Assembly (NCBI GenBank): GCA_038043525.1
Contig: JBBTBW010000009.1
Span: forward strand, 6,114-70,113
Length of the DNA: 64,000 nucleotides
Direction of reading: 5' to 3'
DNA from: Deltaproteobacteria bacterium
Lineage (GTDB): Bacteria > Desulfobacterota > GWC2-55-46
Shown: piece by piece, positions 1 to 64,000 of the stretch
Position numbering within the stretch: the stretch's first letter is position 1
How the letters are laid out: each line of letters starts with the position of its first letter
Position numbers and translations under genes: made by a program
The notes under the pieces: generated by a model
Seen by the model: the letters and a program-made list of their open reading frames with translations, nothing else
What the model was told of the DNA's origin: nothing
The model's database searches: none

Positions 1-2
1 CG

Positions 3-623
3 CACCTGAACGTATTCAGCACCTTTAACCCTGAGATCCCTGAGAGCTACAAGGACTCTGAGTTCGTATTTCTGGCGAACATAGACCCTGAGCTCCAGAT
101 GAAGGTCCTGGATCAGGTGAGAAAGCCCAGGTTTGTAGCCTGCGATACGATGAACTTCTGGATAGAAGGTAAGCCAGAAGCGCTCAAGGCGCTTTTGAAG
201 CGCGTTGATATGTTCGTGATAAACGAGGGAGAGGCCCGTGAGCTCGCGAAAGAGGCGAGCCTCGTGAAAGCGGCAAAGATAATCCTCGGCTTCGGCCCGA
301 AGATGCTTATCATCAAGAGGGGCGAGTACGGCTCTCTTCTTTTTAACGGCGGCTCTGTATTTTCCGCCCCGGCCTTTCCGCTCGAAGAGATATTCGACCC
401 GACAGGCGCAGGCGACAGCTTCGCCGGAGGGGTCATGGGACACCTGGCCTCTACAGGAGACCTGAGCGAGTCCGGCATCAGGAAGGCAATTATCTTCGGG
501 TCTGTTATGGCGTCTTTCAACGTCGAGGCCTTCAGCCTTAACAGGTTGAACTCCCTGACGCAAAAGGATATAAACACCAGGTATTCGGAGTTTAAGGTGT
601 TGACCCATTTTGAAGATATATGA
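3..623 (+). CDS. PfkB-family carbohydrate kinase, 5' end outside window
   Basis: Frame is open from position 3 (HLNVFSTFNPEIP...). C-terminal PfkB signature DPTGAGDSFAGG plus NEGEA and IKRGEYG motifs. Confidence 0.9.
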   Translation, partial: HLNVFSTFNPEIPESYKDSEFVFLANIDPELQMKVLDQVRKPRFVACDTMNFWIEGKPEALKALLKRVDMFVINEGEARELAKEASLVKAAKIILGFGPKMLIIKRGEYGSLLFNGGSVFSAPAFPLEEIFDPTGAGDSFAGGVMGHLASTGDLSESGIRKAIIFGSVMASFNVEAFSLNRLNSLTQKDINTRYSEFKVLTHFEDI

Positions 624-691
624 TATGATTCCATTACTTAGGCTTTAGCCTGCGTTCAAGCCGACCTTTAAGTATCGAACCTGTGAGGCCT

Positions 692-1444
692 ATGAAAAAG
701 ATCTTTTGGAGCGTATTTCTTGCGGCGGCCGTCCTGGGGGCCTCGTCATGCGGCCCCTCGCTCAAGCAGAGAAAGGAAGAGGCGGCCATCCATTACAGGA
801 TAGGCGCCGTCCATCTTAACGACAAGAACTACACCGAGGCCCTCAAGGAGCTCACTCAGGCGGTTGAGAAGTATCCTGACGACGCCAATTACCACAACGC
901 CCTCGGTCTCGCCTACTTCTACAGGAAGATGAACCGGGAGGCTATCGTCTCCATGAAAAAGGCGGTAGAGCTCAACCCCAGGTTCTCCGAGGCCCATATC
1001 GCGCTCTCAGCCGTCTATCTTGAGGAGGGCCGCTGGGACCCTGCGATAGTCGAGGCAAGGGAGGCGCTCACCAATATCTTCTACTCTACGCCTGAGTACG
1101 CGTACTTCAATATCGGCAGGGCTTATTTCAGCAAGGGCGACTACCCTGGCGCGATCGAGAGCTACAAAAAGGCGCTGGGAGCTAATCCTGATTACGCTGT
1201 CGCGTACTATAATCTCGGCATGGCATTCGATAAGACGGATAACGTCAGGGACGCGGTCTCGGCATACGATACGGCTGTCAAGATATTCCCTGATTATATC
1301 GACGCGTACTTCGCTCTCGGCCTAGACTACATAAAGCTCAAGAACAATGCAGGCGCTGAGCAGGCATTCGGCCAGGTCATAATGATAGCCCCGACCTCTG
1401 AAAAGGCACAGTCGGCAAGGCAGTATATCGATCTGCTGAAATAG
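692..1444 (+). CDS. TPR lipoprotein, PilF/PilW/Tgl-type type IV pilus secretin pilotin
   Basis: Lipobox-like LGASSC, multiple TPR repeats, FYSTPEYAYFNIG motif typical of PilF/Tgl; adjacent to rodZ as in many proteobacteria. Confidence 0.75.
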   Translation: MKKIFWSVFLAAAVLGASSCGPSLKQRKEEAAIHYRIGAVHLNDKNYTEALKELTQAVEKYPDDANYHNALGLAYFYRKMNREAIVSMKKAVELNPRFSEAHIALSAVYLEEGRWDPAIVEAREALTNIFYSTPEYAYFNIGRAYFSKGDYPGAIESYKKALGANPDYAVAYYNLGMAFDKTDNVRDAVSAYDTAVKIFPDYIDAYFALGLDYIKLKNNAGAEQAFGQVIMIAPTSEKAQSARQYIDLLK

Positions 1445-1626
1445 TCTCTCTATGCGTTTTTAAGTCTCTGTACCGGGCGGGAGTCTCAGGCTTGAAGTCG
1501 TCTCTGTTGATACTGGTACGGCCCTGTAGATGCAGGGTGCTGATGTTTCATGCGGCCGGTCTGCTCGGCCTTGATATGCGATATGAAAATCAAACGCATT
1601 ATGCGAAAGTATAAGGTATCTGACCT

Positions 1627-2571
1627 ATGGAAAGTCCCGGCGAATACCTGAGGCGCGAAAGGGAACTCAGGCGCGTAAGTCTCACCAAGATATTCGAGGT
1701 CACCCGTGTGCCTGTAAAGGCGCTCGAAGCGCTCGAAGCCGATAACTACGAGAATCTGCCGCACCCTACCTTTGTCAAGGGTTATATAAAATCCTATTGC
1801 AAGGCCCTTGGCCTCGATGAAAACGACGCAGTGCTCCGCTATGAGATTTATCTAAGGGAGAACGCGCCGGATAAGCCTGAAGCGCACAAGGTCAAGGGCG
1901 CCCTGCACAGGAAGCTGGTAATACCTGATGACGAGCGTCTATCGTTTTTGAGGCTCTCTAGATCTGCCCGCACATATCTCATCTACGGCGCAGTCGGAAT
2001 AGTCCTGATATTAGCCGGGTATCTCTTCTTTTCCGGCGACCCTGATACAGTTGCGCCTGAGCCACAGGCCGCTCTCGAGCAGTCAGCTCCGCCTGCCCCC
2101 GCACTGCAGAGTTCCGAGCCGCCGCAGACCGAGGCAGGCACGGCTTCTACCGAGGTGAAGGTCTCGGTTGATGACGCCTCAGTGCCCCCGTCAGGTCAGG
2201 CCGGTTTGAGCGCAGGCAGGCATACGCTCTCGGTCACGGCGCGAGAGGTCGCGTGGATAAAGATCAGGATAGACGGCAAGGAAGCGACTGAGGTCATATT
2301 GAAGGCAGGGGAGTCTTTTTCATGGGACGCCGCAGAGACGTTCTCGCTCCTTGTTGGAAACGCAGGCGGCATTGACATGGTCTACGACGGCGCAAAGTTA
2401 CCTCCGCTCGGCAAGTCCGGCGAGTCGGTAAGCATCAGGCTTCCGCGCGCGAAGGCTTCGCAGGCGGGTGAGGGGCCAAAGCCGGCTGACGTAAAGGGCG
2501 CGAACGGCGCGGGTGCCGGGAAAAAGCCTCAGCCAGGACTGACAGAGCCTGCCGGGACCAACCGGCAGTAG
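1627..2571 (+). CDS. rodZ: RodZ-like protein (N-terminal HTH, one TM, C-terminal DUF4115)
   Basis: GEYLRRERE...ALEADNYENLP..FVKGYIKSYCKALGLD HTH, TM segment, C-terminal LLVGNAGG motif. Confidence 0.85.
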   Translation: MESPGEYLRRERELRRVSLTKIFEVTRVPVKALEALEADNYENLPHPTFVKGYIKSYCKALGLDENDAVLRYEIYLRENAPDKPEAHKVKGALHRKLVIPDDERLSFLRLSRSARTYLIYGAVGIVLILAGYLFFSGDPDTVAPEPQAALEQSAPPAPALQSSEPPQTEAGTASTEVKVSVDDASVPPSGQAGLSAGRHTLSVTAREVAWIKIRIDGKEATEVILKAGESFSWDAAETFSLLVGNAGGIDMVYDGAKLPPLGKSGESVSIRLPRAKASQAGEGPKPADVKGANGAGAGKKPQPGLTEPAGTNRQ

Positions 2572-2604
2572 CGGACCACTCACGAGTATTCCCAAGGAGA
2601 GGCG

Positions 2605-3315
2605 ATGGAAAACATCATAAGGTGCAGGAAGTGCGGCAAGAAGATGAAGTCGGCCAGGGTGGATGACTACAGGCTAAAGCTTTCTTGTGAGTGCGGCTTT
2701 TCCGAGTACAGGACCGCCCCGGCCGCGACCAAGGCGATAAACCCGCATTTTTCAAGGGAGAGCCTCCTGCCCCTTACCTTTGATCACGCAGGCAGGTTTT
2801 TCGTCGAACAGCAGGCAGACAGGGAGCAGAAGGAGATCATAACCCTTGAAGAGATAAGCATGCTCGCCTCTTCTGACTACGACCTTGATGAGGTGCTCAC
2901 TATGGTCGTTGAAAAGACCGCCAGGAGGCTCGGCGTCGATATATGCTCCATATATCTCTGGGACGGGGAGTATCTCGTCCTGCGCGCAACGTACGGCCTC
3001 TCCAAAGAGGCTGTCGGAAAGGCGCGGCTGAAGATAGGCGAGGGCATTACAGGCTCTGCCGTACAAGAGAAAAAACCGCTCCTTATCGAGGACATCTCAA
3101 AGGATCAGCGCTACAGGTACTTCGCCGAGACAAAGGAAGAGCAGTACAGGATCAAGACCATGTACTCTTATCCGATATTTTCCGGGAGCGAGCCGTTCGG
3201 GGTCTTAAACGCCCAGACCGTTGTTACAAGGGAATTTACCCAGGACGAGATATCTTTCGTATCCGTTATAGCCAACCTTATACTCGGCGCTGTCAAGATG
3301 AGAAAGAGACGCTGA
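2605..3315 (+). CDS. Zn-ribbon plus GAF domain protein (PtsP-like GAF)
   Basis: N-terminal CRKC...CECG; C-terminal GAF with CSIYL..LVLRATYGL..LKIGEGITG..GVLNAQ; RBS AAGGAG. Confidence 0.8.
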   Translation: MENIIRCRKCGKKMKSARVDDYRLKLSCECGFSEYRTAPAATKAINPHFSRESLLPLTFDHAGRFFVEQQADREQKEIITLEEISMLASSDYDLDEVLTMVVEKTARRLGVDICSIYLWDGEYLVLRATYGLSKEAVGKARLKIGEGITGSAVQEKKPLLIEDISKDQRYRYFAETKEEQYRIKTMYSYPIFSGSEPFGVLNAQTVVTREFTQDEISFVSVIANLILGAVKMRKRR

Positions 3316-4754
3316 TGTTGCCGGGCCTCAGGGACCCCGAAGGCCGTGTTCGCAGTCTGATATGCGGCCGGCCGTTTATTGGCCGGTCGCAGGCAGGCGG
3401 CGCCGGGTTCATCTCCATCCTCCTCATACTCCTTATCATCACCGCAGGCATCTACTACTATAAAACAACAAAGACAGGAGAGGTCGAAGACCTCTCTGCG
3501 TTACCAGTCGCTGAGCTTGATCCGGCCCAAACTCTTGAGTTCAAGGCAGACGACGCGCCTGTCATCATAGAGGAGACGACTGAGAACGGCGCGACCGACC
3601 CTGCTATTCATGAGGCGGCCAAGGCCTACAAGGAAGGCGATTATGAAAGGGCAATAGTCCTTTTGCGCGAAGCCCTCGGCCGTTCTCCCGGATCTGACGT
3701 TGTGAAGTCCGCTCTTGCCAGGTCCATTAACAGGGCGTCCCTCGATCTTTACAATGGCGGAGATTATTCCGGCGCAAGACAGATGCTTATAGAGGCTGTG
3801 GCACTTGCCCCGGATGAGACGATCCTTGAAAACCTCGTCAACGTCCAGATCAGGCTAGATGATCTGCGTGGCGCGGCCTCGACCATTGAAAGGGTTGGCG
3901 TAAAGGCGGAAAATAAAAAGACGCTTTACAATATCTATATCCGTCTCGGCAGGCAGAGACTGGACGCCGGCGATCCGTCTTCCGCGCTCGAATATTACGA
4001 GAAGGCTTCTGCCATCGACTCGCATGATCAAGGCCTCATGGCCGCCATTGCATCTCTTGAGAAGGAGACTTCCGTAGAGGCCGGGATGGGAGCGACCGAT
4101 AACCGCCACTTCGTCGTCAAGTTCGACGGGGGAGAGAACGCCGTCGCAGGCCACCTGATAGGGATACTTTTAGAGGAGGCATACTCCAAGGTTGGCGCTG
4201 ATCTGAATTTTTATCCTGAAGAGAGGATAGAGGCTGTTCTGTACTCGAGGGAGAATTTCAGGGACATTACAAGAAGCCCTTCCTGGGCTGGCGCGATCTA
4301 CGACGGCAGGATAAAGGTGCCTGCAGGCGGCGTAACGGAAAAGACCCAGGCGCTCGAAGCCGTCTTGTTCCATGAGTACACGCACGCGATAGTCCACAGG
4401 CTATCCGCCGGAAGGGCCCCTGTCTGGCTGAATGAAGGGATAGCGCAGTACGAGGAGGGAAGGACGTCCTCATCTTATTCGACGGAGCTTGGCGAGGCGG
4501 CCTCGGCAGGCGCTTTGAGATTGAGAGCGCTTGAGGGTTCATTTATGGGCCTGTCCTCTCAGTCTGCTCAGGGAGCGTATCTCGTAAGCCTCTCGGCAAC
4601 TGAGTATATCATCAGGGAGTTCGGTCTTTTTTCAGTGAGGAAGATCCTTGAGAATATCGGTTCAGGCATGTCCACCCCTGAGGCGATCTCAGCCGCTATC
4701 TACCTTTCTTATGACGATCTGGAGAAGAGTTGGGTCGAGTCACTGAAAAGATAA
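3315..4754 (+). CDS. Membrane-anchored TPR protein with peptidase MA-like (gluzincin) domain
   Basis: ATG overlaps the upstream stop (TGATG); TM helix, TPRs, HEYTH plus PVWLNEGIAQY zinc motif. The 2943 start in the ORF track overlaps the GAF gene and is rejected. Confidence 0.8.
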   Translation: MLPGLRDPEGRVRSLICGRPFIGRSQAGGAGFISILLILLIITAGIYYYKTTKTGEVEDLSALPVAELDPAQTLEFKADDAPVIIEETTENGATDPAIHEAAKAYKEGDYERAIVLLREALGRSPGSDVVKSALARSINRASLDLYNGGDYSGARQMLIEAVALAPDETILENLVNVQIRLDDLRGAASTIERVGVKAENKKTLYNIYIRLGRQRLDAGDPSSALEYYEKASAIDSHDQGLMAAIASLEKETSVEAGMGATDNRHFVVKFDGGENAVAGHLIGILLEEAYSKVGADLNFYPEERIEAVLYSRENFRDITRSPSWAGAIYDGRIKVPAGGVTEKTQALEAVLFHEYTHAIVHRLSAGRAPVWLNEGIAQYEEGRTSSSYSTELGEAASAGALRLRALEGSFMGLSSQSAQGAYLVSLSATEYIIREFGLFSVRKILENIGSGMSTPEAISAAIYLSYDDLEKSWVESLKR

Positions 4755-4798
4755 AGCGCAGGCGGGTCGAGTCCAGGGAGAGCCTCGATCGAAATCTC

Positions 4799-4825
4799 TT
4801 GAAATGGCCTTTCGGATGGTATAAT
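4799..4825 (+). promoter_or_regulatory. sigma-70 promoter with extended -10
   Basis: TGgTATAAT at 4817-4825 with TTGAAA upstream, ahead of the 4864 gene. Confidence 0.5.
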
Positions 4826-4863
4826 TTAAAACATTAAAATTCGCGTGGAGGTATCCGGAGAAG

Positions 4864-5493
4864 ATGGCAATGAAAGATATGTCGAAGAGATACGTACTAG
4901 TAGGCGCATGCGCCCTTGTGATAGGGCTTGCCGGTTGCGGCGAGAAAAAGTCGCAGGAAGTCCCTGCGACGGAGCAGCAGGCCGCAGTACCTCAGGAGGC
5001 CCCAGCAGGTCAATCCGGTGCAGATGCGCAGTTGCCGTCCGGTCACCCGCAGACAGCTCCAACCGAGGGCGGACAGCCAGGAGCACAGCCGAAGGTCGAC
5101 CACGGCACGATAAAGACGCAGAAGGTCGTAAAGCTTTCCGACGAGGTAAAGGCCAAGTGGAAGGAAGTAAAGATGGAGATAACCGAGACCGCCTCAAAGT
5201 CCAAGGACGTAGTGGCGATCAAGGTCGGAAGCGCGGCGAAGCTCAAGAAGGATGGTTTCAGCCTGAGGGTCGAGGCCTTCGTGCCTGACTACTCCATAGC
5301 TGAGAACAGGATAGAGTCAAGGTCTAACGAGGCGAAGAACCCGGCTGTGCTGGTAGAGCTGTTGAGCGGTGACAAGTCCGTTGCCAAGGGCTGGATATTC
5401 AGGGACTACCCTGAGTTCAACTCCTTCAACGATCCAAACGTACAGCTCAAGCTCGTAGCCCCTGGCGCTGACAAGGCCGCCGCAAAGAAGTAA
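4864..5493 (+). CDS. Lipoprotein, DUF2155-like C-terminal domain
   Basis: Lipobox LAGC, low-complexity linker with LPSGHP, C-terminal NPAVLVE...KGWIF..YP. Confidence 0.65.
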   Translation: MAMKDMSKRYVLVGACALVIGLAGCGEKKSQEVPATEQQAAVPQEAPAGQSGADAQLPSGHPQTAPTEGGQPGAQPKVDHGTIKTQKVVKLSDEVKAKWKEVKMEITETASKSKDVVAIKVGSAAKLKKDGFSLRVEAFVPDYSIAENRIESRSNEAKNPAVLVELLSGDKSVAKGWIFRDYPEFNSFNDPNVQLKLVAPGADKAAAKK

Positions 5494-5523
5494 GAGGCCG
5501 TCTCGAGTCTGGTAAGGATTATT

Positions 5524-5564
5524 AGACATGGGGCCTGCGCGTACGGCCCCATGTCTGTTTTTTT
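5524..5564 (+). terminator. Rho-independent terminator
   Basis: AGACATGGGGCC / GGCCCCATGTCT stem followed by a T-tract. Confidence 0.75.
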
Positions 5565-5717
5565 GTCAGTCGCTTTACCCTTTGACATTGGCATTGAATC
5601 GTGTTTTATTTAACAGTCCCGGGGTAAGCCGTTCTCAGGCGGAGCCGGTTCTGTTACGACTGGCATTGCTTTTCTGTTCGTCGTCGGTGTATCAGCTGTA
5701 TCAGCGTTGCAGTATAT

Positions 5718-6210
<493 letters not shown>

Positions 6211-6247
6211 GGTCTGGCAGGTCGTTCATGTAGTCGGTTTGCGGTAA

Positions 6248-6360
6248 CTGTTGATAGCTGGGTCTTGCGCAATGGGGGGCTGCAAATCCCGCCAGGTCCG
6301 GAAGGAAGCAACGGTAGCGGTTTTCCCTCATGTGCCGCAAGGGTGCCTAGCTATCAACAG
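6248..6360 (+). ncRNA. ffs: Signal recognition particle RNA (4.5S)
   Basis: Domain IV motif GCCAGGTCCGGAAGGAAGCAACGG in a long hairpin closed by CTGTTGATAGCTGGG / CCTAGCTATCAACAG; typical position upstream of dnaX. Confidence 0.93.
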
Positions 6361-6432
6361 TGCCCGCAAGCGTTGTTAAATCGTCGATGTCTTGCAGTTC
6401 AAGCCGGCCGCCTTACAGGATGCTTAGACCCG

Positions 6433-8064
6433 ATGTCTTCATACCAGGTTATAGCAAGGAAGTGGAGGCCTGGCTTATTTGAGCAGATCGTAGGCCAGTC
6501 CCACATAACAAGGACCCTCACGAACGCCGTGACCATGGGCCGGATAGCCCATGCTTATCTTTTTTCTGGCCCCCGCGGGGTCGGTAAGACCACCGCCGCA
6601 AGGATCTTTTCCAAGTGCCTCAACTGTGCCGAAGGCCCGACCCCAACCCCATGCAACTCGTGTTCGTCCTGTAAATCGATAACCTCAGGATCTTCTGTCG
6701 ATGTCCTTGAGATAGACGGAGCGTCCAATAACGGCGTCGATAATATCCGTGAGATAACCGAGTCGGTAAGGTACGTCCCCAGCGAGGGGAGATATAAGAT
6801 ATATATCGTGGACGAGGTCCACATGCTCTCTACCCCTGCCTTCAACGCGCTCTTAAAGACGCTTGAAGAGCCCCCGGCGCACGCCGTCTTCATCTTCGCC
6901 ACAACCGAGATCCATAAGATCCCTGCGACCATACTCTCCAGATGCCAGAGGTTTGACTTCAAGCGCATCCCATTTCGCGAGATCCAGGCGCACCTTAAGA
7001 AGGTCGTAACCGTTGAGGGGATAGCCTTCGAGGAAAAGGCGCTCTTTACTATCGCCAGGGAGGCGGACGGATCCCTCAGGGATTCGCAGTCTCTCCTCGA
7101 GCAGGCTCTCGCGTTTGCCGGAGGGGATCTCAGGGACGAGCACGTCACCGAGGCCCTCGGGTTGATGGACAGGAGCGTTCTTTATGAGATCTCCTCGGCG
7201 ATCCTTTCGAACGACACCAGGGCCTGCCTGAATATTGTTGAAAAGATATATGATTTTGGTTATGATTTAAAGAGGGCCACAGCCGATCTTCTTGAGCACA
7301 TCAGGGACCTTGCGGTCCTGAAGGTCTCTGGCGATGCCTCTCTTTTGAACCTCCCTGACAGCGAGGTCGAGCGTCTGAGGGAGATCTCCGGTCCGGTAGG
7401 CATCGAGCGGCTCCATCTGCTCTTCGGGGTGATATCCAAGGGGTATGAAGAGGTCTCAAGGTCCTCTTCTCCCCGTTTTTCGCTTGAGATGGCCGTTCTA
7501 AGGGCGGCGCATATAAGCGCCGTCGAGCCGATAGCGGAGTTGATGGCACGGCTCGAAGGATTGCGTCAGGGGCCGGGTTCGCCGTCCCAGACGCAGCGCC
7601 AGTCGTCTGCAAACGTAAACTCGCAGACAGCATCTGCTGCTAGGGCCAGCGTCCCTACAGTTCCTCAGGCACAGGCTCAGGGCGCGCAGTATCATCAGGA
7701 CCCCGGTCCTGATAAGAAGGCCGGCACAGTGCAGGAAGCGGAGCGCTCCGTAGAGGGGCTCGTCGAGTATATAGTCAAAAACCTCCGCCAGCTTTCAGAC
7801 CCTGTCAGGTCGGCGGCATTCAAGGTCTCCGGTGATACCGTGGAGATAACTGCGGCAGCTGACAAGTTTTTCTCTTTAGACATGAAGAAGGAACAGATAG
7901 AGTCTGTCTGCGCCGATTATTTTTCCAGACGCATGAAGGTAAGCATGACAAGCTCAGGAGCGCCGGTCGCCGATAAAAAAAAAGATGACGACCCGATCAT
8001 AAAAGACGCGCTCAGGATATTAGAGGGCAGGGTCATTGATGACAGGAGGAGAACAGATGCCTAA
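6433..8064 (+). CDS. dnaX: DNA polymerase III subunit gamma/tau
   Basis: YQVIARKWRP start, Walker A GPRGVGKT, Zn motif, DEVHML, SRC motif. Start placed at ATG 6433 because the longer ORF overlaps ffs. Confidence 0.97.
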   Translation: MSSYQVIARKWRPGLFEQIVGQSHITRTLTNAVTMGRIAHAYLFSGPRGVGKTTAARIFSKCLNCAEGPTPTPCNSCSSCKSITSGSSVDVLEIDGASNNGVDNIREITESVRYVPSEGRYKIYIVDEVHMLSTPAFNALLKTLEEPPAHAVFIFATTEIHKIPATILSRCQRFDFKRIPFREIQAHLKKVVTVEGIAFEEKALFTIAREADGSLRDSQSLLEQALAFAGGDLRDEHVTEALGLMDRSVLYEISSAILSNDTRACLNIVEKIYDFGYDLKRATADLLEHIRDLAVLKVSGDASLLNLPDSEVERLREISGPVGIERLHLLFGVISKGYEEVSRSSSPRFSLEMAVLRAAHISAVEPIAELMARLEGLRQGPGSPSQTQRQSSANVNSQTASAARASVPTVPQAQAQGAQYHQDPGPDKKAGTVQEAERSVEGLVEYIVKNLRQLSDPVRSAAFKVSGDTVEITAAADKFFSLDMKKEQIESVCADYFSRRMKVSMTSSGAPVADKKKDDDPIIKDALRILEGRVIDDRRRTDA

Positions 8065-8377
8065 GAACTTGGGCAACCTTATGAGGCAGGCCCAGAAGAT
8101 GCAGGAAAAGATGGCTGAGATGCAGAAAGACCTTGCGTCAAGGACCATCGAGGCTTCTTCCGGAGGCGGCATGGTCACGGCGGTCGTAAGCGGCGCTCAG
8201 GAGATCATATCCCTCAAGATAGACCCGACGGTCGTCGACCCCAAGGACGTGGACATGCTCCAGGACCTTGTTATGGCGGCGGTTAACGAAGGAATGAGAA
8301 GAAGCAAGCAGATGATGGCGGATGAGATGTCAAGCCTGACGTCAGGGCTCGGCATGAACATACCGGGGCTGTTTTAA
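8057..8377 (+). CDS. ybaB: YbaB/EbfC nucleoid-associated protein
   Basis: LMRQAQKMQ...SGGGMV...DMLQDLVMAAVN; between dnaX and recR; RBS AGGAGG. Confidence 0.95.
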   Translation: MPKNLGNLMRQAQKMQEKMAEMQKDLASRTIEASSGGGMVTAVVSGAQEIISLKIDPTVVDPKDVDMLQDLVMAAVNEGMRRSKQMMADEMSSLTSGLGMNIPGLF

Positions 8378-8489
8378 AGCAGGGCCGTTTGGCAGCAGCC
8401 TCCGGCGATAAAACAAGAAAATTCGTAGCGGCGTTTGATGGCCGATAATCCGGATCAGGGACGCCGTAGCGGTTAAAAGACAGGTCGAA

Positions 8490-9086
8490 TTGCAGTACGC
8501 AGAACCAATTGACAGGCTTATAAAGGCGTTTTCAAGGCTCCCCGGCGTAGGCGAGAAGTCCGCGACGCGCCTTGCCATGTACATCTTGAACGCAAACAGG
8601 CAGTACGTGAACGAGCTTACCGAGAGCCTTGTCGGCGTAAAGGAAAAGGTCTCTTTATGCTCGGTCTGCATGACGTTTTCGGATATCGACCCGTGCGCTA
8701 TATGCGCGGGCCATTCAAGGGACCTGTCTTCAATATGCGTCGTATCTGATTATAAAGACATGATGGCCCTCGAATCCATGGGCGGATACAAGGGTACGTA
8801 TCATATACTGCATGGCAATCTCGCCCCGTTAAAGGGCATAGGCCCTGACGAGCTTAAGATCAGGGAGCTTGCACAAAGGGTCTCTTCAGGCGCGGTGAAC
8901 GAGGTCATCCTTGCCACCGGCCTTGATGCCGAGGGCGAGACGACGGCCGTATACCTCTCGCGTCTTTTGAAGCCTTCGGGCGTGAAGCTCACCCGCATCG
9001 CCTCAGGGATACCGGTAGGCAGTTTTGTCGAGTACATGGACGGGGCGACGCTCGTAAGGGCGATGGACGGCAGGAGAGAAGTATAA
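8490..9086 (+). CDS. recR: Recombination mediator RecR
   Basis: LPGVGEKSATR HhH, C4 zinc finger, TOPRIM EVILAT...EGETTA. Confidence 0.96.
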   Translation: MQYAEPIDRLIKAFSRLPGVGEKSATRLAMYILNANRQYVNELTESLVGVKEKVSLCSVCMTFSDIDPCAICAGHSRDLSSICVVSDYKDMMALESMGGYKGTYHILHGNLAPLKGIGPDELKIRELAQRVSSGAVNEVILATGLDAEGETTAVYLSRLLKPSGVKLTRIASGIPVGSFVEYMDGATLVRAMDGRREV

Positions 9087-9173
9087 GGTTGTTTTTAATG
9101 CAGGGTCGCAGGGCCAAATACAGGCATCAGCGCCGCCAAGCGGCATAAAAAAACCAGAGGGAAAGCACACGTC

Positions 9174-9752
9174 ATGGAAAAGTACATCGAAGTAAGATGG
9201 CATGGCAGGGCCCAGCAGGGTGTTGTCACCGCAGCCAAGATACTCGGGGAGGCTTCCCTGAGGTCCGGCAAATATGTACAGGCATTCCCTGAGTTCGGCC
9301 CTGAGAGGATGGGGGCGCCGGTAAGGGCGTACAACAGGATATCAGACGACCCGATAAGGCTCCATTGCCAGGTCACCGAGCCGCAGTACATCCTGATAGC
9401 CGACCCTACGCTTATCTCAGTGGTCAACGTCACAGAGGGCGCTCCGGAAGATGCTGTCTATGTTGTAAATACACCGAAGAGCCCGGCAGAGATGAAGGAT
9501 ATCCTCGGTCTTAAAGGCAAAAAGGCAAAGGTCTTTACGCTCGACGCGGTGAATATATCCATTGAGACCATCGGCAGGGTGATGCCTAACACCCCGCTTC
9601 TCGGCGCGCTTGCAAAGGCGACAGGTTGTATCACCATGGAAGCGCTTATCGACAACTTTAAAGAAAACTACTCCAAGAAATTCAGCCCGGCTGTCGTTGA
9701 AGGCAACGTCACCGCCATGCAACGCGGGTATTCGGAGTTGAAAGGGGAATAA
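9174..9752 (+). CDS. porC: Pyruvate/2-oxoacid:ferredoxin oxidoreductase gamma subunit
   Basis: EVRWHGRAQQG...FPEFGPERMGAP...PNTPLLGA. Confidence 0.92.
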   Translation: MEKYIEVRWHGRAQQGVVTAAKILGEASLRSGKYVQAFPEFGPERMGAPVRAYNRISDDPIRLHCQVTEPQYILIADPTLISVVNVTEGAPEDAVYVVNTPKSPAEMKDILGLKGKKAKVFTLDAVNISIETIGRVMPNTPLLGALAKATGCITMEALIDNFKENYSKKFSPAVVEGNVTAMQRGYSELKGE

Positions 9753-10036
9753 TGGATATGGGAAAGAAGGGATCTTTGCCCCATGGCGGGGTGATAAAAG
9801 GCGGCACTGCCGACGATTACCAGACAGGCGGCTGGAGAAAGCTCCGCCCGGTACTTAATAAGGATAAATGCACTAATTGCCTTATCTGCTGGGTGATGTG
9901 TCCTGATTCAGCCGTTATAGTCGAGGACGGCAAGATGGTAGGGTTCGACATGGAGCACTGCAAGGGATGCGGCATCTGCGCCGTTGAGTGCCCTGACAAG
10001 GTAAAGGCAATAAAGATGGAAGAGGAGGCCGAGTAA
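9752..10036 (+). CDS. porD: Pyruvate:ferredoxin oxidoreductase delta subunit (2x4Fe-4S)
   Basis: TGGWR..RP, CTNCLICWVMCPD and CKGCGICAVECP. Confidence 0.92.
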   Translation: MDMGKKGSLPHGGVIKGGTADDYQTGGWRKLRPVLNKDKCTNCLICWVMCPDSAVIVEDGKMVGFDMEHCKGCGICAVECPDKVKAIKMEEEAE

Positions 10037-11229
10037 TGGCTATAACCGTAAACAAGAACCAGGTATGCCTGACAGGCAACTCAGCCATCGCCTACGCGAT
10101 GAAGCAGATAAATCCTGACGTATGCCCTATATATCCGATCACCCCTTCGACGCAGGTCGTAGAGGACTTTGCAGGCTACGTTGCCGACGGAAAGGTCACA
10201 AGCGAACTTATAACAGTAGAGAGCGAGCACTCCGCCATGTCTGCCTGCATCGGGGCCTCGGCCGCAGGCGCCAGGGTCATGACAGCGACATCGTCGCAGG
10301 GCCTCGCCCTCATGTGGGAGATGCTTTATATCGCCTCAGGCATGAGGCTCCCTATAGTCATTACAGACGTGAACAGGGCGCTTTCCGCCCCGATAAACAT
10401 CCACTGCGACCATTCTGATTCGATGGGCGCCAGGGATTCGGGCTGGATACAGTTATACTCAGAGACGGTGCAGGAGTCGTATGACAACCTTTTTCAGGCC
10501 GTTAAGATAGCCGAGGACTCAGGCGTTCTCCTGCCGGCGATGGTATGCCTCGACGGGTTCATCACCAGCCACGCCATAGAGAACCTGACCTTGATAGATG
10601 ATGCTGACGTAAGGTCGTTCATAGGAGAGTACAGGCCGGCAACGAGCCTGCTCGATACCGACAACCCGACTACATTCGGGGCGATGACGCTCCAGGATAC
10701 GTACATGACCTTCAAGCACCAGCAGTCGCAGGCGATGGCCGGGGCTAAGGATGTCGCAATAAGGGTAGCCAAGGAGTTCGGCAAGAGGTTCGGCCGCGAG
10801 TACGGCCTCTTTGATGCTTACAGGCTCGATGACGCCGATGTCGCTATCGTGATATTGAACTCGGCGGCAGGCACTACGAAGGTCGCGGTCGACGAGCTAC
10901 GGGCGAAAGGCCTGAAGGTCGGCGTATTGAGGCCTCGTCTTTTCAGGCCCTTCCCGTTCGGCGAGATAGCTGAAGCTCTCAAGGGCTGTAAGGCTGTAGC
11001 AGTCCTTGACAGGGCCGATTCGATGAACGGCTTCGGAGGCCCGGTATTCAACGAGATCCGCTCCGCTCTGTACGACCTCGACAAAAGGCCTAAGATCGTA
11101 AGCAGGATCTATGGTCTTGGCGGCAGGGACTACAAGGTGAAAGACGCCATTGAGGTATTCGCCGAGCTTGGAAAGATAGCGCAGACCGGTCAGATAGAGA
11201 CGCTTCTGAAGTACATAACGATGGGATAG
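10036..11229 (+). CDS. porA: Pyruvate:ferredoxin oxidoreductase alpha subunit
   Basis: YPITPST, VESEHSAMS, TATSSQGL, NRALSAPINIHCDH, YGLGGRD. Confidence 0.93.
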   Translation: MAITVNKNQVCLTGNSAIAYAMKQINPDVCPIYPITPSTQVVEDFAGYVADGKVTSELITVESEHSAMSACIGASAAGARVMTATSSQGLALMWEMLYIASGMRLPIVITDVNRALSAPINIHCDHSDSMGARDSGWIQLYSETVQESYDNLFQAVKIAEDSGVLLPAMVCLDGFITSHAIENLTLIDDADVRSFIGEYRPATSLLDTDNPTTFGAMTLQDTYMTFKHQQSQAMAGAKDVAIRVAKEFGKRFGREYGLFDAYRLDDADVAIVILNSAAGTTKVAVDELRAKGLKVGVLRPRLFRPFPFGEIAEALKGCKAVAVLDRADSMNGFGGPVFNEIRSALYDLDKRPKIVSRIYGLGGRDYKVKDAIEVFAELGKIAQTGQIETLLKYITMG

Positions 11230-11328
11230 CCCAGAGCGCCCTCTTGCGGCTCTCATCGGCAGAGGTCACGGCATCAGGCGGATACATAAAAAAACACCCC
11301 AAAGCGGGTTTTCAAAGAGGTATGAGAG

Positions 11329-12261
11329 ATGGCCACACTAAAGGAACTGTCAAAGCAACAGGAGCTGCTCACAGGCGGCCACAGGCTATGCTCAGGCTGC
11401 GGCATACCGCCGATAGTCAGGCTTATACTGCGCGCGGCAAACGGCCCGGTGGTGGCCACTACCGCGACCGGATGCCTTGAGGTCGGCACCACGGTGTACC
11501 CTTACTCGGCGTGGAGGATCCCGTGGATCCACTCGGCGTTCGAGAACGCTGCGGCCACCATAAGCGGCATTGAGACCGCGTACAGGGCATTCAAGAAGCA
11601 GGGCAGGATCCCGGCCGATAAGAATATAAAGTTTGTCGCCTTCGGCGGTGACGGCGGCACTTATGACATCGGCATCCAGGCCCTTTCCGGCGCGCTTGAG
11701 AGGGGGCATAACTTCCTCTACGTCTGCTATGACAACGGCGCGTACATGAATACAGGCATACAGCGCTCGAGCGCCACCCCGTTCGGCTCCAACACCACTA
11801 CGTCGCAGGCTGGCGAGGTAATACCCGGCAAGCTCGAGTGGAGGAAGGACCTCACGAGGATAGTCGTCGCGCACAACATACCGTACGCCGCCCAGACCTC
11901 TCCTAGCAACTGGTCAGATCTTTCCAAGAAGGCTGAGAAGGCTATGGCCACAAACGGCCCGACGTTCATGAACGTCATGTCTCCGTGCCCGCTCGGATGG
12001 TACACCAAGCCTGAAGACTCCATGAAGCTTGCGAGGCTTTCCGTCGATACCTGCTACTGGCCCCTTTACGAGGTCGAAGACGGGGTGTTGAGGGTCACTT
12101 ACAGGCCCAAGGAGAAGAAGCCTCTTGTAGACTGGCTGAAGCCGCAGGGGAGGTTCAAGCACCTGTTCAAGCCGGAGAACCAGCACCTTCTCGAAGAGTT
12201 CCAGAAGAGGGTTGATCTCGAGTGGAACAGGCTCCTCGATCTCGATGGCAAGCGCGTTTAA
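11329..12261 (+). CDS. porB: Pyruvate:ferredoxin oxidoreductase beta subunit (TPP-binding)
   Basis: GHRLCSGCG, TGCLEV, GGDGG..DIG, YDNGAYMNTGIQRS, SPCP. Confidence 0.93.
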   Translation: MATLKELSKQQELLTGGHRLCSGCGIPPIVRLILRAANGPVVATTATGCLEVGTTVYPYSAWRIPWIHSAFENAAATISGIETAYRAFKKQGRIPADKNIKFVAFGGDGGTYDIGIQALSGALERGHNFLYVCYDNGAYMNTGIQRSSATPFGSNTTTSQAGEVIPGKLEWRKDLTRIVVAHNIPYAAQTSPSNWSDLSKKAEKAMATNGPTFMNVMSPCPLGWYTKPEDSMKLARLSVDTCYWPLYEVEDGVLRVTYRPKEKKPLVDWLKPQGRFKHLFKPENQHLLEEFQKRVDLEWNRLLDLDGKRV

Positions 12262-12302
12262 GGACCGGTCTCTGACGCATAAATCTGTTTTTACCTGATG
12301 GC

Positions 12303-12330
12303 CCTGCGCGCCGCTTGAGCGGCGCGCAGG
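12303..12330 (+). terminator. Strong GC hairpin after the por operon
   Basis: CCTGCGCGCCGC / GCGGCGCGCAGG perfect stem; no clear downstream U-tract. Confidence 0.45.
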
Positions 12331-12536
12331 CATTAGGGACGCTGTGCGGCAGTTGGCGGCTTGTGCCGGTCGAATACGATATACATGCGTGACGGTCTGT
12401 CAGTCGCGATGGCCGTCGTAGCAAGTGGCCTGTCATGAATATCAAAAGCCCTGATGGATCATAGCCGCCGGTCCCTTGCATATATTATAATCAACGTCTG
12501 AACCCGGCCTCATTCCCTTTTACATAAGGAAACATA

Positions 12537-13019
12537 ATGTCTCAGAGCTCTTTTATAATGTATGACGAAGAGTACAAGGAGATCACCGCTGCGGTGGACA
12601 AACTCCTTGTCGAGGCTAACGCCAAGTGTGTCTACCTCGTCGACAAGGATGGGCAGCTGATAACATCAAGCGGCGAGACAAGGGACATAGACGCTACCTC
12701 TCTGGCCTCGCTCACAGCAGGCAACATCGCCGCCACAGGCGGGCTTGCCAAGCTTATCGGCGAAAAGGAGTTCTCGATATTATTCCATGAGGGCGAGCGG
12801 GATAACCTCCACATCTCAGTCGTCGGACAGCGGGTGATACTCGTCGTGATCTTCGATAAGCGGTCATCGCTCGGCCTTGTAAGGCTGAGGGCAAAGAAGG
12901 CGAGCGACGAGCTTGGCAGGACGATACAGAAACTCCTTGTAAGGATGGAGGGCGGGGCCGAGCAGGAGAGCCTCTTGCAGGAGATAACAGACGACGATAT
13001 AGAGAAGCTTTTTCACTGA
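12537..13019 (+). CDS. mglB: MglB roadblock/LC7 GTPase-activating protein
   Basis: LVDKDGQLI, SLASLTAGNIAATGGLAKLIGEKEFSILFHEGE, SSLGLVRLR, C-terminal EITDDDIEKLF. Confidence 0.95.
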   Translation: MSQSSFIMYDEEYKEITAAVDKLLVEANAKCVYLVDKDGQLITSSGETRDIDATSLASLTAGNIAATGGLAKLIGEKEFSILFHEGERDNLHISVVGQRVILVVIFDKRSSLGLVRLRAKKASDELGRTIQKLLVRMEGGAEQESLLQEITDDDIEKLFH

Positions 13020-13134
13020 GCGCATTCCGGCAGGTTTTCCGGGCAGTCAGTATGAGCGTTGATTCGCATCCTGCGTCGTGGCAGGGCCTTAAAATAACCG
13101 ATTTTTTACCGTTTGTCGGGCAGATACCGCACCC

Positions 13135-13722
13135 ATGTCATTTATAAACTATTCTTCAAGGGAAATTAACTGCAAGATAGTGTACTACGGGCCGGGGCTA
13201 TGCGGCAAGACCACTAATCTTCAGTTTATCTACAAAAAGACGCGTCCTGAGGCGAAGGGCAAGATGATCACCCTTGCCACAGAGACTGAGAGGACGCTTT
13301 TTTTCGATTTTCTTCCGCTATCCCTCGGAGACATCAAGGGCTTCAAGACAAGGTTTCACCTCTACACCGTTCCCGGTCAGATATTCTATGACGCCTCCAG
13401 AAAGCTCATATTGAAGGGCGTCGACGGCATAGTCTTTGTCGCCGATTCCCAGATCGAGAGGATGGACGCCAACATAGAGAGCTACGAGAACATGCATATT
13501 AACCTGGAAGAGCAGGGCTACAGCCTCTCCAACATACCGCACGTCATACAATACAATAAAAGGGACCTGTCCGGCGTAGTGCCGGTTGCCGAGTTGAAAA
13601 AGGTCTTAAACGCCGAAGGTGTGCCGGACTTCGAGGCAGTAGCCTCGGACGGGACGGGCGTATTCGAGACGTTGAAGGCTATCGTCAAACTTGTCCTTAT
13701 AGAGCTTAAGAAGGGTTCATAA
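13135..13722 (+). CDS. mglA: MglA small GTPase
   Basis: [45 protein letters not shown]. Confidence 0.97.
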
Positions 13723-13748
13723 CAGAGAATATCGGAGGGTAGTACGCT

Positions 13749-14195
13749 ATGGGATTGAGGGATGATCTGACGAAGGGCGTTACCGCGGCTATGAAGTCGG
13801 GTGAAAAGGAGCGCCTGTCTACCTTGCGTATGCTTCTGAGCGCGGTAAAGTACAAAGAGGTAGATGCCAAGCATCAGCTATCTGATGAAGAGGTCTGGCA
13901 GGTAACCTCGACGCTTATAAAGCAGAGGCAGGACTCTGCCGAGCAGTTCACGAACGGAGGCAGGCCTGAGCTCGCAGCCAAGGAATTGAGCGAGATAGAG
14001 GTTTTAAAGGCGTTTTTGCCTCCACAACTCGGGGCGGATGAGATAAGGGAGATAGTGAAAAAGGCCGCTGCTGATACAGGGGCCGCAGGAGCCAAAGACC
14101 TTGGCAAGGTCATGAAGGTGATAATGCCGCTGGTTAAAGGCAAGGCCGACGGAAAGCTCGTCAACGACATAGTCAAAGAGGTCCTTGGGGCCTGA
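13749..14195 (+). CDS. yqeY: GatB/YqeY domain protein
   Basis: AMKSGEK.RLSTLRML, KQRQDSAEQF..GGRPELA, FLPPQL, DLGKVM, GKADG. Confidence 0.92.
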   Translation: MGLRDDLTKGVTAAMKSGEKERLSTLRMLLSAVKYKEVDAKHQLSDEEVWQVTSTLIKQRQDSAEQFTNGGRPELAAKELSEIEVLKAFLPPQLGADEIREIVKKAAADTGAAGAKDLGKVMKVIMPLVKGKADGKLVNDIVKEVLGA

Positions 14196-14260
14196 GCCTC
14201 TGTCTGTTCGGAGGTCATCACTTTATATGCACTCAGGTGCGGCAAAAGAAAATCTATTTT

Positions 14261-14355
14261 TCCTCCCCTTTGTCCGATTATAAGGGGAGGCTGGATGGGG
14301 TGGTTTAAAAGACATCGATTGACCACCCCCGGCCGCTCCTTGGCAAGGAGGGGAG
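14261..14355. repeat. CCTCCCCTT...AAGGGGAGG hairpin repeat pair (REP-like)
   Basis: TCCTCCCCTT-N-AAGGGGAGGCTGGATGGGG followed by a degenerate inverted copy; same motif at about 22818-22855 and 23248-23284, weaker traces at about 23625 and 46780. Confidence 0.65.
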
Positions 14356-14369
14356 CAGACTGAAGTAAC

Positions 14370-14390
14370 GTAGGGTGGGCTCAGCCCACC
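14370..14390. repeat. GTAG-type REP palindrome
   Basis: GTAG-GGTGGGC-TCA-GCCCACC; degenerate relatives at about 14592-14612 and 23010-23030. Confidence 0.6.
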
Positions 14391-14443
14391 AGGTTCAGGT
14401 TGTCATGAGGCTGGGCTACAATTTTTAAAAGATAGCGGACGTG

Positions 14444-14579
14444 TCCTTGCAGTCAAACAAAACCCGGGTCATGGCGTAGCGAGCCTGACTGAGAGCTGAT
14501 GAGCAGGCATTTGAATTTACTGCGAGTCTGCTCGAAAGCGAAGCGAGCCATACCCAAAAGCCACGGCAGTGTGCAAAAG
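14444..14579 (+). repeat. ~136-bp palindromic dispersed repeat, copy 1
   Basis: Reverse complement matches 23077-23212 with about 12 mismatches (hand alignment). Confidence 0.9.
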
Positions 14580-14706
14580 TAACGTAGTCTTGTAGAATGG
14601 GTCTCACCCGCCGATCGATCAGAAAGCGATGCTTGCCATATTTTACAAACCGGTTCCCATGATGTGACGCGTTTGTCTTAATCATAATCAATAGGGGTAT
14701 TTAAAA

Positions 14707-15660
14707 ATGAAGATAAGAGAAATATACGAAGGCGCCGTCAAAAGAGGCATAGAGCTTGATCCAAGGGGGCCTGAAGAGGTCGCTAAAGAGCTTGCAAGGG
14801 CGAAAAAAGATTTCGACGACCTCTCCGAGAAGAAAAAGAAGTGGTATGACCGCGACAGGCTCGTAAACCCGTATTCTGACTCGCGCATACTCTTCGGAGA
14901 CCCTGATACCGAGGTGAAAAGGGTCCTTGTCGGCATAGACATGGAGGTCGGTGAGGTGCTCCTTGCCGACAGGCTTCGCGAGCGCGGCAAGCCTATCGAC
15001 CTGATCATAGCCCATCACCCTGAAGGCAGGGCTATGGCGAACCTCTATGGCGTAATGGATATGCAGTCCGGGATACTCTTAAAGTACGGGGTGCCGATAA
15101 ACATAGCCGAAGATATCATGGAGGAGCGGATAAAAGAGGTCGAGCGCAGGCTGATGCCTGTCAACCACACAAGGTCGGTAGACGCGGCGCGCCTTCTCGG
15201 TATCCCGATGATGTGCGTTCATACGCCTACGGATAACGCCGTTACCGATTTCCTGCAATCTATTTTTGATACGAAAAAACCCGAGTATGTATCAGACGTG
15301 CTTGACCTTCTCAGAGAGATACCGGAGTACGCCGGGGCCATGGATGAGGTCGAGATGGGCCCGAAGGCGGTCTGCGGCTCCGAGAAGAGGAAGGCAGGCA
15401 AGGTGTTCGTCGATATGACAGGCGGGACAGGCGGGTCGAAAAAAGCCTTCGAGAACCTCGCCAGAGCTGGGGTAGGCACTGTCGTCGGGATGCACATAAG
15501 CGATGATCACCGCAAGGAAGCTGAGAAGAACCATATAAACGTCGTCATAGCCGGTCACATAGCCAGCGACACGCTCGGGATAAACATCATACTGGACCAT
15601 GTCCTGAAAGGCGTAGAGGTCGTAGCCACCTCCGGTTTCAGGAGAATCTCAAGGACATAG
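14707..15660 (+). CDS. NIF3-like (NGG1p interacting factor) metal-binding protein
   Basis: NPYSDSRIL, LVGID, IIAHHPEG, HTPTDN, VGMH, AGHIASDTLGIN. Confidence 0.8.
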   Translation: MKIREIYEGAVKRGIELDPRGPEEVAKELARAKKDFDDLSEKKKKWYDRDRLVNPYSDSRILFGDPDTEVKRVLVGIDMEVGEVLLADRLRERGKPIDLIIAHHPEGRAMANLYGVMDMQSGILLKYGVPINIAEDIMEERIKEVERRLMPVNHTRSVDAARLLGIPMMCVHTPTDNAVTDFLQSIFDTKKPEYVSDVLDLLREIPEYAGAMDEVEMGPKAVCGSEKRKAGKVFVDMTGGTGGSKKAFENLARAGVGTVVGMHISDDHRKEAEKNHINVVIAGHIASDTLGINIILDHVLKGVEVVATSGFRRISRT

Positions 15661-15667
15661 CAGGCCG

Positions 15668-17992
15668 TTGGACTCGACTACACTTGAAACGCTCGAATAC
15701 CCGGCTGTTCTGAAAGAGCTGTCAGGGTTTGCCGCAACCCCTCCGGGCATGATCATGGCCGAGGGGCTAAGGCCCATAGCCGATTACGGGCTTTTGCAGA
15801 TGCAGTGGAGCAGGTACGGCGAGGCCGCGGATATCTTGAAGGTAGCCGGCAGGCTCCCTGTCGGCGGTACAACAGACATATCGGCGCTCCTTGCAAAGCT
15901 CGGCCCTGAAGGGGCCTTTCTCCTGCCTGAAGAGCTTATCCAGATAAAGAACAATATCATAGCCTCGCTTCAAATGAAGGCGCTTGCGGACGTTCAGTTC
16001 GCAGGCGCCTATCCGCTCATTTCAGGTTCTATCTCTCTTATATCGGACCAGCGCTCTATCGCCTCTGAGCTCGAACGGATAGTAGACGACAGGGCGCAGA
16101 TAAAAGACACCGCCTCTACAGCGCTATACAGGATACGCAGAGAAATAAGGTCGTCCAAGGAAAGGGCAAGGTCCATACTCGAGTCTATCTCGACGGATAA
16201 GGGCCTAAACGACCTCCTCCAGCAGGACATAATAACGATACGGGACGACAGGTACGTCCTCCTTATAAAGGCCGGGATGCACACGGGTCTCGGTGGCATT
16301 GTACACGGCAGGTCAGGGAGCGGGGCGACCTACTTCATGGAGCCTTTAGAGCTTGTAGAGCTGAATAATCGGGTCGCGCTTTTAAAGAGAGAGGAAAAGA
16401 CAGAGGAGATAGAGGTATTAAAGGCCGTATCCGCACGGATCTCATTAGAGGCGCTCTCGCTCCAAAACGACCAGGGGATCATAGCTGAGATAGATTGCCT
16501 TCAGGCAAAGGCCATTTTCGCCGCCGAGATAAACGGCATAAGACCCCTACTGGAGAAAGAGGGCGGCCTGAGGCTCGTAAACGCGAGGCACCCGCTCCTT
16601 ATCATCAAACAGCTCCGTGGCGGGGCGCATGTCGTCCCGGTTGACGTGATGATACCTGACGGCATAAGGGTGGTGATGATCTCCGGCGCTAATACCGGCG
16701 GTAAGACCGTTGCGCTCAAGACCCTCGGGCTTTTATCCCTTATGGTCATGGCCGCGATACCCGTGCCTGTTGATGAAGGCAGTACGGCTGTAGCGTTCAC
16801 CGGTATATTCTCTGATATAGGGGATAGACAGGATATTATAGCGTCGCTGTCTACTTTCTCGGCGCATGTAAAGCGGTTAAAGGAGTTTCTGGCCCTTGCC
16901 GGCCCAGGTTCACTCGTAATGATGGATGAGATCGGGGCGGGCACCGACCCATCAGAGGGCGGCGCGCTCGCCCTGGCGACGCTTGAGACCTTCATAGCAA
17001 GGGGCGCTACCTGCGTCGTCACGACACACCTTAATCTTTTAAAGGCCCACGCACAGGTAGACCCGGCATACCTTAACGCCTCCGTCGAGTTTGATGAAAA
17101 AACGCTCAAGCCTCTCTATAGGCTCTGCTACGGCGTACCCGGGCCGTCCCTTGGGCTGTCTATCGCCGGGAGCCTCGGCATCCCTTCTGAGATAGTCGAG
17201 CGGGCGCGCAGATCTGTTGACGAGAGGGAGGGTGCTTTTATAGAGTCTGTCAGAAGGCTTGAACATGAGAAGCAAGAGGTAGTAAAATTGACCGGGAGGC
17301 TCCGTCTGCTCGAAGGACAAAGGCAGGATGCCGTAGCAAGGCTTCGTGAGAAAAGAGAGGCTATAATAGAGAAGGCGCGGGCCAAGGTCGACGCCGCTGT
17401 CGCAAAGGCCAGGCTTGAGATAAAAGAGGTCGTCTTGAGGCTTTCCGAGCATGGCGACCGCAGGGGCGGGAAAAAGGCTGCGGCAGAGGTAGATGAGATA
17501 TCAAAGAGGCTCGTGACGCATGTGAGCCAGAGGCCGAGGGTCAGGTACGTCCCTGCCAAAGGCGACAAGGCGGTTATAATCGGGACGCAGACAAGAGGTG
17601 TAGTCATCTCCATTGATGAGGCCTCTGAGAAGGCTGAACTCCAGATGGGAGGGCTCAAGGTATGGGTCTCATGGGAGAGGCTTGAAAAACGTGGAGCGCC
17701 TGAAAAGAGCGCGACAGTTCAAGATTATACAGTAACGGCCGAAATGGAAGTTGCGCATACTCTCAACCTCATAGGGATGAGGGTCGAAGACGCGCTCCCG
17801 CTTTTAAAGAGGTTTATCGATAACGCCCACTCTAACGGGCTCGGTTCTGTCGAGGTGATACACGGCGTCGGCACAGGCAGGCTCGCAAAGGCGGTACGCG
17901 ATTATCTGAAGGGTTGCCAGGGCGTAAATGCATTTAAGTTCGCGGACCAGGCGCAAGGCGGGGCTGGGGTCACTATAGTGGAGTTGGCGTAG
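15668..17992 (+). CDS. mutS2: Endonuclease MutS2
   Basis: TLETLEY start, GIVHGRSGSGAT, GANTGGKT, SLSTFS, DEIGAGTDP, C-terminal Smr domain IHGVGTG. Confidence 0.95.
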   Translation: MDSTTLETLEYPAVLKELSGFAATPPGMIMAEGLRPIADYGLLQMQWSRYGEAADILKVAGRLPVGGTTDISALLAKLGPEGAFLLPEELIQIKNNIIASLQMKALADVQFAGAYPLISGSISLISDQRSIASELERIVDDRAQIKDTASTALYRIRREIRSSKERARSILESISTDKGLNDLLQQDIITIRDDRYVLLIKAGMHTGLGGIVHGRSGSGATYFMEPLELVELNNRVALLKREEKTEEIEVLKAVSARISLEALSLQNDQGIIAEIDCLQAKAIFAAEINGIRPLLEKEGGLRLVNARHPLLIIKQLRGGAHVVPVDVMIPDGIRVVMISGANTGGKTVALKTLGLLSLMVMAAIPVPVDEGSTAVAFTGIFSDIGDRQDIIASLSTFSAHVKRLKEFLALAGPGSLVMMDEIGAGTDPSEGGALALATLETFIARGATCVVTTHLNLLKAHAQVDPAYLNASVEFDEKTLKPLYRLCYGVPGPSLGLSIAGSLGIPSEIVERARRSVDEREGAFIESVRRLEHEKQEVVKLTGRLRLLEGQRQDAVARLREKREAIIEKARAKVDAAVAKARLEIKEVVLRLSEHGDRRGGKKAAAEVDEISKRLVTHVSQRPRVRYVPAKGDKAVIIGTQTRGVVISIDEASEKAELQMGGLKVWVSWERLEKRGAPEKSATVQDYTVTAEMEVAHTLNLIGMRVEDALPLLKRFIDNAHSNGLGSVEVIHGVGTGRLAKAVRDYLKGCQGVNAFKFADQAQGGAGVTIVELA

Positions 17993-18093
17993 CCGTTTGT
18001 TCTCCGTCCTTTCAGGTCGGCTTGATCTTGTCTTGTAACGTGAAACGTCGCTTCGGTTTTTTTGCAGGCTTAAAACTGCGCGGAACTTGACCT

Positions 18094-19824
18094 ATGATAC
18101 CAAAAGAGAAGATAGAAGAGGTAAAGGATCGCACCAACATAGTGCAGGTCATATCCGAGTATCTGCCCCTAAAAAAACGCGGGGCAAACCACCTCGGCCT
18201 CTGCCCATTTCACTCGGAGAAGACCCCTTCTTTTACGGTAAACGAGCAGAAGGGGATATATTACTGCTTCGGGTGCAACTCGACAGGCAACGCGATAACC
18301 TTCATCATGAAAAAAGAGGGCGTCGAGTTCATCGACGCCGTAAGGACGCTCGCCCATAAGGCAGGCATATCCATCGAAGAGAAGCGCACAGGCCCGCCTG
18401 ATGAGCGAGAGGTGATGTACGCCTCACTGAAGATTGCCGAGGAGTATTTTATAGCGCAGCTTGCAGGGCCTTCAGGCGGTTCGGCGCGCGAATACCTGAA
18501 AAAGAGAGGGTTTGACGGAGAGATCTCATCAAGGTTCGGGCTCGGCTGGGCGCCGAACGGTTGGGACGGGCTCGTTAGTTGCCTGAGGGGCAGGAAGATA
18601 CCGCTTGATACTGCTGAGAAGGCCGGCCTCGTAGGCAGGAAGGAAGAGCGTTTCTACGACAGGTTCAGGGCCAGGGTGATGTTCCCTATCACAGACGTCA
18701 GGGGCAGGGTGACAGGCTTCGGAGGCAGATGCCTTGATGACTCTGTGCCCAAGTATCTGAACAGCCCTGAAACACCTGTATTTAAAAAGGGTGAGACGCT
18801 CTACGGTCTTTTTCAGGCGAAGCCTGAGCTTGTAAAAGGCGCTAGCGCCATAGTCGTCGAGGGGTACTTCGATCTGATGGCGCTTCATAAAAACGGCTTT
18901 ACCTCGGCTGTAGCGACGATGGGCACGGCTCTTACGCCTGCGCACCTTCGGACGCTCAAGGGATACTCAGGGCTTGTCTACGCGCTCTTTGATTCTGATG
19001 CGGCAGGCAGGAACGCCGCCATAAGAAGCCTCGATATGTTTCTGGCTGAAGACTTGAGTTGCAGGGCTGTCGTCCTTTCAGGCGTCAAGGACCCTGACGA
19101 GTTCCTCGGCAGGAACGGGCCTGAGGCGTTAAGGGAGGCGATCGCAAAGGCAGAACCCTTGATGGAGTTTTACCTGAAAGATCTTGCCTCAATCGAGGAT
19201 GTCAAGGGGCCGGAGGGGAAAAAGAGGTACTTTGACCTTGCGAAAAAACACCTTTCAATGGTGAAGAACGAGGCTGAAAAAGGGCATTACGCGAAGGTCG
19301 TTGCCGCGATACTCGGCATAGGTGAGGCGTATGTGGCCCAAGGGCTGAAGGGCTCTGGGGAGTTGCGCTTCGAAGTGAAGCCTGAGGCCCACGCCAAGGC
19401 TCCATCCAAAAGGCCTGCCCCGATACATGAGACCGTTGTACTCAAGGTGATCATAAGCCATCCGGAGCTTTTAAGCGAGAGGGCAGCTACGGCGGTAGGT
19501 GAGTTTACGGACCCGGACCTGCGAGAGGCAGGCATGTTGGCCATCACCCTTATAAAGGCCGATGGCGTGGTAGACTCTCAGGCGCTGATAGAGGGCATAA
19601 CGGACGAGGGGGCGAGGGCGCGCATCGCCGGACTCCTCCTTCGCTCTGATGAGGGCTTTATAGAGGACCCGGCAAGGATGCTGGCAGATTGTTTGAAAAG
19701 GGTCTTAAAGAAAGGTAGACTTAAAGAGTGTACGATGGACTTCATAGAGAGCTTTGAAGACGCGGATGTCGCCATAGAGATTAGAAAGAGGTTTGAAGCT
19801 TCTTCACGAGGAGCAAAGCGTTGA
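18094..19824 (+). CDS. dnaG: DNA primase
   Basis: CPFH.EKTPSF..YCFGC zinc finger, [26 protein letters not shown]. Confidence 0.97.
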
Positions 19825-21329
19825 ACCGGCATGATCCAATGAGAGCCCGTAAGGAAGAGATGAAGGACGCGGTCGAGGAAAAAGAGGAAGGGCTGGAAGG
19901 GGCGGACCTTGAAGGGTCTGACCTTGAGGTGGATGAGTCGCGCCTCTCTGATGGGGACTCAGCCCTTGCCCAGGCCGAGGAGGCGGTAAGCGGCATCCTG
20001 TCCGTTGCCGCGGACCCGGTAAAGGCGTACCTGCGGGAGATGGGCGCTGTCTTTCTCCTTTCAAAGGAAGACGAGATAGCGCTCGCGAAGAAGATAGAGA
20101 GGTGCAAGCTCGCCCTTACGAAGGAGTTCTTGAAGACGCCTGTCGTTGTCTATGAGCTCGAAGGCCTCAAGCAGCGCCTCATACAAAGGCGGGCAGACGA
20201 GGCCTTCATCGAGTATGACGATGACGAAGGGCTTATAAGCGAAGACGAGCAGGAGCTGCAGGAGACCATAAAGAAGATCGACGAATCGATCGCGGCCTTC
20301 TCAGGGTTTTTGAAGGACGGCGGAGGCAAAGACGAACAGCCTCTCGTAAAGATGCTCCTTGATCTTGACAAGAAGACTAATATCCATAACAAGGTCATCG
20401 AGGCCCTCGGCGCTCTTGAGTTAGAACTTAGAAGGCTTCGCAGGAAGAACGCTACTGTTGAAAGGGGTGATAAGCGTGGCCCTTCGCCGGCAGGACCGGA
20501 TGATATAGCAGGACGCATACAGGAGCTGGAGGCAAGGGCCGGGGTCGGGTGTGATGATATCTCCGAGATGGTCGAGAGGCTGGAGACTCTCAGGGCTGAT
20601 GTCGAGGAGGCGAAGGAGAGGCTTATAAAGGCCAACCTGAGGCTCGTTGTCTCTATAGCCAGAAGGTACCTGAACAGGGGGCTTCACTTTCTCGACCTTA
20701 TCCAGGAGGGCAACATAGGGCTTATGCGCGCGGTCGAGAAGTTCGAGTATCAGCGCGGCTACAAGTTCTCGACATACGCGACATGGTGGATACGGCAGGC
20801 TGTCTCCAGGGCGATAGCGGACCAGGCGCGCACGATACGCATACCGGTCCACATGATAGAGACGATCAATAAGTTGATCCGCGTCTCTCATAAGATGGTG
20901 CAGGATAGTGGCAGGGAGCCTGAGCCTGAAGAGCTTGCGGCTGTGATGAACCTTCCGGTCGAGAAGATAAAGAAGATAATGAAGATAGCGAAGGAGCCGG
21001 TCTCTCTTGAAACACCCGTCGGCGAAGACGGGGACAGCATGCTCGGCGACTTCATAGAGGACAAGGGCGCAACCGTGCCTCACGACGAGATGATGTTTAA
21101 CGATCTCACCGGCCACATGAACGAGGTCCTCTCGACGCTATCTGATAGAGAGGAGAAGGTCCTTCGCATGCGCTTCGGCATCGGCGAGAACAAGGATTAC
21201 ACCCTCGAAGAGGTCGGGGCGTTCTTCAACGTGACGCGAGAGAGGATCCGCCAGATAGAGGCCAAGGCCCTGAGAAAGCTGAGACACCCTAAGAGATGCC
21301 GCACGCTTAAGGCGTTTTCTGAGAAGTAG
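19821..21329 (+). CDS. rpoD: RNA polymerase primary sigma factor (start may be ATG 19839 or 19860)
   Basis: Region 1.2 [11 protein letters not shown], region 2 [10 protein letters not shown]...[13 protein letters not shown], region 4 [19 protein letters not shown]; follows dnaG. Confidence 0.93.
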
Positions 21330-21483
21330 TTTTTTTAAGATGTCAGAGGACTGACTTGAAGCGGAGCAGTGGCTTTTTTTGGGGAGCGAATATATTTTTT
21401 AAGATTTTTTTTGACGGTAGATCCGCTAACTTGGCGGTATTTAATGTGATTTTTGGAACCCGAGAAATCCTTCGTAAACGTTA

Positions 21484-21535
21484 TGTGATTTTAGTCACTT
21501 TTCCTGCTTGACTTGTTTAAGAACCTCAGTATAAT
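21484..21535 (+). promoter_or_regulatory. sigma-70 promoter with upstream CRP/FNR-family-like box
   Basis: TGTGA-N6-TCACT at 21484-21499, TTGACT 21508-21513, 16 nt, TATAAT 21530-21535. Confidence 0.65.
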
Positions 21536-21714
21536 AATTCTAACACTGATCAATAGGTTCATGACGGGCCTTGAGGTCTTAGGCGATGGTGCCAACAGTA
21601 CGACTGCGCTTGTCTGTGCAGTTTTGTATTGCTGGCTATTTTTTTTGTCTGAGCTCAAGGTTTCCTTTTAGATATGCAGGATCTGTAAAATTCCCTTGTA
21701 AGGGTGAGGTGCGT

Positions 21715-22722
21715 ATGAAAAGAATTTTAGTCGGATTTGTGGCGGCGGCTTCATTGCTGGTGTTGAGCCCTGGTATAGGCGATACGACAGGCGTAAGCAA
21801 TTATCAGGCAGGGGATGCTGCCAGCGGGATAACCGCTTCAAGGCATAACCTAGGCGCCCTTGGCAAGGTGCTCCATACAAACCAGACCTCAGAGATCTGC
21901 GTATTCTGCCATACGCCACACCACTCAAATACTGGGGCCGGATCAGGTCCTCTCTGGAACAGATCAAACTCTACAGCGGCCAATTACATAGGCTACGGGG
22001 ATACGCTAGGCGGTTCTAATATCGGCGCCCCGGGCGGGGCGACATTAGCTTGCCTCAGCTGCCATGATGGCGTGACGACTTTCGACAATATAGTAAACGC
22101 GCCTGGCAAGGGCGGCCTGTCACCGACGCCAGGTGTCGGCGAGAACAAGACCTGGGTGTTCAGGATGCCTATAGAAGGCATGGGTACGGCCTCATGGAGG
22201 CATGACTTCTTCAACACCGCTCTCAGTGGTCAGGGCGCATGCGAAAACTGCCATGCCGGCATCGACAACCCGGCGATGAGGCTTTCACTGGGCACGTCGC
22301 TTTCAAACGATCATCCGATGTCAGTCACCTACACCCCTGGCATAGCCAGCCTCAGGCCGACAAATACAGTAATAAACAGCATCGATCTGATGGCAGGGCT
22401 GGCGGATAGCGCTTCGTCAGTATACGGCGGGAACCTCCAGCAGAACCGTTGGGCTGTAAAGGGTACTATATCAAACACGGCGACGATAGCCGATCTTCTG
22501 AGAGACGGCAAGGTCGAGTGCACGAGCTGTCATGATCCGCACTTCAGGAACCTCAGCTGGGACGAGGTCGAGAACACCTGGACCACCTATTGGGATGATA
22601 ACGAGCAGTTGCAGAAGCCGTACATATACTGCTCAGGCGAGGATTGCACTGACGGCAACTTCCTTAGAAGGGTCGGCGGAAACACAGGAAGCGGCATCTG
22701 CAGGACCTGCCATAACAAGTAA
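21715..22722 (+). CDS. Secreted pentaheme c-type cytochrome, OmcE-like
   Basis: Signal peptide; five CxxCH (CVFCH, CLSCH, CENCH, CTSCH, CRTCH); ICVFCHTPH-PLWNR-CxSCHDG-LSNDHP-ECxSCHxxH-FLR-GSxxCxxCH motif order; RBS GAGGT. Confidence 0.85.
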   Translation: MKRILVGFVAAASLLVLSPGIGDTTGVSNYQAGDAASGITASRHNLGALGKVLHTNQTSEICVFCHTPHHSNTGAGSGPLWNRSNSTAANYIGYGDTLGGSNIGAPGGATLACLSCHDGVTTFDNIVNAPGKGGLSPTPGVGENKTWVFRMPIEGMGTASWRHDFFNTALSGQGACENCHAGIDNPAMRLSLGTSLSNDHPMSVTYTPGIASLRPTNTVINSIDLMAGLADSASSVYGGNLQQNRWAVKGTISNTATIADLLRDGKVECTSCHDPHFRNLSWDEVENTWTTYWDDNEQLQKPYIYCSGEDCTDGNFLRRVGGNTGSGICRTCHNK

Positions 22723-22752
22723 TACGAAGCATAGATAGACAGAAATAACGAG

Positions 22753-22782
22753 ACGCCGGGGCATCAGCTCCGGCGTTTTTTT
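22753..22782 (+). terminator. Rho-independent terminator of the cytochrome gene
   Basis: ACGCCGGGGC / GCTCCGGCGT stem plus T-tract. Confidence 0.75.
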
Positions 22783-22873
22783 GTGCGATAAGTTCAAAGG
22801 CGGTCAGTTTTATTTCGCTCCTCCCCTTACTCACAAGGGGAGGCTGGGAGGGTGTTTTTGTAAAAGGCATTTG

Positions 22874-23008
22874 CTGATTTTCTATTGCGCACTTCCGTGC
22901 GCCTTTTGTGTATGGTTAGAACGGGCCGTATAAAAACATGGGTCTGATTTTAGCTGTGCACTTCTGTGCGTTTTTTTGGGTATGGCTCCCTTCGCTTTCG
23001 AACCTGAC
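22874..23008 (-). repeat. Tandem ~70-bp partial units of the palindromic repeat family
   Basis: CTGATTT...GCACTTCyGTGCG...GkGTATGG repeats at 22874 and 22944; same arrangement at 46500-46610. Confidence 0.75.
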
Positions 23009-23076
23009 GGTAGGGCAGGTCACACCCGCCATTGCTACTTCAGGGCTTTTCAAACCACCCCTCTAGGCCGCTGTTT

Positions 23077-23216
23077 CTTTTGCACACTGCCGTGGCTTTT
23101 GGGTATGGCTCGCTTCGCTTTCGAGCTGACTCGCAGCAGATACAAAGACCTGCTCGTCAGCTCTCAGTCAGGCTCGCTACGCCATGACCCGAGTTTTGTT
23201 TTAAGGCAAGGGCAAG
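23077..23216 (-). repeat. ~136-bp palindromic dispersed repeat, copy 2
   Basis: Near-identical to the reverse complement of 14444-14579. Confidence 0.9.
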
Positions 23217-23293
23217 ATTCAAAGGCGGCATCTAGTTTGTTTTTTCGCTCCTCCCTTTTGTGCAAGGGGAGGCTGGGAGGGGTCTGAGGATTA

Positions 23294-23426
23294 TCTTGCC
23301 TTTAAACAAACCCGGGTATGGTGGAATGAGCCTAAAGGATGGCCGATGAGCAGGTTATTGTATCTGCTGCGAGTCGGCCGGACAGCGAAAGGAGCCATAC
23401 CCAAAAGGCGCACGGAAGTGCAAAGC
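23294..23426 (+). repeat. ~136-bp palindromic dispersed repeat, copy 3 (inverted relative to copy 2)
   Basis: AAACAAACCCGGGT-ATGG...GATGAGCAGG...CTGCGAGTC...GAGCCATACCCAAAAG...GTGCAAAG, colinear with copy 1 but more diverged. Confidence 0.85.
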
Positions 23427-23452
23427 TGGAGTCAGACTGATATTTCGTTTGC

Positions 23453-23477
23453 TGGAGCAGGTTTGCAACCTGCTCCA
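23453..23477. repeat. REP-like perfect hairpin
   Basis: TGGAGCAGGTT-TGC-AACCTGCTCCA. Confidence 0.55.
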
Positions 23478-23779
23478 TAGATTTCGCATGTGCCTGAAAC
23501 GAATTATGGTGTTCAAGTTACAAGCTTGAACCCGCAAGGAAACAGATGCCTGCTTGTCGGCCATCCTATATTCATCCCGCCATGACCCGGTTGTTTTAGG
23601 GCAAAGGCAAGAGACAATTCCGACACCACCTCCCTGCACCTTGCCCATTATGCAGGTTGTTTAGAGGCAAAGACGGACTGGTCTCGGAATGGCGGTTGGA
23701 TTTTATGTCTGATTAAGTCGGACGAGCCCTGCGATCTGCCCGTCAGGATCAACTCGCAACATCTCAGATGCGCGGCCGG

Positions 23780-24214
23780 TCAGCGGTTCTCGGCTTTTTC
23801 TTTGTCCAGAAGTATGTTGAGGCGGTTTTCCATATCGAGTAGTTTTATCATCAACTCGCTGCCCGGAGATCCTTTGACGTTCGTGTGGACCACGAGCTTC
23901 AATTCATCGACGTCATGCAGGAGTTTTTCAAAATCGCCTTTGAGCCTGAGGACCTTGATCTGGACCTGTTCGTAGCTCTTTTGGAGCTCGATGTATTTGT
24001 TTGTCATCTCGTTTAATGATTTTCCGCGCTCTTGTCCCCTGTAATCCGACTTGCGTTCTGCCTCGATGCGAGCAGCCTTTTCGCTTTGAAGGGCTATTGA
24101 AAGTCTAGCGACATCCTCCTCATACGCGCTCAGAGATACGCACCCTGATAACGCAGTGAGCGAGAGAGATGAAACGGCGATAACCAGCAACAGGCGTACT
24201 ATAGCTGACCTCAT
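23780..24214 (-). CDS. Hypothetical coiled-coil lipoprotein
   Basis: Lipobox LSGC followed by a long heptad-rich helix. Confidence 0.7.
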   Translation of the reverse strand: MRSAIVRLLLVIAVSSLSLTALSGCVSLSAYEEDVARLSIALQSEKAARIEAERKSDYRGQERGKSLNEMTNKYIELQKSYEQVQIKVLRLKGDFEKLLHDVDELKLVVHTNVKGSPGSELMIKLLDMENRLNILLDKEKAENR

Positions 24215-24354
24215 GAGACGACCCCCGTTTTGCAGGATTGAGTGATTTGATAGACTAATCCTAGCAGGTTTTAAGGCGTTTTGAAAGGTCTTAGCTGTGG
24301 TGTGCCGGTCGGTTTGCCGCTGGTCTGGCTTTGAGATACTGCCGGTAAAAAAGT

Positions 24355-24382
24355 TTGACTTGATCTCCTGTTCTGGTATAAT
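24355..24382 (+). promoter_or_regulatory. sigma-70 promoter of rpsU
   Basis: TTGACT-N16-TATAAT with TG extended -10. Confidence 0.7.
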
Positions 24383-24549
24383 CGCAAGGTTGATGGACGT
24401 CTCTGTGCCGGTCTTGTCTCATATCGGCTGAAGTCAGGACGGTCCATGCGTGTTGACGGCGCGCCTCAATGTATCGCTCTTTCAGATCAGGGCGGTCTCG
24501 GGGCCAATCGGTGAAAACATCATGTGTCATATAGAGGGGGTGTTAATCT

Positions 24550-24756
24550 TTGTCAGAAGTTAAAGTTTATGATGATCAGCTTGAGAAGGCTCTCAAGATA
24601 CTCAAGAGAAAGCTCGCTCAGGACGGGACCTTCAAGGAAATAAAGAAGAGAAGGTTCTACGAAAAGCCAAGCGTGAAAAAGAAGAGGAAGCGTCAGGAAG
24701 CGGCAAAGCGTCGCGCAAAGGCTTCCAAGAAAAGCGCCAGACGTATCCAGGAGTAA
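24550..24756 (+). CDS. rpsU: 30S ribosomal protein S21
   Basis: LEKALKILKRK...EIKKRRFYEKPSVKKKRK; TTG start with RBS GAGGGGG. Confidence 0.95.
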   Translation: MSEVKVYDDQLEKALKILKRKLAQDGTFKEIKKRRFYEKPSVKKKRKRQEAAKRRAKASKKSARRIQE

Positions 24757-24779
24757 CACGGTCTATCTATCACCAATTG

Positions 24780-24818
24780 AATATGGCAACCGCCCTCGGG
24801 CGGCTGCCATATTTTTTT
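24780..24818. terminator. Terminator between convergent rpsU and acs
   Basis: AATATGGCAACCGCC / GGCGGCTGCCATATT stem plus T-tract. Confidence 0.75.
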
Positions 24819-24930
24819 ATCCGGCCGGCCCACAGAGACGCCCGTGCGCTCTACTACTGGTGTTGAGTGGTTCTATATTCAGCGTTAAGCTGTCTATTCA
24901 TACGGACAGGCCGCCCTTGGCGCGTTTCAC

Positions 24931-26928
24931 TCAATCCGTCTCATGCCTTTCTTTTATCAGTGCGTCTACGACCCCCGGGTCTGCGAGCGTTGTCGTATCC
25001 CCTATGTCTTCTGTCTCTCCCTGAGCTATCTTTCTGAGTATCCTCCGCATGATCTTGCCTGAGCGCGTCTTTGGAAGGCCTGTTGCGAACTGTATCCTGT
25101 CAGGTCTGGCTATCGGGCTTATCTCATCTTTTACATGCGCGGTTATTTCATTTGCCAGCGCTTGAGAGGCTTCTACGCCGTCTTTTAAGACGACGAATGC
25201 GTAGATCCCCTCGCCCTTGATCGAATCGGGGAAGCCAACTACAGCGGCCTCGGCTATCGACGGGTCTGATACGAGCGCGCTTTCTATCTCAGCCGTGCCG
25301 AGCCTGTGGCCTGAGACGTTCAAGACGTCGTCTATGCGCCCCAGGAGCCAGTAGTCGCCATCATTGTCTATCCTCGCGCCGTCGCCGCTCGTGTAATAGC
25401 CTGGGAACCTGCTGAAGTATATCTCTTTCATCCTTGCGTTCTCAGGGTCTCCATACGTGCCTCGGAGCATGCCGGGCCACGGCCTCTTCATAACGAGACA
25501 GCCGCCCTCGTTTGCCGCCGCTTCAGTTCCGTCCTCGCGCAGTATGGCAGGTAGAATCCCGAAAAAAGGTTTTGTCGCAGAGCCCGGCTTGAGCGTGGTC
25601 GCCCCGGGCAGAGGCGAGATCATTATCCCGCCAGTTTCGGTCTGCCACCAGGTGTCGACTATCGGGAGGAGCCCCTTGCCTACGACCGTGTGATACCATA
25701 TCCAGGCCTCAGGGTTTATAGGTTCACCGACAGAGCCGAGGAGCTTCAGTGAAGTAAGGTCGTGCTTATCTACGAACGAATCCGGGCACCTCATCAGCGC
25801 CCTTATGGCCGTGGGGGCTGTGTAGATGGTAGACACCCTGTGCTTTTCCACTATCGACCAGAACCTGCCCGGATCAGGGTACGTCGGTATCCCCTCGAAC
25901 ATCAGTGTCGTGGCTCCGTTGGCGAGCGGGCCGTAGATGACGTAGCTGTGGCCTGTGACCCATCCGATGTCAGCTGTGCAGAAGAATATGTCCGGGTCTT
26001 TGTGGTCGAATATCCACTTGAAGGTGAGGGCGGTATAGACGAGGTATCCGCCTGTCGTGTGCAGGACCCCTTTGGGCTTGCCTGTAGAACCGCTCGTGTA
26101 GAGTATGAAGAGCGGGTCTTCAGAGTCCATCTCGACAGGTTCGCACCAGTCGCTTATCCCGGGAGAGGCCGTCTCGTCGTGCAGCCATCTGTCTCGTCCA
26201 TCTCTCATCGGGACCGGGTTGCCGGTCCTTCTGACGACCAGGACCTTTTCTATGGAGGGGCAGTTTTCAAGCGCCGAGTCCGCGTTTTTCTTCATCGGGA
26301 TGAGCTTTGCGCCTCTTACGCCTTCATCCGAGGTTATAAGTATCGTGGAGGCCGAGTCGTTTATCCTGTCTGCAAGCGAGTGCGGGCTGAAGCCTCCGAA
26401 TACGACCGAGTGTATAGCGCCTATTCTAGCGCAGGCGAGGAGCGAGAACGCAAGCTCAGGGATCATCGGAAGATATACTGTGACGCGGTCGCCTTTTTTT
26501 ACGCCCATCTTCACCAGGACGTTTGAAAGCCTGTTGACCTCTGTCGAGAGCTGCTGGTAGGTGTAGGTCTTTGTCGAGCCGTCGTCGCCCTCCCAGATGA
26601 TAGCGGCCTTGTCTCGCCGCGGCGACTTGAGGTGCCTGTCTATGCAGTTGTAAGAGGCGTTGAGCCTGCCGTTTATGTACCACTTGACAGAGGGCTTGTG
26701 AAAGTCCCAGTCAGAGACCTTCTCCCATCCGGCCGACCAGTCGAGTATGCCGGCCATCTCGGCCCAGAACGCGTCGGGTTCTTCTATGGAGCGCCTGTAG
26801 AGGGCCTCGTACTCGTCAGGGTCTTTTATGTGTGCTGTCCCTGCAAATGTCGCGGTCGGTCCGAATGTCCTTTTTTCGTCAAGCAGGACTGAGATGCCTG
26901 CTTTCCCGTTCACTTTCGTATTCGTCAA
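24931..26928 (-). CDS. acs: Acetyl-CoA synthetase
   Basis: [36 protein letters not shown]; TTG start at 26928 chosen for its GGAGG RBS. Confidence 0.96.
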
Positions 26929-27096
26929 TGTCCCTCCATGCGGCCGGGCTTTCAGGTCTGACATGCCGCTGTCTTTAATGAAGATAATCCAGAGAGGCTT
27001 TCGTGTCAAGTGCCGTTCGGAGCGGGGTTTTCAAGGCGGCCTGCTTGCATAAAGAGGATGGATGTGTTAAAAACTGTGAGTGGGTCAGGTGAGGAC

Positions 27097-27378
27097 ATGA
27101 ACGTCGGATTCAACCAGAACGTCAGCTTCAACGGCGAGGTTTACCACGCTCAGACAGAGGATGGCGGGCCTGCCAACGCTGTCATAACAACGGTCCTTTT
27201 TAAAGGCGGGGTTATAATCGCCTCAAGAAGGACCAACTATTCGGATATAATAAGATCAGATAAGCGAGATCTCGTCGTGCGCCAAGTGATGAGGGAGCAG
27301 CATGACGGGCTCATAGACGATCTCAAGGCAGGGCGTATCACCGCACCGCCTTTTGTTGCGCCTGATCAGCTCCGATGA
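27097..27378 (+). CDS. Conserved hypothetical protein (GFNxNV...YHxQTED motif)
   Basis: RBS GAGG before ATG 27097; motif pattern resembles small deltaproteobacterial hypotheticals. Confidence 0.7.
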   Translation: MNVGFNQNVSFNGEVYHAQTEDGGPANAVITTVLFKGGVIIASRRTNYSDIIRSDKRDLVVRQVMREQHDGLIDDLKAGRITAPPFVAPDQLR

Positions 27379-27455
27379 ATGCGCTCAACTGCCGCCTGCA
27401 CCGGGGAAAATCTCCGTCCATAGAAAAAATATAGAAAAGGAAGATAGCTCAGTTA

Positions 27456-28697
27456 ATGGCGATAACCGCGATAAGGGGCTTCAATGACATACTGCCAGGG
27501 GCTTCCGAGGTCTGGAGAAAGATAGAGGATACGGCCCACCGGGTCTTTTCGGTATACGGCTATTCGGAGATAAAACTGCCGATAGTCGAGAAGACCGAGC
27601 TCTTCCAGCGGTCGATAGGCGAGACGACGGACATAGTCGAAAAGGAGATGTACACCTTCCCTGACAGGCATGGTGATTCCATGACGCTTCGCCCTGAGGG
27701 GACAGCCTCCACTGTAAGGGCGTACATAGAGCACAAGCTATATACCTCTCCTGTCTCAAGGCTCTATTACATAGGCCCGATGTTCCGCTACGAGAGGCCG
27801 CAAAAGGGCAGGTACAGACAGTTCCATCAGATAGGCGCGGAGCTTCTCGGGGACGATAACCCTGGTTCTGACGCCGAGGCGATATCCATGGTCATGGAGC
27901 TTTTGGGATCGCTTGAGATGAAGGGCATAGAGCTTCAGATAAACTCCCTCGGATGCGCCGGCTGCAGGCCTTTATACAAAGAGAAGCTCCTTGGTTTTCT
28001 CTCCGGCAGGAGGGAGCGGCTTTGCGAGAACTGTTCAAGGCGCATAGATACGAACCCTTTGAGGGCCCTTGACTGCAAGGGTGCCGGATGCATTGAAGCT
28101 ACGAAAGACGCCCCGTCCATAACAGATTGCCTCTGCGGCGGATGTACTGACCATTTTGAAAAGGTGCGGGCATGCCTCGGTTTGAAGGGCATCGAGCCGC
28201 GCATAAACCCGCGCATGGTCAGGGGGCTTGATTATTACTCAAAGACGACCTTCGAGATAACGGCCGAGGGGCTTGGCTCCCAAAACGCAGTTGCGGCAGG
28301 CGGCAGGTACGATCGCCTCGTGGAAGACCTTGGCGGCCCATCGACCCCGTGTTTCGGTTTCGCTATAGGTGTTGAAAGGGTAGCGCTAATACTCAGCGAA
28401 GGCGGAGTAGCTCTGAATCCTACGACCGTCTTTATCGGCCTCGGCCTCGATGCAGGCAGTAAGGGGGTAGAGCTTGTGCGCTCCTGGAGGTCTGTCGGCA
28501 TAAGGGTCATTGAAGAGCACTCTGACGGCGCCCTCAAGAACAGGATGAAGAAGGCGGACAGGCTCGGCGCCCGTTGGACTGTCATACTCGGGGATGACGA
28601 GCTTAAAGACGGGGTCGTAGCTATAAAAGACATGAAAAACGGGACGCAGTCGAAGGTCGCATGGGTCGATGTCGCGGCGATCATAACAGGGTCGTGA
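27456..28697 (+). CDS. hisS: Histidine--tRNA ligase
   Basis: RGFNDILP, LRPEGTAS, FRYERPQKGRYRQFHQ, RGLDYY, GGRYD. Confidence 0.97.
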   Translation: MAITAIRGFNDILPGASEVWRKIEDTAHRVFSVYGYSEIKLPIVEKTELFQRSIGETTDIVEKEMYTFPDRHGDSMTLRPEGTASTVRAYIEHKLYTSPVSRLYYIGPMFRYERPQKGRYRQFHQIGAELLGDDNPGSDAEAISMVMELLGSLEMKGIELQINSLGCAGCRPLYKEKLLGFLSGRRERLCENCSRRIDTNPLRALDCKGAGCIEATKDAPSITDCLCGGCTDHFEKVRACLGLKGIEPRINPRMVRGLDYYSKTTFEITAEGLGSQNAVAAGGRYDRLVEDLGGPSTPCFGFAIGVERVALILSEGGVALNPTTVFIGLGLDAGSKGVELVRSWRSVGIRVIEEHSDGALKNRMKKADRLGARWTVILGDDELKDGVVAIKDMKNGTQSKVAWVDVAAIITGS

Positions 28698-28835
28698 CCT
28701 GCCGGATATATATATATGCAGGGAATGAAGCTCCGTTTATTCTTCGTGAGATCTTTTGAATAGAGATCTTAATTCGGCGTCAAAAGGCGGCTGGTCGGTC
28801 GGTCAATCTGAAAAAAAGGCGCGGGTGAACGGCCG

Positions 28836-29120
28836 ATGATGGATGATTCGATAATTTTCATAGCGGCTTTCTTTCTCTTCGCCGCAGTCTCAATAGGCGT
28901 GATACTCGTACTTTGGATAGCGATGCCTTTTTCGGTATTCGGCTTAAAGGCTCTCCTTAAAAAGTCGATAGACGAGCAGGCTGAGACGAACAGGCTTTTG
29001 CGGTCAATAATCGAGGCAAGGCGCAAAGATGATGTACGGATAGGGTCTCAGGACGCGTCCGGGGCGCAGGATGCAGACGATACCGCAGGCAGATCTGATG
29101 CAAAAGACAGGCTCGATTGA
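28836..29120 (+). CDS. Small membrane hypothetical protein
   Basis: Hydrophobic N-terminus with WIAMPFSVFGLK, short coiled tail. Confidence 0.6.
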   Translation: MMDDSIIFIAAFFLFAAVSIGVILVLWIAMPFSVFGLKALLKKSIDEQAETNRLLRSIIEARRKDDVRIGSQDASGAQDADDTAGRSDAKDRLD

Positions 29121-29244
29121 CTCATCCGCGTTTTTTATGATCTTTGTTGATGTGCATTGCCGCCGTGGGATCTACGGCTATCCGGCATCGCTCTTTGCCG
29201 TCATGGTCTGAGATAGGCCGACCTGACAATGGAAATATAACAGA

Positions 29245-31035
29245 ATGATGACCGAGAAAAAATCACTCACGCTCGATTTCGTGGCCTCCGTACTCAGGAA
29301 GAAAGACCTCCTGAGCGAGGTTCAAGAAAAGGAGATACGCATAAAGGGCGAGGGACAGAGGGCGCGCCTTAAAAAATCACACGATACGTTCTATTCATCA
29401 AAGAGGCTCCATGCCATATCCGAGACGGTCTCAGCCGCCGAAGTAATAGCCTCTTTGAACCTCGCGGTGCCTGGGACCGATAAGGTCCTTACCGAGGAGA
29501 TGATCACCGAGGCCATAGCCTCTGAGGTCGGCCTGCCGTACCTGAAGATAGACCCGTTGAAGCTCAACCTCGATCTGGTCACCTCCAATATACCGAGGCC
29601 TTTCGCGCAGAGATACCTGATAGTGCCTGTTGATGAGAAAGACGGCGTAGTCACCCTTGCCGTAGCTGACCCGTTTAACCTCGAGGCCGTGGAAAGCCTC
29701 AAGAGCAACAGGCGCATGAAGGTGACGCTCGTACTTAGCTCGAAGACCGACATACTCAAGATAGTGCGCGAGTTTTTCGGGTTCCGCTATTCGGTGGGCG
29801 CGGCGGAAAAAGAGTTTAAGGGGTCGGCCGAGCTCGGCTCCCTAGAACAGTACGTAAAGCTCAAGGGTGCGGTAGAGCTTGAGGCGACAGACCAGCACAT
29901 AGTCAACGCGGTCGAGTACCTCCTCCATTACGCTTACGAACAGAGGGCAAGCGATATCCATATAGAGCCGAAGAGGGAAAAATCCCTTGTAAGGCTAAGG
30001 ATAGACGGGGTACTCCACTACATCCATACCGTGCCGAGGGCGGTCCACGCGTCTATCGTCTCCAGGATAAAGATGCTCTCCAGGCTCGATATCGCGGAGA
30101 AGAGAAAGCCGCAGGACGGGCGCATCAAGACTTCTTTTCGCGATAAGGAGATAGAGCTCAGGGTCTCGACCCTGCCTACGGTCTTCGGTGAAAAGGTAGT
30201 GATAAGGATATTCGACCCTGAGATACTCCTGCAGGATATAGTAGGGCTTGGTTTTTTTCCGAAGGAGCTGGATACTTTTAACGGGTTTCTCAAGAAGCCT
30301 TACGGCATAGTCCTTGTGACAGGGCCTACAGGGAGCGGAAAGACAACTACGCTTTATTCGGCCCTTAAATCGCTCTCGACCCCTGACGTGAACATCATCA
30401 CCATAGAAGACCCGATAGAGATGGTCGTAGAGGAGTTCAACCAGGTCGGGGTTCAGCCGCAGATCGGGGTAGACTTCGCAGGGTGCCTGAGGACCTTGAT
30501 GAGGCAGGACCCTGACATAATCATGGTAGGGGAGATCAGGGACAAGGAGACGGCTGATAACGCGGTGCAGGCGGCCCTCACAGGCCATCTCGTCTTCTCG
30601 ACGCTGCATACCAACGACGCTCCCTCGTCGGTGACCCGGCTTCTTGACCTCGGCGTGCCGAAGTTCCTGATAAACTCTACCGTGATAGGGATAGTGGCCC
30701 AGAGGCTTGTCAGGAAGATCTGCGTCAACTGCAGGAAGGAGAGGCTTCTGACCGACGACGAGATGGAGCATCTGAGGCTCAAGCCGAAGGAGTACAAGGT
30801 ATGGTACGGCGAAGGATGCACGGATTGCCGCTCTACGGGCTATAAAGGCAGGACCGCTGTATTTGAAATGCTCGACTTTAATGAAGAGATGAGGTCTGTC
30901 CTTGTCAGGACTATCGATGTGACCGCTCTTGAGAAGGCGGCCCGCGCCGGCGGGATGTCTACACTTAGGGAGTCGGCCATCAGAAAGATGCTTATGGGGC
31001 ATACAACATACGAAGAAGTCATATCAGTGACATGA
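29245..31035 (+). CDS. GspE/PilB-family secretion ATPase
   Basis: ASDIHIEP, PQDGR, GPTGSGKTT, TIEDPIE, RQDPD, TGHLVFSTLH, CxxC...CxxC zinc motif. Confidence 0.93.
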   Translation: MMTEKKSLTLDFVASVLRKKDLLSEVQEKEIRIKGEGQRARLKKSHDTFYSSKRLHAISETVSAAEVIASLNLAVPGTDKVLTEEMITEAIASEVGLPYLKIDPLKLNLDLVTSNIPRPFAQRYLIVPVDEKDGVVTLAVADPFNLEAVESLKSNRRMKVTLVLSSKTDILKIVREFFGFRYSVGAAEKEFKGSAELGSLEQYVKLKGAVELEATDQHIVNAVEYLLHYAYEQRASDIHIEPKREKSLVRLRIDGVLHYIHTVPRAVHASIVSRIKMLSRLDIAEKRKPQDGRIKTSFRDKEIELRVSTLPTVFGEKVVIRIFDPEILLQDIVGLGFFPKELDTFNGFLKKPYGIVLVTGPTGSGKTTTLYSALKSLSTPDVNIITIEDPIEMVVEEFNQVGVQPQIGVDFAGCLRTLMRQDPDIIMVGEIRDKETADNAVQAALTGHLVFSTLHTNDAPSSVTRLLDLGVPKFLINSTVIGIVAQRLVRKICVNCRKERLLTDDEMEHLRLKPKEYKVWYGEGCTDCRSTGYKGRTAVFEMLDFNEEMRSVLVRTIDVTALEKAARAGGMSTLRESAIRKMLMGHTTYEEVISVT

Positions 31036-31042
31036 AGGGAAT

Positions 31043-31666
31043 ATGAAGATAACATCAGCCGAGTTCGTTATAAGCGCCGTGGGCAGGTCGCAGTACCCGA
31101 AGGACGGTCTGCCGCAGGTGGCCCTTGTGGGAAGGTCCAACGTCGGCAAGTCCTCTCTCATAAACAAGTTCGTCAACAGGAAGGGGCTGGCCAAGACAAG
31201 CTCTCAGCCGGGAAAGACACAGACTATTAATTTTTACAGGATAAACGGCGAGTTCTATCTCGTGGATTTTCCCGGCTTCGGCTACGCGTCAGTCCCCATG
31301 TCGCTTAAAAAGACATGGGAGAAGATGATGGACGATTACTTCGACGCGAGACCCGAGCTTAAAGGCGTCATCGTGGTCCTTGATCTGAGAAGGGAGATCG
31401 GCGATTACGAAGAAGGGCTCTACAGCTGGCTGGAGAGGCTCGGCCTGAAGGGAGTCACCGTGTTTACAAAGTCCGACAAGCTCTCTAAAAACGAGATGAC
31501 TTCAAGGGCGGCGCGCCTTAAAAAGGCCTTTGGACTTAAAGACCTCGTCTTTTTTTCATCCCTGACAGGGGACGGAAAGATAGATCTCGGCAAGAAGATA
31601 AGGCATCTGATAGGCCCGGGCCCTGGCGGGACGGATAGTGATCATCTGGCCGACGGCGGCGCGTAG
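31043..31666 (+). CDS. engB: Ribosome biogenesis GTPase YihA/YsxC
   Basis: GRSNVGKSS, PGKT, DFPGFG, TKSDK. Confidence 0.95.
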   Translation: MKITSAEFVISAVGRSQYPKDGLPQVALVGRSNVGKSSLINKFVNRKGLAKTSSQPGKTQTINFYRINGEFYLVDFPGFGYASVPMSLKKTWEKMMDDYFDARPELKGVIVVLDLRREIGDYEEGLYSWLERLGLKGVTVFTKSDKLSKNEMTSRAARLKKAFGLKDLVFFSSLTGDGKIDLGKKIRHLIGPGPGGTDSDHLADGGA

Positions 31667-31882
31667 TGATAGCCGTCACAGACTTAAGCCGGCTTTAAAG
31701 GTAAGAATGCTGAATGAAAGACACCTTCTCAGGCCGTTTGTTATCTGCCTGAGCAACAGGGGCCGGGTTGTTTTTTTGGAGGCGTGCGGCTGTCAATAAC
31801 GAGTGATCTGGCGGCACTCGGGTTCAACAACGCCTTTAGATTCCGCTTGACAAACTCTGCAAAGGGGATTAATTATTCAATA

Positions 31883-32800
31883 ATGAGAAAAAAACCTATA
31901 AAATACATAGCGCTTGTATATACGGCATCGGTCCTTGTCTCAGGCTGTGCCGGTGTGAACGAGAAAGACAAGGTTATTCAAGGCTTGAGCGACAGGATCA
32001 GCGCGTTGCAGACCTCCGTTAAAGAGACAAACACAAAGGTGGAAGACCTGAGCGCAAAGGTCTTGCTGATAAATGCAAAGACCGACGCGACCGGCAAGGC
32101 GGTTGAAAGGCTCTCCAGCATGCCTTCCGCCCCGCCGCAAGGCCTTGCTGTAGTCAAGCTCGGCGAGGAGCCGGAGCGCAAGGCGGACGCACCCTTTCCT
32201 GTTGTCCTTACAAATGGCGCGCAAGAGGCTAAAGCTCCGGCCGGTACTCCAAGGCCTGAGGCTGTCAATACTGAGGTTTTAAAGGTTGAGACTGTAAGGC
32301 CTCCGGTTGCGCAGACCGCTTTGCCTCAAAAGGCCGAGAAGCCGCTATCGGTTGAAAAGAAGGATAAGACAGGAGCAAAGGCCTCTGATGTCGGCTCCGG
32401 CGCGGACGCGCAGTCTTTGTATGACAAGGGCCTGGAGCTTTACAACGGCGGCAGCCATGAGGACGCGAGAAGGCTACTGACCTCTTTAGTAAAGAGCTAC
32501 CCGGACCATCTTCTTGCCGATAACGCACTTTACTGGATAGGCGAGTCGTATTACTCGGAGAAGGACTTTGAGACAGCGGCCGCAAGGTTCAGCGAGGTCT
32601 TTAATATATATCCCGGGTCCAATAAGGCCCCGGACGCGTTATTGAAGGCCGGGTATTCGTATATCGAGTTGAAGAGGCCTGAAAAGGCCGTCGAGGCGCT
32701 TGAATATGTTGTTAAGCGCTACCCTGCTACAGAGGCGGCCGCAATGGCCCAAAAGGCGCTGAAGGGATTTTCGGGCGCTAAAAAGGAAGGGGCGAGATGA
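31883..32800 (+). CDS. cpoB: Tol-Pal protein YbgF/CpoB-like lipoprotein
   Basis: Lipobox VSGC, coiled coil, TPR with ADNALYWIGESYY and KAPDALLK. Confidence 0.85.
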   Translation: MRKKPIKYIALVYTASVLVSGCAGVNEKDKVIQGLSDRISALQTSVKETNTKVEDLSAKVLLINAKTDATGKAVERLSSMPSAPPQGLAVVKLGEEPERKADAPFPVVLTNGAQEAKAPAGTPRPEAVNTEVLKVETVRPPVAQTALPQKAEKPLSVEKKDKTGAKASDVGSGADAQSLYDKGLELYNGGSHEDARRLLTSLVKSYPDHLLADNALYWIGESYYSEKDFETAAARFSEVFNIYPGSNKAPDALLKAGYSYIELKRPEKAVEALEYVVKRYPATEAAAMAQKALKGFSGAKKEGAR

Positions 32801-33969
32801 AGATAAAACTGTTGGCTCTGGCAGTGTTGTCGTTGCCGTTGGTCTTCTCAACGATGGTATCAGCGGATGAGCTTAAGATGCCCGCAAGCGAAGCCGGCAT
32901 AGACTCTGAAGACAAGGCCGAGGCAGTAACAGCCCCTGCCGCCGGGGACGAAGAGGCCGCCTACTATACGATAGTGAAGCGAGATACCCTCTGGGACATC
33001 TCAGGAAAATTCCTTAAAAACCCGTTCAAGTGGCCTAAGATCTGGAAGCTCAATCCGTATATAAAAAACCCGGACCTTATCTTCCCCGGAGACGTGGTTA
33101 AGATCACCCCGAACGGGGTCGAGATAATCGGCAGGAAAGAGGCCTCAGGGATAAAGACCGGCGGCGAACAAGACCTGCCTGTAGTCACCCTTGAGCCGAA
33201 CGGCGAAAATGTCGTTATGCTCGAGCCTGAGGCCCAGGCACAGGAACCTAAGGAAGCGGCCCCGGTAGCAGAGCAGGCAGAGCGTGGCGTAGCGGCAAGC
33301 TCGATATCGAAGAAGGGTTTTATCTCCTCTAAGGAGGTCTTGGCGGCAGGGGCGATAATAGAGGCCAGGGACAAGAGGCTTCTTCTTAACGCCGGGGACG
33401 AGGTCTATCTTTCATTCAAGGACAAGGGCAAGATAAGCATCGGAGATCGTTTTACGATATTCATCGTCGGCAGGGAGATAGCCCACCCTGTTACATCCAG
33501 ACCGATGGGCAACATCATCGACATACTCGGCAGTGTTGACGTGATCTCGACCGGCAGTGTCATAGTCGGCAGGCTCGATAAGACCTATAAAGAGGTCTCT
33601 CCCGGGGCAAGGCTCAGGGCTTATAAGGAGCCTGCGGCAGATGTGACCGTCACTCAGACTGAAGCGGTCGTTGACGGGGTAATAATAGCCGCGCTTGAGG
33701 ACATGACGCAGATCGCCAAGGGAGACATAGCATACATAGACAAAGGCGCCAGGCAGGGGCTCATGAAGGGCAATCTCCTTCATATATCGAGGCGTTCTGA
33801 TGTGGTAGCTGACCCGCTTGACAGAAAAAAGAAGATCACCCTGCCGCAACAGGCGCTTGGCGAGATGGTCGTGGTAGAGACCGATGATGATGTCTCGACC
33901 GCTATAATTGTTAAAAGCTTTAAGGCGATAAACCCGGGCGATAAGGTCTCTACAACCAGGAAAGACTGA
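32797..33969 (+). CDS. LysM peptidoglycan-binding domain protein
   Basis: YTIVKRDTLWDIS..FLKNPFKWPKIW..NP.IKNPDLIFPG; usual neighbour of dprA. Confidence 0.9.
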   Translation: MKIKLLALAVLSLPLVFSTMVSADELKMPASEAGIDSEDKAEAVTAPAAGDEEAAYYTIVKRDTLWDISGKFLKNPFKWPKIWKLNPYIKNPDLIFPGDVVKITPNGVEIIGRKEASGIKTGGEQDLPVVTLEPNGENVVMLEPEAQAQEPKEAAPVAEQAERGVAASSISKKGFISSKEVLAAGAIIEARDKRLLLNAGDEVYLSFKDKGKISIGDRFTIFIVGREIAHPVTSRPMGNIIDILGSVDVISTGSVIVGRLDKTYKEVSPGARLRAYKEPAADVTVTQTEAVVDGVIIAALEDMTQIAKGDIAYIDKGARQGLMKGNLLHISRRSDVVADPLDRKKKITLPQQALGEMVVVETDDDVSTAIIVKSFKAINPGDKVSTTRKD

Positions 33970-34114
33970 CGCGCCGTCCTGATGCATTCATGGCAGGCGG
34001 TAAGCAGGCGGCTCGTTTTAGCCGGGCCTTTTGGTTCATAAACCTCATGCCCTTTGCGGCTCTCAGGCCGCATGCGGACATGATCAGGTCAAGACTCTTA
34101 CGGGTATATTCCCA

Positions 34115-35203
34115 GTGGATGATGAAGGGCTTAAATACTGGCTTGCTTTGGCCCGGCTCCGAGGTCTTGACCGTCTTGGCGTAAGAGGGCTTTTGCAGAG
34201 GTTTTCCTCCCCGAGGGAAATCTTCGAGTCTCCGGATTCGATCGATAGCTTTTCTTCAGTCCTTGCGAAGGGCGTAAGGGAGTTTGACGGATGGGACTGG
34301 GTCGAAGACCAGCTGTCTGCGATGGAAAAAAACGGCGCAAGGGCGATCACCTTTAACGATCCGGGATTCCCGCCGCTTCTGCGCCATATACAAGACCCTC
34401 CGGCCATGCTCTTTGCCAAGGGCAGGGCATTTGATGAGCAAACTCCTCCTGTAGCTATTGTAGGGACCAGACACCCTTCGCAGTATGGCCTCAAGATGGC
34501 CACGATGCTCGGCAGGGACCTTGCTTCCAAGGGCCTTTGCGTTGTGAGCGGTATGGCAAGGGGGTGCGATATGGCGGGCCATAAAGGCGCCTTGTCTGCC
34601 GAAGGCTTTACAGTAGCTGTTCTCGGCACAGGGGTCGATCTGGCTTATCCGCCTGAGTCCAAACGGCTCTACGAGGAGATATCCGAAAATGGTCTGCTTC
34701 TATCTGAATTCCCTATGTCGACACCCCCTGTCAAGCATAACTTTCCGGCGAGGAACAGGATCATAGCAGGCATCTCTCTGGGGGTCGTTGTAATAGAGGC
34801 GCCTTTGAGGAGCGGTTCTCTGATGACCGCCCGCTTGGCGCTCGAATACGGAAGAGACGTCATGGCTGTCCCGGGCCAGGCCCTGACTGATAAATGCGCA
34901 GGCACGAACAGGCTGATAAAGGACGGGGCGTGCCTTATAGATAACGCGGATGACGTCGTACAGGCTCTGTCGCTCGAAAAGGTTCCTTCCCGCCAGATCG
35001 AAAAGGTAGAGAGGCCGTCAGAAGCCCTTGCAGGCGACGAGAGGCTCCTGTGGCACGCGCTGGCGGTTGAGCCTGTACACATAGACCATCTGATAGAGGA
35101 GACAGGGCTTGGCGTTATGAGGGCCTCGGCGCTCCTCCTTGAGATGGAGTTTAAAGGGCTTGTCAGGCAGTTTCCGGGCAAATGCTTCGCAAAAGGCGTG
35201 TAG
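34115..35203 (+). CDS. dprA: DNA-processing protein DprA
   Basis: AIVGTR, VSGMARGCD, AVLGTG, FPARNRII, SGSLMTA, C-terminal LLEMEFKG; GTG start inferred. Confidence 0.95.
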   Translation: MDDEGLKYWLALARLRGLDRLGVRGLLQRFSSPREIFESPDSIDSFSSVLAKGVREFDGWDWVEDQLSAMEKNGARAITFNDPGFPPLLRHIQDPPAMLFAKGRAFDEQTPPVAIVGTRHPSQYGLKMATMLGRDLASKGLCVVSGMARGCDMAGHKGALSAEGFTVAVLGTGVDLAYPPESKRLYEEISENGLLLSEFPMSTPPVKHNFPARNRIIAGISLGVVVIEAPLRSGSLMTARLALEYGRDVMAVPGQALTDKCAGTNRLIKDGACLIDNADDVVQALSLEKVPSRQIEKVERPSEALAGDERLLWHALAVEPVHIDHLIEETGLGVMRASALLLEMEFKGLVRQFPGKCFAKGV

Positions 35204-35310
35204 CAGGGCTGTCGCGGTCTTATCTCTGTGGTATACTTTCAAGGGCAGGCCATGAGGGCCTGCGTCTGTTGCGAGCAAATAAATGGGTAAAAGGGATAAT
35301 CGGATAAAAG

Positions 35311-37446
35311 ATGGGAAAGTCACTGGTCATAGTGGAGTCTCCGGCGAAGGCCAAGACGATAAACAAGTTCCTAGGCAAGGATTTTATAGTGATCGCTTCG
35401 GTAGGCCATCTGAAGGACCTGCCTAAAAGCAAGCTCGGCATAGATATAGAAAACGGTTTCGAGCCTTTCTACGAGACGATAAAAGGAAAGGCGAACACGC
35501 TCAAAGAGCTGAAAAAGGCCGGTAAGACTGCAGAGAAGATATTCCTGGCGCCTGACCCTGACAGAGAGGGTGAGGCGATAGCATGGCATATAGCCGACGA
35601 GATAGACAAGGGCAGGAAGAAGACCTTCAGAGTGTTATTCAACGAGATAACCGAGAAGGCTGTGACCGACGCCATAGCGCACCCTACTGTACTTGATCAG
35701 CACAAGTTCGAGGCACAGCAGGCAAGGCGCATCCTTGACAGGCTTGTCGGGTATCAGGTCAGCCCGATACTCTGGGACAAGGTCAGAAGGGGACTGAGCG
35801 CGGGCAGGGTCCAGTCAGTAGCGGTGCGGCTTATCTGCGACAGGGAAAGGGAGATACAGGCCTTTGTACCGAAGGAGTACTGGTCTGAAACGGCTGAGTT
35901 CGCCCATTCATCCGGCGGTGTCTTTAAGGCGAAGCTCGCCAAAAAGGACGGCAAGAAGTTTGAGATAAACAACGAGCAGGAATCCGATGCGGTCTTATCC
36001 GACCTCAAAGGGGCCTCTTACAGCGTAGACGAGGTGGAGAAGAAGGAGACGAAGAGGAACCCTGCCGCGCCGTTCATTACCAGCAAACTCCAGCAGGAGG
36101 CCTCAAGGAAGCTCGGCTACACGGCGAAAAAGACTATGATGCTCGCTCAACAGCTCTATGAGGGGGTCGATATCGGCGAGGATAACCCTGTAGGCCTCAT
36201 CTCATACATGAGGACGGATTCGACGCGCGTCTCCAACGAGGCGGTCGCATCCGCCCGCGAGTTGATCTCAGCGAAGTACGGGGAGCAGTATCTGCCGGCG
36301 AAGCCTAACATATACAAGTCCAAGAAAAAGTCGCAGGACGCGCACGAGGCGATAAGGCCTACGTACTTCCAGTACACGCCTGAGTCAGTCGCGAAGCATC
36401 TCTCAAAAGACCAGCTCAAGCTCTACCAGCTCATCTGGAACAGGTTCATAGCCTGCCAGATGAACCCGGCCATCATAGATCAGACGCGCGTACAGATAGG
36501 TGCGAAGGGGTACACATTCAACGCCTCGGGATCATCGATCAAGTTCCCGGGTTTCATGGCCGTCTACATCGAAGGGCAGGACGTAGAGGAGGAGAAGGAG
36601 GAGGCGATACCGCCTTCCCTTGCAAAGGGTGACGCGCTCAAACTCATCGCGCTCCTGCCTGAACAGCACTTTACTCAGCCGCCGCCGAGGTTCACCGAGG
36701 CGACGCTTGTAAAGGAGCTTGAGGAGAACGGGATAGGCAGACCTTCGACTTATGCCGCCATCATCTCTACGATACAGGACAGGGAATACGTCATCAAGGA
36801 CAAGACACAGCTCAAGCCGACAGAACTCGGGTTCATGGTAACAGACCTTCTGGTGGTGAGCTTCCCTGAGATACTCGACGTCGAGTTCACTGCGCACATG
36901 GAAGAGGAGCTTGATTCGATAGAGGAAGGCCAGCTGGAGTGGCGCAAGGCCATGGAAGAGTTCTACGGCCCTTTCAGGGAGAGCCTTGAGAAGGCGAAGA
37001 AGGACATGAAGAACGTCAAGGCCGAGGAGGTCCCGACCGATATCGTCTGCGAGAAGTGCTCCAGGCACATGGTGATAAAATGGGGGAGAAAGGGCAAATT
37101 CCTCGCCTGTTCGGGATACCCTGAGTGCAAGAACACAAAAGACTTTGAGACCGACGAGCATGGCAAGGTCGTAGTTGTTGTAAGGGCCCCTGAGACGACG
37201 GATACCCCGTGCCCCAAGTGTTCCAAGCCTATGACGGTCAAGAGCGGCAGGTTCGGCAAGTTCCTCGCCTGCTCCGATTACCCTGATTGCAAGTCCACGC
37301 TGCCGTACTCGACAGGCATACCGTGCCCTAATAACGACGAAGGCATGCTTGTCGAGAGGCGCACGAAGAAGGGGCGGACTTTCTACGGCTGTTCGAAATA
37401 TCCGAAGTGCGATTATGCGACCTGGGAGCTTCCAAAGGCGGAGTGA
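35311..37446 (+). CDS. topA: DNA topoisomerase I
   Basis: LVIVESPAKAKTI, DPDREGE, SAGRVQS, YMRTDS, GIGRPSTY, C-terminal Zn ribbons. Confidence 0.98.
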   Translation: MGKSLVIVESPAKAKTINKFLGKDFIVIASVGHLKDLPKSKLGIDIENGFEPFYETIKGKANTLKELKKAGKTAEKIFLAPDPDREGEAIAWHIADEIDKGRKKTFRVLFNEITEKAVTDAIAHPTVLDQHKFEAQQARRILDRLVGYQVSPILWDKVRRGLSAGRVQSVAVRLICDREREIQAFVPKEYWSETAEFAHSSGGVFKAKLAKKDGKKFEINNEQESDAVLSDLKGASYSVDEVEKKETKRNPAAPFITSKLQQEASRKLGYTAKKTMMLAQQLYEGVDIGEDNPVGLISYMRTDSTRVSNEAVASARELISAKYGEQYLPAKPNIYKSKKKSQDAHEAIRPTYFQYTPESVAKHLSKDQLKLYQLIWNRFIACQMNPAIIDQTRVQIGAKGYTFNASGSSIKFPGFMAVYIEGQDVEEEKEEAIPPSLAKGDALKLIALLPEQHFTQPPPRFTEATLVKELEENGIGRPSTYAAIISTIQDREYVIKDKTQLKPTELGFMVTDLLVVSFPEILDVEFTAHMEEELDSIEEGQLEWRKAMEEFYGPFRESLEKAKKDMKNVKAEEVPTDIVCEKCSRHMVIKWGRKGKFLACSGYPECKNTKDFETDEHGKVVVVVRAPETTDTPCPKCSKPMTVKSGRFGKFLACSDYPDCKSTLPYSTGIPCPNNDEGMLVERRTKKGRTFYGCSKYPKCDYATWELPKAE

Positions 37447-37498
37447 AGGCCTGAAGGCCTCATTTAATCAGGCGGCCTGCTAAAAAAAGGACAGGATC

Positions 37499-38257
37499 AT
37501 GATAACAAGAGATTCGAAGAATATCCTCGTTGCGGACGACAGCTTGTTTTTCAGGTCAAAGTTGAGCGATATCCTTATAGAGGCAGGCCACAAGGTCAGA
37601 TACGCCCGCGACGGCAACGAGGTCATAAGCGAGATCCGTAATGGGGCCGATGGCATAGATTTGCTCATCCTCGACCTGCAGATGTCTGACATAGACGGCT
37701 TCGGCGTCCTCAAATGGATAAATGACAACGGCTTCAAGGGCAGGTTCCCGGTCCTCGCGGTAACAGGCGTCTATGAGATAAGCAAGGTCATGGACAAGAC
37801 AAGGGAGCTCGGGGCGACAGGCCTGATGACAAAGGGCTTCACGCCTGAGCAGATAATCTTCCGCCTGAACAGGATCCTCTTCCCCGAGAAGGCGGCGGCA
37901 GGGACGAGCCCCAGGACGCGCGTCCCGGTATCTATCGCGGTCGACTTCACGATGGGGGATTCCAACCGCACCGGTTTTCTCCTGAACATCAGCGAGACCG
38001 GCGCATTCCTGCACACAAGGGACGAGCTGCTTGTAGGCGCGCTCATACGCATGATATTTTCGATACCCGGGTCCGACAGGGTCATAGACGTAAAAGGGAT
38101 AGTCAAATGGACCACCTCTGAGGTCGCAAGTAAGACCCTTTTCGGCGGCTACGGGATAATGTTCACGACTATCGACGCTGATACGCAGAAGGCCCTGGCT
38201 GAATTTGTCGAAGCGGAGGCAAAGAGGCTCGGGCTTGATCAGGACAAACAGGGCTGA
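37499..38257 (+). CDS. Response regulator receiver fused to PilZ domain
   Basis: ILVADD...ILDLQM..DG...T...K receiver; C-terminal NISETGAF PilZ fold. Confidence 0.88.
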   Translation: MITRDSKNILVADDSLFFRSKLSDILIEAGHKVRYARDGNEVISEIRNGADGIDLLILDLQMSDIDGFGVLKWINDNGFKGRFPVLAVTGVYEISKVMDKTRELGATGLMTKGFTPEQIIFRLNRILFPEKAAAGTSPRTRVPVSIAVDFTMGDSNRTGFLLNISETGAFLHTRDELLVGALIRMIFSIPGSDRVIDVKGIVKWTTSEVASKTLFGGYGIMFTTIDADTQKALAEFVEAEAKRLGLDQDKQG

Positions 38258-38337
38258 GACGGACGAACCAGCATCGATTCCGGCCGGTAAAAGCATGTTG
38301 TTAGTTTGATGGGCTGCAGGTATCCAGATGTATATAT

Positions 38338-38375
38338 AAAAAAACCCATCGGTCGTTTAGACCGATGGGTTTTTT
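38338..38375. terminator. Bidirectional Rho-independent terminator
   Basis: A-tract-CCCATCGGTC-loop-GACCGATGGG-T-tract between convergent genes. Confidence 0.85.
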
Positions 38376-38395
38376 ATCTTACGTATCTTAAAGCC

Positions 38396-38947
38396 TTATG
38401 ACTTGAATCTCTTTCTTGCATAGGCGAGCCCGGCAAGACCGCTTCCCAGCAAAAGAAGGGTTGATGGTTCTGGGACCGGCGCTGAACCGTTTACATCAAG
38501 CGATACGATTGTGTTCGGATCGAAAGAAAGGCTCTGCCAGTTTACCCAGATGTTGTCGGCATCAAAGGTTATGCTTGACAAACTGAAACCTGCCATGTTG
38601 GTGATAGGGTTTATTGTAACGGAGGTAAAGGCCGCGATGCTCCCGAAGATGTCGGTGATCCTGAAACCGTTAAATGCGCTGGAGTTAAAGGAGCTTGGGA
38701 TAGTGAAGCTCGCAAGGAGATTTGTATCTGATATATCCATTGAGCCGACGCTGGCAACGAGGTTTGCTACTTCTATACCAGGGCCGACAAGGTAGTTGCC
38801 ATTACCGGCATTGGAGTAATTGGTCGCAAGGTTGGGGTAAAAATACTGATATTGAACGGTATTTCCCTGCATCAAGGCTGAGGATGTGCTCGGTACCATG
38901 AACGAGAGCATGAGAGCTGAGGATAGAAGCAGAAGTGTTCTTTTCAT
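38396..38947 (-). CDS. PEP-CTERM exosortase-target surface protein
   Basis: Signal peptide, Ser/Thr/Asn-rich body, C-terminal PVPEPSTLLLLGSGLAGLAYARKRFKS. Confidence 0.93.
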   Translation of the reverse strand: MKRTLLLLSSALMLSFMVPSTSSALMQGNTVQYQYFYPNLATNYSNAGNGNYLVGPGIEVANLVASVGSMDISDTNLLASFTIPSSFNSSAFNGFRITDIFGSIAAFTSVTINPITNMAGFSLSSITFDADNIWVNWQSLSFDPNTIVSLDVNGSAPVPEPSTLLLLGSGLAGLAYARKRFKS

Positions 38948-38999
38948 TTTGAGGCCTCCGTTTTTTGTTTGCTCGATGACAGCTTACGTCTTCTATTTA

Positions 39000-39014
39000 G
39001 CAACTTGCGTGCCA
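39000..39014 (-). promoter_or_regulatory. sigma-54 promoter of the PEP-CTERM gene
   Basis: Minus strand TGGCACG-CAAG-TTGC, a consensus -24/-12. Confidence 0.85.
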
Positions 39015-39064
39015 AGGCAATAATGCCCTGATATCTCAGGTTTTTTTATTGAATGTCTCTATGG

Positions 39065-39158
39065 GTGTAAGGTTTTACGACAGGTATGTGTCCGCTCATA
39101 CCCCTGAATTGTCTTGAAAATACAAAGGGGGTGGATATGGGTGTAAAGAAGTTCGACA
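39065..39158. promoter_or_regulatory. Two upstream activator boxes (PrsR-type)
   Basis: GTGTAAGGTTTTACGACA at 39065-39082 and GTGTAAAGAAGTTCGACA at 39141-39158, upstream of the sigma-54 site. Confidence 0.7.
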
Positions 39159-39380
39159 ATTTTTTTAGAATATCTTGATCTTCGGATAAGCCGGGTCAAG
39201 TATGCGGCGGTATGAGTATTCTTTTTCTGTCAGGGTCGTTTTGACGGGAATTTTAAGGCTGACAGCCGGTTTCTTTGTTTTACTCTGCCGGTCTGCCTGA
39301 CCTGATCTATTGGGCTGTTTGTAAAAATGAAAAGAGTTAAGCGCATTAAAGACCGCTGGTCTGATCTATCTCTGGTATCT

Positions 39381-39863
39381 TCAGGTTTTTTTTATGTATG
39401 CGTAAGCTATCAGCGCGGCCCCGATCGTTATCGCCGAGTCCGCGACGTTGAAGGCAGGCCAGTGGTAGCCTGCGATCGAGAAGAAGAGGAAGTCTACGAC
39501 GTAGCCGAGTCTCACCCTGTCTATCAGGTTTCCTGCCGCGCCCCCTGCTATGAGAGAAAATGAGATGACGTTAAGGCGCCTCTTCTCGTCTTTTACCAGA
39601 AAGGCGATTATGACGAGCGCGGCAATCGACGTGAGGGCGAGAAAGATTGTCTTCATAACGCCGCCGCTGGAGAAAAGGGAGAAGGCGGCGCCTGTGTTCC
39701 TGAAGTGGACTATATCGAAAAAGCCGGCTATCACCTCGAAGCCGCTGTCAAGCGGCATAGAAGAGACGATCAGTCCCTTTGTCGCCTGGTCGATGATTGC
39801 GACTATGATGACGGTCGCTGCGAGGATTTTATAGTTGCCTTTTATCGCAGTGCCTCCGCGCAT
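39381..39863 (-). CDS. lspA: Lipoprotein signal peptidase II
   Basis: [30 protein letters not shown]; downstream of ileS. Confidence 0.96.
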
Positions 39864-42643
39864 CTCGGGCAGAGCTGGGGATGATCAGCATTCTCGCCGA
39901 CCTGATCTCTGTAGTGCCAGCACCTCTCGCACTTCGTCCCTCCTGCGGCCTCCACGATTATCCTGAGCCCCTCGATATCCTTTGACTCATAGAGGACGCG
40001 GCCTTCGGCGCCTGTAGCTTCCTCAGACTTACCTAAAGAGAAGCCTGAGATGATGAGTATATCTTCGAGTACTGCGCACTCATCTTCCAGCAGGGGCCTC
40101 ATGGCATCAGGCGGGTATACCGTTACAGAGGCGTCGAGCGAATGGCCGATGATCTTCTGCTGTCTCGCTGTCTCAAGGGCCTTTGTCGCCTCTGCCTTGA
40201 CAGCGACTATCGTCTCCCATTTTTTCTCCAGCCCGTCATTTAGCCATAACGGCTCAAGCTTGGGCATTTGAGCAAGATGTACGCTCGCCTCTTTTCTCCC
40301 TGGCATGAAAGACCACGCTTCTTCTGAGGTAAACGAGAGTATCGGGGCCATGAGCCTTACGAGGCGGTCGAGTATATGGTAGATGGTTGTCTGGGCCGCG
40401 CGTCTCTCCCTTGAATCCGCCTTGCAGGTATAGAGCCTGTCTTTCAAGACGTCTAGGTAGAATGCGCTCAGGTCCACGTTGCAGAAGTTGTGGACGCTGT
40501 GGTATATCGCATGGAACTCGAATGTATCATACGCGGTCAGCACCCGCTCGGTAAGTTTTTCAAGCCTGTGTAGGGCGAGTATGTCTATCTCTTCGAGGTC
40601 CGAGTGGTCGACGATGTCTTTTGACGGATCGAAGTCGTGGAGGTTCCCTAAGATGTACCTGAAGGTGTTCCTGATCCTCCTGTACGCCTCTGAGAGCCTC
40701 TTTAAGATCTCTTCGGAGATGCGGATATCCTCGCGGTAGTCCTCGCCTGAGACCCAGAGTCTCAAGACCTCGGCCCCGTACTTGTTTATGACCTCTTGAG
40801 GGGCTATCACGTTGCCGATAGACTTGCTCATCTTCCTGCCCTGCGAATCCACCACGAAGCCGTGCGTAAGTACGGCCTTGTAAGGCGCAACCGACCTTGT
40901 CCCTTCGCACGCGAGTAGTGATGAGTGGAACCAGCCCCTGTGCTGGTCGCTTCCTTCAAGATACAGGTCAGCAGGGAACTGAAGGTTCTCGCGTCTTTCA
41001 ACTACAGCGGCGAAGCTCACTCCCGAGTCGAACCAGACGTCTAATATGTCGTCTTCTTTCTCGAACGAATCAGAGGCGCACTTGGGGCACCTGACGCCTT
41101 CGGGGAGGAGGTCTTTGAGGTCTTTTTCGAACCAGACGTCAGCGCCCTCTTTTTCAAAGGCGGTGACGAGGGAATCTATCAGCCTCTCATCGAGGAATGA
41201 CTCGCCGCACCCGGAGCATCTGAGCGCAGGTATCGGCACGCCCCACGCCCTCTGCCTTGAGAGGCACCAGTCAGGCCTGTTAAGTATCATGTTGTATATC
41301 CTCTCGCGTCCCCACGAGGGTATCCACTTCACATCGTTCTCTATGGCTTTTAATGCCTTCTCCCTCAGTCCTCCGGCCTCCATCGAGGCGAACCACTGCG
41401 CCGTAGCCCTGAATATGATGGGGGATTTGCACCTCCAGCAGTGCGGGTAAGAGTGCCTTATGTCTTCCTTAAGGAGGAGCGAGCCGTTTGTCTTGAGCAG
41501 TTCTATTATCTCGTTGTTCGCTTTGAATACGAACTGGCCCTGGAACTCGGGCACGTCAGAGGTGAACTTGCCTGAGCCGTCGACCGGGTTGTAGATATCG
41601 AGGCCGTGTTTGAGCCCTATCTCGTAGTCGTCCTGTCCGTGGCCCGGGGCGATGTGGACGCACCCTGTGCCAGCCTCAAGCGTCACGTGTTCACCGGGAA
41701 GCACCGCTGATGGCCTGTCTATGAATGGATGGCGTGCGGAAATGCCTTCTATCTCGCCGTAGAAAAACTTTTTTATCACCTTAAAATCTTGCCAGCCGAA
41801 TTTTCCGGCAACAGTCTCTACAAGGCCGTCGGCCACGATGAAGTTTGCGTCTCCTGCTGAGACGAGGGCGTATTCAAGCTCAGGGTGGAGGGCAATCGCG
41901 AGGTTGGCCGGAAGCGTCCACGGCGTTGTCGTCCATATTACGATGAAGGCCCTGCCTTCGATCAGGACTGAAAGCCTCTTTCCGAGCGCGTCTGCGTCTG
42001 TCTCGAACCTTACGTATATCGAAGGGGAGGTCTTATCCGCATATTCTACCTCAGCCTCGGCAAGCGCTGTGCGGCATGACGAGCACCAGTGTACCGGTTT
42101 CTTGCCTTTGTAGACGAGCCCGTTCTTGACGAACCTCCCGAGTTCTCTGAGGATGGACGCCTGATAGCTATAGTTCATCGTGAGGTAGGGGTTATCCCAT
42201 TCCGCGAATACTCCGAGCCTCTTGAAGTCTTCCTTCTGGATGTTGACGAACCTTAGGGCGTACTCCCTGCAATGCTTTCTAATCTCGCCTTTTGTCATCG
42301 ACTGTTTTTTAGGCCCGAGCTCTTTTTCGACCTGAAGCTCTATCGGCAGGCCGTGGCAGTCCCATCCCGGGACATAGTCGGTTGAAAACCCCGACATGGA
42401 CCTGGACTTGATGATGATATCCTTGAGTATCTTGTTAAGGGCGTGCCCGATATGGATGTTCCCGTTGGCGTACGGGGGGCCGTCGTGGAGCGTGTATCTC
42501 GGCCTGTCCTTTCCAGCCTCTTTTATCTTCGCGTACAGCCCGCTATCCTCCCATGCCTTCAGAGCCAGAGGCTCGTTTTTGGCGAGATCCGCCTTCATCT
42601 GGAAGTCTGTCTTCGGGAGGTTTAGTGTGGTCTTGTAATCCAT
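39842..42643 (-). CDS. ileS: Isoleucine--tRNA ligase
   Basis: [26 protein letters not shown]-terminal CERC...CPRC. Confidence 0.98.
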
Positions 42644-42844
42644 GTCAGATACTGCTCCATTGAACCGTAAGGGCTTGATTTAAAAGTTCTGTCCGAACCT
42701 GTATTCATAACATAAGGCGGCCGGAAATTAAATCTTTTTCTGGCCTTGAAAAGGCCTTCTAAACCCCTTTGAGCTTTATCAGACGGGTGCAGGCCGGTCT
42801 TCCGCCGGTTTACACCAACATGGGTTTTGTGGTATTTTAAAGGG

Positions 42845-44875
42845 ATGACAGAAGGCATATACAGGAGCGAGAGAAAGAAAGGGACTTTCAAGATGAGGAC
42901 CGAGTTCTCGCCGAGCGGCGACCAGCCGGGCGCGATAAAAGGGCTTGTCGAAGGCATTCGGGCGGGGGAAAGGCATCAGATACTCCTTGGTGTTACAGGT
43001 TCCGGCAAGACCTTTAGCATGGCCAAGGTCATAGAGGAGCTAGGCCGCCCGGCCCTTGTAATCGCCCCGAACAAGACTCTCGGCGCGCAACTTTACGCGG
43101 AACTCAAAGACCTCTTCCCTGAAAACGCCGTCGAGTATTTTGTCTCGTATTACGATTATTATCAGCCTGAGGCGTATGTGCCGACTACCGATACCTTTAT
43201 CGAGAAGGACGCGGCGATAAACGACGAGATCGACAAGATGAGGCACTCGGCCACGCATTCGCTCCTCACAAGGGATGACGTGATAATAGTCGCCTCAGTA
43301 TCCTGCATCTATGGCATCGGTTCGCCCGAGGATTACGGGAGTATGCAGCTGTACGCCGAACGCGGGATGGAGACCGACAGGGACCTGTTCTTGAAGAGGC
43401 TTGTCGAGATGCAGTACAAGAGGGACGACTTTGATTTTCACAGGGGTGTGTTCAGGGTCAGGGGGGACGTAGTCGACGTATTCCCGGCTTATGAGGCAGA
43501 GGTCGCTTTGCGCTTCGAGTTCTTCGGCGATGCTATCGACGCGATATCCGAGATAGACCCGATGAGCGGCAAACCGCTGAGACGTACTGAGAAGGCGCTT
43601 ATCCACCCTGCGAGCCACTATGTAACGACAAAAGAGACTCTCAAGAGAGCGAACGGGACGATAAGGGAGGAGCTGAGAGAGAGACTGGTGGAGCTAAAGG
43701 CGCAGGGAAAGCTCCTCGAGGCCCAGAGGATCGAGCAGAGGACCCTTTACGACCTTGAGTTCCTCGAAGAGATGGGCTACTGCCCCGGCATAGAGAATTA
43801 TTCGAGGCACATAAGCGGAAGGCTCACTGGAGAGGCCCCGTTCACGCTCATCGATTATTTCCCTGAGGATTTTCTCGTCTTCATCGACGAGAGCCATATC
43901 GCCATACCGCAGATAAACGGCATGTACCACGGCGACCGTTCAAGGAAGTCGACTCTCATCAACTTCGGCTTCCGCCTCCCTTCGGCGCTTGACAACAGGC
44001 CGCTCAGGTTCGAGGAGTTTGAAAAGAGGATGAGCCAGGTCGTATACGTATCCGCCACGCCTGCCGAATACGAGTTCCGGATGTCAGGCGATCATATCGT
44101 AGAGCAGATAATAAGGCCGACAGGGCTGATGGACCCTGAGATAGAGGTGCGGGGAGCGGCCTCCCAGGTAGACGATCTTCTGGGCGAGATAAAAAAACGG
44201 GTCAAGAACGGCCACAGGGTCCTTGTAACTACTCTTACAAAGAGGATGGCAGAGGACCTGACGCGTTATTATTCGGGGATGGGGGTGAGGGTCAAGTATC
44301 TTCATTCGGATATTGAGACGCTCGAACGGGTCGAGATACTCCGGGACTTAAGGCTCGGAGGCTTCGATGTCCTCGTCGGGATAAACCTCTTGAGGGAGGG
44401 GCTAGACATACCCGAGGTCTCTCTTGTAGCTATACTCGACGCTGACAAGGAGGGGTTTCTCCGCTCGGAGAGGGCGCTTATACAGACCTGCGGAAGGGCG
44501 GCGAGAAACGTCGAAGGCTCGGTGATACTCTACGCCGACAGGATCACGGCCTCCATGAAGGCCGCAATGGATGAGACTGAGAGAAGACGGAGCATACAGT
44601 CTGAGTACAATATCCGGAACAATATCACCCCTGAGACTATAAAAAGCAGGATAAAGGACGTTATCGGCTCGATATGCGAGAGCGATTACTATACTGTCGA
44701 GGCGCGGGCGGCTGAAACAGACGCAGACTACGTACCGCCGCACGAGATACCGCAGCTCCTCAAATCGCTCAGAAAAGAGATGGATAAGGCCGCAAAAAAG
44801 CTCGATTTTGAAAAGGCCGGGCAGTTGAGGGACAAGATACGGTCTCTGGAAGACCTTGAGATCAAGATAGGTTGA
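42845..44875 (+). CDS. uvrB: Excinuclease ABC subunit B
   Basis: [33 protein letters not shown]-terminal UVR motif; exact start uncertain. Confidence 0.97.
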
Positions 44876-44933
44876 GCGCGTCCGTTATTAAATCTGTCTT
44901 CCAGTCGGAGGCGGTCTCACATCCGGCAAATGG

Positions 44934-45083
44934 TCAGCGTCCGGAACCCCTGTAGAGCCACGGGTGTATGTATTTCTCCCAGAGGCTAGCGAACCTGAGT
45001 GCGGTCGTCTTGCTTATGCCAAGGGTCATGAGCCTGCAAAGGAGATGCATGCAGTTGAGGTGGTGCTGAAGTACGCGTGCCAT
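44934..45083 (-). CDS. Unannotated 49-aa small protein
   Basis: MARVLQHHLNCMHLLCRLMTLGISKTTALRFASLWEKYIHPWLYRGSGR; RBS GGGAGG 5 nt before ATG; sigma-28-like promoter upstream; absent from the ORF track. Confidence 0.72.
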   Translation of the reverse strand: MARVLQHHLNCMHLLCRLMTLGISKTTALRFASLWEKYIHPWLYRGSGR

Positions 45084-45122
45084 GCCTGCCTCCCTGCTGG
45101 ATATTAAACGTCCTTACTTGTA

Positions 45123-45150
45123 TTATCGGCTATCGCAAGGCGGGACTTTA
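45123..45150 (-). promoter_or_regulatory. sigma-28 (FliA/SigD)-type promoter
   Basis: Minus strand TAAA-N16-GCCGATAA. Confidence 0.75.
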
Positions 45151-45202
45151 GGGGATTTTTTCGGTCAGGCCTGATCTTTTGGCTGGGCCGGGAGACATAT
45201 CT

Positions 45203-45898
45203 TCAGGCAGGTTCCCCTGCCTCTGTTATAAGGGAGATGAACCTCTGCAGGTTTGCCCTGTCTTGCTGGGCCATCGGTTCGAAGCTCGCACCGAATGAGA
45301 CCCTGTCGTTGTCCTTGCTTATGTTCCTTACAGATATTTTTACCTCGACAGGCTTGTCCACGCCCGGCAGGTCGAGTTTTATCTCCGCGGTCTTGTTGGC
45401 GTCGATGGCAAGGCATAGGCTGTCCATCTCCGGCCCAGGGGGCCTCCTGATCACGCACCTGCCGCCGTCCATGCTTATGTCGACCATGACGCCGTCAAAG
45501 GTCTCGTTGCCGAGGATGCTTCGCACCGGCAGTATGCAGCTGTATCTCTGGTTCGTACGGATGTTCATGCCCTCTATGTTTTCAGGGTACTTTGTGAAGA
45601 GTATACGTGCCGGGTTCGAGACGGTGTTTAAGATGGAGGTCTTGAAGCCGTAGACAGACCCCTTGAAGAGGTAGCGTACGATTATGGCGCTTCCCAGGAC
45701 ATCTTCGCTCCTGAAGTTGCCGACAAGGTCTCTTGGCGAGATCCTCAATATGACATAAGAGCCGTATTCAAGGCCGACAAGGGTTCCTTTTATCCTGAGG
45801 CCCAGGTTGACTATCTCGATGAGAAGCTCGGTCCCTATACTTATAGGAAGGTTGCTGCGCGGGTCTTTGGCGCTTGACGCGCCTTCATTTACGCTCAT
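45203..45898 (-). CDS. YcgR-like flagellar brake protein (PilZNR + PilZ)
   Basis: N-terminal YcgR-like domain (GSVYGFKTSI); intact RTNQR (RxxxR) and DISMDG (DxSxxG). Confidence 0.85.
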   Translation of the reverse strand: MSVNEGASSAKDPRSNLPISIGTELLIEIVNLGLRIKGTLVGLEYGSYVILRISPRDLVGNFRSEDVLGSAIIVRYLFKGSVYGFKTSILNTVSNPARILFTKYPENIEGMNIRTNQRYSCILPVRSILGNETFDGVMVDISMDGGRCVIRRPPGPEMDSLCLAIDANKTAEIKLDLPGVDKPVEVKISVRNISKDNDRVSFGASFEPMAQQDRANLQRFISLITEAGEPA

Positions 45899-45963
45899 TA
45901 GATATGTCCTTTGTAAGTTCAAGGTGGATGTTGCTCGTTTCCGTCAAAGGCCTGTCCGCGCGC

Positions 45964-46314
45964 CTATCTCTTGTGGCATGGGCCGCACGGGGTCTGGAAG
46001 AGTGTTTCTTTTCTCAGCACCTCTGAGGTCTTCCTGTTCGTGACAGTGTACTCGGCCTTTCCTATAGGACACATCGACACCTCGGCGGATGTGACGACGT
46101 TCGTGAACTTTGTCTTTTTGATGCTTTCAAGCTTGACGTCGTATTTGTACCACCTGTCCTCGTGGTGGATATCCATCTTTCCGGTCTCCTTGCGCTGGAG
46201 GACCTGCCATAGTTCCATCTCCTTTTTCGACAGAGCGCTGTCGTCGTCATCGAAAAGATAAGGCCCGGAGCAGGCCGTTATCAGGAGCGCAAGCGCCACA
46301 ATAAGCCCTTTCAT
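45964..46314 (-). CDS. Small lipoprotein with C-terminal CxxCH (possible monoheme cytochrome c)
   Basis: MKGLIVALALLITAC lipobox, RBS GGAG, ends TPCGPCHKR. Confidence 0.65.
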   Translation of the reverse strand: MKGLIVALALLITACSGPYLFDDDDSALSKKEMELWQVLQRKETGKMDIHHEDRWYKYDVKLESIKKTKFTNVVTSAEVSMCPIGKAEYTVTNRKTSEVLRKETLFQTPCGPCHKR

Positions 46315-46418
46315 CTGTCTATCTCCATAAGGGTATATGACTGCCATCCTGCGTCAGCAGGGACAATATACAATAAATATTCGCCAGGTCAAGTGCGTAG
46401 ATACCTTTAGGCTCTTTC

Positions 46419-46810
46419 CGCCATGACCCGGGTTTGTTTGACGGCAACGACAAGATAATCTCAAAATCACCTTGAATGGCCATCATAAAAAATATCGGTT
46501 TTATTTCAGCTTTGCACTTCGGTGCGCCTTTTGGGTATGGCTCGAACGGCCCGTAAAAAAATATTTATCTGATTTCAGCTTTGCACTTTCCGTGCGCCTT
46601 TAGGGTATGGCTCGCATCGCTTTCAAGCCGACTCGCGCTAGATTCAGATACCTGCTCGGCGGCTCTCAGTCAGGCTCGCTACGCCATGACCCGTGTTTTT
46701 AGAGGCAAAGACAAAGCAACTTCGCCTGCTCTACGCCATGAACCGTGTTTGTCTGGAGGCAAAGGCATAATAATCCCTAAAACACCTCCCCCAGCCTTGC
46801 AGGGAGGGCG
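46419..46810 (-). repeat. Repeat cluster: full copy 4 of the ~136-bp element (46579-46714) with partial copies
   Basis: Full copy colinear with 23077-23216; end fragments CGCCATGAcCCG..TTTGT..GGCAA at about 46419-46455 and 46731-46768; 69-bp tandem unit at 46503/46572. Confidence 0.88.
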
Positions 46811-46828
46811 GCTGCCGTAAAACCCCTC

Positions 46829-46857
46829 TTGCCACAAAGACCTTAAAAGTATACAAT
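46829..46857 (+). promoter_or_regulatory. sigma-70 promoter of metH
   Basis: TTGCCA-N17-TACAAT. Confidence 0.55.
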
Positions 46858-46890
46858 GTCCGCGCCAATATACCGAAGGAGCCATTATAG

Positions 46891-49320
46891 ATGCCTATGA
46901 ATTTTCTTGAAGAACTTAAAAAACGCGTCTTGGTCTTTGACGGCGCTACAGGGACCATGCTGCAAAAGCTCGGGCTCAAGCCCGGAGGCTGTCCCGATGA
47001 ACTCGTATTAAAAGACCCGGGGATGGTCAAGAAGGTCCATGCGGCCTATATCGAAGCCGGTTCCGACATAGTCACTACCAATACTTTCGGCGCGAACAGG
47101 CCGAAACTTAAGGAGTACGGTCTCGAAGGGAGGCTCAGGGAGATAAACGTCAGGGCCGCCCAGTGCGCGAGGGAGGAGGCAGGCAGGGCCTTTGTCGCCG
47201 GCGGCCTTGGCCCGACAGGGAGCTTCGTGGAGCCTGTCGGAGATATGTCTTTTGATACGGCGCTTGAGGTATACCGCGAGCAGGCAGAGGCATTGAAAGA
47301 GGGCGGGGTAGACCTCATCATCATCGAGACGATGATGGATATAAAAGAGATGAGGGCGGCGATAATCGGGGCAAGGTCGACCGGCCTTCCGGTAGTAGCC
47401 ACCATGACATTCGACGAGACGATGAGGACGGTCCTCGGCACGCCGCCTGAGTCGTTCGCTATAATGGCTGAGGCCGCCGGAGCTGACGTGATAGGCGCAA
47501 ACTGTTCTCTGGGCATAGAAGGTATACACAAGGCCGTTTTGGCGATGTCGAAGGTATCGTCTCTGCCGATCATAGCCCAGCCTAACGCAGGGATACCTGA
47601 GCTTCGCGACAACAAGACCGTTTTTCCGGCGTCTCCTGAGGATATGGCCGCGTATGTGCCTAAGCTCGTCGAGGCGGGTGTGAGGGTCCTTGGCGGATGC
47701 TGCGGCACCTCTCCTGACCATATAAAGATGATGGCCGGCGTATTCAGGTCGCTTTCCCCGGCCACCGCAAGGCCTGCCGGGTTTACAGGGCTTGCGTCAA
47801 GGACCTCGTTCACGCTCTTCGGCGGCGGATTTTCCCCTATCGTTATAGGCGAGAGGATAAACCCGACAGGCCGCAAGGCGCTCGCTCAGGAGATAAAGGA
47901 AGGAAAGACCGCAGGAATAAGGAACGAGGCGCGCTCTCAGGCCCTTTCAGGCGCACACGCCCTTGACGTCAACGTAGGCGTTCCGGGAATAGATGAGACG
48001 CAGGCGATGATAAGGGCCGTATTTGCCGTTAACGAGAACAGCACGCTGCCCATAGTCATAGACTCATCGAGCCCGGAGGCGATACTCGCAGGGCTTCGCT
48101 CGGTCGACGCAAAGCCCTTGATAAACTCGATAAGCGGGGAGCGTAAAAAACTCTCATCCATCATACCGCTTGCGAAAGAATACGGAGCGGCGCTCCTGGG
48201 CCTTACGCTCGATGATTCCGGCATACCTGAGACCGCCGAAGGGAGGTTGAAGGTCGCTGAAAAGATGCTCGAAGCTGTACTTGCGGCCGGGATGAGGAAG
48301 GAAGACCTTGTCATAGATTGCCTTGCGATGACAGTGAGCGCCGACCCGAAGAGCGCGATTGAGACATTGAAGGCGATAAAGCTCGTCAAGGAGAGGCTCG
48401 GTCTGGCCACAGTCCTAGGCGTGAGCAATATCTCGTTCGGGCTTCCGGCAAGAGAGGTCATAAACGCTAACTTCCTTACGATGGCCCTTGCCGCCGGCCT
48501 CGACGGGGCGATAATAAACCCTAACAACAAGGCGATGATGGACGCGTACCACGCCTCGATAGTCCTTTTGCACAAGGACGTAAGGGCTGAAAGGTACATC
48601 AGAAGGCATCAGGCTATGGAAGAGGCGGCAGGCGTAAAGGACGGCTCAGCTATCAAGGCGTCCGTTGATGCGCCTGCCGTGAATGACACCGCAAGCCGTC
48701 TCAGAAAGGCTATAATCGAGGGCGATGAGGAGAACATAGTCTCCCTTGTAGAGGGCGCGCTTGGAGAAGGATGGGACCCGATACGGATCAGCAACGAGGG
48801 GCTTATCCCCGGGCTCGAAGAGGTCGGAAGGCTCTTTGGCTGCAACAGGTACTATCTCCCGCAGGTGATGCTCTCGGCTGACACTATGAAGAAAGCCTTC
48901 GCAAGGCTCAAGGTCGAGATGAAGGGGAAGGCCGGTGCGCCAGTCGGCAAGGTCCTGCTAGCGACAGTGGAGGGGGATATCCACGACATCGGGAAGAATA
49001 TCGTCGCAACACTACTTGAGAACCACGGCTTCGAGGTCATAGATCTCGGCAAGAACGTCGCCGCAGACAGGATCATTGAAGAGGCCGTGAAAAACAATGT
49101 AGATATAGTCGGGCTCTCGGCTCTGATGACCACGACGGTTATGGAGATGGACTGCGTCATAAAGAGGCTCAAGGAGAGGGGCATCCAGGCGCTCACTATA
49201 GTCGGCGGAGCTGTAGTCACAAGGGAGTTCTCCGAAAAGATCGGCGCTGACGAGTATGGCGGAGACGCCCTTTCAGCGATAGACAAGATGAAGGCTATGT
49301 TGAAAAAGGCTAAAGCCTGA
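46891..49320 (+). CDS. metH: Cobalamin-dependent methionine synthase lacking the C-terminal AdoMet reactivation domain
   Basis: DGATGT, GANC, GGCCGT homocysteine domain; IGERINPTG pterin domain; GDIHDIGKN B12 domain; ORF ends right after it. Confidence 0.93.
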   Translation: MPMNFLEELKKRVLVFDGATGTMLQKLGLKPGGCPDELVLKDPGMVKKVHAAYIEAGSDIVTTNTFGANRPKLKEYGLEGRLREINVRAAQCAREEAGRAFVAGGLGPTGSFVEPVGDMSFDTALEVYREQAEALKEGGVDLIIIETMMDIKEMRAAIIGARSTGLPVVATMTFDETMRTVLGTPPESFAIMAEAAGADVIGANCSLGIEGIHKAVLAMSKVSSLPIIAQPNAGIPELRDNKTVFPASPEDMAAYVPKLVEAGVRVLGGCCGTSPDHIKMMAGVFRSLSPATARPAGFTGLASRTSFTLFGGGFSPIVIGERINPTGRKALAQEIKEGKTAGIRNEARSQALSGAHALDVNVGVPGIDETQAMIRAVFAVNENSTLPIVIDSSSPEAILAGLRSVDAKPLINSISGERKKLSSIIPLAKEYGAALLGLTLDDSGIPETAEGRLKVAEKMLEAVLAAGMRKEDLVIDCLAMTVSADPKSAIETLKAIKLVKERLGLATVLGVSNISFGLPAREVINANFLTMALAAGLDGAIINPNNKAMMDAYHASIVLLHKDVRAERYIRRHQAMEEAAGVKDGSAIKASVDAPAVNDTASRLRKAIIEGDEENIVSLVEGALGEGWDPIRISNEGLIPGLEEVGRLFGCNRYYLPQVMLSADTMKKAFARLKVEMKGKAGAPVGKVLLATVEGDIHDIGKNIVATLLENHGFEVIDLGKNVAADRIIEEAVKNNVDIVGLSALMTTTVMEMDCVIKRLKERGIQALTIVGGAVVTREFSEKIGADEYGGDALSAIDKMKAMLKKAKA

Positions 49321-49526
49321 GAGGTTTTTGTGGTATAGTAAGAAGACCGGGCCCCTGGAAGGGGCCCGTTTCGTTTTGGATACGAATTGCCGGACAAAGC
49401 CGGACTTTGCAGGGGATCGCATGTTCAGGGATAGGCCGGTCTCATTTTGGAGAAGTATGGCTGGCGCATCTGCCAGCCCATTAATCAAGGGCGAATGCAG
49501 GTCATAGCGCCGGTAAGGCAGGATAA

Positions 49527-50813
49527 ATGGATTCAAAGTTGACTATAACAGCCCTCGCTCACGGGGGTTCCGGGGTCGGAAGGATAGACGGCAAGGTCGT
49601 CTTTGTCCCTTTCACAGCCCCGGGCGATGTGGCGATGGTAGAGATAACTGCCGATAAAAAGGCATTTTCAGAGGGCGCGTTAAAGGAGATCATAACGCCT
49701 TCGCAGATCCGCGCTACCCCTGAGTGTTCACTTTACGGCGTATGCGGCGGGTGTTCTCTCCAGCATATAGATTATCAAGGCCAGGTCGAGTGGAAGCACA
49801 GGATATTCGAGGAGACCTTGAGGCGTATCGGCGGCATATCCGATGTCGAATTCGACGCGGCCACTCCCAGCCCGGCTCCGATGGGTTACAGATCGCGCGC
49901 AAGGTTCCATGTCAGCGGAGGCGTATGGGGGTTTTTTGAGGTAAAGTCCCATAAGGTCGTAGGTCTTGACGCATGTCCTGTACTTGACCCGATCCTTAAT
50001 ATCGCGTTTGCCGCGACAAGGAACGCGCTTAAGGGCGCGGACCTATCGATCTTCGCGGTTGACATAGGCGTAAGCGAGGCTGATCAAAAGGCGGTGGCCT
50101 CGATACACGTCACGTCGAGCAAAGGGTTTCCCTGGGCTGAGGCGCTTTCAGGGGTCAAGGAACTTAAAGGCTATCAGGTCCTCGTATATCCTGTAAGACA
50201 GGACAGGAACAGGGGGCGGCTGATAGAGAGGCACGCCGATACCGAGCTTTTTTACCAGGTAGAGGATATGCGGCTCGGCGCAGGAATAGACGTGTTTTCG
50301 CAGGTAAACAGAAGGGGCAACCATCTCCTCGTTGAGAAGGTGCTGAGTTACGCCTCTCTTGAAGGCACCGAGGCTGTTGTAGATCTCTTCTCAGGGGTCG
50401 GCAACCTCAGCCTGCCGCTTGCAAAAAGGGCAGGGTCCGTAGTGGGCGTAGAATCGGCCGGCGAGGCTATTGACGCGGCCATAAAGAACGCGCATAACAA
50501 CAATGTTACAAACGCTGATTTTACGGCGATGGACGCATCTGCATGGCTTAAACAGGAGATTAAAGCCCTTGAAAAAAAACGGCCCGATGTGGTAGTCTTA
50601 GACCCGCCGCGCGGCGGAGACACAGGGGTCGCCTCTATGCTCGGCAAGGTCAGGCCTGCGAGGATCATATACGTTTCTTGCAGTCCTCCGACACTGGCAA
50701 GGGACCTCTCTCATCTTATCGGCACCGGTTATACCGTCAAGAGGGCCGGTTTTATCGATATGTTTCCCCAGACATTCCATATCGAGGGCGTAGTTGTCCT
50801 TGAGGCGCGCTAG
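49527..50813 (+). CDS. rlmD: TrmA/RlmD-family RNA (uracil-5)-methyltransferase
   Basis: TRAM domain, C..CGGC..QH Fe-S motif, FSQVN, LDPPRGG, YVSC, DMFPQTFHIE. Confidence 0.9.
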   Translation: MDSKLTITALAHGGSGVGRIDGKVVFVPFTAPGDVAMVEITADKKAFSEGALKEIITPSQIRATPECSLYGVCGGCSLQHIDYQGQVEWKHRIFEETLRRIGGISDVEFDAATPSPAPMGYRSRARFHVSGGVWGFFEVKSHKVVGLDACPVLDPILNIAFAATRNALKGADLSIFAVDIGVSEADQKAVASIHVTSSKGFPWAEALSGVKELKGYQVLVYPVRQDRNRGRLIERHADTELFYQVEDMRLGAGIDVFSQVNRRGNHLLVEKVLSYASLEGTEAVVDLFSGVGNLSLPLAKRAGSVVGVESAGEAIDAAIKNAHNNNVTNADFTAMDASAWLKQEIKALEKKRPDVVVLDPPRGGDTGVASMLGKVRPARIIYVSCSPPTLARDLSHLIGTGYTVKRAGFIDMFPQTFHIEGVVVLEAR

Positions 50814-50893
50814 AAAGAGACGAAGGGACCTGTTTTCAGCTGTTGCCGTCCCTTGTACGTTAAATCGACGTTGTAACCGGAGAGATCAAGTAA

Positions 50894-51382
50894 ATGGAAC
50901 TTCCTATAGTCAAACAGCTCCGCGATGAGCTTCAGAAGGTCGAAAAGGAACTGAGGGTCGATTGCCCGAAGGAGCTGCAGAAGGCGGCGGCGCACGGAGA
51001 TTTCAAGGAAAACGCCGAGTACGATGCGGCAAAACAGAGGCAGTCGTTCCTCCAGGCGCGCGTAGCTCACCTCAACTCGAGGATAAACTCGCTGGTATCC
51101 CTGAAGCTCGATAATATCCCAAAGGATGCGATAGGCTTCGGATCGAGGATACACCTTGAGGACCTAAACACAGGCGAGGCGCTCGTATATGAGCTTGTAA
51201 CGCCTGAGGAGGTCGATCCGCGTAACGGCAAGATATCCGTAAGCTCGCCGATAGGCCGCGCCCTTCTCAACAAGGCCGCGGGTGAAGAGGTCACGATAAT
51301 CCTGCCGACCGGCACAAGGGAGTTCGCTATCACAGAGGTCTATACCCTGCACGAGCTCTTTTTCAGGAAACCCGACAAGTAA
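50894..51382 (+). CDS. greA: GreA/GreB transcription elongation factor
   Basis: HGDFKENAEYDAAK, ISVSSPIGRALL. Confidence 0.93.
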   Translation: MELPIVKQLRDELQKVEKELRVDCPKELQKAAAHGDFKENAEYDAAKQRQSFLQARVAHLNSRINSLVSLKLDNIPKDAIGFGSRIHLEDLNTGEALVYELVTPEEVDPRNGKISVSSPIGRALLNKAAGEEVTIILPTGTREFAITEVYTLHELFFRKPDK

Positions 51383-51397
51383 AGGAGGAGGCCGGCC

Positions 51398-51961
51398 TTG
51401 TATAACGCCATAACTATACTGCTCGTCCTAATACTCACATTCATGTTCTGGTCAGTCATCGCCTATAACGGCCTTGCGACGCTCAGGCACCATGTCAAGA
51501 ACGCATGGCAGCAGATCGACGTTCAGTTGAAGAGAAGGGCGGACCTGATACCGAACCTCGTCTCGACTGTCAAGGGCGCGATGCAGTTCGAGAAAGAGAC
51601 ACTCGCCGCGGTGGTCGAAGCAAGGGCGATGGCTGTAGGCGCAAAGACCGTCGGTCAAAGGGCTACGGCAGAGGGGGCGCTATCAGAGGCGCTAGGCAGG
51701 CTCTTTGCCGTTGTCGAGAGCTATCCTGACCTCAAATCAAACAAGAACATACTGCAACTACAGGAAGAGCTGACAAGCACGGAAAACCGCATAGGGTACG
51801 CGCGCCAGCTTTATAATGACCTCGTCAGGCAGTTCAATACAAGGCAGACGCTCTTCCCGACGCTTATCATCGCCTCGCTCCTTGGCTTCAGGCAGGCCGA
51901 GTACTTCCAGATCGAGGCAGGCGACAGGGCTGTCCCAAAGGTGGACCTGGGCGCAAGGTAG
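51398..51961 (+). CDS. lemA: LemA family protein
   Basis: YN.L, AWQQIDVQLKRRADLIPNLV, ESYPDLK, ENRI..AR..YN. Confidence 0.95.
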   Translation: MYNAITILLVLILTFMFWSVIAYNGLATLRHHVKNAWQQIDVQLKRRADLIPNLVSTVKGAMQFEKETLAAVVEARAMAVGAKTVGQRATAEGALSEALGRLFAVVESYPDLKSNKNILQLQEELTSTENRIGYARQLYNDLVRQFNTRQTLFPTLIIASLLGFRQAEYFQIEAGDRAVPKVDLGAR

Positions 51962-51988
51962 GCCTTTAGCGGGTGCGCATATCATGCT

Positions 51989-52963
51989 ATGACAGACATC
52001 TACTCCCAGCAGAGAAAGAACCGGAGGGTGACGTTCACCCTTATGCTGGGATTTTTTTTGCTCGTAACACTCGTTGGCCTCTCCGTTGACATCTATACCT
52101 ACGGTTCGATAGATATCTCAAGGGTCCCGTATCCCACCATCATCGCTTCATCCTTCGCCTCGATAAGCGGCCTGCTCGCCTACTACTTCGGAAGCTCCAT
52201 AGTCATCCGCTCTCTTGGCGCGGCAGAGCTCAGTTTCGACGATCTCACGCATAAAAAACTGCGTAACGTAGTGACAGAGATGTGCCTGGCAACAGGGCTT
52301 CCGATGCCTAAGGTCTACGTCATACCTGATCCCTCGCCTAATGCCTTTGCGACCGGCAGAAACCCCAGAGAGGCCTCTGTCGTAGTCACTCAGGGCCTTC
52401 TCGACTCTATGACCAGAGAAGAGCTTCAGGCGGTAGTCGCCCATGAGCTGGCGCATATAAAATCATACGACATACTGACTATGACAGTAGCGGCGGTGCT
52501 TGTAGGGACTGTTTCACTCCTGTCTGATTGGGCCTTGCGGTCATGGCGGTACGGCGGGTTGAGGCCAAGACGCGATTTGAAAGGGAGAAGCGCGATACAT
52601 CCGCTCCTCCTTTTTCTGGTAGGCCTCTTCGTGCTTCTATCCCCGCTAGCGTCACGGGTGTTGGCGATGGCCGTATCAAGGAACAGGGAATATCAGGCAG
52701 ACGCGCTCGCCGCAGAGTTCACAAGAAACCCTCTCGCCCTCGCTCTTGCCCTTGAGAAGATAAGCTCTTATGACTCACCTCTAAAGAGCGCAAGGAGGGG
52801 CTCAGCCCATCTGTTCATCTCTGATCCGTTAAAAAGAAAGCTCGATTCCAAGTCCGGGTTCGTAGCCGACCTCTTCGCGACCCACCCTCCGATAGAAGAG
52901 AGGATCGGCAGGCTCAGGAAGATGGGCTATCTGGCCGTACCTGCTCAGGGTATCGTCTCATGA
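51989..52963 (+). CDS. htpX: M48 zinc metalloprotease HtpX-like
   Basis: PNAFATG, AHELAH, SRNREYQAD, FATHPPIEERI. Confidence 0.92.
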   Translation: MTDIYSQQRKNRRVTFTLMLGFFLLVTLVGLSVDIYTYGSIDISRVPYPTIIASSFASISGLLAYYFGSSIVIRSLGAAELSFDDLTHKKLRNVVTEMCLATGLPMPKVYVIPDPSPNAFATGRNPREASVVVTQGLLDSMTREELQAVVAHELAHIKSYDILTMTVAAVLVGTVSLLSDWALRSWRYGGLRPRRDLKGRSAIHPLLLFLVGLFVLLSPLASRVLAMAVSRNREYQADALAAEFTRNPLALALALEKISSYDSPLKSARRGSAHLFISDPLKRKLDSKSGFVADLFATHPPIEERIGRLRKMGYLAVPAQGIVS

Positions 52964-53559
52964 CAGGAAAAAACGGGGCCGTCTCCATTCTCCGTTGCCC
53001 GGCGTGCGCCAAAGCGTTAAAAGAGGTCTTTGCAAAGGCAAACTACGGAAGGGTACTGCTCCTTGATCAGTGTACCGGGTGCGGCGGCGTATGGTTTGAC
53101 AGGTGGGAGCTTTACATGCTCCACGGTGCAAGCGTCTCTGATCTAGACAGCGTTGACGTTAGCAGCCTCAATGCGCCAAACCCTGACGTCCACGGGTCAG
53201 ACAACTGCCCAAGATGCTCTCTCCCGCTTGTCGAGTTCAGGGACCCGGGGCTGCCTCCTGACGCTTCGATAAGAAGGTGCGTTGCGTGCTCAGGGCTCTG
53301 GCTAAACAGGGGAGAGATATCAAAGTACGCCAACCACAGGGATACTTTTAAAAAGAGAGGAACTTCGGAGGCTGCTGGCGCAGATATCGAGACGCTAAGG
53401 CACCTCCAAAAAGAGCTTGATCTGACGAAGATAACAGGGCCTGCGCCTGAGGCGGCCGGACTTGCCTCAGTTGAGCCGCCGCTCGATACGAAGGAGATAG
53501 TCACTGATCTCGGTTTTCTCGCCCTCCAGACGCTGGTGAGGCTTTTATTTAAAATTTAG
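52960..53559 (+). CDS. Tandem zf-TFIIB zinc-ribbon protein
   Basis: Two CPxC...CxxCxGxWxxxxE repeats; ATGA overlap with htpX. Confidence 0.85.
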   Translation: MTGKNGAVSILRCPACAKALKEVFAKANYGRVLLLDQCTGCGGVWFDRWELYMLHGASVSDLDSVDVSSLNAPNPDVHGSDNCPRCSLPLVEFRDPGLPPDASIRRCVACSGLWLNRGEISKYANHRDTFKKRGTSEAAGADIETLRHLQKELDLTKITGPAPEAAGLASVEPPLDTKEIVTDLGFLALQTLVRLLFKI

Positions 53560-53593
53560 TTTTTTTGTGGTATATAAAATCGCACTAACGGAT

Positions 53594-53959
53594 ATGCCAA
53601 TGGAGACATTCGCTTTTTTAGTTCTCGGACTTGCCGCAGGCGTGCTTTCCGGGCTAGTAGGCATAGGCGGCGGGATACTTGTGATCCCGGCCCTCGTCTT
53701 TTTCTTCGGCTTTACGCAGCATCAGGCACAGGGCACGACCCTTGCCATGATGATCCCGCCGATAGGGATTCTGGCGGCGTGGGCATATTACCAGCAGGGC
53801 CACGTCGATCTGAGGGTCGCGCTCCTCTTATGCGCAGGGTTTTTCATAGGCGGTTTTTTCGGCGCAAGACTGGCTGTTACGCTCTCCGGCCCTGTGATAG
53901 AAAAGGTCTTTGGCGCAGTGTTGCTGGTTGTAGCTCTGAGGATGATATTCGCAAGGTAG
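53594..53959 (+). CDS. Short TauE/SafE (TSUP) family membrane protein
   Basis: AGVLSGLVGIGGG...AQGTTLA; about half the usual length. Confidence 0.85.
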   Translation: MPMETFAFLVLGLAAGVLSGLVGIGGGILVIPALVFFFGFTQHQAQGTTLAMMIPPIGILAAWAYYQQGHVDLRVALLLCAGFFIGGFFGARLAVTLSGPVIEKVFGAVLLVVALRMIFAR

Positions 53960-54030
53960 GCGCAATCGGGGTTTGCCTAAAGGCAAGCCCCGTAAAATAA
54001 AACGGCCTTACGGCACAAAAGGAGAGTCAG

Positions 54031-54804
54031 ATGAGGTTATCCAAAAGATTTATGATGGTAGCGCTGGCATCGATAGTTGGAATGGGAATGGGCGTGTACG
54101 GCACGGCAGATGCGTCAGAGAAGGGCGGGCATCATCACTGGGCGTACGAGGGAGAGACCGGCCCATCGCATTGGAGCCATGTCTCGCCTGAGTTCGCCGT
54201 ATGCAACGAGGGCAAGTCCCAGTCGCCGATAGACATAACGGCGCCTCAGAAAGAGAATATCGCGGACATCAATTTCAGCTACAAGCCCTCGGCGCTGAAC
54301 CTGATCAATAACGGCCATACCGTACAGGCCAATTACGACGACGGAAGCACGATAAACGTAAACGGCGTAGATTATAAGCTCCTCCAGTTTCATTTCCACA
54401 CCCCGAGCGAGCATACGGTCGGCGGCAAGTCATTCGGGATGGAGCTCCATCTCGTCCACAAGAACGACAAGGGCGAGCTTGCGGTTGTAGGCGTCCTTCT
54501 TGAGGATGGCAAGGATAACCAGGCGTACAGCGCCGTTTTGAAGGATCTCCCGAAGAAGGCCAATGAGAAGAAGAGCGGAAAGGCGGCATTTAACGCCGAC
54601 GATCTTCTCCCGAAGACACGGACGCATTACACTTATTCAGGGTCTCTGACCACGCCTCCATGCACCGAGAACGTGACATGGCTTGTCCTTAAGACCCCTG
54701 TGCAGATCTCGAAGAAGCAGATAAAGGCGCTCGAAGGGATAATGAAGCATAACAACAGGCCGGTACAGCCGATGCACGACAGGCCGTTAAAGGAAGACAT
54801 GTAA
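54031..54804 (+). CDS. Periplasmic alpha-class carbonic anhydrase
   Basis: Signal peptide, QSPIDI, QFHFHTPSEH, ELHLVH, GSLTTPPCTE. Confidence 0.96.
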   Translation: MRLSKRFMMVALASIVGMGMGVYGTADASEKGGHHHWAYEGETGPSHWSHVSPEFAVCNEGKSQSPIDITAPQKENIADINFSYKPSALNLINNGHTVQANYDDGSTINVNGVDYKLLQFHFHTPSEHTVGGKSFGMELHLVHKNDKGELAVVGVLLEDGKDNQAYSAVLKDLPKKANEKKSGKAAFNADDLLPKTRTHYTYSGSLTTPPCTENVTWLVLKTPVQISKKQIKALEGIMKHNNRPVQPMHDRPLKEDM

Positions 54805-54865
54805 GTCTCGTTTCTGACGGTCTGACTTGAAGGCCTCACGGCCTGATGATATTATTGCGGAGTCT

Positions 54866-54904
54866 AAAGACCCCGGCGGCATCCTGCCTCCGGGGTCTTT
54901 TTTT
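54866..54904. terminator. Terminator after carbonic anhydrase
   Basis: AAAGACCCCGG / CCGGGGTCTTT stem plus T-tract. Confidence 0.8.
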
Positions 54905-55013
54905 AATGAGAGGGATTTGTGCCGCACCTGCCGGATCAAAGGACGCGCTGCGGCGCGACGGGTTTTTTACGCCACCTGCCCAAGAGAGTGGAATGACCTG
55001 CCGGGCCTTGTGG

Positions 55014-56135
55014 CTATCTCCTGAACTCTGCCTTTAGCTCGAGCACCTTCATTATGTCCCTTCTTGATATGATCCCGGCCAGGTCGCCTCTTTCCATGAC
55101 GACGATCCTGCCTGCCTCTGTGTTGGCAAGCCTTGTCATGGCGTCTATAGCGCTATCAGTTGGCGATAGCGTCTCATCCTTGCCGATCCTTGTCATTATG
55201 TCCCTGACAAGGGTCTCGCCCCAGAGATCTCTCTCTATGCCCCTTATGTTGGCAAGCGTCAGAAGCCCTGCTACCCGGCCTCCGGATGAAACCGGAAAGC
55301 ATGAATGATGGTACTTGAAGAAGTATTTTTCGACCGCGTCAGCGAGATCTATCTCCTCGTTTATTGTCACGACGTCTCTTGACATGAGGTCAGAGACCTT
55401 GAGTCCGTTGAGCGCGTTTTTTACGAGCACCTGCCTGTAGCCGCTCTCGGCGGCCTGCTGGACGAATATCCCTATCAGCACCGACCATAGCCCGCCGGTG
55501 AAGTTGCCTACGAATATCTGAAGGAGGCCGAGCGCTATAAGGAATACCGCGAAGCCCTTGCCGATTGCGCTTGCCACCCGTGTCGCGCCGTTTATATCGC
55601 CTGTACGCGCCCACCAGAGCGCTCTGAAGACCCTTCCGCCGTCGAGCGGGAAGCCGGGTATCATGTTGAATATGAGGAGAACTACGTTTATCGTCGTGAG
55701 GTAAGAGGTGATCGCCTTGGCGACAGGGAAGGAATCCCCCGGGATAAGCCTTGATACGGCAAGAAAGAAGATGGCCAGCACGGCGCTTGCGGCAGGCCCG
55801 GCTATCGCGATCTTCAGCTCGGTATACGGGTCTTCAGGTTCTTTGGTAAGTTGAGCTACTCCGCCGAATATAAAGAGAGTTATCTCGTGTATGTCGAGGC
55901 CGAGCCTGTTGGCTGTGTACGAATGTGAGATCTCGTGGATAAGGACGCATACGAAGAGAAGGAGCGAGGAGGCGACACCCATGAAAAAATATCTGGCTGG
56001 CCCCAGCCCGGGGTACATGGAGGGGAAATATCCTGAGGCAAGCGACCAGGAAAACAGCACAAATATGGCGAACCATGTGTAGTCGACTGATATCTGGATA
56101 CCCAGTACCTTGAAGAGCCTGAAGCCTCTTGACAC
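55014..56135 (-). CDS. Site-2 protease (M50) with CBS pair
   Basis: HEISH, AGP, FNMIPGFPLDGG, two C-terminal CBS domains. Confidence 0.93.
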   Translation of the reverse strand: MSRGFRLFKVLGIQISVDYTWFAIFVLFSWSLASGYFPSMYPGLGPARYFFMGVASSLLLFVCVLIHEISHSYTANRLGLDIHEITLFIFGGVAQLTKEPEDPYTELKIAIAGPAASAVLAIFFLAVSRLIPGDSFPVAKAITSYLTTINVVLLIFNMIPGFPLDGGRVFRALWWARTGDINGATRVASAIGKGFAVFLIALGLLQIFVGNFTGGLWSVLIGIFVQQAAESGYRQVLVKNALNGLKVSDLMSRDVVTINEEIDLADAVEKYFFKYHHSCFPVSSGGRVAGLLTLANIRGIERDLWGETLVRDIMTRIGKDETLSPTDSAIDAMTRLANTEAGRIVVMERGDLAGIISRRDIMKVLELKAEFRR

Positions 56136-56362
56136 AATCCTCTCCCTTGTCCTCTTTCGACCTTGACGCTGTTATTTACGCTGTCAGTGTGAGCATAGAA
56201 AAAACCGGCACCTGAGCCTCTTTTGATGCGACGACCTTGTCTGCGGCCTTTTTACAGCGCAGATCGTATTGCGGCCCTTGGTCGTATTCGGGCGAGACTG
56301 GCGAGACTGAACCGTCATCTGCCGGTATTATTCCCGGTTCCCGTCTCGGTTTCGCCGTCGCC

Positions 56363-56818
56363 TTATGCCGCCTTTTTACCAATGCCTCCCTCTGTGCAGA
56401 GCCCGGCCTTTGTCCATTCTTCAAGACCGCCCGGGTAGCGTGTGACATTTTCAAACATCATCGTCACAAGCTTGTCGACACCGACCGCGCTCTCAAGGGA
56501 GTCAGGGCCTTGTCCGCATACTACGATAAGGTCATCTTTTTTCAAAAGTCGATCGGCCTTTTCTTCGATCGAGGCGAGAGGGATGCTGAGTGCGCCGCAG
56601 ATGTGCGCCTCTTCGTACTCTTTGCGGGTCCTCACGTCGATCATCACGGCCTTATCTTCCTTTCTGAGGATAGAGCCGAGTTCTTCGGTAGTCACTCCCG
56701 GGTACATATCAAGGAGCGGCCCAGCGAATATCGCAACCGAGTTTGTTTTATTGAAGTCGCTTGCGTTTACTGGCCTGTCAAGGTTCCATCTGTCGTCTAC
56801 ACCCCGGTCCCTTTTCAT
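56363..56818 (-). CDS. Rhodanese-like domain protein
   Basis: IDVR...HICGALSIP...VVC...YPGGLEEW; RBS AGGAGG. Confidence 0.88.
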   Translation of the reverse strand: MKRDRGVDDRWNLDRPVNASDFNKTNSVAIFAGPLLDMYPGVTTEELGSILRKEDKAVMIDVRTRKEYEEAHICGALSIPLASIEEKADRLLKKDDLIVVCGQGPDSLESAVGVDKLVTMMFENVTRYPGGLEEWTKAGLCTEGGIGKKAA

Positions 56819-56869
56819 AAAATCCTCCTTTAGCCGTTATGTGGCAGATCAAAGAAGCCTCTACTATTG

Positions 56870-56897
56870 AGTATAGTCCATGCGGCAGGGGTGTCAA
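56870..56897 (-). promoter_or_regulatory. sigma-70 promoter of the rhodanese gene
   Basis: Minus strand TTGACA-N16-TATACT. Confidence 0.6.
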
Positions 56898-56915
56898 GGG
56901 GGCGAAGAAGAGCCT

Positions 56916-57449
56916 CTAGTTGACTAGTTTTTCAAGGGTTTTTTCGTATGTGGCGAGGTCGCTTTCGGAAAACAGCACGAAACGGACGGTCTTCAATCCT
57001 GGGTTTAGCCGTATAAATTCCATAACTGCCCTGAGCGCGACCTCTGACGCATCTTTGATGGGGTATCCGTATGCGCCTGTGCTGATAGATGGGAATGAGA
57101 TAGAGGTAAGTTTGTTTTCGATAGCAAGCCTTAGAGACGATTGATAAGCGTTTTTAAGGGTCTGTCCCTCGCCGTGCTGACCGTCTCTGTAGACAGGTCC
57201 TACGGTATGTATTACCCGGCCTGCCTTGAGCCTGCCGCCTGTCGTTATGACAGCGCGGCCTTCGATGCAGCCGCCTATCCGCCTGCACTCTTTCATTATC
57301 TCAGGGCCGCCTGCCCTGTGTATCGCCCCGTCTACGCCGCCTCCGCCGGCAAGGGCAGAGTTAGCGGCATTGATGATAGCGTCTGTCGTTTCTTGGGTGA
57401 TGTCGCCCTTGACGAGTGTTATTACCGTTGAGTCGACCCTTGCCTCCAT
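56916..57449 (-). CDS. Macro-domain O-acetyl-ADP-ribose deacetylase (YmdB-like)
   Basis: GDIT, NAAN..L.GGGGVDGAIH, HTVGP, FPSISTGAYGYP. Confidence 0.95.
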   Translation of the reverse strand: MEARVDSTVITLVKGDITQETTDAIINAANSALAGGGGVDGAIHRAGGPEIMKECRRIGGCIEGRAVITTGGRLKAGRVIHTVGPVYRDGQHGEGQTLKNAYQSSLRLAIENKLTSISFPSISTGAYGYPIKDASEVALRAVMEFIRLNPGLKTVRFVLFSESDLATYEKTLEKLVN

Positions 57450-57677
57450 ATAGACCTCCTCTGGTATCAAAAAGCCGAAGAAAATCGTCAGGCACGGAAG
57501 GATGAAGCGGAAAGAGATCAGGTCTTGGCGCAGGTAGTATCTTTGTCAGAAGACTACTGATCCGACTTCTGTGGCAGATGCTCTAGCGTAATATGCTCTT
57601 GTCTTTGCTATAGGGTTATAGGCTATAGGAGGGCCGGAGAGTCACGTCGTAGCGCCGCACGAAGTACACGTAAGATA

Positions 57678-58238
57678 TCACCTTGACGCTGTTATCTTGT
57701 AGTGCGACTCGGTGAGAGGCCCGGGGACAACTGAGCAGAACCCGGCCATTGTCAAGAGCGAGACTGCGTCTGCCACGTCTATCCGCTCTTCAAGAGGGGG
57801 GCCTTTCTCTTCGGCCTTTTTCACCCAGTCGATGACAACGAGCGTCCCTTCCTGCCTTATTATCCGTCGGACCTCTTTAAGGAAGCTGTTTGTGTCTGCG
57901 GCCTCGTGAAGCACAAACGCGATCAGGGCAAGATCCACCTCGCCGTCTGCCAGAGGGATGCTCTCTTCATCGGACTTAAGGAGTATGATGTTTTGAGGAG
58001 GGTCAGCGTCACGCAGATGAAGTAGCATCTCTTCCTGCGTGTCAATCGCGAATACGACCCCGTACGGGCCGACTATGCGTGCGGCAGGGATGGAGAAAAA
58101 ACCCGGGCCGCTGCCTATATCGGCGAAGATATCGTCTTCTTTAAGGCCGCATGATCGGAGCAGACCCTCAGGGTCCAGCTCCTGTTCACGCTCTTTGCTC
58201 AGGAGCCTGTCGATCTTTTTCGGGTCGAACTTGTGCAT
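57678..58238 (-). CDS. Class I SAM-dependent methyltransferase
   Basis: ADIGSGPG, AID, VLHE, IDW...GPP..ER. Confidence 0.88.
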   Translation of the reverse strand: MHKFDPKKIDRLLSKEREQELDPEGLLRSCGLKEDDIFADIGSGPGFFSIPAARIVGPYGVVFAIDTQEEMLLHLRDADPPQNIILLKSDEESIPLADGEVDLALIAFVLHEAADTNSFLKEVRRIIRQEGTLVVIDWVKKAEEKGPPLEERIDVADAVSLLTMAGFCSVVPGPLTESHYKITASR

Positions 58239-58241
58239 CTC

Positions 58242-58697
58242 TTATATCCCTCCGAACCTCAGGAAGACCGCGAATACGACTATCGCGAGCGCTATTATGA
58301 GGTTTGCCCTGCCGAAGACGCGCGCTATGGATGAGATCTTCGGCGAGTTCCGGGCCTTCGGCCCTATGAAGAAGTCGTGGACAAAGCTAGACAGGACTAT
58401 GATGGTGACAAGGGCCAGCTTGATGGTCAGCGCGAGCCCGAAGCCTGTCGACGGCGAGTAGATGCTGTAGTCAGGGTACATGGTCAGGAGCATGAAAGGC
58501 CCTGTCACGAGAAGCGTTATGATGGCTACCCAACCCCACTTCCTGTACTGCTTGCCGACGACCTGGAAGATCTGGCTCTTGGCCTTCGGGTCGGAGAGCG
58601 TTTTCAGGTAAGGGGCTATGACAGCGACAAGAAAAAGCATGCCGCCTATCCAGAATATGGCGGATAAAACGTGGAGGAACAAAGCGATCTTGAGCAA
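58242..58697 (-). CDS. CopD/DUF4149-like membrane protein
   Basis: LHVLSAIFWIGGM, four TM helices, conserved HDF; TTG start with AGGAGG RBS. Confidence 0.8.
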   Translation of the reverse strand: MLKIALFLHVLSAIFWIGGMLFLVAVIAPYLKTLSDPKAKSQIFQVVGKQYRKWGWVAIITLLVTGPFMLLTMYPDYSIYSPSTGFGLALTIKLALVTIIVLSSFVHDFFIGPKARNSPKISSIARVFGRANLIIALAIVVFAVFLRFGGI

Positions 58698-58845
58698 GGT
58701 ACGACCTCCTGAATGGATCTGGCCTGACGGCCTTTATTGCAATAATATAATACCGGCATGGGTGCGTTTTTTCCATGACCTATGTCAGTCGTCAGTCTTC
58801 TCTTTTATCACAGGAGGGGTCGAGTTACAAGCAGGAGCGGGTTGT

Positions 58846-59448
58846 TCATCCGAGGAATGCCTCTATGCCGCGCTTGATCATCATGACGGCTATCGCCGCA
58901 AGGAGGAGCGAGATGACCTTTGATATCCCTCTCGCCCCGTTCTCGCCTATGTATTTGACTATGGTATCGGCGCCCAGGAGTGTCGCCCACATGATGATGA
59001 GGTTGACGATAAGGGAGGCAAGCGCCGGTATAAACCCGTAGAGATCGCTTACCATAAGGAGCGTCGTAAGGGCCGCCGGCCCTGCTATCAGGGGCGTGCC
59101 TATCGGTACTATGCCTATGCCGGAGACCGGTCTGGCGACAGGCGCGCCTCTTGCCGTCTGTACTATGTCGGTTATCGCGATGGATAGCAGTATCAGGCCT
59201 CCTGCTATCTGGAAGTCCGATATTGTGATGCCGAGGACGAAGAATATGAGCCTTCCGACGAGGAGGAAGGCGAGGGTGATCGCAGTCGCAGTGAGGATCG
59301 AGTAGAGGAGCACCTCTCTTCTTTCACGAGGCGCCATCTCTCTGGTCATTGAGAAGTATACGGGTAGGACCCCTATCGGCTCCATAGCCACAAGCAGCGG
59401 AAGGAATGCGAGGATAAATATCTTTAGCGATTCGATTGTAAGGTCCAT
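58846..59448 (-). CDS. MarC family membrane protein
   Basis: MEPIG, FQIAGGLIL, VPIGTPLIAGPA, LLLAAIAV. Confidence 0.92.
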   Translation of the reverse strand: MDLTIESLKIFILAFLPLLVAMEPIGVLPVYFSMTREMAPRERREVLLYSILTATAITLAFLLVGRLIFFVLGITISDFQIAGGLILLSIAITDIVQTARGAPVARPVSGIGIVPIGTPLIAGPAALTTLLMVSDLYGFIPALASLIVNLIIMWATLLGADTIVKYIGENGARGISKVISLLLAAIAVMMIKRGIEAFLG

Positions 59449-59648
59449 GTACGGATTTTGCACCCGCAGGCTTTAATAGTCAATCGGATTGTCTCTGATA
59501 AGAACGTCTTGATACAGGTTCGGCTTGATGGCCGCCCATCGGATAAGTCCTTCGACCGTATCCCTCTGATAAGAAGGTCCGGGTGCCGGCCCGGCGTGAT
59601 GATACGGCTCCGGGCCGGAGTCTGCCGGCGGCTTATGACCGGCTTCGA

Positions 59649-59957
59649 TCAGGTCTTGATCTTTTTGCCGAGCCTCTTTTCAACGCTTTTGAGCTTTTCT
59701 TCCAGCCTGTCAAGAGGCTTTCCCGGCCTCATGTCGATCTGAATGCTGGAGACGAGCCTCGGCGTTGTCTTTATCGCCTCGTCGTGGCACTTTTTAATGA
59801 CCTCCATCACGCCGTCCCATTCGCCCTCAAGCACAGTGCCCATTGGGTTTGCCTTATATGGCAGGCCGCTCTCGGAGACTATCTTCATGACGCGGGCGAT
59901 CTCTTCGCCCATTGATTCGCCTTTTCCTATCGGGATAATGGTGAACTCCGCAAGCAT
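59649..59957 (-). CDS. MTH1187/YkoF thiamine-binding family protein
   Basis: EFTIIPIG, SGLPY..NPMGTVLEG, IDMR...KLKSV. Confidence 0.92.
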   Translation of the reverse strand: MLAEFTIIPIGKGESMGEEIARVMKIVSESGLPYKANPMGTVLEGEWDGVMEVIKKCHDEAIKTTPRLVSSIQIDMRPGKPLDRLEEKLKSVEKRLGKKIKT

Positions 59958-60039
59958 CTGAACCTCCTTTTTAATAAACTTCGCTTTGCATTTGAACCTG
60001 CCAGGCTCCGGGATCCGGCAGAGGGCCGGCTACAACGGC

Positions 60040-61050
60040 TCAGAGGCCTACGCCGTCTATCGGGGCGGAACACTTCGGGCAGGCTGAATCTGTTATCGAG
60101 TTCTTTTTTACTGTGAAGCCAACCCGCTCTATCAGCATCTCTTTGCACTTGTAGCAGTATGTCGACTCCCCGGCGTCTCCGGGTATGTTGCCGGTGTAAA
60201 CGTACCTGAGCCCCTCTTCAAGGCCGATCTCCCTTGCGCGGCGCAGGGTCGAGGCAGGGGTAGGAGGCAGGTCCTGCATCTTGTAAGACGGGTGGAACGC
60301 GCTTATGTGCCAGGGCATCGTCTTATCGGTCTTTGCTATCCAGCGCGCGAGGCTTCTAAGCTCTTCCTCACTGTCGTTCATGGTAGGGATCACGAGTGTC
60401 GTCAATTCGACCCATATCCCCGCTTTTCTCATCCGCTCGACTGATTCGAGGACCGGGGCAAGCCTGGCCCCGCAGACCTTTTTGTAAAAGCCTTCCGTGA
60501 ATGCCTTTATGTCGACGTTCGCTCCGTCGAGCATGCCTTTAAGCTCTGCTATGCATTCGCCCGTCATGTAGCCGTTTGTCACGAAGATGTTTTTTAGGCC
60601 CTTTTCGCGGGCCATCATCCCTGTGTCCCAGGCGTATTCGAAGAAGATGGTAGGCTCCGTGTATGTGTATGAGATGGACGAACATCCGGTCGCCAGCGCC
60701 TCGTTGACAACTTCTTCAGAGGAGACGAGATCGCCTATGACCCGCTTCTGGTCTTTAGGCATCTGCGAGATGTCGGAGTTCTGGCAGTGGAGGCACCTGA
60801 AGTTGCATCCGACCGTTGCTATCGAATATGACTTTGACGCAGGCTGAAAATGGAAGAGGGGCTTTTTTTCGATAGGGTCGATGTGTTCGGCTATAAGACG
60901 GCCGTAGACGGCGGTGTTGAGGATGCCGCCGATGTTCTCCCTTACGCCGCATACGCCCCTATGCCCGTCCGCGATGTGGCATCTGAACGAACACAGGTGG
61001 CAGTCGACATAACCGCCTTCGGCCTGACTGTAGAGACGCGCTTCTCTCAT
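60040..61050 (-). CDS. amrS: AmmeMemoRadiSam system radical SAM enzyme
   Basis: CHLCSFRC, CGVR, DPIEKKPLFHF, GCNFRCLHCQN, YTYTEP, YVYTGN, C-terminal Zn ribbon. Confidence 0.93.
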   Translation of the reverse strand: MREARLYSQAEGGYVDCHLCSFRCHIADGHRGVCGVRENIGGILNTAVYGRLIAEHIDPIEKKPLFHFQPASKSYSIATVGCNFRCLHCQNSDISQMPKDQKRVIGDLVSSEEVVNEALATGCSSISYTYTEPTIFFEYAWDTGMMAREKGLKNIFVTNGYMTGECIAELKGMLDGANVDIKAFTEGFYKKVCGARLAPVLESVERMRKAGIWVELTTLVIPTMNDSEEELRSLARWIAKTDKTMPWHISAFHPSYKMQDLPPTPASTLRRAREIGLEEGLRYVYTGNIPGDAGESTYCYKCKEMLIERVGFTVKKNSITDSACPKCSAPIDGVGL

Positions 61051-61090
61051 GAGGAATACTCCGTCTTGCTAAACCCCCGCCCTCGGCGTA

Positions 61091-61582
61091 TTACTGTCTG
61101 GTCCAGGTGACGCGCGCGAGTTTTACGTCGTCGCTCCATTTGAACTCGACAGAGCCTGAATAGGTCTTCTCAAGCATCCTGCCGATCCTTTGAGCGAACT
61201 TGTCGGTAGTCGTGCTGATCTCTATCAGGCCTTTTGACTCTTTCATCTCTATTATGCGCTCAAGCGGATTGATGTGCTCAGCCCTCTTTTCCTTGTTGCT
61301 TATGAGATGGATTATCTCGTCCCTGTGGCCGTCTACGAACGCGCCCTTGATGGTGACGAACCCCTGAGCGAACCTGTCGCGCACCTTCTTGCAGGCAGGG
61401 CATAAGACCTCGGTCTTGTTCACGTACGCAAGGGATTGGGGAACTTCACTCTTTTTCATCCATCTCTTGTCGCGGTACACAGAACCGCATTTTTTGCAGA
61501 GAGTGACACCTTTGGGGCCGGCCTTGCGCATGTACGGGTCGCTTTGCGTATCTATCGCTTTTCTCCTGACTATCCCTTTCAC
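61091..61582 (-). CDS. BCAM0308-like (NMD3-related) zinc-binding protein
   Basis: DPY, CKKCG, LCPAC, NPLERI, TT...AQRIG, RVTW. Confidence 0.85.
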   Translation of the reverse strand: MKGIVRRKAIDTQSDPYMRKAGPKGVTLCKKCGSVYRDKRWMKKSEVPQSLAYVNKTEVLCPACKKVRDRFAQGFVTIKGAFVDGHRDEIIHLISNKEKRAEHINPLERIIEMKESKGLIEISTTTDKFAQRIGRMLEKTYSGSVEFKWSDDVKLARVTWTRQ

Positions 61583-61881
61583 TGTGTGCCTCCTTTCTCA
61601 GGTTTTCAGGCCTCGGGGCGGCGAGATGGAATTAAGGCCCGCTGATACAATTATACATCATCTGCAGATCTTCCAGGGTGATGACGGTAAAAGAAAGAAG
61701 ACCCGGTCTGATGGGCGCAAAGCCTCTATTATACCGGCTGAAGGCATCTGTTGTTATTAAGCTATTCGTAATGGTCGGCGTCGCTCGTCACGGCCTTTAA
61801 GTCCTGCGGATGCGGCACTCCTCTTATCCCGGAGGTGCTTCTCAGAGGGATAAGCCGAAGGTCACAGGCAAAGGCCTCAGG

Positions 61882-62994
61882 TCAGCTTGTCTTCCTGAAT
61901 CTGTCCCCGAGTTTTTCAAGGACGAGACTTATTGAGGCGATCTCAGCGGCGCTGTTCGGGCTGCGGTGGGGCCTGAACGGCCCATGGCGTCTCGTATAAT
62001 CGGTTATGTCAGAGGCGCGGCGTCTGGTCTCATCGAAGCTCGGGTCGTCGAACATGTCATGCGGCCCGATAAGGCGTCCGTTTGAGAGCTGGAAACCGGC
62101 AGCAATGACCCTTGGAGGGCCGTCAAAACGCGTCGGGTTGGCCTCATAGAACGGCACCGGCATGAGAGGCCCTGCATGCGCCCCGCGCATCCATCCGCTC
62201 ACCATGTGCGGAAAGCTGAAGGCCTCCATAGTCTCTCCCGCGGTCGGAAATCCTGTCTGGCATCTGATGATAAGGGCAGGCTCGCACATCTCGGTCGCTT
62301 CACCTGCCTCCATAGAGAACTTTTGCGATGAGACGGTCGCGGCTGGTTCCGCGTCGGAGTTCCTGTAGACCTCGGTTATGAGATACCTTTCGGTAGAGCC
62401 GATAAGGGCAAGCAGGGAGTGGAGCTCTTTGGGGGCTGAGAGTATGATCTCTTTGTTGCTTGCGAGGTCAAGGACCTTGAATGAAAAACCCTCTGTCATA
62501 ACCGCGTCGAGTATAAGCCCTGCGGTGTTGAAAGGGTCGGCGAATATCTTGTATACAGGAAGGTTCCACGCGCCCGTCCCGGTCTTGTTGCACATCAGCA
62601 CCACGACAGGCTCGCTCGTCCTTTCAAGAAACTCCATCTCCGCGACCCCCGGCCCCATGCAGACAAGGCTTCCCTTGAAAGACTCGTTCAAGAGGCCGCG
62701 CTCGGCGCCGTGGAGCTTGAGCTCTGTTGCCACCTCACGGCAGGCGGTAAAAATGTTCCATGAAAGCTCATGGACGACCTTTGATCCAACGCCCTTTGTA
62801 TGGGTGATTATGAGGCCGATGTCATCGCCGCACCTGAGGACGTGGAAGTCCTCGATGACTCTTTTTTCACGGCTGTTGTATAGCCTCTCTTTTGCTGTGT
62901 TGAGTATGTCGGGGTGGCTGCTGACATGGCCTATGAAGCCGCCGACATCGGCGGTCATGACGCTAAGGGTGATCTTTCCGGTATTCGAATCCAC
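61882..62994 (-). CDS. Class V FBP aldolase/phosphatase homolog with degenerate active site
   Basis: ADVG..GH, CGDD, GPGVAEMEF.ER.SEP, FADPFNTAGL, GWMRG.H.GPLMP, TRFDGPPRV and RRHGPF.PHR are kept, but YVGKDDP is replaced by ATEMCEP; GTG start with GGAGG RBS. Confidence 0.92.
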   Translation of the reverse strand: MDSNTGKITLSVMTADVGGFIGHVSSHPDILNTAKERLYNSREKRVIEDFHVLRCGDDIGLIITHTKGVGSKVVHELSWNIFTACREVATELKLHGAERGLLNESFKGSLVCMGPGVAEMEFLERTSEPVVVLMCNKTGTGAWNLPVYKIFADPFNTAGLILDAVMTEGFSFKVLDLASNKEIILSAPKELHSLLALIGSTERYLITEVYRNSDAEPAATVSSQKFSMEAGEATEMCEPALIIRCQTGFPTAGETMEAFSFPHMVSGWMRGAHAGPLMPVPFYEANPTRFDGPPRVIAAGFQLSNGRLIGPHDMFDDPSFDETRRRASDITDYTRRHGPFRPHRSPNSAAEIASISLVLEKLGDRFRKTS

Positions 62995-63156
62995 TGTTCC
63001 CTCCGGCCAAGCCAAGTCTCGCTTGCCTGTCTTTCATACCGGCATGCCGGCATACGGACATAAGGCCACAGATCTCTTTGTCGATCTGCGGCAGGCCGGC
63101 GATTAACGGCCTGTTCGCGGCCCTATTGCCCGGGATGGGCTGAAAAGACCAGATAC

Positions 63157-63194
63157 AAAAAGAGATACGCGGCCCAAGGGCCGCGTATCTCTTT
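63157..63194 (-). terminator. Terminator after the ytxH-like gene
   Basis: AAAGAGATACGCGGCCC / GGGCCGCGTATCTCTTT perfect stem. Confidence 0.85.
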
Positions 63195-63209
63195 CGAGGA
63201 TAAATATCC

Positions 63210-63518
63210 TCATGATATCTCTCTGAGGAGCCTCTCTTTACCCCTCAGGAAGGCCTCTTTACCGGCATCGACTGCCGCTTTAAGGTCTTCTTTCTTCTCG
63301 TCTACGATCTGCCTTACCTTGTCGGTCGTATCGGCTACGGTGTGCCTGGCGTCATCATATTTGTCTCTGGTCCAGTCAGTAGCATCTCCGAGACCATCTT
63401 TCATCTTCTTTCTGGTCTGGGCCCCTGAATTGGGCGCATAGAGCAGTGCGATGCCGGCTCCGACCACGCCTCCGATAAGGAAAGCGAGAACTGTTCCGCC
63501 TCTTCTAGTCCGTTCCAT
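63210..63518 (-). CDS. YtxH domain protein
   Basis: FLIGGVVGAGIALLYAPNSG..TR. Confidence 0.92.
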   Translation of the reverse strand: MERTRRGGTVLAFLIGGVVGAGIALLYAPNSGAQTRKKMKDGLGDATDWTRDKYDDARHTVADTTDKVRQIVDEKKEDLKAAVDAGKEAFLRGKERLLREIS

Positions 63519-63894
63519 CACTGCCACCTCCTTTTGGGTAGCGCTTGAAAAACCGTTTAAAACCTTCTTCAGCCCCGAAAAGAAAACTTATAAAAGAGAC
63601 TATCGGACTCCGTACTCCATCGACTACGGCATTTGCCAAGCCGGTGGCCTTGAGACCGACATCCTTGACGCCTCGTATAAGCTCACCTACGTCTTCCGTA
63701 TGCCCTTCAATTGTTCGTACTATCGTGTTGATCCCCTCCAAGGTGCGTTTGGACTCGATCGTAAGGTCCTCTACAGCCTTGATAGTCCTCTTAAGTTGTA
63801 AGATCGTCGGGACAACAGCCGCTACAAGTATTATTATCGCCAAAGCAACAATGAGCAGAGCCACTTCATAAACGTCAGCAGATATTGTCATCAT
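63505..63894 (-). CDS. DUF948 (YoxC-like) membrane-anchored coiled-coil protein
   Basis: N-terminal TM then PTILQLKRT coiled coil; typical partner upstream of ytxH. Confidence 0.85.
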   Translation of the reverse strand: MMTISADVYEVALLIVALAIIILVAAVVPTILQLKRTIKAVEDLTIESKRTLEGINTIVRTIEGHTEDVGELIRGVKDVGLKATGLANAVVDGVRSPIVSFISFLFGAEEGFKRFFKRYPKGGGSDGTD

Positions 63895-63907
63895 TCCCCC
63901 TGATTTG

Positions 63908-63935
63908 AGTATATCCTGTTATAGATTGGTGTCAA
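63908..63935 (-). promoter_or_regulatory. sigma-70 promoter of the DUF948-ytxH pair
   Basis: Minus strand TTGACA-N16-TATACT. Confidence 0.6.
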
Positions 63936-64000
63936 GCTGGCAACGGCTCTTCTTCTTGGACTTTTTTCCATTAAAAACAGCTAGTTGCAAAGTTGCGCAT

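Follow-up and report, generated by a model that had tools for sequence, protein, structure and literature searches.

The gene at 21715..22722 of the window (the whole stretch of 64,000 nt that was analysed; all features described here lie on the + strand) encodes a cytochrome that is homologous to OmcE in both sequence and fold and carries five haem motifs. OmcE is the tetrahaem subunit of conductive filaments in Geobacter sulfurreducens and Desulfuromonas soudanensis. The best explanation, that this long-form pentahaem protein (P0001) is an OmcE-type five-haem wire subunit under the control of an attenuator leader RNA, has in our judgement an even chance of being correct as a whole.

Sequence and fold relationship to OmcE

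Translation of 21715-22719 (stop codon TAA at 22720-22722) gives a protein of 335 aa. It contains every motif listed in the preliminary description: RHNL (residues 43-46), ICVFCHTPH (61-69), PLWNR (79-83), CLSCHDG (113-119), WRHDF (161-165), CENCH (176-180), LGTSLSNDHP (192-201), ECTSCHDPH (268-276), WDEVENTWTTYWDD (282-295), CSGEDC (306-311), FLR (316-318) and GSGICRTCHNK (325-335). The five CXXCH motifs occur in the order given there. An in-frame ORF beginning at 21586 is longer. The start was nevertheless placed at 21715 because position 21586 lies inside the RNA leader, the homologues begin with MKR, and the GAGG of a Shine-Dalgarno sequence read from the DNA (GTGAGGTG, 21704..21711) ends 5 nt ahead of the ATG. 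The N-terminus is a Sec-type signal peptide (MKRILVGFVAAASLLVLSPGIG, 21715..21780) with no lipobox Cys and with a cleavage site near G22/D23 as judged by eye. In the alignment the homologues share the MKR start, the hydrophobic stretch and small residues in this region. Judged from its primary structure, the protein is a Sec-exported c-type cytochrome. In Pfam and NCBIfam only the generic haem-motif domains Cytochrome_C7 and Paired_CXXCH_1 were found, and the match to nanowire_3heme was far under its cut-off.

A phmmer search of the PDB returned 7tfs (E 1.2e-13) and 9yuq (E 8.3e-11), and all other matches were noise. With a family profile these two entries (E 3.6e-27 and 6.1e-23, respectively) were the sole matches at E <= 0.01. 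PDB 9YUQ is probably the OmcE homologue of Desulfuromonas soudanensis WTL, as judged from its chain count and the accompanying paper. The AlphaFold2 model (pLDDT 83, pTM 0.81) gave OmcE as the only significant Foldseek match (E 3.6e-4, probability 1.00). By VIA-align, one chain out of 48,161 reached Z >= 2; it was 7tfs_A, which superposes with a Z of 9.2 and an rmsd of 3.5 A over 177 of 202 residues (30% identity). The OmcE relationship proposed from the motif order was therefore borne out by the only PDB sequence matches and by the only fold match, which is to a cytochrome that polymerises, not to a non-polymerising periplasmic one. Kinship to OmcS was rejected (Foldseek E 5.5, not significant), and OmcZ was matched neither by sequence nor by fold in phmmer against the PDB, Foldseek or VIA-align.

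The protein resembles OmcE (7TFS, 9YUQ) in its fold, its exported precursor, its mostly coil architecture, and the order and signatures of four haem motifs and four additional ligand His residues. The common signatures are [KR]H[DN]L, CxFCHTPH, PLWNR and CLSCHDG, together with LSNDHP, CxSCHxxH, FLR and a C-terminal CxxCHxK. Haem site 1, CVFCH (C62-H66) with the distal-ligand candidate His69 of TPH (21898..21921), is invariant and aligns with CVFCHTPH of OmcE; haem site 2, CLSCH (C113-H117, 22051..22065), is also invariant and aligns with CMSCHDG. Haem site 4, CTSCH (C269-H273) with His276 of DPH (22519..22542), is the invariant equivalent of OmcE haem 3 and aligns with ECGSCHKVH of 7tfs and CSSCHDVH of 9yuq. 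Haem site 5, CRTCH (C329-H333, 22699..22713), corresponds to the C-terminal OmcE haem 4 and aligns with CLGCHKK and CTTCHSK of 7tfs and 9yuq. In an alignment of 107 sequences, a set picked by the analyst, C332 and H333 are invariant and C329 is found in at least 90%; all three are invariant in the 24-sequence alignment.

Four further His residues (H44, H69, H200 and H276) are invariant (107/107) and align with His residues of OmcE. His200 in SNDHP (22312..22314), a conserved distal ligand, falls on LGTDLSNDHPV of OmcE. According to section 7 of PMC13712944, four further conserved His residues of the OmcE homologues ligate haems. According to PMC9473688 and PMC12954529, the adjacent subunit provides OmcE haems with one His, and from the statements in these two papers we infer which OmcE His bridges the subunits. 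In the alignment with 7tfs, His44 in SRHNL (21844..21846) falls on the TKHDL histidine at the N-terminus of OmcE; it is a candidate ligand for a haem of the adjacent filament subunit.

The differences from OmcE are also clear. OmcE-family subunits are tetrahaem proteins of about 200 mature residues, whereas our protein has five CXXCH motifs and 335 aa, against 232 and 218 aa for the two OmcE proteins. Of its two insertions, one brings in the fifth haem motif and His163 and the other a Cys pair; the segment that separates NDHP from the following haem motif is also longer than in OmcE. About 21 conserved residues precede His44, while the solved chain begins 1 residue before the equivalent His. 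With this N-terminal stretch and about 100 extra residues in all, the subunit interface may differ from that of OmcE.

The stretch before His44, conserved and modelled with confidence (pLDDT about 90 for residues 31-50 in the AlphaFold2 model), is one of the points in favour of a non-polymerising electron carrier. Such a protein would keep the OmcE fold as a soluble periplasmic or cell-surface monomer, and would serve as an electron shuttle that links quinol oxidoreductases of the inner membrane to outer partners, with its ten His residues ligating the haems of its own chain. The only solved relatives, however, are filament subunits, and the candidate inter-subunit His is invariant (107/107). 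We regard the carrier as possible, though on the whole somewhat unlikely.

The inserted haem and its occurrence in the family

Insertion 1 (22150..22284) is found neither in OmcE nor in the two tetrahaem paralogues encoded by the same genome. It contains His163 (22201-22203) and the extra haem site CENCH (C176-H180, 22240-22254), and it lies between OmcE haems 2 and 3, as the preliminary description had it. CENCH proved to be conserved in the homologues: it is invariant in 24/24 aligned relatives, and 77 of the 78 five-haem sequences that were parsed have a His 6-30 residues upstream of the fifth motif. Insertion 2 (22561..22653) is aromatic and acidic (WDEVENTWTTYWDD...) and contains the Cys pair C306/C311 (CSGEDC, 22630-22647), which probably forms a disulfide. 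This second insertion had also been noted before; its Cys pair accompanies the fifth motif in 80 of 83 sequences and occurs in 1 of the 24 sequences that lack the motif (107 aligned). Because the motif, the upstream His and the Cys pair are conserved across the family, a bis-His fifth haem is likely, and we strongly infer that it is bound at CENCH with His163 as the second axial ligand. With CENCH and His163 the conserved His residues number ten, enough for five bis-His haems.

The inserted haem could instead be catalytic or ligand-binding, which would make the protein a redox enzyme or a sensor, e.g., a reductase for a soluble acceptor. The extra haem does sit in a variable, probably surface-exposed insertion, and Pfam gave weak di-haem peroxidase matches around haem 4 (E 6.8e-4, under the cut-off). 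The distal His that comes with the motif in 77/78 sequences speaks for a six-coordinate haem with two His ligands, as is usual in electron relays, and no catalytic-family match passes the threshold in Pfam or NCBIfam. An enzyme or sensor is therefore very improbable.

The cytochrome has thousands of homologues, and the family in the wider sense is very large, with members in many phyla. The ESM Atlas returned only generic cytochrome clusters, from several phyla. So large a family is more than would be expected if every member were a nanowire, a further point for the monomeric carrier. Within the close family the five-haem form is in the majority (83 of the 107 aligned sequences). The long-form clade, to which the protein belongs, is split from the short forms with a support of 100 in the FastTree tree. 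In three short 5-haem relatives of 225-250 aa (P0242, P0260, P0267) the extra site is found at the topologically equivalent point. The fifth-haem trait changes at least 8 times on the 130-row tree, which indicates that the fifth haem was gained or lost several times and does not go back to one insertion event. Such repeated changes are expected for an add-on that is dispensable to the core wire. The variability of the insertion that holds the extra site, and the several gains or losses of that site, are indirect signs that the haem may be solvent-exposed.

The preliminary description called the protein a new pentahaem filament variant. That part does not stand: the thousands of homologues aside, the idea of a pentahaem OmcE-like wire was already published in 2025-26 as a prediction. 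Section 9 and Fig. 5 of Petersen et al. 2026 (mBio; PMC13712944) present 5-haem OmcE-like proteins as predictions only; the AlphaFold3 models in that section keep the insulated four-haem chain and have the extra haem solvent-exposed. The proteins, mostly from uncultured bacteria of several phyla, are proposed there as a nanowire family that blends OmcE and OmcZ properties. Ours is like them in its OmcE similarity and its fifth CxxCH, and the four-haem chain with an exposed extra haem is what the preliminary description had in mind as well. The proteins in that section are described as "maintaining a similar protein length" to OmcE, whereas ours is about 100 residues longer (335 vs 218-232 aa) and has the Cys-pair insertion. 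The present analysis contributes no new concept; its value lies in documenting well one long-form member together with its regulon.

Two other groups of wire cytochromes invite comparison. OmcZ of G. sulfurreducens (PDB 8D9M), the "leaky" nanowire, is alike in concept alone, in that one haem of each subunit branches off the main chain and is solvent-exposed; it differs in its fold, which is unrelated, in its eight haems and in that no His ligates a haem across subunits (PMC9473688). The pentahaem PHC family (cable bacteria, ExtKL, T. tepidum c552, archaeal AvECN) is likewise five-haem or nanowire-related, and its cytochromes have been proposed as wire subunits, but it is structurally tied to c552 and AvECN and not to OmcE (PMC11976967). 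PHC-family proteins were missing from the phmmer PDB, Foldseek and VIA-align matches, but may still be distant kin.

Only two OmcE filaments have been solved, both tetrahaem and "insulated". A widespread five-haem branch form, if real, would show how wires in extracellular electron transfer pass electrons sideways to minerals, partner cells or neighbouring wires.

Promoter, leader RNA and terminator

The gene has its own promoter and terminator, in agreement with the preliminary description. The promoter is a near-consensus sigma-70 site, TTGACT-16 nt-TATAAT (21508..21535), with 11 of 12 matches, and it is the single such site in 21300-23800 (1.9 expected in shuffles). The transcript would start at about 21542. 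Similar TTGACA/T...TATAAT boxes are found ahead of the paralogues and orthologues. The terminator (22750..22782) is a GC-rich 13-bp hairpin, GACGCCGGGGC-AUCA-GCUCCGGCGU, followed by U7; at -28 kcal/mol its z is -5.03 and 0 of 200 shuffles were equally stable. The CRP/FNR-like box that had been reported does exist (TGTGATTTTAGTCACT, 21484..21499, one mismatch to TGTGA-N6-TCACA), but it does not clearly rise above chance. The window has two such matches where 0.95 would be expected, and 25 of 100 shuffles have at least as many. The box was not seen in the orthologous upstream regions that were inspected and is probably a chance occurrence.

Between the promoter and the start codon lies a leader RNA of about 105 nt (21543..21647), defined by an alignment and the model R1 and overlooked in the preliminary description. 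It has the form of an attenuator. Hairpin P1 (21555-21571) has a 6-bp stem and the loop A-N-G-R-N. A second hairpin, P2, with a stem of 3 bp is possible within the invariant stretch GGCGAUGGUGCC (21582-21593). The hairpin of an intrinsic terminator (21591-21636) comes next, with a U-run (21639-21646) behind it. As read from the sequence, P2 and the base of the terminator overlap at GCC 21591-21593, for which they would compete. In the alignment 93.5% of the cells are paired, compared to 78.3% in shuffles and 33-46% in slid controls, and 12 of the 17 pairs change on both sides. For P1 the figures are 94.5% of cells and 4 of 6 pairs. P2 is paired in 100% of the cells but, being almost invariant, gains no support from covariation. 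An outer helix P0 around P1, seen by eye, was dropped since only 48.9% of its cells pair in the model-fitted alignment. No Rfam 15 family (GEMM-I/II included) matched at E <= 1 in 21300-23800, and the only matches in 21536-21720 were two eukaryotic lncRNA noise matches (E 1.7 and 2.9).

Model R1 gave 81 matches in 27 of 41 genomes. Four copies (E 1e-15 to 2e-12) are found in the genome under study, three before OmcE-like paralogues and one before a PocR-GAF-GGDEF gene. All three paralogues are under the same leader and are therefore probably co-expressed. Since the wire-type cytochromes share it with the PocR-GAF-GGDEF diguanylate cyclase operon, the two are presumably switched together. The shared leader offers a handle on when uncultured groundwater and sediment bacteria make these costly proteins.

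The leader resembles the ANTAR-controlled leaders of EutV/eutP, NasR/nasF and AmiR/amiE (PMC3369931) in having two small predicted hairpins with similar loops before a terminator, the second of which shares bases with the terminator stem. In addition, small stand-alone ANTAR genes adjoin leader-carrying cytochrome genes in four related genomes: eight such ORFs are located within about 1.2 kb of OmcE-like genes with the leader in G006, G007, G010 and G020. In the hairpins recognized by ANTAR proteins the loop is a hexanucleotide whose first base is A and whose fourth is G (PMC3369931). P1 of our leader differs in its pentaloop (five bases, A1 and G3), and the P2 loop, N-A-W-G-N-N, has the G4 but carries its A at position 2. 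The targets, cytochromes and a GGDEF operon, also fall outside the known ANTAR regulons. ANTAR genes are present in 41/41 genomes, including 14 without the leader, and their presence or absence thus fails as a discriminator. Two ANTAR genes, both for response-regulator proteins, occur in the genome under study; they are unlinked, and none adjoins these cytochromes. An ANTAR-type RNA-binding protein is the likely stabiliser of the small competing hairpin, and a ligand is less likely.

As cited in PMC13194489 (Kellenberger 2015), GEMM-I c-di-GMP/cGAMP riboswitches precede extracellular electron-transfer genes in Geobacter. Our leader is similar in being a structured element on electron-transfer genes with a cyclic-dinucleotide link, here through the GGDEF operon under the same leader, but it has no Rfam match and its conserved part is far smaller than the GEMM aptamer. 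It would tie the decision to make the cytochromes to c-di-GMP signalling by a route unlike that of the Geobacter GEMM riboswitches. In the proposed mechanism, transcription would start at the strong promoter and end at the terminator inside the leader; read-through would occur when the small competing hairpin is stabilised, likely by an ANTAR-type RNA-binding protein. The leader would control the two tetrahaem paralogues and the PocR-GAF-GGDEF operon as well, so that wire cytochromes and c-di-GMP would be switched together.

Gene neighbourhood, paralogues and the filament reading

The genes around the cytochrome are housekeeping genes (NIF3, MutS2, DnaG and RpoD, then a lipoprotein, S21, Acs and HisS), and the gene is monocistronic, as claimed. 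No porin, beta-propeller or cytochrome neighbours are present at the locus, in contrast to every OmcE gene selected by Petersen et al. (PMC13712944, sections 6 and 8). Section 8 of PMC13712944 describes the OmcE cluster as two multihaem cytochromes, two beta-propeller lipoproteins and a large beta-barrel, and the cytochrome locus lacks a cluster of this type.

The term "orphan" used in the preliminary description thus fits the neighbourhood but not the genome, which holds two tetrahaem paralogues with the same leader, a fused OmcE module and an OmcE-type helper cluster. The fused module is the N-terminal part of an 11-haem protein, in which residues 36-251 match all of OmcE (E 8e-22). The helper cluster, on another contig, consists of two beta-propeller proteins, four other cytochromes and the OmcE-module fusion; no large beta-barrel gene was seen beside it. 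The pentahaem protein shares the interface-relevant motifs and about 58-60% identity with its 4-haem paralogues. One five-haem gene and two four-haem paralogues in one genome, all under the same control element, make a natural comparison.

These paralogues also allow a mixed wire, with the tetrahaem proteins forming the bulk filament and the pentahaem protein as a minor or specialised subunit at the tip, at the base or as an occasional "tap" whose exposed fifth haem would pass electrons to minerals or partner cells. The probable co-expression of the three under one leader and the interface-relevant motifs common to them are in line with it, and the Discussion of PMC13712944 raises the question of whether an OmcE-like protein with more exposed haems could be the filament tip. 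We consider a mixed wire improbable. Five-haem genes are the majority (83/107, in the analyst-picked set) and in one relative five paralogues stand in tandem, unlike a minor component; the identity to the 4-haem paralogues is also only about 58-60%.

The lack of a porin or helper gene at the locus again suits the monomeric carrier, as does a His count that can be satisfied within a single chain. The strong promoter, the tandem amplification and the unlinked helper cluster, on the other hand, resemble those of structural-subunit genes. A homodimer prediction with 4 haems gave a median score of 0.17 (mark 0.42) and speaks neither for nor against binding. Observations that favour a filament are the monocistronic gene with a very strong promoter and terminator, the multiplied paralogues and the unlinked helper cluster; those that weigh against it are the missing OmcE-type neighbours, the longer protein and the ten His residues, which fit a monomer as well as a polymer.

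In the preferred reading, the OmcE-type five-haem wire, haems would be attached in the periplasm before the cytochrome is exported. The subunits would then polymerise head to tail like OmcE, each supplying through its His44 the missing ligand to a haem of the following subunit. We put export with head-to-tail polymerisation at about even odds. The four conserved haems would form a continuous wire, and the fifth would serve as a side branch or exit point at the filament surface. Extended to its limit, this reading would have an uncultured order building "leaky" OmcE-type wires from long five-haem subunits, alone or mixed with the tetrahaem paralogues, with the side-branch haem as the exit and with a regulon that includes a diguanylate cyclase under an uncatalogued leader read by ANTAR proteins; the extended version is speculative and we think it unlikely to hold in full. 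The subunit genes of such wires would be scattered among housekeeping genes and switched together with c-di-GMP at the level of transcription termination.

The repeats downstream of the gene (22800-23430) were considered as a possible part of it and set aside. They are part of an interspersed family spread over the whole genome, in which four sub-motifs recur in 18 to 196 identical copies.

The P0001 gene and its relationship to OmcE

P0001, encoded at window 21715–22722 (+), is a cytochrome of 335 aa when translated from 21715. A longer frame of 378 aa from 21586 is present in the ORF table. We took ATG 21715 as the true start because it is preceded by a GAGG ribosome-binding site, homologs share the MKR signal peptide start, and the 5' part of the longer frame falls within a conserved RNA leader. 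The signal peptide is Sec-type without a lipobox. Five CXXCH motifs are found (C62, C113, C176, C269, and C329). Every motif listed in the preliminary description is present in the translation, and that observation is therefore confirmed. Pfam and NCBIfam searches with P0001 returned generic heme-motif domains only.

Against all PDB sequences, P0001 matched 7tfs_A (E = 1.2e-13; title, OmcE nanowire of G. sulfurreducens) and 9yuq_N (E = 8.3e-11, 16 chains), beyond which there was only noise. With a profile of 107 family members these two OmcE-type matches rose to 3.6e-27 and 6.1e-23, and no third match appeared at E ≤ 0.01. H44 aligns with the His in the OmcE N-terminal TKHDL, and the remaining pairs (P0001/OmcE) are CVFCHTPH/CVFCHTPH, CLSCHDG/CMSCHDG, SNDHP/SNDHP, CTSCHDPH/CGSCHKVH, and the C-terminal CRTCHNK/CLGCHKK. 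Thus the four OmcE heme sites and the four extra ligand histidines are all retained in the same order. The AlphaFold2 model of P0001 built from a 107-row alignment is confident (pLDDT 83, pTM 0.81). In a Foldseek search of the PDB with this model, OmcE was the sole significant match (E = 3.6e-4, probability 1.00); OmcS came next at E = 5.5, below significance. Exhaustive VIA-align comparison with 48,161 representative chains gave Z ≥ 2 for 7tfs_A alone (Z 9.2, rmsd 3.5 Å, 177 of 202 residues, 30% identity), with model residues 43–334 placed on 7tfs_A residues 30–231. It was concluded that P0001 is homologous to OmcE. In OmcS and OmcE one heme is reported to be ligated by a His of the neighboring subunit (PMC9473688, PMC12954529); in OmcE the bridging residue would be the His aligned with H44. 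A pentaheme family of cable bacteria, described as linked to c552 and AvECN rather than to OmcE (PMC11976967), was absent among the P0001 matches.

The fifth heme

The word-indexed homolog search with P0001 scored 8000 candidates and gave 3536 homologs at E ≤ 0.001. The best 120 of these are 296–354 aa long and 50–91% identical to P0001; those with a name are annotated as hypothetical proteins from uncultured 'Deltaproteobacteria' or Thermodesulfobacteriota. When representatives at 50% identity were searched exhaustively, 3117 clusters passed E ≤ 0.001 and 53 passed E ≤ 1e-30. Four CXXCH motifs are present in 106 of the 150 best representatives and five in 15.

Conservation of CENCH (C176–H180), on which the preliminary description had made its proposal depend, is borne out. 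In a 24-row alignment (the query and 23 sequences hand-chosen from the best 120) all five heme motifs are invariant, including C176, C179, and H180; H163 and H70 are conserved in at least 90%, and the Cys pair C306/C311 is invariant. The 107-row alignment comprises the query, 76 of the best 120, 28 representatives, and the two paralogs from the same genome. The fifth motif is found between heme 2 and NDHP in 83 of its rows, and the Cys pair accompanies it in 80 of the 83, vs. 1 of the 24 rows lacking the motif. Landmark parsing covered 97 of the 107 rows (the 10 left out did not match the landmark patterns); 77 of 78 parsed five-heme rows carry a His 6–30 residues before the fifth motif, mostly as DHF, the exception being the homolog P0123. 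Ten conserved His for five hemes fit five bis-His hemes, and we strongly infer that P0001 binds a fifth bis-His heme in the insertion. In three short five-heme forms (225–250 aa) the extra motif occupies the topological position that it has in P0001 and is likewise preceded by a His, at a distance of about 16 residues.

A FastTree tree of 130 rows, approximate because the columns of the fifth-heme trait were left in, separates long from short OmcE-like forms with support of 100. The five-heme state changes at least 8 times on this tree, with 6 changes forced by well-supported branches. The fifth heme therefore behaves as an add-on module, repeatedly gained or lost. Such turnover is easier to reconcile with a side heme than with a link of the main chain. 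The structure of the D. soudanensis OmcE bundle was solved by Petersen et al. (mBio 2026, PMC13712944), who reported that, in AlphaFold3 models of five-heme OmcE-like proteins, the insulated four-heme arrangement is retained and the extra heme takes a more solvent-accessible position. A new pentaheme filament variant with a side heme had been proposed for this gene; the proposal holds as a reading, but the variant is already in print as a prediction. The P0001 gene is a long-form member of it, and the concept had been put forward before. The best reading, at roughly even chances, is that P0001 would form filaments with a branch heme. Its main rival is that P0001 is a non-polymerizing carrier; the best structural match is the OmcE filament subunit and not a non-polymerizing periplasmic cytochrome.

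Genomic setting and paralogs

The neighbors of the cytochrome gene are housekeeping genes: NIF3, MutS2, DnaG, and RpoD upstream, and a small lipoprotein, ribosomal protein S21, acetyl-CoA synthetase, HisS, a PilB-like ATPase, and EngB downstream. The PilB/GspE-type secretion ATPase (T2SSE and MshEN domains) lies at window 29245–31035, 6.5 kb downstream of the cytochrome gene. The order rpoD, pentaheme cytochrome, lipoprotein, acs, hisS is kept in a genome of another genus (locus L025, G003:C5). In two other genomes (L023/L024 from G023 and G013) the interval between ligA and rplM-rpsI holds one cytochrome gene or a tandem array of five five-heme genes; in the array the leader stands before the first gene only. 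Unlike canonical OmcE clusters, which are described as including porin, beta-propeller, and cytochrome partners (PMC13712944, section 8), the P0001 locus lacks all three.

The gene had been called an orphan, which does not apply at the level of the genome (2.46 Mb in 27 contigs). Two tetraheme long-form OmcE-like paralogs are found at C3:102527–103456 (+) (309 aa) and C4:75358–76278 (−) (306 aa). Both have four heme motifs, with neither the CENCH insertion nor the Cys pair, and both are preceded by the leader. In addition, residues 36–251 of a 743-aa, 11-heme protein match the whole of OmcE (E = 8.1e-22). Its cluster at C3:239514–247730 (L008 11514–19730) encodes, in order, a 7-heme cytochrome, a BamB/PQQ-like beta-propeller, a 4-heme cytochrome, an NHL beta-propeller, the 743-aa protein, and 4- and 6-heme cytochromes. 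It resembles the OmcE helper set; no large beta-barrel gene was seen adjoining it. Proteins of this type may serve as a base or anchor for wires. A protein of about 744–806 aa with the same OmcE-like N-terminus is present in most relatives. Of the 41 genomes compared, all from this family and order, 26 contain OmcE-like matches, among them this genome.

At C3:291498–297773 (L011 5498–11773), two neighboring ORFs contain 21 and 12 CXXCH motifs, and close by is the gene for a 710-aa protein whose sequence ends in YRLDF. Such a C-terminus is typical of outer-membrane beta-barrels, and these genes may encode a porin-cytochrome conduit. The 1-kb gap after the P0001 gene (window 22800–23700) is packed with short repeats in direct and inverted orientation, such as GGGGAGGCTGGGAGGG and GCACTTCCGTGCGC. 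Exact genome-wide copies number 52 for GGGGAGGCTGGGAGGG, 18 for GCACTTCCGTGCGC, and 196 for GGGTATGGCTC, often at contig ends. They form an interspersed repeat family.

A conserved leader RNA

The promoter (TTGACT-16-TATAAT) and the terminator after the cytochrome gene were found as previously described; the CRP/FNR-like box is not above chance. Between promoter and start codon lies a conserved leader RNA of about 105 nt with an internal terminator (window 21543–21647). The 173-nt leader was compared with those of paralogs and orthologs. Eleven leaders share three elements: a hairpin (P1) GGCUC-ANGRN-GGGCC, an invariant stretch GG(C/U)NA(U/A)G..GCC, and a long terminator hairpin followed by U7–9. 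The leader has no match in Rfam 15.

A covariance model built from the eleven found four copies in this genome, three of them preceding the three OmcE-like paralogs. The fourth (C14:43459–43551, E = 8.8e-14), which was outside the training set, precedes an operon (L031 588–6041) encoding a PocR-GAF-GGDEF diguanylate cyclase (535 aa), an AAA_16/HATPase_c_2 protein (742 aa), and a GAF-HD-GYP protein (410 aa). In relatives, the leader stands before orthologous GGDEF genes at no fewer than 13 of 20 extra loci. Across the 41 genomes there are 81 matches in 27 genomes, namely the 26 with OmcE-like genes and one more. About 50 of the 81 directly precede an OmcE-like match with which they share the strand, as judged by eye from two tables. 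Of 52 distinct leaders, a sample biased because 20 non-cytochrome cases were chosen on purpose, 28 precede OmcE-like or four-heme cytochromes, 15 PocR-GGDEF-type genes (including the C14 copy and one gene truncated at a contig end, each reassigned by eye), 8 other genes, and 1 none. On sequence grounds, this uncatalogued leader appears to tie the four- and five-heme paralogs to the diguanylate cyclase operon. That link, together with the putative co-regulation of the paralogs, is most worth experiment.

In the 52 sequences, P1 and terminator positions pair in 93.5% of cells, vs. 78.3% in shuffles and 33–46% with slid partners, and both sides have changed in 12 of 17 pairs; as the alignment had been fitted to the model, it is biased toward the structure. 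The invariant stretch can fold as a 3-bp hairpin (P2), paired in every sequence almost without variation. The 3' strand of P2 is the terminator base, so P2 and the terminator are mutually exclusive.

A less likely reading of the leader is a riboswitch that would sense a ligand, perhaps a cyclic dinucleotide; the GGDEF operon under the same leader favors such a ligand, and GEMM riboswitches are reported to precede electron-transfer genes in Geobacter (PMC13194489). The architecture is reminiscent of ANTAR antiterminators, in which two small hairpins are described as having similar loops and the second competes with a terminator (PMC3369931). The P1 loop has five bases, with A1 and G3, whereas the ANTAR loop is a hexaloop with A1 and G4, which counts against membership. 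The presence of ANTAR genes is not discriminating, since all 41 genomes have them. In four genomes, representing three genera, eight small ANTAR ORFs (frames of 98–167 aa) are located no more than about 1.2 kb from OmcE-like genes that carry the leader. Small stand-alone ANTAR genes, in frames of about 100–150 aa, stand directly beside leader-carrying tetraheme OmcE-like genes in four related genomes, at L085 636–935 (−), L082 748–1176 (−), G010:C21:17470–17628 and 19790–19945, and G006:C1:1795119–1795682. Some small ANTAR genes are divergent from the adjoining cytochrome gene.
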